NCBI GenBank assembly: GCA_036171695.1
Contig: JAVHRN010000002.1
Span: forward strand, 36,745 to 68,744
Length of the DNA: 32,000 nt
Direction of reading: 5' to 3'
Source: Gallionella sp.
GTDB taxonomy: Bacteria; Pseudomonadota; Gammaproteobacteria; Burkholderiales; Gallionellaceae
Below the pieces are notes generated by a model. The model was given only the letters and a program-made list of their open reading frames with translations. It was not told the DNA's origin and did no database searches. Position numbers and translations under genes: made by a program. Shown piece by piece: positions 1-32,000 of this stretch. Each line of letters starts with the position of its first letter. The first letter of the stretch is position 1.

Positions 1-1
1 A

Positions 2-388
2 GATCTCGCACAGTTGTTAATTTGGGCAGAGTGGCGTGAGGTGAAAGCGGGTGAAGTGGTAATTACCGAAGGTCAAGCTGACATTAATTTTTATGTTTTG
101 GTGTCTGGCAAAGTCGCTTTGCTCAAAGGCAAAAAAACCTTAAGCGTGATTGCCACGGGTGAGCCATTTGGTGAAATAGCCTTTTTGTCGGGCGATGAAC
201 CAAAGCGTACCGCCACCATTAAAGCCCGCACCGACTGCACATTGCTGATGTTTAACCCAGCCTATTTGGACGATGCTGAACTGATGATGCGCGTGCTGGT
301 TGCCGAATCATTTATGCGCATTCAAGCCAAACGGTTGCGCACCGCGTCCGAACAAATGAGCAACCTGCTCAGCGACGGCGAAGATTAA
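2..388 (+). CDS. Cyclic-nucleotide-binding domain protein, C-terminal part. The frame is open to the window edge, so the 5' end is truncated.
   Basis: The frame is open from nt 2. The translation carries the cNMP-binding signature FGEIAFL...RTATIKA. Confidence 0.7.
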
Positions 389-390
389 AT

Positions 391-1473
391 ATGAACCGCC
401 ATGACATCGCGATTGCTTACGATCACCCTGGCTGCCATACCGCCAGCGCATGGGCAAAGCGTCCGCACGAACCCGCCGCCGCTGACAAACCCGCGCTCAT
501 CGCCCACATCAAAGCGATGCTCAAAGCGCAAGATGCGGTGCTGGTGGCGCATTACTACGTTCATCCCGATTTGCAAGACTTGGCTGAAGCAACAGGCGGC
601 ATCGTGTCTGATTCGCTGGATATGGCGAACTTTGGTAATCAACATCCTGCGAAAACGATAGTGGTCGCAGGGGTGCGTTTTATGGGTGAAACCGCCAAGA
701 TTTTGAATCCTGAAAAGCGCGTATTGATGCCCGATTTAGAGGCGGAATGTTCGCTTGATTTGGGCTGTCCTGCCGATGAATTTTCCGCGTTTTGCGATGC
801 CCATCCAGATCGCACCGTGGTGGTATATGCCAATACCAGTGCGGCAGTTAAGGCGCGCGCCGATTGGATGGTCACCAGCTCGATAGCCTTGCCGATCGTC
901 AAACATTTACATGCGCGCGGCGAGAAAATTTTGTGGGCACCAGACAAACATTTGGGTGGCTACATTCAAGATCAAACGGGCGCGGATATGTTGCTGTGGC
1001 AAGGCTCGTGCATCGTGCATGACGAATACAAAGCGCAAGAATTATTAGCCTTAAAAGTGTTGCATCCCACGGCGCAAGTATTGGTGCATCCGGAATCGCC
1101 GCGTGCGGTGGTGCAGTTGGCGAATGTGGTTGGCTCGACCACGCAACTGATTAAAGCCGCGCAACAATCGATTGCAAAAGTTTTTATTGTCGCCACCGAC
1201 AACGGCATCTTGCACAAGATGCGCACACTGTGTCCTGACAAACAATTTATCGAAGCCCCTACCGCTGGCAAAGGCGCGACCTGCAAAAGTTGCAGCCATT
1301 GCCCGTGGATGGCAATGAATGGTTTAACTAATTTGGCGGCAGTGTTGGAACGCGGTCATAACGAAATTCATGTGCCGACTGAGCTGATTCCGCGCGCTGT
1401 GCAACCGATACAACGGATGCTGGATTTCGCTAAACAAATCAATTTACCTACGCGTGGCATCGGCAACGCTTAA
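391..1473 (+). CDS. nadA: Quinolinate synthase NadA
   Basis: Contains [20 protein letters not shown] and EAECSLD, plus the C-terminal [10 protein letters not shown] cysteine cluster. The 360-aa length is typical for NadA. Confidence 0.95.
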
Positions 1474-1488
1474 CTTCTTTGAGCTGCG

Positions 1489-2229
1489 ATGACGCACTTG
1501 CATATCGCCACCTACAACATTCACAAAGGCTTTTCGCTATTGAATCGGCGCGTGGTCTTGCCTGCTGTGCGCGAGCAGTTGCGCAACTTAAATGCGGACG
1601 TGATTTTTTTGCAAGAAGTGCAGGGCGCGCATGACACGCACGCTGTGCGCCACGCCAATTATCCCGACCGCGCGCAGCATGAATTTTTAGCCGATGAAGT
1701 GTGGGCGCACCACGCTTACGGCAGGAACGCGGTCTATCAAGCAGGGCATCACGGCAACGCGATTTTGAGCCGCTATCCGATTGTCAAAGTCCACAACGAA
1801 AACATTTCCGCGCATCGTTTTGAGAGTCGCGGTCTGCTGCATTGCGAACTCGCAATCGGCGCACTGCGGGTACATAGTTTGTGCGCCCACTTTGGGCTGT
1901 TTGCACGCGGTCGTGCTGTGCAAACCCTGGCTTTAATTGACTACGTTAAACGCGAAATTCCGCACGATGCACCGCTGTTAATTGCAGGGGATTTCAACGA
2001 TTGGCGTAATCAAATGAGCGCGACCTTGGCGCATGAGTTGGGCGTACACGATGTGTTTTATGCCCAGCACGGCAAGCCTGCCAAGAGCTTTCCTGCACGC
2101 TTGCCGCTGTTCCGTCTCGATCGAATTTATACGCGCGGTTTCGCAGTGCAAAAATCGCGCGTGCATAACGATTGGCTCAATTTATCTGACCATGCCGCGT
2201 TGTCTTGCCATGTGTCGTTGTCGGCTTAA
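1489..2229 (+). CDS. Endonuclease/exonuclease/phosphatase (EEP) family protein, YbhP-like
   Basis: EEP motifs are present: IATYNIHKG, FLQEV, GDFNDW and SDHAAL. It sits directly upstream of clsB, as ybhP does in E. coli. Confidence 0.85.
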   Translation: MTHLHIATYNIHKGFSLLNRRVVLPAVREQLRNLNADVIFLQEVQGAHDTHAVRHANYPDRAQHEFLADEVWAHHAYGRNAVYQAGHHGNAILSRYPIVKVHNENISAHRFESRGLLHCELAIGALRVHSLCAHFGLFARGRAVQTLALIDYVKREIPHDAPLLIAGDFNDWRNQMSATLAHELGVHDVFYAQHGKPAKSFPARLPLFRLDRIYTRGFAVQKSRVHNDWLNLSDHAALSCHVSLSA

Positions 2230-2235
2230 GTTCTC

Positions 2236-3399
2236 ATGCCGCGCATTCATTACATCGCTGCCAATCAACTCACGCTGCTGCAAAACTGTGCAGCATATTT
2301 CCCTGCTTTACTGGACGACATCGCGGCGGCTCAACACAATATTTATTTAGAAACCTATATTTTTGCGCCCGATGCAATTGGCCGTGCGGTGGCGAACGCC
2401 TTGATTGCCGCAGCTTTGCGCGGAGTATCGGTGCGTGTGTTGTTGGATGGATTTGGCTCGGCGGATCTGCCGCAAAGTTGGCTGGACGAGCTGCAACAAG
2501 CGGGCGTGCAAGTGCAGTGGTTTAGGCGCGGTTTTATGTTTAATTGGCATCGCCATCGCTTGCGCCGCTTGCATCGCAAGCTGGTGGTCATAGACGGCGA
2601 AATTGCTTTTGTCGGCGGCATTAACATCAGCGATGACGGTACGAATGACAGCCAACTTGCGCCGCGTCTCGACTATGCGGTGCGTGTGCAAGGTGAACAA
2701 GCGCAAGGGGTGCAAGCGCAAATGCGGCATTTGTGGGACACGGTGCGTTGGGCTTCGCTGCGCCGCCGAGTGCGCGGGATGCAACATTTACTGGTCGAAA
2801 CGATCCGCCCTAATTTGCATAAAAAACTGCAATGGTTATGGCGCGATAACGTCAATCACCGCCGCGACATCGAGCGCGCCTACTTACGCGCCATCGCTCA
2901 TGCGCATGACGAAATCATCATCGCCAATGCCTATTTTTTGCCCAGCCAAAAATTTATTCGCGCCTTGCAATATGCAGCGCAGCGCGGCGTGCGTGTGGTG
3001 TTGTTGCTGCAAGGCCGCGTTGAATATCGTTTGCAGCATTACGCCACGCACGCTTTGTATGAAAAATTATTACGCGCTAAGGTGGAAATTTTTGAGTATC
3101 AAGCCAGCTTTATGCACGCCAAAGTTGCCGTGATAGATAGCCATTGGGCGACGGTAGGCTCATCTAATATCGACCCGTTTAGTTTGTTGCTGGCGCGCGA
3201 AGCCAATTTGCTGGTGCGTGATACCGACTTCGCGCTAGAGCTGCGCGGTCATCTATTCAGCGCAATCAATCAGGATGCGCGCAGCATCACGGGTTCAGAT
3301 AAAGCGCATCTGGCCTGGCACACCAAGCTGTTAGCGCACTTTAGCTACGGCTTGATTCGTATGGCGTTGGGGCTGATAGGCGTAGCGCGACGCGGCTAA
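2236..3399 (+). CDS. clsB: Cardiolipin synthase ClsB (phospholipase D family)
   Basis: Two HKD motifs are present: HRKLVVIDGEIAFVGGINISD and HAKVAVIDSHWATVGSSNIDPFS. It appears collinear with E. coli ClsB as I recall that sequence. Confidence 0.9.
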   Translation: MPRIHYIAANQLTLLQNCAAYFPALLDDIAAAQHNIYLETYIFAPDAIGRAVANALIAAALRGVSVRVLLDGFGSADLPQSWLDELQQAGVQVQWFRRGFMFNWHRHRLRRLHRKLVVIDGEIAFVGGINISDDGTNDSQLAPRLDYAVRVQGEQAQGVQAQMRHLWDTVRWASLRRRVRGMQHLLVETIRPNLHKKLQWLWRDNVNHRRDIERAYLRAIAHAHDEIIIANAYFLPSQKFIRALQYAAQRGVRVVLLLQGRVEYRLQHYATHALYEKLLRAKVEIFEYQASFMHAKVAVIDSHWATVGSSNIDPFSLLLAREANLLVRDTDFALELRGHLFSAINQDARSITGSDKAHLAWHTKLLAHFSYGLIRMALGLIGVARRG

Positions 3400-3515
3400 A
3401 CGCTGGTAGTGCAGCGTCATGCGCTTACCGCTCGTGCGACGCGTTCCTGAGAAAAATTCGCCCTAGTCTTAGCCCTTCGGTAGAATGCCCAGCTTTGTTT
3501 GGCGCGGGAATAAAC

Positions 3516-3761
3516 ATGGTGGCGAAAACACATAAAGCGCAGGGGTTTGAGGCGGCGATGACGGAGTTGGACGCGTTGGTAGCGGATATGGAAAGCGGCA
3601 AGTTGTCGCTGGAAGACTCGCTGACAGCGTACAAGCGCGGCGCGGAGTTGCTGGCGTTTTGTCGTAGCCGTTTGGACGATGCGCAGCAGCAAGTGCGCGT
3701 GTTGGAAGACGGCGTGTTGAAAGATTTTGCAGTGCCAAATGAGTCAGGAGCAAACGCATGA
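3516..3761 (+). CDS. xseB: Exodeoxyribonuclease VII small subunit
   Basis: Contains FEAAMTELDALVADMESGKLSLEDSLTAYKRGAELLAFCRSRL. I prefer the ATG at 3516 over the TTG at 3495. It is the first gene of the classic xseB-ispA-dxs operon. Confidence 0.88.
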   Translation: MVAKTHKAQGFEAAMTELDALVADMESGKLSLEDSLTAYKRGAELLAFCRSRLDDAQQQVRVLEDGVLKDFAVPNESGANA

Positions 3762-4663
3762 ACTTAGCTTCTCAACGCTTGGATTTTCAGCAATGGACAG
3801 CCGCACATTTAAGCCGCTTTGAAGTGCGCTTGGGCGAGCTGTTGCCCGCCGCCGAGATTGTCCCGCAACGCTTACATGCCGCGATGCGTTATGCGGTGTT
3901 GGATGGCGGTAAACGGGTGCGTCCCTTGTTGGCATTTGCCGCTGCCGAGTTAGTCGGTGCGGATTTGGCGCGTGCGCAGATTGCGGCGGCAGCGGTTGAG
4001 TTGATTCACGCCTATTCGCTGGTGCATGACGATATGCCGTGCATGGATGACGATGTGTTGCGGCGCGGCAAGCCGACTTGTCATGTGCAATATGACGAGG
4101 CGACCGCCTTGCTAGTCGGCGATAGTTTGCAAACCTTAGCTTTTCAATTGTTGGCGGAACATCGTTTGTGCGATGACGCAGCGCGGCAATTAGACATGCT
4201 CAAACTGTTGGCGCAAGCGAGTGGTTCGCGCGGCATGGCGGGTGGGCAAGCGATAGATTTAGCCAGTGTCGGCACAGCGTTGAGCTTGCCCGAATTAGAA
4301 CAGATGCACATTCATAAAACGGGCGCACTGATACGCGCGGCGATTGTGTTGGGGGCGTATTGCGGCAACGCCACCGCCGCGCAACTAGCGCAGTTAGACC
4401 ACTTCGGTAAGTGTGTGGGCTTGGCGTTTCAGGTGGTCGATGACGTGTTAGACACTGAAGCGGACACCGCGACCTTGGGCAAAACCGCAGGCAAAGATGC
4501 TGAGCACGACAAGCCGACTTATGTGAGTTTGTTGGGTGTGCAAGCGGCGCGGGAAATGGCGCAGCAATTGCATCAAGACGCGTTAAAAAGTTTGCACGAA
4601 TTCGGTGCTGGGGCGCAACGCTTGCGCGAGCTGGCGGACTTTATTGTGTTGAGAAAATTCTGA
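3758..4663 (+). CDS. ispA: Farnesyl diphosphate synthase (polyprenyl synthetase)
   Basis: First Asp-rich motif is [20 protein letters not shown] and the second is FQVVDDVLD. It overlaps the xseB stop by 4 nt. Confidence 0.93.
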
Positions 4664-4664
4664 T

Positions 4665-6512
4665 ATGTATTCAATACTCGACACCCTGCATAGCCCCGCA
4701 GATTTGCGCCAGTTGCCGCGCGAACAATTGCCACAATTAGCGGAGCAGTTGCGTGAATTTTTGGTCGAATCGGTTAGCCAAACAGGCGGACATTTGTCCT
4801 CGAACTTAGGCACGGTAGAGCTGACCATCGCCCTGCATACCGTGTTTAACACGCCCGACGATAAGTTGGTTTGGGATGTGGGACACCAAACTTATGTGCA
4901 TAAAATTTTGACGGGGCGGCGCGCGGCAATGTGCACGCTGCGCATGGCAGGCGGCATCGCAGGCTTTCCCAAGCGCGAAGAAAGTCCTTACGACACCTTT
5001 GGCACAGGCCATTCCAGCACCTCGATTTCGGCGGCGTTGGGGATGGCGGCTGCGGCGCAACTGGCAGGATCGGAACAGCGTGCGGTGGCGATTATTGGTG
5101 ATGGCGCGATGACGGGCGGCATGGCGTTCGAGGCGTTGAATAACGCAGGTGCGATGGATGCGAATCTGCTGGTGATTTTGAACGACAACGATATGTCGAT
5201 TTCCAAACCCGTCGGCGCGTTAAATAATTATTTGGCGAAGCTGATGTCGGGACGTTTTTATTCAGCGATGCGCAATACGGGTGAAAAAGCCTTGCGCGGC
5301 CTACCTAGCGTCCACGAATTAGCCAAGCGCGCCGAAGAACATGTCAAAGGTATGGTTACGCCCAGCACCATGTTTGAGCAGTTTGGTTTTAATTACATTG
5401 GTCCGATTGACGGGCATGACATCAATGTGCTGCTCGATACCTTGAGTAATATCAAAAAACTTAAAGGCCCGCAGTTCTTGCATGTGGTCACACAAAAAGG
5501 CCGTGGCTACGACAAAGCGGAAGCAGATTGTTTGCTCTACCACGGCGTGAGCAAATTCGACCGTAGCAACGGCATCGTGGCGAAATCCGCCAGCGTGCCA
5601 ACTTACACGCAAGTGTTCGGGCAATGGTTGTGCGACATGGCGGAAGCGGATTCGCGCTTAGTCGGTATCACCCCAGCGATGTGCGAAGGCTCTGGGATGC
5701 AAGCCTTTGAGGCAAAATTCCCCACGCGTTATTTTGATGTCGGCATCGCCGAACAACACGCGCTGACTTTCGCGGCGGGCTTGGCGTGCGCAGGCATCAA
5801 GCCTGTCGTGGCGATTTATTCGACCTTCTTGCAACGCGCTTACGATCAACTCATTCACGACATTGCCATCCAAAATTTGCCCGTTATTTTGGCGATAGAT
5901 CGCGGCGGCTTGGTGGGTGCGGATGGTGCGACGCATGCAGGCAGTTTCGATTTAAGTTTTTTGCGTTGCGTGCCGAATATGACGGTGATGACCCCCGCCG
6001 ATGAAAACGAAACGCGGCAAATGTTGTACACCGCGATGCAACTCAATACGCCGAGTGCGGTGCGTTATCCGCGTGGCACAGGACCTGGTGTCGCTGTTCA
6101 ACACGAGATGGTTGCCTTGCCTATCGGCACCGCAGAACTGCGTCGCAGCGGTAAACGTGTGGCGATTTTGGCGTTTGGTTCGATGCTCGCGCCGAGCTTA
6201 AAAGCGGCTGAAGAGCTAGACGCAACCGTGGTGAATATGCGTTTTGTTAAACCGTTGGATAACGCGATGGTGCTGCAATTGGCGCGTGACTATGAACTGT
6301 TGGTGAGCGTCGAAGAAAACGCCATCCAAGGCGGTGCGGGCAGTGCGATTGCCGAATGCTTAAGCGCGCACGGCATGAATGTGCCGCTGTTGCAATTAGG
6401 TTTGCCTGATACCTTTATCGAGCAAGGTGACCCCGTCAAAATGCTGGCGGAGTGCGGCTTAAATGCGGACGGTATCGTCCAGTCAATTCGCACTCAACGC
6501 GCGCCCCATTAA
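4665..6512 (+). CDS. dxs: 1-deoxy-D-xylulose-5-phosphate synthase
   Basis: Contains [14 protein letters not shown] and the ThDP motif [16 protein letters not shown]. At 615 aa it is collinear with Dxs. Confidence 0.97.
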
Positions 6513-6527
6513 CCTGAGTAAAAATGT

Positions 6528-6547
6528 CGGGATTGTCTATAATCCCG
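6528..6547 (+). promoter_or_regulatory. 7-6-7 inverted repeat CGGGATT-GTCTAT-AATCCCG that encloses a perfect TATAAT (6538-6543). It could be the folE2 promoter/operator or a weak dxs terminator.
   Basis: Direct reading of the dxs-folE2 spacer. No good -35 is present and no U-tract immediately follows. Confidence 0.3.
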
Positions 6548-6575
6548 CCCCTGTAAAATTTTTAGGACTGCTGCC

Positions 6576-7373
6576 ATGACTATCGCCACTAACATTCCCG
6601 ACGTGCAAGGCTCGGCCGACACACGCCACATCGCCATCAATCGCGTCGGTATTAAAGGCATACGCCATCCCGTTAAAGTGAAAGATAAAAGCGTCGGCGT
6701 GCAACACACCATCGCCACTTTCAACATGTATGTGCATCTGCCGCACAATTTCAAAGGCACGCACATGTCGCGCTTTGTCGAGATTTTGAACGAGCACGAA
6801 CGCGAAATTTCGGTCGAGTCATTTGAAAATATTTTGACGGAAATGGTGACGCGTTTAGAAGCGCAATCAGGCTATATCGAAATGAGCTTTCCGTATTTTG
6901 TGAATAAGACCGCGCCGATTTCTGGCGTGCAAAGTTTGCTCGACTACGATGTCACGCTGATCGGCGAAATCATTGAGGGCAAAGCCACCACCACCATGAA
7001 AGTGTTAGTCCCCGTGACCAGCTTGTGTCCGTGTTCTAAGAAAATTTCTGAGCGCGGTGCGCACAATCAACGCTCACATGTCACGCTAACTTTGCGCACT
7101 AATCGTTTCGTCTGGATAGAAGATGTAGTGCGTATCGCCGAAGAGCAAGCCTCCTGCGAATTGTTTGGTTTGCTCAAGCGTCCCGATGAGAAATACGTCA
7201 CTGAACGTGCTTACGATAATCCTAAATTTGTCGAAGATATGGTGCGCGATGTTGCCGCTGTATTGAATGCCGATGCACGCGTTGATGCTTATATTGTCGA
7301 GTCAGAAAACTTCGAGTCCATTCACAATCACTCCGCCTATGCCTTGATTGAGCGCGACAAAAGCAAAGGTTGA
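6576..7373 (+). CDS. folE2: GTP cyclohydrolase I type 2 (FolE2 / GCYH-IB)
   Basis: Contains [27 protein letters not shown] and [20 protein letters not shown]. The 265-aa length fits. Confidence 0.92.
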
Positions 7374-7419
7374 GATGAGAGTCTGACGTGAGAAAAATGA
7401 TGTGCTGATTTTCTCGTTT

Positions 7420-7448
7420 GGACAGGCCGTATCGCTGTCCCGCTTTTT
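7420..7448 (+). terminator. Possible intrinsic terminator after folE2
   Basis: GGACAG-9 nt loop-CTGTCC followed by CGCTTTTT. The stem is short and the loop is large. Confidence 0.4.
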
Positions 7449-7528
7449 GTAAACCAAACTGTTTGCTGTGCGTTAAACTCGGCGGCGTTGTGGGGCGGAA
7501 TTATTTTAACTTCGCGTTGCGACCTAAA

Positions 7529-7556
7529 GTTTGCTCAACCGAGCAAACATTTTTTT
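7529..7556 (+). terminator. Terminator-like hairpin just upstream of the psiF RBS
   Basis: GTTTGCTC-AACC-GAGCAAAC (8-bp stem) followed by ATTTTTTT. It lies 25 nt before the psiF ATG. Confidence 0.5.
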
Positions 7557-7580
7557 GACTTAAATTACTAGGAGTACTAC

Positions 7581-7913
7581 ATGAAAAAAATCATCGCCTT
7601 GGCTTGTTTGAGTGTTGCAGTAATGGTTTCAGCCCCAGCGTTTGCGGGTGCGCAACAAGAAAAAATGAAGGGTTGCAATGTCGAAGCAAAAGGCATGAAA
7701 GGCGCGGATCGCAAAGCGTTTATGAGCAAGTGCCTGAAAAAAGATTACACACTGAAAGCGGATAGTGCAGCTCCTGCTGCTGAAGCTAAACCAACTGCCA
7801 GTGCTGCACCGACTCAACAAAACAAGATGAAATCTTGCAATGTAGATGCAAAAACTAAAGCTCTGAAAGGTGCTGACCGTAAAGCATTTATGAGCTCTTG
7901 CTTGAAGGGCTAA
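7581..7913 (+). CDS. psiF: PsiF-repeat protein (phosphate-starvation-inducible PsiF-like), secreted
   Basis: Signal peptide MKKIIALACLSVAVMVSAPAFA. Two copies of the KMK-CN-AK...KGADRKAFMS-CLK repeat. The RBS AGGAG precedes the ATG. Confidence 0.8.
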   Translation: MKKIIALACLSVAVMVSAPAFAGAQQEKMKGCNVEAKGMKGADRKAFMSKCLKKDYTLKADSAAPAAEAKPTASAAPTQQNKMKSCNVDAKTKALKGADRKAFMSSCLKG

Positions 7914-7942
7914 ACCGCGCAGTTTAATTTTGCTGCTGAATT

Positions 7943-7968
7943 AAAAGCGCGCCGTAAGGCGCGTTTTT
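7943..7968 (+). terminator. Rho-independent terminator after psiF
   Basis: AAAA-GCGCGCC-GTAA-GGCGCG-TTTTT. This is a GC stem with a tetraloop and a T-run. Confidence 0.8.
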
Positions 7969-8082
7969 CGTTTGTGTGCCACTGCCGCGAGGCAGTGAAT
8001 GCGAGTGTGTATAATCCGCGCTCCGCGCGCGAGTCTCTTTCACATCGCGCGCTTTATTTGGCGCGATACTTAAACAAAACTA

Positions 8083-9429
8083 ATGATAAAAAAATTCCTT
8101 AAACGCGTATTTCGCAAGTCGGCAAAAATCAAGACCGTCGGCAATGCGCAAGTGATTCCTTTTGATGTGCATGGCGTGGCGCGCACGGGCTTGAGTTACG
8201 GCGCGAATAAAGTTTGCGATGGCTTGCAAGCCGCAGGTTTTCAGGCGTATGTGGTCGGTGGCGCGGTGCGCGATTTGCTGCTGCAAAAAAAACCCAAAGA
8301 TTTTGATGTGGCAACAGATGCCACGCCCGAACAAGTGCGCCGTGTGTTTCGTCGCTCGCGCATCATCGGTCGGCGTTTTCGCCTAGTGCATGTGATGTTT
8401 GGCGAAGAAGTGGTCGAGGTATCGACCTTCCGCCGCATGATCGAAGCGGAAGATGCGCAAACTGATGCGCATGGACGCTTGTTGCGCGACAACGAATTTG
8501 GCGACCAAGAGCAAGATGCAGCGCGCCGCGATTTCACCGCCAATGGACTGTTTTACCATCCTGCCACGCAAGAAATTTTTGACTATCACGGCGGCTATGC
8601 CGATACGAAAAATGGCGTGTTGCGCATGATTGGTGACCCGCTAGTTCGTTATCGCGAAGACCCCGTGCGCATGTTGCGCGCGGTGCGGCTGTCAGCCAAG
8701 TTGGGGATTCAAATTGAACCTGCTACCGCTGCGCCAATTCATAAAATGAAAGCCTTGTTGGACAACGTCCCCGAAGCGCGCTTGCTCGATGAAGTATTGA
8801 AAATGTTGCTGTCAGGTCATTCGGTCGAGTGTATTAAAGCTTTGCGCACCATGAATTTGCATCACGGTTTGTTGCCGATGTTAGACACCATCGTGTCGCA
8901 ACCAACTGGTGAAAAATTCATCATGCTGGCGTTGCGCAATACCGATGAACGTTTAAGCCAAGACAAATCCGTGTCGCCCGCTTTTCTATTTGCAGCCTTG
9001 CTTTGGCCTGAAGTTGACAGCACTTGGCAGCGTCACCTCAAAGCGGGCGAACGTCCGTTAGGCGCGATGCACGAAGCGATGGATGAAGTGTTAGCGCGGC
9101 AGAAAAAACGCATGGCGATTCCGCATCGTCAAGATGCGGTGATGAAAGAAATTTGGTTATTGCAACAGCGTTTTGAGCAGCGCGGCGGCTTGCGTCCCTT
9201 GCGTTTACTCGAACATCCGCGCTTCCGTGCGGGTTATGATTTTTTGCTGCTGCGTTGTGCAGCGGGCGAAGTCGATGCCGAGCAGGGGTTGTGGTGGGAT
9301 GAGTTTCAACATGCCAGCGAAGCGCAGCGCACCGAAATGTTGCAACCTGAAAAAACGCTAGAGAAAAAACGTCGCCGCCGTAAACCGCGCAGCAAGCCAG
9401 CGGCAGGTGCGAGTGGTGCGGCAGAGTAA
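8083..9429 (+). CDS. pcnB: Poly(A) polymerase I
   Basis: Contains YVVGGAVRDLLL..KDFDVAT, RIIGRRFRLVHV and RRDFTANGL, with a basic C-terminal tail. It is followed by folK, as in E. coli. Confidence 0.93.
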   Translation: MIKKFLKRVFRKSAKIKTVGNAQVIPFDVHGVARTGLSYGANKVCDGLQAAGFQAYVVGGAVRDLLLQKKPKDFDVATDATPEQVRRVFRRSRIIGRRFRLVHVMFGEEVVEVSTFRRMIEAEDAQTDAHGRLLRDNEFGDQEQDAARRDFTANGLFYHPATQEIFDYHGGYADTKNGVLRMIGDPLVRYREDPVRMLRAVRLSAKLGIQIEPATAAPIHKMKALLDNVPEARLLDEVLKMLLSGHSVECIKALRTMNLHHGLLPMLDTIVSQPTGEKFIMLALRNTDERLSQDKSVSPAFLFAALLWPEVDSTWQRHLKAGERPLGAMHEAMDEVLARQKKRMAIPHRQDAVMKEIWLLQQRFEQRGGLRPLRLLEHPRFRAGYDFLLLRCAAGEVDAEQGLWWDEFQHASEAQRTEMLQPEKTLEKKRRRRKPRSKPAAGASGAAE

Positions 9430-9908
9430 TGCAACATCTCGCATTTATTGCCTTGGGAAGCAATTTGGATGATCCGCAAGCCCAAGTAAAACGTGGCTTT
9501 GCGGCGTTGGCAACATTGCTTGATAGCACGCTACTTGCGCAATCGTCGTTGTATCGCAGCGCACCAGTGGGCTACGCAGACCAGCCTGATTTTATTAACG
9601 CCGTGGCAAAAATTTCGACCTCGTTGAGCCCGCAACAATTACTGCAAGCGTTGCTCGCCATCGAGCATCAATATGGTCGCCAACGTACGTTTCAAAATGC
9701 CCCGCGCACGCTCGATTTGGATGTGTTGTTGTATGACGATTTAATTTTGCACGAGCCTAGTTTGACGATTCCGCATCCGCAGATGCACCTACGCGCCTTT
9801 GTGTTAATGCCCTTGTTAGAGCTGCAAGCGGACTGTGTGATTCCCGCGCAAGGCACCGCTGAGGCGGCTTTACAAGGTTGTTTAGAGCAAAGTTTGGAGC
9901 GCATCTAA
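9429..9908 (+). CDS. folK: 2-amino-4-hydroxy-6-hydroxymethyldihydropteridine diphosphokinase (HPPK)
   Basis: Contains AFIALGSNL, RTLDLDVLLY and PHPQMHLRAFVL. Its start overlaps the pcnB stop. Confidence 0.93.
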   Translation: MQHLAFIALGSNLDDPQAQVKRGFAALATLLDSTLLAQSSLYRSAPVGYADQPDFINAVAKISTSLSPQQLLQALLAIEHQYGRQRTFQNAPRTLDLDVLLYDDLILHEPSLTIPHPQMHLRAFVLMPLLELQADCVIPAQGTAEAALQGCLEQSLERI

Positions 9909-10549
9909 TGGGCCTAGAACGCTATCGCTACATCGCCATTGAGGGTGCGATTGGGGTCGGCAAGACCAGTTTGGCGCGTCGCTTGGCGGCGCACTTATCC
10001 GCAGCAACACTATTGGAAAAGCCCACCGAGAATCCTTTCTTGGCGTTGTTTTATCAAGACCCCGCGCGCCATGCTTTAGCCACGCAATTATTTTTTCTGT
10101 TTCAGCGCAGCAACGAAGTGCGCGAATTGACCCAGTTAGATTTTTTTAAGCACGCCACAGTGAGCGATTATTTGTTCGATAAAGATAGTCTGTTTGCACG
10201 CTTAAATTTATCCGAAGCCGAATTTTCCTTGTATCAACAAATCTATCAAACCCTTGCCTTGCAGGCTCCTGCGCCTGATTTAGTGATTTATTTGCAAGCC
10301 CCAGTGGAGACGCTACTGGCGCGCGTACATAAACGTGCTCATGCCTATGAGCAAACGATTGCGGATGACTACTTAGTGCGTTTGGCGCAAAGCTACAGCG
10401 ATTTTTTTCATCATTACGATGCCGCACCTGTGTTGGTGGTGAACACCGAACATTTGAATTTTGTTGAGAGCGATGCCGACTTCGCGCTGTTGTTGCAACG
10501 CATCCAAGACATGCGCGGCGCGCGTGAATTTTTTAGCTTAGGAGAATGA
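9908..10549 (+). CDS. Deoxynucleoside kinase family protein
   Basis: P-loop [13 protein letters not shown]. The ATG at 9908 overlaps the folK stop (TAATG). The longer ORF starting at 9878 would overlap folK. Confidence 0.85.
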
Positions 10550-10550
10550 C

Positions 10551-11342
10551 ATGCGCAGCTCTTTGACCACCTTAAATAAGTTGCGCGCACAAGGCGACAA
10601 GCTCGCCATGTTGACTTGCTACGACGCAACCTTTGCCACACTTTTAGAAGCGCAGGGCGTGGATGTTTTATTAGTTGGTGACTCGCTAGGCATGGTGCTG
10701 CAAGGCTTTGATAGCACACTGCCCGTCAGCTTGGACGACATGGTGTATCACACGGCGTGCGTGGCGCGCGGTGCAAAACACGCTTTCATCATCGCCGATA
10801 TGCCGTTCGGTACTTTCCAAATCAGTCCCGAAAAAACCTTCGCCCACGCCGCGCGCTTAATGGCAGCGGGTGCACAAATGGTCAAATTAGAAGGCGGCGC
10901 GGCGATGACTGCGACCGTAAAATTTTTAACCGAGCGCGGCATTCCTGTCTGCGCGCACATCGGCTTAACGCCGCAATCAGTGCATCAATTAGGGGGCTAT
11001 CGCGTGCAAGGCAAAGACACGCATGCCGCACAAACACTGCAAACTGATGCCATTGCCTTGCAACACGCAGGCGCGGGCATGGTGGTATTAGAAGCTGTCC
11101 CAGCCGCGCTCGCTGCCGAGATTACTGAGCAATTAAGCATCGCCACCATAGGCATCGGTGCGGGGGTAAATTGCGCGGGACAAGTGTTGGTATTGCACGA
11201 CATGCTGGGTATTTATCCCGGTAAAAAAGCCCGCTTCGTCAAAGACTTTATGGCAGATTCAAACTCGATAGCCGAGGCCGTGGCACGCTATGTTGCAGAA
11301 GTTAAAAGCGGCGCGTTTCCCATGCTAGAGCACAGCTTTTAA
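10551..11342 (+). CDS. panB: 3-methyl-2-oxobutanoate hydroxymethyltransferase
   Basis: Contains [18 protein letters not shown] and KLEGG. The 263-aa length fits. Confidence 0.95.
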
Positions 11343-11458
11343 GCGCGCCAAAAAGATTGACTGAAAAGGTAATACCCTTAATTTTTTACCTCAGTTTCCT
11401 GCACTGGCTCTGCTAAAATGCCGCCAATTTTTTACCGCCTAATTTTTGGAGTATCGCT

Positions 11459-11782
11459 ATGACCTACGTCGTTTCAGAATCTTGCATCAAATGTAAATAC
11501 ACCGATTGCGTGGATGTTTGCCCCGTAGATTGTTTCCGCGCGGGGCCCAATTTTTTGGTGATTGATCCTGATGAATGTATCGACTGCACTTTGTGCGTGG
11601 CCGAATGTCCTGCGGAAGCGATTTTTGCTGAAGACGATTTGCCTGCAGAACAGCATCATTTTTTAGCGTTGAATGCCGAATTAGCGAAGCTGTGGAAACC
11701 CATCACCGCGAAAATTGATGCAGCTCCCGATGCGGATGAATGGAAAGGCGTTAAAGACAAATTGCATTTGCTGGAACGCTAA
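11459..11782 (+). CDS. fdxA: 7Fe ferredoxin (FdxA type)
   Basis: Contains [18 protein letters not shown] and [12 protein letters not shown]. The 107-aa length fits. Confidence 0.93.
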
Positions 11783-11791
11783 GTTTCACCT

Positions 11792-14443
11792 GTGTTTTAT
11801 CAAGCCGTTGCAAAAAAAATTCTCGCGGTACACACGCCGCCTGATTTGCGCGGCATCACGGTTTTAATTCCCAATTACCACGTTGCCCAGCCACTGGCGC
11901 AAGCACTGATTAAGCAGGCAAATGTGCCTGCTTTGTTGTTGCCGACCATGCTCACCTTGAGCGACTGGGCAGCCACAATTACCCTTGAACCCCCCGTCGA
12001 GACTGATACGCAGCGCATTGCGGTGTTGTATCAAACCTTGCGCGATAACGCTTGGTTTGGCAACGCTGACCTGTGGAGCTTGGCGCGCGAGTTGTTGTCT
12101 TTGATGGATGAACTCACGCGTCATCATGTTGCATTGCCAAAATCTCAAGCTGAATTTACCGAGCAATTAGTGGCGGCTTATGCAGCGCGCAATAGCTTTT
12201 CTTTGCAGTTTGAAGCGCGCGTGGTGCATGAACTTTGGTACGCGCTGACGGCGAATTCGTTTGACGCGGTGCGCGCGCAACAACAGCGTTTAGCACAGTT
12301 GGCCAGTGACATTAAGCAGCCGCTATATGTGTTGCTCACCTCGGATTTAAGTGCGCCCGAAACGCAGTTTTTACAACGCTGCGGCGAGCGTGTGGCGGTG
12401 ACGATTTTTGATGTGCGCGAGCAAATTCACTCAGCGGAAAATTGTGCCGTGATTGCCTGCGCTTTACAACGCGACAACACGCCAATGGATTTGCGCAGTG
12501 ATGCTGCGCAGCTTAAAAATAATTCTGCTGCGCAATTAACGGGACGCTTGCAACTCTTCGCCGCACACAGCTTGGAGCAGGAGGCGCGCGCTGCCGAGGT
12601 GCAAATACGCCGTTGGTTATTGGCGGGCAAAAAATCCATCGCGCTGGTGGTGCAAGATCGTTTAGTCGCGCGACGGGTGCGGGCGTTGTTGGAGCGCGCG
12701 CAGGTGCAAGTGCAAGATGAAAGCGGTTGGACATTTGCCACTCTGTCGGTCAGCACCGTGCTGATGGGTTGGCTGGAAACGCTGCAAAACGATTTTTATT
12801 ATCAAGACGTGTTGGATTTGCTCAAGTCGCCGTTGCTGTTCGCTGATGAACTACCCGATTCACGCAAACATGCCGCATTTTTATTTGAAAAAATGGTGCG
12901 CAAGCAAGGCGTGGTCAGCGGCTTGGATAAATTTATAGCGGCTAGTCGCGACACGGATTTAACGCGTGCGCTGGTGCGTTTGCGCCAAGCTGCGGCGATG
13001 TTGCCCAAGGGGCGCGTGACAATTAGTCAGTGGTTAATCGCGCTGCGCAATAGCTTGGAAATTTTGGGTGTGTTGGCAGCGTGGACGGAAGACGCGGCGG
13101 GGCAACAGTTGCTGCAATTGCTCGGCCAGTGGCGCGAGGAATTGCAAAACGACAGCACCAAATGCAGTTTTGCGGAATGGAAACGCTGGCTGTCGCAGCA
13201 GCTCGATTTGAATACTTTCCGCGATATGAGTGTGGTGAGTCCCGTGCTATTTACCCACCTCGCTGCGACGCGCTGGCGCAGTTTTGATGCGGTGTTGTTG
13301 TTAGGCTGTGATGCCAAACATCTGCCTGCACCGAGTTCCAGTATGTGGTTTAACGATGCCGTGCGCGCCGCACTGGGTTTGCCTTTGAGCCGTGTGCAAC
13401 AAGATGCCGCACGCGATGATTTGTTGGGATTATTGGCACTCAATAATGCAGTGTTGGTGACTTGGCAAGCGCATAAAGATGGCGAACCCAATATGCTCAG
13501 TCCGCATTTCGAGATGCTGCGCGCGCTGCATGGGCTGGCGTTTGGCGATGACTTGAACGCGCATGAATTGGCAAAAATTTGGCACGATGCGCAGGTGCAA
13601 AGTGATGAGTTTGTTTTACCGCGTGCCGCTGTGATGCCAATGCCCATCGTGGCCGCCGAGCTTTTACCGCAACGTATTTCGCCTTCTGGCTACAACAGTT
13701 TGGTGGCTTGCCCTTATCAGTTTTATGCGCGCCATGTGCTGCGCCTGAATGACTTGGATGAGGTGCGCGAAGCGATCGACAAGCGCGATTACGGCACTTG
13801 GGTACATGCGGTATTGCAACGTTTCCATGGTGAGTTCCCTTTGTTGCTGAATGAGGATTTAGCCGCTTTGCAACTCGCTTTGCAGCGCATCAGCAAGGAG
13901 GTTTTTGCTGACGCGCTGGCGCACGATTACCTCGCGGTTGCGTGGTTGTTGCGCTGGCAAAAAATGTTGCCTGGTTATTTGGCGTGGCAAATCGAACGTG
14001 AGCAAGCGGGTTGGCGATATACCGCCGCCGAAGAATCATTCGACTTTGCCGTGTTGGAAAATTTAATTTTGCGCGGACGCATAGATCGCGTGGATAGCAA
14101 TGCGGCGGGCGACGTGGCGGTGCTGGATTACAAAACGCAAACCGTCGCAGTGCTTAAAAATAAATTAACAGACGCGGGCGAAGATGTGCAACTGGCTTGC
14201 TACGCGACCGTGCGCAACGCACACGCAGCGGCGTTTGTGAGCTTGGAAGGCGAGGTGGCGGATGTCGCACCTGAGCAGGCGATGGACGAATTAGCGCGAC
14301 TCAATATCGAACGTTTGCAAATCTTGTTCACGCAGTTGCGCAGCGGCGCGCCTTTGCCTGCCAATGGCGTGGCACGAGCGTGTGCCTATTGCGAGATGCG
14401 CGGCTTGTGCCGACAAGGTTCATGGGAGCTGAAAAATGGATAA
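11792..14443 (+). CDS. AddB-like PD-(D/E)XK nuclease subunit of an AddAB-type helicase-nuclease
   Basis: C-terminal nuclease motif GRIDRVD...VAVLDYKT. Cysteines at LVACPYQ and CAYCEMRGLC fit an AddB-type Fe-S staple. A GTG start is assumed and there is no clear RBS. It overlaps the next gene by 8 nt. Confidence 0.78.
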   Translation: MFYQAVAKKILAVHTPPDLRGITVLIPNYHVAQPLAQALIKQANVPALLLPTMLTLSDWAATITLEPPVETDTQRIAVLYQTLRDNAWFGNADLWSLARELLSLMDELTRHHVALPKSQAEFTEQLVAAYAARNSFSLQFEARVVHELWYALTANSFDAVRAQQQRLAQLASDIKQPLYVLLTSDLSAPETQFLQRCGERVAVTIFDVREQIHSAENCAVIACALQRDNTPMDLRSDAAQLKNNSAAQLTGRLQLFAAHSLEQEARAAEVQIRRWLLAGKKSIALVVQDRLVARRVRALLERAQVQVQDESGWTFATLSVSTVLMGWLETLQNDFYYQDVLDLLKSPLLFADELPDSRKHAAFLFEKMVRKQGVVSGLDKFIAASRDTDLTRALVRLRQAAAMLPKGRVTISQWLIALRNSLEILGVLAAWTEDAAGQQLLQLLGQWREELQNDSTKCSFAEWKRWLSQQLDLNTFRDMSVVSPVLFTHLAATRWRSFDAVLLLGCDAKHLPAPSSSMWFNDAVRAALGLPLSRVQQDAARDDLLGLLALNNAVLVTWQAHKDGEPNMLSPHFEMLRALHGLAFGDDLNAHELAKIWHDAQVQSDEFVLPRAAVMPMPIVAAELLPQRISPSGYNSLVACPYQFYARHVLRLNDLDEVREAIDKRDYGTWVHAVLQRFHGEFPLLLNEDLAALQLALQRISKEVFADALAHDYLAVAWLLRWQKMLPGYLAWQIEREQAGWRYTAAEESFDFAVLENLILRGRIDRVDSNAAGDVAVLDYKTQTVAVLKNKLTDAGEDVQLACYATVRNAHAAAFVSLEGEVADVAPEQAMDELARLNIERLQILFTQLRSGAPLPANGVARACAYCEMRGLCRQGSWELKNG

Positions 14444-17400
14444 CGCCGCCGCACTAGACCCAAAAAATTCTGTGGTGGTTGAAGCCTGTGCGGGCAGCGG
14501 CAAGACTTGGCTGCTGGTGTCGCGCATCGTGCGGTTGTTGCTGGCGGATGTGCAGCCCAGCGAAATTTTAGCGATTACCTTTACACGCAAAGCGGCGCAA
14601 GAAATGCAGGAGCGCTTGCGCGATTGGCTGTATGACTTGGCGACTAAAGACGATGAATTCGTGCGCCAGTTTTTGCGCGAACGTGCCATTGCCGAACAGG
14701 ATTTAGATGTGATGTTGCCCAAGGCACGCGGCTTGTATCAGCAATTTTTATTGGCGCAACCGCCGCTCACCATCAACACGTTTCACGGTTGGTTTATGCA
14801 GATTGTGCAACGTGCGCCGCTCGATGCGGGCATGGCGGGCGGGGTGCAATTGGTCGAACAAACTGGCGCGTTATGGGACGAAGCTAGCACCTTATTTTTT
14901 GCCAGCTTGCATCGCCAACCAGATAATGAAATCGCAACTTCGATGAACGTGTTGTTCACCGAATTGGGTTTGTTCGGCACACAAAAAATGTTGCGTGCTT
15001 TCGCCGACAAACGCAGTGAATGGTGGGCTTACACAGCAGGGCAAGAACATCCACTGGACTACGCGCTGGCACAATTGCGCGATGAATTTCAGGTGGATTT
15101 AGACGCGGATGTGCTTGCCGAATATTGTGCCGATGCAGAAATTACCATTGCATTGCAAGCCTTTGCGCAACAGCTCGCCAGCAATGGCACAGAGGTGCAA
15201 CGCAACAACGCTAATAAGTTAATTAGCGCGACTGAAATGGGCGATGGCATGGCGCGTTTCGCCGCGTTGCGTGAATTTTTCTGCACGAAAACCGATGAGC
15301 CGCGTAAGACTTTTAAGCCGACTAAAAAGCAAGACGAGGCGAGTTATTGTGCCGCCCGTGATGCCGCGCAATCTTCGCTGCAAGAAGTGTTGGCGGCTTT
15401 GCAAGCGCAAGCCATTTATCGTTTTAACGAACATGCGCTGCGCTGTGGCGTGGCGATGTTGGAGCGTTATCAGCAATTAAAACAGCAGCAACAATCGTTG
15501 GATTTTTCTGATTTGGAATGGCGTGTGTGCCAGTTGTTGAACAACAGCGAACACGCCGAGTATCTGCAATACAAACTCGATAGCCGTTATAAGCACGTTT
15601 TGCTCGATGAGTTTCAAGATACCAACCCGCTGCAATGGCAGATTTTGCAAGCCTGGTTTGATGCCGCCGCAGCGGTGCAAAGCACGCCGAAAATTTTTGT
15701 GGTGGGCGATCCTAAACAGTCTATTTATCGTTTTCGTCGTGCCGATGCGCGCTTGTTTAACGTGGTGTGCGAATATCTTTTAGAGAATTATCAAGCCAAG
15801 TATTTGCAAAAAAACACCACGCGCCGCAACGCGCCCGCCGTGTTAAATGTGGTCAATGCGGTGTTCGATGGCTTGTCGGATAGCAAGCCAAAATTCGCTG
15901 GCTTCGAGACGCATCTTGCCCATCAAACTGCGTTGTTAGGCTATGTGGAAGTGTTGCCGTTATCGCTTGCTGCTGACGGTAGCAGCGCGACGCTCACGAG
16001 CTCTAATCTGACGCTGCGCAATCCACTTACTGATGCCTACCCCGATGTTGATGAAGGCGCGCGCGAATTGGAAGCGCAAGCCTTCGCGGCAAAATTATCG
16101 AGCATGGTCGGGAGCTGGCAAGTTCATGCAGATGGCAGCGTGCGCGCTTTGCAATGGGGCGACATCATGGTGTTGGTGCGCCGTCGCACCCATTTGAAAA
16201 TCTACGAGCAAGCGTTGCGTGCGCAACAGATTCCTTATCTCACTTCGCGACGCGGCGGTTTGCTCGACACCTTGGAAGCCTCGGATATACAGGCGTTGTT
16301 GACTTTCTTGATGACCCCTTTTGCGGATTTACAACTTGCCCATGTGCTGCGTTCGCCGATATTTTCGTGTAGCGATGATGACTTAATCAGGATTCAGGAT
16401 TCTGGATTTAGGATTCAGCAGAACGGCGTGATAAAGGAAGAAATGGGGTCAGACTTGCAAGAAATGGGGTCAGACTCGATTTCTTTTTGCGTTGCTGATG
16501 TTGGAACTGAATTAGTCGCTCGAAAAGAAATCGAGTCTGACCCCATTTCTTCTCTGCCAGCGAATCCTGAATCCTTAATCCCGAATCCTAGTTGGTGGCT
16601 GCGCTTACAAAGTATTGCACACAGTGACATCGCTACTGCGCACTTAAACCGTGCGCACGATTTACTAAAAAGTTGGTTAGTCCTCGCGGAAAAATTACCC
16701 GTGCATGACTTGCTGGACAAAGTTTATTTCGATGCGGATGTGCAGTCGCGTTATGCCGCTGCCGTACCCAAGGCGATGCGCGCTACGGTGTTGGCGAACT
16801 TGCAGGCGTTTATGGAAATCGCGCTCAATGTCGATGCAGGACGCTATCCGAGTCTGTCGCGCTTTTTGCGTACTTTGGATGAACTCAAACAAGCCGCTGA
16901 CAACGAAGCACCCAATGAAGGCGCGGTGGATCAGGCGGGCAATGCCTTGCGTATTTACACGGTGCATGAAGCTAAAGGCTTAGAAGCCCCGCTGGTGTGG
17001 CTGTTGGATAGCAACGCCAAAGCTCCCATTGATAAGGGCTTTGACGTGTTGTTGGATTGGCCGACCAACGATAAAAAACCTGCGCATCTGTCGCTGTACA
17101 CCGACAAAGCTAGCCACGGTGCGGCGCGTGAAAAGTATTTTGCCGTAGAGAAAATTTTGGCGGATCGCGAAGATATGAATCTGCTCTACGTCGCGATGAC
17201 GCGTGCTAAACAAGTGCTGCTGGTGAGTGGCAGCGGCAAGTTAATCGCCGATACCTGGTATGAGCGCATTGCGAATGCGCAGGGCGAAACTGCTGTGAAC
17301 CCATTGTTGTGTGGCGATGAGGTGGCTGGCACTCAACATCTTGAGCCGCAGTCCAAGTTACTTGCAGATGAATTAGCTGATGCGCGTCTTACTGAACCTT

Positions 17401-17873
17401 TGCCCACAGGCACACGCCAGCCCGCCATGAGTGATGCGCAACGGCGCGGCATTTGGTTACACGCCTTGTTGCAACATCTCGCTGCATCTTCTACATCGTG
17501 GTTAGAAGTTGAGCGCGATGTTTTGCAACGTCGCCTTAACATTCCCGACGAGGCAATCGACATGCTTTGGCAGCAAGCACAACATCTGCTGAACGCGCCG
17601 CATCTCACGCGCTTTTTTGACGTGCAACAATACCGCTGTGCCAGCAATGAAATGCCTTATGTCAATGCAAGTGGCGAGCTTAAACGTATTGACCGTTTAG
17701 TCGAATTTGACACGGAAGTGTGGGTGTTGGATTACAAGTTAAGTGATAGCGAAAACGTCGCGCGCCACCATGCGCAAATGCGCGAATATCAAACCGCTAT
17801 GCAGTCGGTTTATGCCGATAAAAAAGTCCGCTGCGCTTTGTTGTTTGCGGATGGGACACTGAGCGAGCTTTAA
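14436..17873 (+). CDS. AddA-like UvrD/RecB-family helicase-nuclease, carrying an in-frame repeat insertion
   Basis: Walker A ACAGSGKTW, DExx LLDEFQDTN, helicase motifs VGDPKQSIYRFRRA and YTVHEAKGLE, and C-terminal nuclease RIDRLVE...VWVLDYK. Confidence 0.85.
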   Translation: MDNAAALDPKNSVVVEACAGSGKTWLLVSRIVRLLLADVQPSEILAITFTRKAAQEMQERLRDWLYDLATKDDEFVRQFLRERAIAEQDLDVMLPKARGLYQQFLLAQPPLTINTFHGWFMQIVQRAPLDAGMAGGVQLVEQTGALWDEASTLFFASLHRQPDNEIATSMNVLFTELGLFGTQKMLRAFADKRSEWWAYTAGQEHPLDYALAQLRDEFQVDLDADVLAEYCADAEITIALQAFAQQLASNGTEVQRNNANKLISATEMGDGMARFAALREFFCTKTDEPRKTFKPTKKQDEASYCAARDAAQSSLQEVLAALQAQAIYRFNEHALRCGVAMLERYQQLKQQQQSLDFSDLEWRVCQLLNNSEHAEYLQYKLDSRYKHVLLDEFQDTNPLQWQILQAWFDAAAAVQSTPKIFVVGDPKQSIYRFRRADARLFNVVCEYLLENYQAKYLQKNTTRRNAPAVLNVVNAVFDGLSDSKPKFAGFETHLAHQTALLGYVEVLPLSLAADGSSATLTSSNLTLRNPLTDAYPDVDEGARELEAQAFAAKLSSMVGSWQVHADGSVRALQWGDIMVLVRRRTHLKIYEQALRAQQIPYLTSRRGGLLDTLEASDIQALLTFLMTPFADLQLAHVLRSPIFSCSDDDLIRIQDSGFRIQQNGVIKEEMGSDLQEMGSDSISFCVADVGTELVARKEIESDPISSLPANPESLIPNPSWWLRLQSIAHSDIATAHLNRAHDLLKSWLVLAEKLPVHDLLDKVYFDADVQSRYAAAVPKAMRATVLANLQAFMEIALNVDAGRYPSLSRFLRTLDELKQAADNEAPNEGAVDQAGNALRIYTVHEAKGLEAPLVWLLDSNAKAPIDKGFDVLLDWPTNDKKPAHLSLYTDKASHGAAREKYFAVEKILADREDMNLLYVAMTRAKQVLLVSGSGKLIADTWYERIANAQGETAVNPLLCGDEVAGTQHLEPQSKLLADELADARLTEPLPTGTRQPAMSDAQRRGIWLHALLQHLAASSTSWLEVERDVLQRRLNIPDEAIDMLWQQAQHLLNAPHLTRFFDVQQYRCASNEMPYVNASGELKRIDRLVEFDTEVWVLDYKLSDSENVARHHAQMREYQTAMQSVYADKKVRCALLFADGTLSEL
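16387..16591. repeat. Nested palindromic (REP/MITE-like) element inside the addA-like ORF
   Basis: Outer arms are four heptamers, TCAGGAT TCAGGAT TCTGGAT TTAGGAT (16387-16414), against ATCCTGA ATCCTTA ATCCCGA ATCCTAG (16564-16591). The inner part is a perfect 29-bp inverted repeat, 16459-16487 against 16523-16551. An extra direct copy of AAGAAATGGGGTCAGACT lies at 16439-16456. Confidence 0.85.
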
Positions 17874-17892
17874 GCCATGTTGTCCACGGAAT

Positions 17893-17927
17893 AAAAAAGG
17901 AGAGCCTATGACAGACTCTCCTTTTTT
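17893..17927. terminator. Bidirectional intrinsic terminator between the convergent addA-like gene and hemH
   Basis: AAAAAA-GGAGAG-11 nt loop-CTCTCC-TTTTTT. Confidence 0.7.
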
Positions 17928-17942
17928 ATTCTGAGATGAGTA

Positions 17943-19031
17943 TTATTGTTTCGCGCCCATCGCCAATGCGCGCAAGCGACTTTGTTCTAAGTCTGCCGCG
18001 TTAGATTCTTTGAGCCAACCTTGCAAATTGTCCATCACCAAATCAGTCAGCGCGTGCAGCCAATCATCGCGGTCATTCAAGCATGGAATGTAGTGGTACT
18101 CGCCGCCGCCTGCGTGTTGAAAATCTTCTTTGCCTTCCATCGCGATTTCTTCCAGCGTCTCTAAACAGTCGGCGACAAAGCCAGGGCAGACCACATCGAC
18201 GCGCTTGGTTTTTTGTTTACCGAGTTCCAGTAAAGTTGCGGTGGTGTAAGGCTTAATCCATTCAGCTTTGCCGAAACGCGATTGAAAACTCACCGCATAT
18301 TGTTCGCGCTTTAAGCCCAATGCTTCCGCCAACAACCGTCCTGTTTTGTGGCATTCGCAATGGTACATATCGCCTTTGTCTAAAGTGTATTGCGGCACGC
18401 CGTGAAAGCTCATCACCAGCTTTTCGGGGCGACCATTTTTCATCCAATAGTCGTTGATGTTGGCAGCCAAAGATTTGATGTAACCCGCGTCATCATGGAA
18501 ATGTTTGATGGTGCGAATGGCGGGGGTAACGCGCATTTTTTGCATTGCCGCAAACACGCGATCGAACACGGTTGCCGTGGCACTGGCGGCATATTGCGGA
18601 TACATCGGCACAACCAAAATGCGTGTGCAATTTTGTGCTTTTAACTTTTGCATCACGCTGATAATCGACGGATTGCCATAGCTCATCGCGTACTCAACTA
18701 CGAACGGAGCTTTCGTGCGTTGGCTTAAATAACCCTGTAATAACGTGGCTTGACGGGCGGTGTAAACGCGCAGAGGCGAGCCTTCTTTGAGCCATACCGA
18801 AGCGTATTTGGCGGCGGATTTTTTTGGTCGGATGTTAAGAATGATGCCATTCAAAATCAGCCACCAAATCGCTTTAGGAATTTCGACCACACGCGGGTCG
18901 CTCAAAAATTCTTTGAGATAAGGTCGCACCGCTTGTCCAGTCGGCGCGTCAGGCGTGCCTAGATTGACCAATAAAATGCCCGTTTTTTCGGGTGTGCCAT
19001 GTGCAAAAGGAGGTTCGATTAAATAAGCCAT
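17943..19031 (-). CDS. hemH: Ferrochelatase
   Basis: Contains [18 protein letters not shown] and [15 protein letters not shown]. The 362-aa length fits. Confidence 0.95.
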
Positions 19032-19078
19032 AAAAGTGAGCAGTGAGTGAAAAATTAAAAGTTAAAAATGAGCGTGGG

Positions 19079-20098
19079 TTAGTGCAGCGATAGGGCGTTG
19101 CCGAGCAAGCGGGCGGTGATGTCAACAATCGGCACGATGCGTTCATAGTCCATCCGTTTCGGGCCGACTACGGCGAGTGTGCCGACAATTTTGCCATCGG
19201 CGGCATAGGGTGCGGTGATGACGCTACAACCTGCCAGTTGATCTAAGCCTGACTCCGCACCGACAAAAATATGGATGCCTGTGCCGCGTCCGCTCGCATC
19301 GAGTAATTGCAGTAATTCGGTTTTTTGTGCAAACAAATTAAACAAGCCACGCAACTGTTGGACATCGGTTGAAAGTTCATCGACATGCAATAGGTTATGT
19401 TCGCCGCTGATGACGTAATCGTTGCTGTGGCGGGCTTGCACGTCGTCGCCCGCCGCCAATGTTGCCGCCATTAGCGCGCTCATATCTTGATGCAATTGGT
19501 GCAGCTCGCCGCGCAGTTTGGCGCGAATTTGCGAGAAGCTGCACCCCAGATAATTTTGATTAAAAAAGTTGCCCGCCTCGGTGAGCTGCGATTGCGTGTA
19601 ATCGCGGGCCATGAGCAGCACGCGGTTTTCAACTTCGCCATCGGGCATGACCAGAATTAGCAATACGCGCTTATCGCCTAGGCGCAAAAATTCAATCTGA
19701 CGGATGGTCATTGCGCTGCGTTTCGCGCTAGCGACTACCCCCGTGTAATGAGTTAACTCGGATAATAAATTGGAGGCTTGGCTGATTAAGCGCGACGGAT
19801 TATCGGGTTGCAGATGCTGTTCGATATGCTGCAAACGTCCTGGTTCTAACGGCTGCGTGGTGAGCATGGTGTCGATAAATAAACGATATGCCAACGCGGT
19901 GGGCACGCGTCCTGACGAGGTGTGCGGGCTGCGTATCAAGCCTAACTCTTCAAGGTCTGCCATGACATTGCGGATGGTGGCGGGACTCACTTCTAAACCT
20001 GAGTATTGCAGCAACGCGCGCGACCCCACGGGCTGGCCATCGCTGATAAAGCGTTCCATTAAAGTCTTGAGTAACAGTTGTGCGCGGTCGTTGAGCAT
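19079..20098 (-). CDS. hrcA: Heat-inducible transcription repressor HrcA
   Basis: Contains MLNDRAQLLLKTL...GQPVGSRAL...SPATIRNVMADLEELGL. I prefer the internal Met at 20098, because the upstream extension would overlap ung. Confidence 0.92.
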   Translation of the reverse strand: MLNDRAQLLLKTLMERFISDGQPVGSRALLQYSGLEVSPATIRNVMADLEELGLIRSPHTSSGRVPTALAYRLFIDTMLTTQPLEPGRLQHIEQHLQPDNPSRLISQASNLLSELTHYTGVVASAKRSAMTIRQIEFLRLGDKRVLLILVMPDGEVENRVLLMARDYTQSQLTEAGNFFNQNYLGCSFSQIRAKLRGELHQLHQDMSALMAATLAAGDDVQARHSNDYVISGEHNLLHVDELSTDVQQLRGLFNLFAQKTELLQLLDASGRGTGIHIFVGAESGLDQLAGCSVITAPYAADGKIVGTLAVVGPKRMDYERIVPIVDITARLLGNALSLH

Positions 20099-20135
20099 GG
20101 CGGCGGATTCTATCACCGAGCTTTTCATCGCAGGC

Positions 20136-20801
20136 TTACAAATCCGCAATTTGCCAAGCGATTTCGCTGCGGCCATGTGCCCGCAATGCCGCATTGATTT
20201 TAGAAAAAGGACGGCTGCCGAAAAAGCCGCGATATGCCGACAGCGGCGAAGGGTGGGGCGACTCGATTACGACATGGCGAGAGGTATCAATTAAGGCGAT
20301 TTTTTTGCGCGCATTCGCACCCCACAACACAAACACCACAGGCTCAGTTTTCGCATTTACCGCCGCAATCACCGCGTCGGTAAAAGTCTCCCAGCCACGA
20401 CCTTGATGCGAATTTGCCTGATGGGCTTGCACTGTCAGCACCGTGTTGAGCAGCAATACGCCCTGTTCCGCCCAGTGCGTCAGATAACCGTTGTTAGGAA
20501 TTGGGTAGCCTAAATCGCTGTGCAATTCTTTGAAAATATTCAGCAGCGAAGGCGGAATTGCCACGCCTGGCCGCACTGAAAAACACAGCCCATGCGCCTG
20601 CCCGTCATCGTGATACGGATCTTGCCCCAGTATCAACACTTTCACCTGATCGATGGGTGTGAGTTGCAATGCCGCAAACACTTCCGCGTCTGGCGGAAAC
20701 ACCGTTGTGTGCTGCCGCTGTGCCGCGACAAAACGCTGCAAATCTTGGAAGTAAGGCTTGCGGGTTTCTGCGAGAAGGATGTGGGGGAGCGTGGCGTGCA
20801 T
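20136..20801 (-). CDS. ung: Uracil-DNA glycosylase
   Basis: Contains ILGQDPYH, GVLLLN and HPSPLS. The start at 20801 (MHATLPHILLAE..) gives an N-terminus of E. coli-like length. Confidence 0.92.
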   Translation of the reverse strand: MHATLPHILLAETRKPYFQDLQRFVAAQRQHTTVFPPDAEVFAALQLTPIDQVKVLILGQDPYHDDGQAHGLCFSVRPGVAIPPSLLNIFKELHSDLGYPIPNNGYLTHWAEQGVLLLNTVLTVQAHQANSHQGRGWETFTDAVIAAVNAKTEPVVFVLWGANARKKIALIDTSRHVVIESPHPSPLSAYRGFFGSRPFSKINAALRAHGRSEIAWQIADL

Positions 20802-20982
20802 GAAGATTTTTTTGTGAGTGCAGTGTGGTGGGTAGGGGGTAATCAGCGTAGCGCATTGCAGCGATGTTTCATGCGGTGCTTCGATGGTTACGGGGACGGC
20901 GAATTCTATCATTGTGAGGATATGAGCTGGATACCAGACTAAGCCTAGGGGTGCCGCCGCTTAAAAAATTAGTTAAAAGATA

Positions 20983-21003
20983 ATTATGCGCATATTATGC
21001 GCA
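20983..21003 (+). promoter_or_regulatory. Candidate ccdAB operator
   Basis: ATTATGCGCA occurs twice, 11 bp apart (20983-20992 and 20994-21003). The first copy contains the perfect palindrome TATGCGCATA (20985-20994). The site lies 14 nt upstream of the ccdA ATG, next to RBS GGAGG. Confidence 0.45.
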
Positions 21004-21016
21004 CACGGAGGTTTTT

Positions 21017-21268
21017 ATGAAAACATTGCAAACCAATTTAGTGCGCAAACGCGCGGTCAATCTCACCTTAAACGAAGCGTTGGTCGCGCAAGCCAAAGGC
21101 ATGACCGGCAATCTTTCTAATGTGGTCGAGCAACTGTTAGCCGATTATGTGACGCAGCAGCACGCTGCGCGACAAGCAAAGTCACAAGATGCGCAGCTTG
21201 CGGCACAAGGCTGGAATGATTTTAATCAACGCGCAGGTGCGTTCGCCGACGAGCATTCCACGCTGTAA
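21017..21268 (+). CDS. ccdA: Type II antitoxin, CcdA family
   Basis: Shows the typical CcdA layout: KRAVNLTLNEALVAQAKGMTGNLS...WNDFNQRAGAFADEHSTL. It is 83 aa and translationally coupled to ccdB through TAATG. Confidence 0.8.
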   Translation: MKTLQTNLVRKRAVNLTLNEALVAQAKGMTGNLSNVVEQLLADYVTQQHAARQAKSQDAQLAAQGWNDFNQRAGAFADEHSTL

Positions 21269-21597
21269 TGGCACAGTTCGATGTACACAAAAATGTCGGC
21301 AAACAACGCGACGCGATTCCGTTTGTGGTCGTGGTGCAATCGTCGCTCTACGACGGGTACAACCGCCGCGTGGTTGTGCCTCTGGTGCGCCGTAGCACTT
21401 TAGCGCGCACCGCCGTATTCCTCGATACCCCGCTCAATCCCGTGTTCACCGTGAAAGGTATCAAAGTCGTGTTGCACCCGCTGGAAATGGTCTCAGTTGC
21501 ACTGGAAAATCTAGCTGAAAAAGTCGCGACACTAGAGCAAGACGGCGATGCGATTTTAGCTGCGATGGATGAAATGCTTACTAGGGCTTGGGGTTAA
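21268..21597 (+). CDS. ccdB: Type II toxin, CcdB family (gyrase poison family)
   Basis: Contains MAQFDVHKN...IPFVVVVQSSLYDGYNRRVVVPLV and LNPVFTVKGIKVVLHPLEMVSV. The 109-aa length fits. Confidence 0.83.
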   Translation: MAQFDVHKNVGKQRDAIPFVVVVQSSLYDGYNRRVVVPLVRRSTLARTAVFLDTPLNPVFTVKGIKVVLHPLEMVSVALENLAEKVATLEQDGDAILAAMDEMLTRAWG

Positions 21598-21612
21598 CTG
21601 AGCTGGAACCTG

Positions 21613-22851
21613 TTATCTTTTTTGCTTCCCGAGTATCAATTTTTCCATATCGCGTACCTTATCCACTAGTGCTTTCAAATCTTCCCGCGTTGAATCTCCG
21701 TAGCGTTCATGTACCTGCTGACAACATTCGCTTGCCTCATCAAACTTGCTTTGCTCGTAAAGCGTAGCAACTTTGTTAACGAGTGCCATTGCCACCAGCA
21801 GCTGCAATTTAGGTAGCAAAGAGTCACCGTAGCGTTCCTGCACTTGATTAAAATAAGGGATTGCTTCAGCCAGCTTATCTTGCCGATATAGTGTCGTGCC
21901 TAGATTAATGAGTGTCTGGCCAATATGCTCTTGCAAACCTTCCCGCGTGGAATCACCGTAGCATTCCATAATCTTTTTATAACAAGCAATTCCATCTTCA
22001 TACTTTTCTTGTTGAACGAGTATCACGCCTTGGTTATAGAGAGCCTGTGCTATTTGTTCGTCTGTAGCACCGAACACTTCAGCAGACTTTTTCCAGTATT
22101 GCTCAGCGCGTACAAAGTTGTTTTCTGCGTTTGCGGTAAATGCGAGGGTATTCCAATCGTCAAACGTGTATTGAGCTTCTGGCTTATCTTTCAAAGAGGT
22201 GCTGGCTCGCTCTAATGTTTGTTTTTCTGTTTCCGTTAGTGTCGATTTTGAATCAGCAGACAGGGGGTTGGCGGCAATAATTTGGTTGGCATGATCCTGA
22301 ACTTTTTTATTTGATTCCTCAATGTTCTGATGAGCCATATCGGCATGTTCGCCGACCTCTTGAGTGGTTTTTTGCAACTTGTTTTTGAGGTCAGTTATTT
22401 CCTTGTTCACGCCCACCAGATTCTCGTCGAACCATTTTTCTACTTCTGCTTTAGATGTGCTGTTGGCTTTGTCCGCCGCAACCTTTTTAGCTACGCTTTT
22501 AGCTACGCTTTTAGCATCGCTTTTAGCATCGCTTTTTGCTTTGCTATAAGTAAAGTAACTCACAAGAATCAACAGCAGCGTAATGATTAAACTGCCCAGC
22601 GCAATGAGGTGTCCTAGCCAATCCACCTGATGATTGATTTGTTCGATGCGCTCGTTTTGGCTGGTGACTAATTGTTTGTGGAATTCCAAATCTTTCTGCT
22701 GGCTTTCTTTGGCAGCATCCATTTTGGCTTCAGTCTGCGCTTTGAAAATTTGTAGCTCGGTGTCGCTCGACGATTTCGCGATTGCGCTGCTTGCGGTCAG
22801 CACAGTGAATAAAGAGAGTGCAATAAAAATTTGAGTGATTAACTTAGTCAT
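21613..22851 (-). CDS. Orphan membrane-anchored coiled-coil / TPR-like repeat protein of unknown function
   Basis: N-terminal hydrophobic segment MTKLITQIFIALSLFTVLTASSAIA, a second TM segment LGHLIALGSLIITLLLILVSYFTY, and a Lys-rich KSDAKSDAKSVAKSVAKK repeat. The C-terminus has roughly 43-residue repeats, each with an (E/C)(R/C)YGDS motif. I prefer the start at 22851, because the longer ORF overlaps higA. The gene is AT-richer than its neighbours. Confidence 0.7.
   Translation of the reverse strand: MTKLITQIFIALSLFTVLTASSAIAKSSSDTELQIFKAQTEAKMDAAKESQQKDLEFHKQLVTSQNERIEQINHQVDWLGHLIALGSLIITLLLILVSYFTYSKAKSDAKSDAKSVAKSVAKKVAADKANSTSKAEVEKWFDENLVGVNKEITDLKNKLQKTTQEVGEHADMAHQNIEESNKKVQDHANQIIAANPLSADSKSTLTETEKQTLERASTSLKDKPEAQYTFDDWNTLAFTANAENNFVRAEQYWKKSAEVFGATDEQIAQALYNQGVILVQQEKYEDGIACYKKIMECYGDSTREGLQEHIGQTLINLGTTLYRQDKLAEAIPYFNQVQERYGDSLLPKLQLLVAMALVNKVATLYEQSKFDEASECCQQVHERYGDSTREDLKALVDKVRDMEKLILGKQKR
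22489..22536. repeat. Four tandem 12-bp repeats inside the TPR gene
   Basis: AGCTACGCTTTT twice, then AGCATCGCTTTT twice. On the coding strand these encode the KSDA/KSVA tetrapeptide repeats. Confidence 0.9.
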
Positions 22852-22870
22852 CAGGATTCTCAATAAGTGA

Positions 22871-23299
22871 TTATAAAAATACCGCAGGCGAAACATGGAA
22901 TCGGCTGGCGAGCGCTTTGACTTGGCGGGTGTTGAGTTCGCGTTTGCCGTTCAATACTGCGGAGACGATGCTTTGCCCGCCTAACTCTTCGGCTAAGTCG
23001 CTTTGTTTGAGTGCGTGTTCGCTCATTAAGTAGGCAAGCACGGCGGCGGGATTTGCTTCGGGTAGGCTTAGATTTTTTGCTTCGTAGTGTTCGATTTCTT
23101 TGCTGACAATATCGAGCAGCGGCATCAGACGATGCGATTCATTCGCGCCGATTTGGTCTAGCAATTCATCCATGTTGCGCACCCGATTTTTGTAGTCGCG
23201 CGCACTGCTAATCGGGCCGAGTGGCAGCAGTTTATTCAGACCTAGCCACGCTGTTTGCACCAAGGCGAGATTGAGATGGTGTTCAGCGATGATGTTCAT
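22871..23299 (-). CDS. higA: HigA-family antitoxin (XRE helix-turn-helix)
   Basis: C-terminal HTH LKQSDLAEELGGQSIVSAVLNGKRELNTRQVKALASRFHVSPAVFL. It is the same length and layout as E. coli HigA and overlaps higB by 4 nt. Confidence 0.85.
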   Translation of the reverse strand: MNIIAEHHLNLALVQTAWLGLNKLLPLGPISSARDYKNRVRNMDELLDQIGANESHRLMPLLDIVSKEIEHYEAKNLSLPEANPAAVLAYLMSEHALKQSDLAEELGGQSIVSAVLNGKRELNTRQVKALASRFHVSPAVFL

Positions 23300-23595
23300 T
23301 TTCTTTTACTCCTTAAACAATTCCTTTGGTCATATTCGGCGTGCGTAAAAAATTCTTTGATGTACACGCGCTGAGAGCGGTAATGGACGATGGTAATCAG
23401 GCGATAGTGGTTGCCCTTGATATTAAAAATCGTGAAAGGGTCAGCAAAATCCGCGCTCGGCAACACGGCACGAATCGCGTGAATATCCACAAAATCGGAC
23501 TTCTCGAAAATCTTGCGCCAGCTTGCCAGCACTTCGGCAGCATCGGTGTGATGCGTCGCGTAGCTATCCAATGTTTTCTTTTTGATGACGTGCAT
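23296..23595 (-). CDS. higB: HigB-family mRNA interferase toxin
   Basis: Contains MHVIKKKTLDSYA...IFNIKGNHYRLITIVHYRSQRVYIKEFFTHAEYD, which parallels E. coli HigB (MHLITQKAL...CYIREVMTHKEYD). The order is toxin first. Confidence 0.87.
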   Translation of the reverse strand: MHVIKKKTLDSYATHHTDAAEVLASWRKIFEKSDFVDIHAIRAVLPSADFADPFTIFNIKGNHYRLITIVHYRSQRVYIKEFFTHAEYDQRNCLRSKRK

Positions 23596-23601
23596 GAAGT
23601 T

Positions 23602-23631
23602 AAATATAGCAATTAGCTATATTTGTGTCAA
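23602..23631 (-). promoter_or_regulatory. higBA promoter with an embedded operator palindrome
   Basis: On the minus strand: TTGACA (23631-23626), a 17-nt spacer, then TATATT (23608-23603). The inverted repeat AAATATAGC-N5-GCTATATTT (23602-23624) spans the spacer and the -10. Only 7 nt separate the -10 from the ATG. Confidence 0.6.
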
Positions 23632-23639
23632 CGATATGT

Positions 23640-26240
23640 TTAGGTGAGCTTTTTGAGTTGATACAGCATTTCCAGCGCGTCTCTTGGACTCAATTCATCT
23701 GGCTTTATTTCGCGCAGCGATTTCAACGCGGGATGTTCTTCTGGTTCTGGCGCATCAGGTATCGTATTGAACAAATCGCCTTGTGGATTTTGTGCCGCGC
23801 TGTGTTGTTCGAGTTTGCGCAATTGTTTTTTCGCGGCGCGGATTACGTCGTTAGGCACGCCTGCGAGGGCGGCGACTTGTAGGCCGTAGCTTTGGCTGGC
23901 TGCGCCTTCGTTGACGCTGTGCAAGAACACGATGCTGTGCTGATGTTCGATGGCGGACAGATGCACGTTGGCGAGTTGCGCGAACTCTTCGGCAAGGCGC
24001 GTGAGTTCAAAATAATGCGTGGCGAATAAAGTGTAGCTGCGATTTTTTTCTAGCAGATGACGGGCGATGGCATACGCCAAAGCCAGCCCGTCAAAGGTCG
24101 AAGTGCCGCGCCCGATTTCATCGACTAACACCAGACTTTTTTCCGTGGCGTTGTGCAAAATGTTGGCGGCTTCGGTCATCTCAACCATGAAGGTGGAACG
24201 GCCTGAGGCTAAGTCGTCTGACGCGCCGATGCGGGTAAAAATCTGATCAATCTCGCCCAGTGTTGCGGCCGTCGCAGGCACGAAACTGCCAACGTGCGCG
24301 AGCAGGGTGATGATGGCGACCTGGCGCATATAGGTGGATTTACCGCCCATGTTCGGGCCAGTAATCAGCAGCGTGCGGCGCGCCTCATTCAGCGTGGTGT
24401 CGTTCGGTGTGAAGCGATCCACTTGCGCTTCTACAACGGGATGACGGCCTTGTTGGATGTCGATTTGCGCCTCGTTGGAAAATTGCGGCGCGCTAAAATT
24501 TAGCGTGGCGGCGCGCTCGGCAAAGGTGGCGAGTACGTCTAGCTCGGCAATGGCGGCGGCGATGTTTTGCAGTTGCGCAATGTGCGGCGCGAGCTGGTCT
24601 AGCAGTTGTTCGTAGAGGAATTTTTCACGCGCCAGTGCGCGGTCATTCGCCGACAATGCCTTATCCTCAAAGGCTTTCAGTTCAGGCGTGATGTAACGCT
24701 CGGCATTTTTCAGCGTTTGGCGGCGGCGATAATCGTCTGGCACATTGACCGATTGCGCGGCACTTACTTCGATATAAAAACCGTGTACACGGTTGTATTC
24801 CACCTTCAAAGTTGTGATGCCAGTGCGCGCCCGTTCTCGCGCTTCTAAGGCTAAAAGGAAATCTCCGCAGTTGGTCTGGATGCCGCGCAACTCATCGAGC
24901 TCGGCATCAAACCCGTCGGCGATGACGCTGCCTTCGCGTAGCACGGCAGAAGGTTCGGGTTTGAGGGTTTGTTGCAGTAACGCGGCTAAGTTAGTGTCGC
25001 TTTGCAAGGCATCAGCGAGCGTTTGCAGCAGGGAGGGTGGGCAAGTTTCATTGCCCACGGCTTGCGCATATCCATTTTCCGCGTGGGCAATTTTGCCCAC
25101 CCTACGCAGGGTCGCATGCAGTTGCGGCAAGGTTAGCAGCGTATCGCGCAGCCCAGATAAATCGCGCGGACGGGCGGAGCGCAGGGCGATGCGCGCAGTG
25201 ATGCGTTCCACATCGACGCTGGGTTTGAGATGCTGATTGAGCTCGCGATGTATGTCATTGAGTGCTGCAACCGCTTGCAGTCGCGCGTGCAAAATCGCGC
25301 GGTCGCGCAGCGGGTGATGCAGCCAATTCGCCAGCAGACGGCTGCCCATATTGGTGGTGCAGGTGTCGAGCAGCGAGAGCAGCGTCGGAGCAGCTTCGCC
25401 GCGCAGGGTTTGGGTGATTTCCAGGTTGCGCCGCGTCGCCGCGTCCATGCGCACATAGCGATCTGCGCTGTACACCTGCACGCTGCGGATATGACTAATC
25501 GCCTGACCTTGGGTGAGTTTTGCGTAGCTCAACAATGCGCCCGCCGCTGCTAATCCGACCGTGAAATCGTCGCAACCAAAGCCTGCTAAATCGAGTGTGG
25601 CAAATTGCTGGCACAAACCGCGCCGCGCCGTTTCGCGCTCGAAATACCAATCAGGTAAAGCCTTGCGTGCCGCATGAATAGTGGTTTGCGGGGCGACATT
25701 CTCAGCATGCAAAATTTCCGAAGGCTGCAATCTTTCCAATTCGGCGGGCAGATTTTCGCGGCTGGTTTCGCATACGAAAAATTGCCCAGAAGCTAGATTC
25801 AGCCAAGCCAAGCCGACCTTGTTGTGCTGCGCATGCAACGCCAGCAGCAGGTTGTCGCGCTTCTCCTCTAGCAAGGCAGAATCGGTGACCGTGCCCGGCG
25901 TGACGATGCGCACTACTTTCCGTTCGACAGGCCCTTTGCTGGTGGCGGGGTCGCTAATTTGTTCGCAAATCGCAATCGACTCGCCCAGCTTGACTAAGCG
26001 CGCTAGGTATTGCTCCGCCGCGTGATACGGCACGCCCGCCATTTTGATGGGCGCGCCGTTGGAGCTGCCGCGTTGGGTCAAGGTGATGTCGAGCAACTTA
26101 GCGGCACGCGCCGCATCGTCATGGAACAACTCGTAAAAGTCGCCCATGCGGTAGAACAGCAACATGTCGGGATAGTCGGCTTTAATCCCCCAGTATTGCG
26201 CCATCATCGGCGTGTGTTTAGGCGCAGATGTGGCACTCAC
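23640..26240 (-). CDS. mutS: DNA mismatch repair protein MutS
   Basis: Contains TPMMAQYW, Walker [24 protein letters not shown] and FATHYFELT. The 866-aa length fits. Confidence 0.97.
25035..25103. repeat. 69-bp double-hairpin element, in frame inside mutS
   Basis: GTGGGCAA-6 nt-TTGCCCAC (25037-25058) and GTGGGCAA-2 nt-TTGCCCAC (25083-25100). The outer 11-bp inverted repeat is AGGGTGGGCAA against TTGCCCACCCT (25034-25044 and 25093-25103). Confidence 0.75.
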
Positions 26241-26246
26241 GCGGGC

Positions 26247-27044
26247 TTAGCCTTTCAGTGCATCGCTCAAATGTGGTGCCATGAGCTTGAGTAATTGCGG
26301 GTGAATGTTTGGGTTGCCCGCGCAAATATGACCCGTTTTGATGTAGCTATCTTCCCCTACCAAATCACTGACCATGCCGCCCGCTTCGGTAATCAGCAAG
26401 CATCCTGCGGCGATGTCCCACGCTTTCAAGCCTGTTTCAAAAAAGCCGTCGTAGCGACCCGCTGCCATCCATGCCAAATCCAAGGCGGCAGAGCCGGGGC
26501 GACGCAAGCCAGAGGATTGCTGCATGACATCTTTCAAAATTGCCATGTAGGAGTCGATATGTTGAAAATTGGAATAAGGGAAACCTGTGCCGATCAATGC
26601 GTCTGCCATGTGCAGGCGTTTACTCACGCGAATGCGCTTGTCGTTGAGATACGCGCCTTGTCCGCGCGTGGCGGTAAACAGTTCGTTACGCACGGGGTCG
26701 TAGATGACAGCTTGGGTTAATACGCCTTTGTGTTCCAAGGCGATGGAGACAGCGAATTGTGGGAAGCTGTGTAGAAAATTGGTTGTGCCATCGAGCGGGT
26801 CGATAATCCAAAGATATTCAGACTCGCCATGAGAGCCGCTCTCTTCTGCTAAAATTGCATGGCTGGGATAGGCTTCCAGCAAGGTTTCCATGATGACTTG
26901 TTCGGCCGCGCGATCGACTTCAGAGACAAAATCCGCATGTGATTTTTTGGTGACGGTGAGGTGATCAATTTTGTCGGTAGAACGATAAATTAAATTACCG
27001 GCGCGGCGTGCGGCCTTCACCGCGATGTTGAGCATGGGATGCAT
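26247..27044 (-). CDS. suhB: Inositol monophosphatase family protein SuhB
   Basis: Contains [12 protein letters not shown] and WDIAAG. It is divergent from trmJ, as in E. coli. Confidence 0.92.
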
Positions 27045-27233
27045 AGGAAACCTTTTATGTTAATGAGCTAAGAAATTCGGCGCGCATTCTAATGGCAATC
27101 GCGCTTTGTATAAACCGATAAAAATCTATCTTCCACAGATTACGTGGATTCACACCGATTAACTCCCCTTGCACACACAGTGATAGCCTGCTGTTTTGGT
27201 AGCTAATCTGTGTAAACTGTTGACTAAAAATTC

Positions 27234-28007
27234 ATGCTAAATAACATCCGCGTTGTACTCAGTCACACCACTCATCCAGGTAACATCGGTGCCGCCGCAC
27301 GCGCCATGAAGGTGATGGGTTTGCAGCATTTGTATCTCATCAATCCGCGACATTTTCCTGATGCACAAGCCAGCGCGATGGCGGCGGGTGCGGACGATAT
27401 TTTGGCTAACGCGGTGATTTGTTCATCTATCGACGAAGCCTTACACGGCGTGGTTTATACGGTGGGGATGACGGCGCGCTTACGCGATATTTCGATTGAG
27501 GTTAGCACTCCGCGCGAGGCGATGCCACAGGTGGTGCAAGAAGCGCAGGCGCATCCTGTCGCGCTATTATTTGGCACGGAAATGTCGGGTCTGACCAATG
27601 AAGAAACTGGACGCTCGCAGCGGCTGGTAAATATCCCAACTAACCCTGATTTTTCCTCGCTAAATCTGGCTGCTGCGGTGCAGGTGATGGCATATGAATT
27701 GAGTGTGGCGACGCAAAATTTTGTTGCGCAAGTACCCGTGATGCAGCCCGCGCGCCATGAACAAGTGGAAGGTTTTTTTAGCCATCTGGAAAAAACATTG
27801 TTTGAGATTGGCTTTTTCACCACGCAAAATCCCACTCGCATGATGCAGCGTTTACGTCGTTTGTATGCGCGTGCGCGGCTAGAGCAAGACGAAATCAATA
27901 TCTTGCGCGGCATGTTAAGTGTGACCACCGAGTACAATGCGCGGCTGAAAAATCGTTACGACCAAGAATCCGCCTTGTTAAATCAAAATCATGTTCAAAA
28001 ACATTAG
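27234..28007 (+). CDS. trmJ: tRNA (cytidine/uridine-2'-O)-methyltransferase TrmJ (SpoU family)
   Basis: [26 protein letters not shown] parallels the E. coli TrmJ N-terminus. Also contains [10 protein letters not shown] and SLNLAAAV. Confidence 0.9.
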
Positions 28008-28722
28008 AGAAGATATTGCCAGCGTATTCGCCCGCGACCCTGCGGCGCGCAGTACGTTTGAAGTATTGACCTGCTATCCAGGCTTGCACGCGCGCATGTT
28101 TCATCGCCTCGCTAATACCTTGTGGCACGCTAATTTCAAATGGTTGGCGCGCTTTGTATCGCATATCGGGCGTGGCTTTACGGGGATTGAAATACATCCA
28201 GGCGCAACCATAGGTAAACGCTTTTTTATCGACCACGGCATGGGCGTGGTGATTGGTGAAACCGCCGAAATCGGTGATGACGTGACGCTGTATCACGGTG
28301 TGACTTTGGGTGGTACGTCTTGGAAAGAAGGTAAGCGGCATCCGACTTTGGCGAATGGCGTGGTGATCGGCGCAGGTGCGAAAATTTTAGGACCAATTCA
28401 TATTGGTGCAGGCGCGAAAATTGGCTCGAATGCGGTGGTGGTTAAAGATGTCCCTGCTGGGGCAACTGCAGCTGGCATTCCCGCGCGCATTTTGGATGAA
28501 GAGCGTAAAAGCAAAAGTGGATTTAATGCCTATGCGATCGGTAATGATCACAATGATCCCGTCAACAAAGCCTTGCATGGCTTGATAGGACATAGCGTGA
28601 CGGTGGATCAGCGCATCGAATTTATTTTGCAGCAGCTAGAAAAAATGGGTGTGCCAATAGATGAGGAGCGCGCCACTGCTGAGAAATTTGACCCCAATCA
28701 TCTTAATAATATAGTTGATTAA
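27991..28722 (+). CDS. cysE: Serine O-acetyltransferase
   Basis: Contains ARDPAARS...YPGLHA and the hexapeptide region [31 protein letters not shown]. It overlaps trmJ by 17 nt. Confidence 0.92.
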
Positions 28723-28743
28723 AATAATCGGGTATTCTAAAAT
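28711..28743 (+). promoter_or_regulatory. iscR promoter with an IscR type-1 box
   Basis: ATAGTTGATTAAAATAATCGGGTAT (28711-28735) matches the type-1 consensus ATASYYGACTRWWWYAGTCRRSTAT, as I recall it, at 23 of 25 positions. The promoter is -35 TTGATT (28715-28720), a 17-nt spacer, and -10 TAAAAT (28738-28743). Confidence 0.6.
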
Positions 28744-28795
28744 GCAGCGCGTTGCAGAAACGATATTATTTTAGCTTGAATGCAAGGAGAAGCAA

Positions 28796-29269
28796 ATGCG
28801 ATTGACCACTAAAGGACGATTTGCGGTAACTGCGATGGTGGATTTGGCGATGCGCGGTAGCAAAGGTCCAGTCACGTTAGCAGCGATTAGTGAGCGGCAA
28901 AGCATCTCGCTCTCTTATTTGGAACAGTTGTTTGGCAAGCTGCGCCGCAATGGCATTGTGGATAGTGTGCGCGGCCCAGGCGGCGGGTATTGTCTGGCAC
29001 GCGTGGCAGGAAAAATTACCATTGCGGAGATTGTGATTGCTGTTGATGAGCCATTAGATGCGACTAACTGCGGCGAAAAAGGCGATTGCCGTGATGGACA
29101 TCATTGTTTGACCCATGATTTATGGATGGGGCTGAATGAAAAAATTTACGAGTATTTGGCGCAGATTAGTTTGCAAACCTTGCTCGATAATCACGCCAGC
29201 AACAATAATCAAACGGGTTCGTCGCCGATTAAATTAAGCAAGTCAGCTGTTAAAACTTTGGCGATGTAA
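28796..29269 (+). CDS. iscR: Fe-S cluster assembly transcriptional regulator IscR (Rrf2 family)
   Basis: Contains MRLTTKGRFAVTAMVDLA and ISLSYLEQLF. The cluster cysteines are in CGEKGDCRDGHHC. Confidence 0.95.
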   Translation: MRLTTKGRFAVTAMVDLAMRGSKGPVTLAAISERQSISLSYLEQLFGKLRRNGIVDSVRGPGGGYCLARVAGKITIAEIVIAVDEPLDATNCGEKGDCRDGHHCLTHDLWMGLNEKIYEYLAQISLQTLLDNHASNNNQTGSSPIKLSKSAVKTLAM

Positions 29270-29290
29270 TTGCCACTTTAGAAAGCATTT

Positions 29291-30499
29291 ATGAAATTAC
29301 CGATTTACATGGATTATTCGGCAACTACGCCTGTTGATGCGCGTGTGGCAGCTAAAATGATTCCTTATTTGACCGAGCAATATGGCAATCCAGCTAGTCG
29401 TTCGCATCACTATGGTTGGGAGGCCGAAGAGGCTGTTGAATTGGCGCGTACGCAAGTTGCCGCGTTGGTCAATGCCGATCCGAAAGAAATTGTTTGGACT
29501 TCTGGTGCGACTGAATCGAATAATTTGGCGATTAAAGGCGCAGCGCATTTTTACCAAGGTAAGGGCAAACACATTGTCACTATGCGCATTGAGCACAAGG
29601 CGGTTATCGACACCGTGCGCGAGTTAGAACGCGAGGGTTTTAGCGCGACCTATCTTGACCCGCAAACGAATGGTTTGTTGGATTTAGAGGTGTTCAAAGC
29701 AGCTCTGCGTCCAGATACGATTTTAGTGTCGATCATGCTGGTTAATAATGAAATCGGCGTGGTGCAAGACGTTGCCGCGATTGGTGAAATTTGCCGTGAA
29801 CGCGGCATTATTTTTCATGTGGATGCGGCGCAAGCGACGGGCAAAGTCAGCATTGATTTGCAAAAATTAAAAGTGGATTTGATGTCGTTTTCAGCTCATA
29901 AAACCTACGGTCCAAAAGGTATCGGTGCGCTGTATGTACAACGTAAGCCACGGGTGCGTTTGGAAGCACAAATGCATGGCGGTGGTCACGAGCGTGGGAT
30001 GCGTTCGGGTACTTTGGCGACACATCAAATCGTCGGTATGGGCGAAGCATTCCGTATCGCGCAAGCAGAAATGGCGAGCGAAAATGAACGCGTGCGTATG
30101 TTGCGCGATCGCTTGATGACAGGCTTGATGACGATGGAAGAGGTGCATCTAAACGGTGATATTGAGCGGCGTGTACCGCACAATTTGAATTTGAGTTTTA
30201 ATTTTGTCGAAGGCGAATCGCTGATTATGGCGATTAAAGATGTCGCGGTTTCCAGCGGCTCGGCGTGTACTTCGGCCAGTCTAGAACCATCGTATGTGTT
30301 GCGCGCTTTAGGGCGCAGCGATGAATTGGCACATAGCTCAATTCGTTTCTCGATTGGACGTTTTACGACCGTTGAAGAAGTGGATTTTGTGATTGATTTG
30401 ATGAAGCAAAAAATCGGCAAATTACGCGAACTTTCCCCGCTTTGGGAAATGTACCAAGACGGTGTTGACCTCAATACCGTGCAGTGGGCAGCACATTAA
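29291..30499 (+). CDS. iscS: Cysteine desulfurase IscS
   Basis: Contains [16 protein letters not shown], the PLP lysine in [10 protein letters not shown], the active-site SSGSACTS, and a C-terminal WAAH. Confidence 0.97.
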
Positions 30500-30501
30500 C
30501 A

Positions 30502-30579
30502 ACAGGACGCAGAGTACAGGATGCAGGATTAAGCCAAAACCGCTTTTCTGAATCCTGTATCCCGCATCCTGAATCCTTA
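30502..30579. repeat. Heptamer-array palindrome in the iscS-iscU spacer, of the same family as the outer arms of the addA insert
   Basis: ACAGGAC GCAGAGT ACAGGAT GCAGGAT (30502-30529), a 22-nt loop, then ATCCTGT ATCCCGC ATCCTGA ATCCTTA (30552-30579). The iscU RBS AGGAG begins at the last base of the element. Confidence 0.8.
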
Positions 30580-30590
30580 GGAGAACCAAA

Positions 30591-31007
30591 ATGGCATACA
30601 GCGAAAAACTTTTAGATCATTACGAAAATCCGCGTAACGTGGGCTCGTTCGCCAAAGATGCAGAAGGCTTGGGCACGGGCATGGTTGGTGCGCCAGCTTG
30701 TGGCGATGTGATGAAATTGCAAATCAAAGTCAGTAAAGACGGCATCATCGAAGATGCTAAATTTAAGACGTATGGCTGCGGTTCAGCGATTGCATCTAGT
30801 TCCTTGGTAACCGAATGGGTTAAAGGTAAAACGGTCGATCAAGCGTTGTTGATTAAGAACACGCAAATCGCTGAAGAATTAGCTTTGCCCCCAGTGAAAA
30901 TCCATTGTTCGATTTTGGCGGAAGATGCCATTAAAGCGGCAGTGGCGGATTACAAAGCTAAGCATGGTGAGAGTATTGACTTGCCTGCTTGTCACGGCAG
31001 CGTGTAA
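30591..31007 (+). CDS. iscU: Fe-S cluster scaffold IscU
   Basis: Contains YENPRNVG, GAPACGDVM, YGCGSAIASS and KIHCS. Confidence 0.97.
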   Translation: MAYSEKLLDHYENPRNVGSFAKDAEGLGTGMVGAPACGDVMKLQIKVSKDGIIEDAKFKTYGCGSAIASSSLVTEWVKGKTVDQALLIKNTQIAEELALPPVKIHCSILAEDAIKAAVADYKAKHGESIDLPACHGSV

Positions 31008-31037
31008 GGTAAAAAACGCAAAACGGAGAGTATCAAC

Positions 31038-31361
31038 ATGGGCATTACGCTGACAGAAGCTGCGGCAAAACATGTGCAAAATTTTATTGCCAAGCGTGGT
31101 AAAGGGCTGGGGCTGCGTATTGGTGTGCGCACTACGGGCTGTTCCGGTATGGCTTATAAATTGGAATTCGCCGATGCATTGAGCGAGGGTGATTTGCAGT
31201 TTGTAAGCAATGGCGTGATGCTGTTAGTTGATCCCAAAAGTCTGCCTTATATCGAAGGCATGGAATTGGATTTTCAGCGTGAAGGCTTGAATGAAGGTTT
31301 CAAGTTTAACAATCCCAACGTCAAAAACGAGTGTGGCTGCGGCGAGAGTTTTCAAGTTTAG
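31038..31361 (+). CDS. iscA: Iron-binding A-type carrier IscA
   Basis: Contains GCSGMAY and a C-terminal CGCGESF. The 107-aa length fits. Confidence 0.95.
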
Positions 31362-31441
31362 CTTGAGTCATTTTAGTGTGAGTCCGATGTGCTGTCGGGC
31401 TGGACGCAGTCAATTTTCACGCACCACATTCCACTTCCCGC

Positions 31442-31984
31442 ATGTCCGCAAACCCTCTCGATTTCTATCAAACATTTTTTCAATTGTTCGGATTGACGCA
31501 GTCTTTTTCTTTAGATGGTGCCGCATTGGAGCAGCACTATCGGACATTGCAAATGCGCGTCCATCCCGATAAAGCCGCGCATTTATCGGATGCGGAACAA
31601 CGTGTGGCGATGCAGCAAGCGACCTTTGTCAATGAGGCTTACCAGACTTTGCGCAGTCCTTTGCGCCGCGCCCGTTATTTGTTGAAACTAAATGATGTGG
31701 ACACGCAGGAAGAAACCAACACCGCCATGCCTATGGATTTTTTGATCGCGCAAATGGAATGGCGCGAAGCTGTGATAGATGCGCAACAAGCGCGTGATAT
31801 AGATGCGCTGGCTGAACAAGAAAACCGTATGCACTTAGTAACGGCTGAACTCGAAGCCCAGCTTGCGGTTAAAATTGACGCTGAAAAGAACTATGCTGCC
31901 GCCGCAGAATTGGTGCGCAAGCTGCGCTTTATGGAAAAACTCGCGGAAGAAATTCACGCCGCTTATGATGAAATCGAAAGTTAA
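31442..31984 (+). CDS. hscB: Co-chaperone HscB (J-domain)
   Basis: Contains FFQLFGL...LQMRVHPDK and a helical C-terminal domain. It sits after iscA. Confidence 0.9.
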   Translation: MSANPLDFYQTFFQLFGLTQSFSLDGAALEQHYRTLQMRVHPDKAAHLSDAEQRVAMQQATFVNEAYQTLRSPLRRARYLLKLNDVDTQEETNTAMPMDFLIAQMEWREAVIDAQQARDIDALAEQENRMHLVTAELEAQLAVKIDAEKNYAAAAELVRKLRFMEKLAEEIHAAYDEIES

Positions 31985-32000
31985 ATGCGCTCGCTAGTCG

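Follow-up and report, generated by a model that had tools for sequence, protein, structure and literature searches.

How a 205-bp palindrome of two nested tiers came to lie in frame within addA, the gene of a helicase-nuclease subunit, is the question raised by positions 16387-16591 of the DNA analysed here. This window of 32,000 nucleotides comes from a metagenome-assembled genome (MAG) of Gallionellaceae, and the source lineage is an iron-oxidising bacterium. The host gene addA (14436-17873, + strand, as are all features given below) encodes a protein of 1145 amino acids with UvrD-type helicase N and C domains followed by a C-terminal PD-(D/E)XK nuclease (PF00580, PF13361 and PF12705 matches). 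Directly upstream, addB (11792-14443; PF12705 and TIGR02786 addB_alphas matches) overlaps the start of addA in an AddAB operon, so that both the domains and the neighbour are those of an AddA. Because its best NCBIfam match, TIGR02784 addA_alphas, scored 448 bits and falls below the equivalog cut-off of 861, the protein is, by sequence, AddA-type but of a divergent (betaproteobacterial) branch. The initial annotation had read the frame straight through the palindrome. The 1145-codon ORF does stay open through the whole element, the peptide quoted was exact, and helicase and nuclease domains were matched; residues 20-24 still spell the Walker A motif GSGKT, and residues 1099-1101 the DYK motif of the nuclease.

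The outer tier consists of two heptamer arms. The left arm (16387-16418; TRF period 7) holds 4.6 tandem copies of TCAGGAT/GGATTCA and encodes IQDSGFRIQ, and the right arm (16562-16591) holds four tandem copies of GAATCCT/ATCCTGA and encodes NPESLIPNP. The left arm forms an inverted repeat with 16562-16589, and the arms are 86-91% complementary, in agreement with their first description as mirror images. Comparison with the loop of a related locus, L003, which has no inner element at this site, defines the left remainder of the outer loop (16419-16437); the right remainder (16552-16561) is CTGCCAGCG, matching CTGCACCAGCG of L003. Between the two remainders lies the inner element (16459-16551), an inverted doublet, 93 nt or 31 codons in length, of a repeat associated with transposases. 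Its arms, 16459-16487 and 16523-16551, form the perfect 29-nt inverted repeat around a 35-nt loop (16488-16522) that had been described before. The left arm contains the motif GGGGTCAG (16466-16473) and the right arm the complement of this motif, and the unit is itself an imperfect palindrome (AAGAAATGGGGTC/GACTCGATTTCTT; 13-nt half-arms, 85% complementary). Just before the doublet, a 3′-truncated, partial direct copy of its head ("stutter") occupies 21 nt (16438-16458) and consists of AAGAAATGGGGTCAGACT and TGC. This third copy of the 18-mer had been noted with a position one nucleotide off: it lies at 16438-16455, not 16439-16456. A second, extragenic heptamer-array palindrome, also listed earlier, is indeed present at 30502-30579, in the spacer between the stop of iscS (30499) and the start of iscU (30591).

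The nested palindrome is not a product of chance, because expectations from shuffled sequence were far exceeded both in repeat counts and in folding. The 18-mer was found three times where none was expected, and the heptamer dimer nine times against 0.03 expected. The hairpin folded with z = -9.7 as DNA and -10.7 as RNA, and none of 200 shuffles folded equally well. Only one of the six frames is free of stops across the full element. The inner unit is free of stops in the same phase whichever way round it lies (…EEMGSDSIS…KEIESDPIS…), only one sense phase is open across inner units, and all six inner-type units found in Gallionellaceae are exactly 93 nt long. The initial annotation had also taken an antisense ORF at 16415-16720 as open across the element, and had seen in this the mark of selection against stop codons. 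That ORF stops inside the left heptamer arm and does not span the whole. Over the core it reads the mirror-image phase, which dyad symmetry opens automatically, and it is therefore not independent evidence of selection.

The insertion site is a hypervariable, length-tolerant loop of helicase subdomain 2B. It measures 11 residues in the shortest AddA orthologues, 69 in the window and up to 84 elsewhere, and distant outgroup AddAs have no insert and neither tier. The alignment with Bacillus subtilis AddA (3U44) breaks at the insert, where query residues 653-730 correspond to residues 661-684. This break lies in subdomain 2B, with helicase motif IV on one side and motif V on the other. The loop is flanked by the conserved helices LRSPIFSCSDxDL and SWWxRLQ. 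An AlphaFold2 model from a 41-sequence alignment places residues 658-717 between two helices as coil with pLDDT 22-27; the model is weak overall (mean pLDDT 58, pTM 0.32) and was used for this statement alone. The site varies between lineages, and the insert probably adds a disordered loop of about 60 residues to AddA. Distant orthologues with a homologous, non-palindromic peptide at this position, which would have spoken against an inserted element, were not found, and orthologues free of the segment exist.

Comparison with relatives separated the two tiers. L003 is a close relative whose flanking DNA is 87-90% identical to that of the window, and at the AddA site it carries the heptamer palindrome and no core; its left array counts seven heptamers, six of them perfect, and its right arm is identical to that of the window over 28 nt. 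L002 has the inner tier at the AddA site, in the opposite orientation to the window and with only 1.5 heptamers, and in L114 the site is empty. Since relatives carry the outer tier alone or the inner tier alone and outgroups carry neither, the initial proposal that one element is nested in another holds. Nor are the two sub-elements confined to this gene copy, as they might have been: the outer one recurs in L003 and in the iscS-iscU spacer, and the inner one in L002, at other addA sites and at about 100 loci.

The outer palindrome was seen in Gallionellaceae only. Its heptamers number 4/4 (left/right) in the window, 7/4 in L003 and about 5/9 in L004, and heptamer-type arrays stand at a second addA site in L124, L127/L128, P0031 and P0090. 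The unit varies between lineages (GGATTCA, GGAATCA or CAAGGAN), though in each of them the right array complements the left.

At the shared site, the inner units of the window and L002 align with 90.3% identity, but only when one of them is reverse-complemented. This identity, 90% against 86% in the flanks, fits either independent insertion or an ancient insertion followed by inversion of the loop. L002 has two inner units 207 nt apart in addA that are 95.7% identical, which points to recent copying. Inner-type units also occur at two further addA sites in related loci. All six units in 163 kb of related Gallionellaceae loci fall within addA, spread over three sites with up to three units per gene, and the 93-nt unit is present in addA of the independent assemblies L002, L003, L056, L095 and L112. 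At a second addA site, the inner unit takes the place of a native linker about as long as itself and is not a simple addition. No target-site duplication flanks any of the six units, and comparison of filled with unfilled sites defined no clean junction. Where the window has the core, L003 has GGAAATGAAAATTTG, which may be a footprint, a target or a chance match. A single metagenome scan returned 48 addA loci, and none of them was a near-identical allele differing in the core on an otherwise identical background.

Beyond this family, a scan found the 18-mer motif of the inner element in 106 loci of species-representative genomes. An inverted partner lay within 120 nt of 58 of 128 full-motif matches. 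In these other genomes, a partial head copy like that in the window lay within 70 nt upstream of 47 of the 128 and downstream of 20. RAYT-like ORFs turned up in 24 of these 106 loci; in 17 cases the distance to the motif was no more than 250 nt. All ten such ORFs tested exceeded the gathering threshold of PF01797, and against NF047646, "REP-associated tyrosine transposase", they scored 54-81 bits with a cut-off of 80, which is borderline. The motif stands upstream of the transposase gene and in its orientation in six loci (L012, L023, L060, L077, L102 and L103) and downstream of it, inverted, in four (L021, L058, L104 and L065). In L023, which comes from a genome rich in the motif, the TIRYT ORF occupies 2648-3328. 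Singletons, dimers and clusters also occur. On the basis of these arrangements, we classify the core as a dispersed, mobile repeat family. The 32-kb window and the 163 kb of related loci showed neither a transposase of this type nor a copy of the core outside genes; in the window the core occupies one locus and does not form an over-represented extragenic population. A full-text literature search with the core sequence returned only chance matches in animal papers.

Other classes fitted less well. Rfam gave sub-threshold matches of 16300-16700 to eukaryotic miRNA precursors (best 45 bits against a gathering threshold of 180), which reflect the long perfect stem and not a family. A Tn3-family terminal repeat, suggested by the GGGG start, was dropped because the unit begins 5 nt upstream of GGGG, a 5-bp duplication is absent and the associated gene encodes a Y1 transposase. 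The arms resemble the TIRs of an IS-derived MITE, but no direct duplication flanks the six units.

REPs and REPINs are defined as extragenic, and REPs and REPIN doublets are said, in work by Bertels and Rainey from 2011, to be mobilised by RAYT transposases. The inner element resembles REPs, REPINs and TIRtrons in being made of inverted copies of an imperfectly palindromic unit, with a spacer of about 35 nt and a long hairpin, and in that its unit flanks RAYT-like genes in other genomes, upstream in the same sense and downstream inverted. Unlike REPs and REPINs, it lies in frame within a conserved gene, its unit GAAATGGGGTCAGACTCGATTTC has neither a GTAG nor a CGTC tag, and the lineage DNA examined (32 kb and 163 kb) contained no high-copy population or cognate transposase. 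Several phyla share its 18-nt core in conserved form; most classical REPs, by contrast, are each limited to one species. TIRtrons have TIRs that carry the motif GGGGWSAS, and TIRYT tyrosine transposases (PMC3733652). GGGGTCAG of the inner arm fits this motif, inverted copies bracket a tyrosine transposase gene in other genomes, and singletons, dimers and clusters are common to both.

The initial annotation knew of no precedent for such an element or for addA, which was too strong. In 2013, Di Nocera et al. (PMC3733652) reported REPs that lie within genes and cluster in those of DNA repair, among them recBCD. REP dimers adding 20-30 residues (clusters up to 82) lie in frame in UvrABCD, UvrD/Rep helicases, recBCD, Pol I and DnaE2, sometimes with two inserts per gene, and sometimes these are the only REP-tagged ORFs of a genome (PMC3733652). 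The nested repeats in addA are clearly a new example of this habit. They differ in that those are GTAG/CGTC REPs of other taxa, whereas here a TIRYT-type doublet is nested in a heptamer-array palindrome, the host is addA (addB and mutS in relatives) of Gallionellaceae, and one loop is occupied by at least five families.

We think it likely that two non-autonomous palindromic repeats entered addA at different times and were kept as tolerated, translated passengers. From the comparison of relatives, the heptamer-array palindrome would have become established in the short 2B loop in an ancestor of this Gallionellaceae clade, and the 93-nt inverted doublet with its 21-nt head copy would then have been inserted into the loop of that palindrome. 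The doublet belongs to a family whose members elsewhere sit beside genes for RAYT-like (TIRYT-type) HUH/Y1 tyrosine transposases and, because of this association, mobilisation by such a transposase, by single-strand, hairpin-guided cut-and-paste or copying of the kind proposed for REPs and REPINs, seems most likely. The insertion would survive because the unit is exactly 31 codons long, is open in the same symmetric, stop-free phase either way and lands in a length-tolerant surface loop. The predicted product would be an AddA with intact catalytic motifs and an added loop of about 60 residues. Arrays would later shift by slippage, and palindromes would decay or be replaced, leaving the patchwork seen in relatives.

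For the outer tier alone, there is an alternative that we find possible though doubtful. The heptamer palindrome may have arisen on the spot, without transposition, if a heptamer to either side of a small pre-existing inverted repeat multiplied by slippage as in a microsatellite. The number of heptamers varies between arms and between relatives, their sequence drifts by lineage, and no transposase link was found for this palindrome. Closely similar arrays are, however, unlinked to the site, in the iscS-iscU spacer and at a second addA site, and their presence there requires either dispersal or repeated identical origins in situ.

Entry as passengers also has to be weighed against the idea that the repeats prefer DNA-repair genes or are selected there, where insertion would alter repair or recombination to the benefit of host or element. 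Possible effects are a mutator or hyper-recombination state, altered handling of hairpin breaks and frameshift switching through the heptamer arrays, and the six perfect in-frame heptamers of L003 are a slippage-prone tract. In favour of this idea, all six core units lie in addA, which makes up about 17% of the 163 kb; L026, L056 and L095 were found by the exact motif alone, and in each of their genomes the locus returned was in addA, which is odd for a freely dispersing element. In-frame palindromes of other kinds lie in AddB of L005 and L112 and in MutS of L002, and the published repair-gene bias has been called "not fortuitous" (PMC3733652). But our sampling was centred on addA, and the neighbours of addA are compact housekeeping genes. 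AddA and AddB are both long and evolve fast, and several of their loops vary in length, so that tolerance alone predicts enrichment. Many orthologues are without an insert and many alleles have decayed, and we regard the idea as unlikely. We consider it quite improbable, too, that addA, addB and mutS are specific sinks for hairpin repeats in Gallionellaceae, by targeting or selection. The insert may, for example, adjust AddA through its regulatory 2B subdomain; or else slippage of the heptamers out of frame may switch AddAB off and give transient hyper-recombining or phage-sensitive variants. If true, this would be the first tractable system for the unexplained bias of intragenic REPs toward repair genes.

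A function of the hairpin itself is very unlikely. It would be a DNA or mRNA pause, processing or attenuation signal under selection, and the different sequences would be compensatory replacements. In many lineages, hairpins of unrelated sequence do stand at the same handful of codons, with at least five unrelated palindromic families in the AddA loop across orthologues; the right array complements the left in every lineage despite the differing unit, and the window hairpin is extremely stable. But among 26 distinct alleles with a length of 45 nt or more, only 10 still outdo their shuffled versions in folding at z < -3 and 16 do not; several clades and all outgroups have an empty site, and members of the same families also lie between genes and elsewhere in addA. 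Correction within a hairpin can match the arms without selection. We rejected a conserved functional hairpin as the main explanation, and because many alleles lack a hairpin, the palindromes of the AddA loop look like tolerated passengers and not like a conserved structure. A palindromic chimera of assembly is hardly credible: assembly programs may be led astray by palindromes, and this one comes from a MAG, but frame and flanks are collinear with orthologues, an identical protein (P0001) is encoded on a second contig (GCA_036171095.1, JAVHQK010000090.1), and the outer arms or the 93-nt unit recur in the independent assemblies listed above.

Two further repeat systems bear comparison with passengers of this kind. 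Rickettsial RPEs (Ogata et al., cited in PMC10969869 and PMC3733652) are palindromes, some 100-150 bp long, that sit in frame within functional genes. The addA insert shares with them an in-frame position that leaves the catalytic motifs of the host gene intact, and an added peptide segment compatible with the fold, a likeness in mode of colonisation only. Phylum and sequence families are unrelated, and RPEs hit many unrelated metabolic genes. The inner addA element has a transposase association, whereas no transposase is known for RPEs. Arrays of short 7-nt units with variable copy number, alike in period only, are the cyanobacterial STRR and the TAACTGA repeats of Beggiatoaceae (PMC4679880); those are direct, mostly intergenic and of other units, whereas the GGATTCA arrays here are inverted and lie in a translated frame.

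The few earlier reports of translated REPs found them concentrated, without an explanation, in genes of DNA replication and repair. A single loop here offers a natural series: empty, outer only, inner in either orientation, nested and decayed. With it, the origin of the bias in targeting, tolerance or selection becomes testable, as do the translatability of the symmetric 31-codon unit and the effect of a large disordered 2B insert on AddAB. In MAG annotations, inserts of this kind make proteins longer and more variable in length, and the recurrent peptides MGSDSIS/ESDPIS, RIQDSGF/NPESLIP, VRPELVEG and GEGWGEG should not be taken for domains. The predicted tryptic peptides of the AddA insert are IQQNGVIK, EEMGSDLQEMGSDSISFCVADVGTELVAR and EIESDPISSLPANPESLIPNPSWWLR.

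The two-tier palindrome proposed in the initial annotation at 16387-16591 of the window was borne out by a repeat search, a chance test and folding. A perfect 29-nt inverted repeat (16459-16487 and 16523-16551) encloses a 35-nt loop; the outer arms, 86-91% complementary, are arrays of heptamers (16387-16418 and 16562-16591). The third, direct copy of an 18-mer was present, one base away from where it had been placed (16438-16455). Neither the 18-mer copies nor the heptamer arrays were expected by chance, and the 219-nt stretch had folding z-scores of -9.7 (DNA) and -10.7 (RNA). As had been proposed, the addA ORF (14436-17873) crosses the element without a stop, and its translation gives the peptide quoted initially. 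Of the six frames, this is the only one open over the entire element. The antisense ORF (16415-16720), whose open frame had been read as a sign of selection, is a by-product of symmetry, because across the core it runs in mirror-image phase, and it meets its stop within the left heptamer arm.

The ORF encodes both UvrD helicase domains (N- and C-terminal) together with a PD-(D/E)XK nuclease domain; among NCBIfam models addA_alphas matches it best, and addB immediately precedes it. An identical protein is encoded on contig JAVHQK010000090.1 (MAG GCA_036171095.1), and the closest relatives carry the names Gallionella or Sideroxydans. In an alignment of 41 sequences, the interval between the conserved LRSPIFSCSDxDL and SWWxRLQ segments spans 69 residues in the window, against as few as 11 in the shortest orthologues and as many as 84 elsewhere; the insert was absent from more distant metagenomic relatives. 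The alignment with B. subtilis AddA (PDB 3U44) breaks at the insert (query 653-730 opposite AddA 661-684), between helicase motifs IV (~577-585) and V (~842-850), a position that we take, from established knowledge of SF1 helicases, to be subdomain 2B. An AlphaFold model, poor overall, predicted coil (pLDDT 22-27) for residues 658-717, flanked by two helices. Immediately past the addA stop, between the convergent addA and hemH, a 19-nt inverted repeat (17889-17931; 95% complementary, 5-nt loop, AT-rich ends) is probably a bidirectional terminator.

The two parts of the element were found separately at the same site in relatives. The heptamer palindrome stands alone in L003, an addA locus with flanks 87-90% identical to those of the window; it has seven left units (six perfect), and its right arm is identical over 28 nt. 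The inner element stands alone in L002, from a Sideroxydans MAG (Simpson2), with 1.5 heptamers on its left. The site holds a long heptamer palindrome in L004, in L005 a GTAG-type REP with a further copy after sodB on the same contig, a 'CCGTTCGCCCTGAGCTTG' palindrome in L112 and a 'GAGAGGGTTGGGGAGAGGG' palindrome in L113, and is empty in L114. Insert types are patchy on a neighbour-joining tree of AddA, and close relatives differ. Because of these differences and this patchiness, the sequences support the proposed nesting of two separate elements, and by the same comparison the addA loop has held at least five repeat families. L113 also carries copies of a GTCATTCCCGCG(A/C)AAGCGGGAATCCAG palindrome upstream of addB (5085-5206) and between addB and addA (7965-8111), where a 70-codon ORF stands in place of the overlap that addB and addA usually share.

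Heptamer-array palindromes were seen only in Gallionellaceae loci: within addA, both at the insert site and at a second position, and in the iscS-iscU spacer of the window. The number of units varies between arms and among relatives, and the unit varies by lineage (GGATTCA, GGAATCA or CAAGGAN), with a complementary right arm every time. No link of the heptamer palindrome to a transposase was found. We prefer a reading in which the outer element would have dispersed and then changed by slippage; that it grew in place is a credible competing reading. Within the addA frame of L003, six perfect GGATTCA heptamers (4034-4075) form a possibly slippage-prone tract, where one or two units more or fewer would shift the frame of addA. 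A conserved functional hairpin was rejected as the main explanation: of 26 distinct alleles at least 45 nt long, only 10 have a better fold than shuffles (z < -3), the remaining ones look decayed, and the site is empty in several clades.

A scan with GAAATGGGSTCAGACTCG of one genome per species (596 Gb) returned 106 stretches; by our own arithmetic, about 35 matches would be expected for a random 18-mer of equal degeneracy. Matches came from Beta-, Gamma- and Alphaproteobacteria, Gemmatimonadaceae, Nitrospirae and others, with eight loci each in several genomes, and 58 of the 128 motif matches had an inverted partner within 120 nt. By tblastn, 24 of the 106 loci contained a RAYT-like tyrosine transposase ORF (within 250 nt of the motif in 17), with the motif upstream in gene orientation or downstream and inverted. 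All ten motif-adjacent ORFs tested passed Pfam PF01797, and they scored 54-81 bits against the NCBIfam 'REP-associated tyrosine transposase' (cut-off 80). Such a pair is present in Nitrotoga (L061), which GTDB places in Gallionellaceae. Either arm of the inner element, taken alone, is an imperfect palindrome, and the GGGGTCAG in the arm fits the GGGGWSAS motif that Di Nocera et al. (PMC3733652) reported in 'TIRtron' inverted repeats. No target duplication was found at the inner element. It resembles REPINs in being a doublet of a transposase-associated repeat but lacks the GTAG/CGTC tag. The inverted partners, the adjoining RAYT-like ORFs, the GGGGWSAS fit and the self-palindromic arms thus identify the inner element as a doublet, REPIN-like in form, of a repeat associated with TIRYT/RAYT transposases.

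'Stuttered', 3'-truncated head copies often precede the transposase-associated repeat (…GAAATGG…GAAATGGGGT…GAAATGGGGTCAGACTCGATT), in the window (16438-16458, 21 nt) and among loci L006-L111, for example L074 (1461-2181), L041 (573-669) and L056 (2631-2758). A partial head lay within 70 nt upstream of 47 of the 128 full motifs, versus 20 downstream. These copies, of which we know no description, may be a trace left by the way in which the repeat is mobilised.

All six Gallionellaceae inner units are exactly 93 nt, or 31 codons. The symmetry of the unit keeps one phase free of stops in both orientations (…EEMGSDSIS…KEIESDPIS…), so that one insertion in three into a tolerant loop would be translatable as it stands. 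The addA of L002 carries three in-frame units (3823-3915, 4612-4704 and 4819-4911; residues ~684, ~947 and ~1016), the two C-terminal ones being 95.7% identical, loop included. The same-site units of the window and L002 are 90.3% identical without gaps, only as reverse complements. Two insertions would account for their opposite orientations, and so would a single insertion whose loop later inverted; the flanks are 86% identical, and the divergence is compatible with both. At the second addA site (window ~17262-17390, AddA residues ~943-985), a unit takes the place of a native linker about as long as itself (~30 residues), without adding to it, in L003 (4845-4935), L002 (4612-4704) and L112 (12798-12890). 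In the L112/L095 variant, the loop resembles native linker codons (…CTTGTGGCGATG…).

All six inner units lay inside addA in 163 kb of Gallionellaceae loci, three loci found by the motif alone are addA (L026, L056 and L095), and palindrome-type peptides occupy about six length-variable sites of the AddA alignment. Palindromes of other families also lie in frame in nearby repair genes of relatives: the 'VRPELVEG…STSS' type in AddB (L005 7997-8056, L112 7926-8001) and a perfect 23-nt GTAG REP pair in MutS (L002 10739-10796). Because sampling was centred on addA, enrichment in addA and repair genes is only suggestive. Genes for replication and repair, including recBCD and UvrD/Rep helicases, hold a disproportionate share of intragenic REPs and may be the sole REP-tagged ORFs of a genome (PMC3733652); the Gallionellaceae repeats in addA, addB and mutS match this bias. 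The window element belongs to this kind, already known, of palindromic repeats carried in frame by DNA-repair genes, and the initial claim of no precedent fails. The nested palindrome is confirmed, and apart from that claim and the antisense-ORF argument the earlier reading is supported. What sets the case apart is the nesting of two families, the transposase association of a 31-codon unit and the use of a single protein loop as a landing site for many families.

The udg-mutS stretch (window ~21017-23299) is a variable island, with a ccdAB toxin-antitoxin pair in the window and L003 and other genes in L002 and L112. In the window it comprises ccdA/ccdB (21017-21597), a TPR ORF (21613-22896) and an HTH ORF (22871-23299), and the TPR ORF contains 4.7 copies of a 12-nt tandem repeat (22485-22540).
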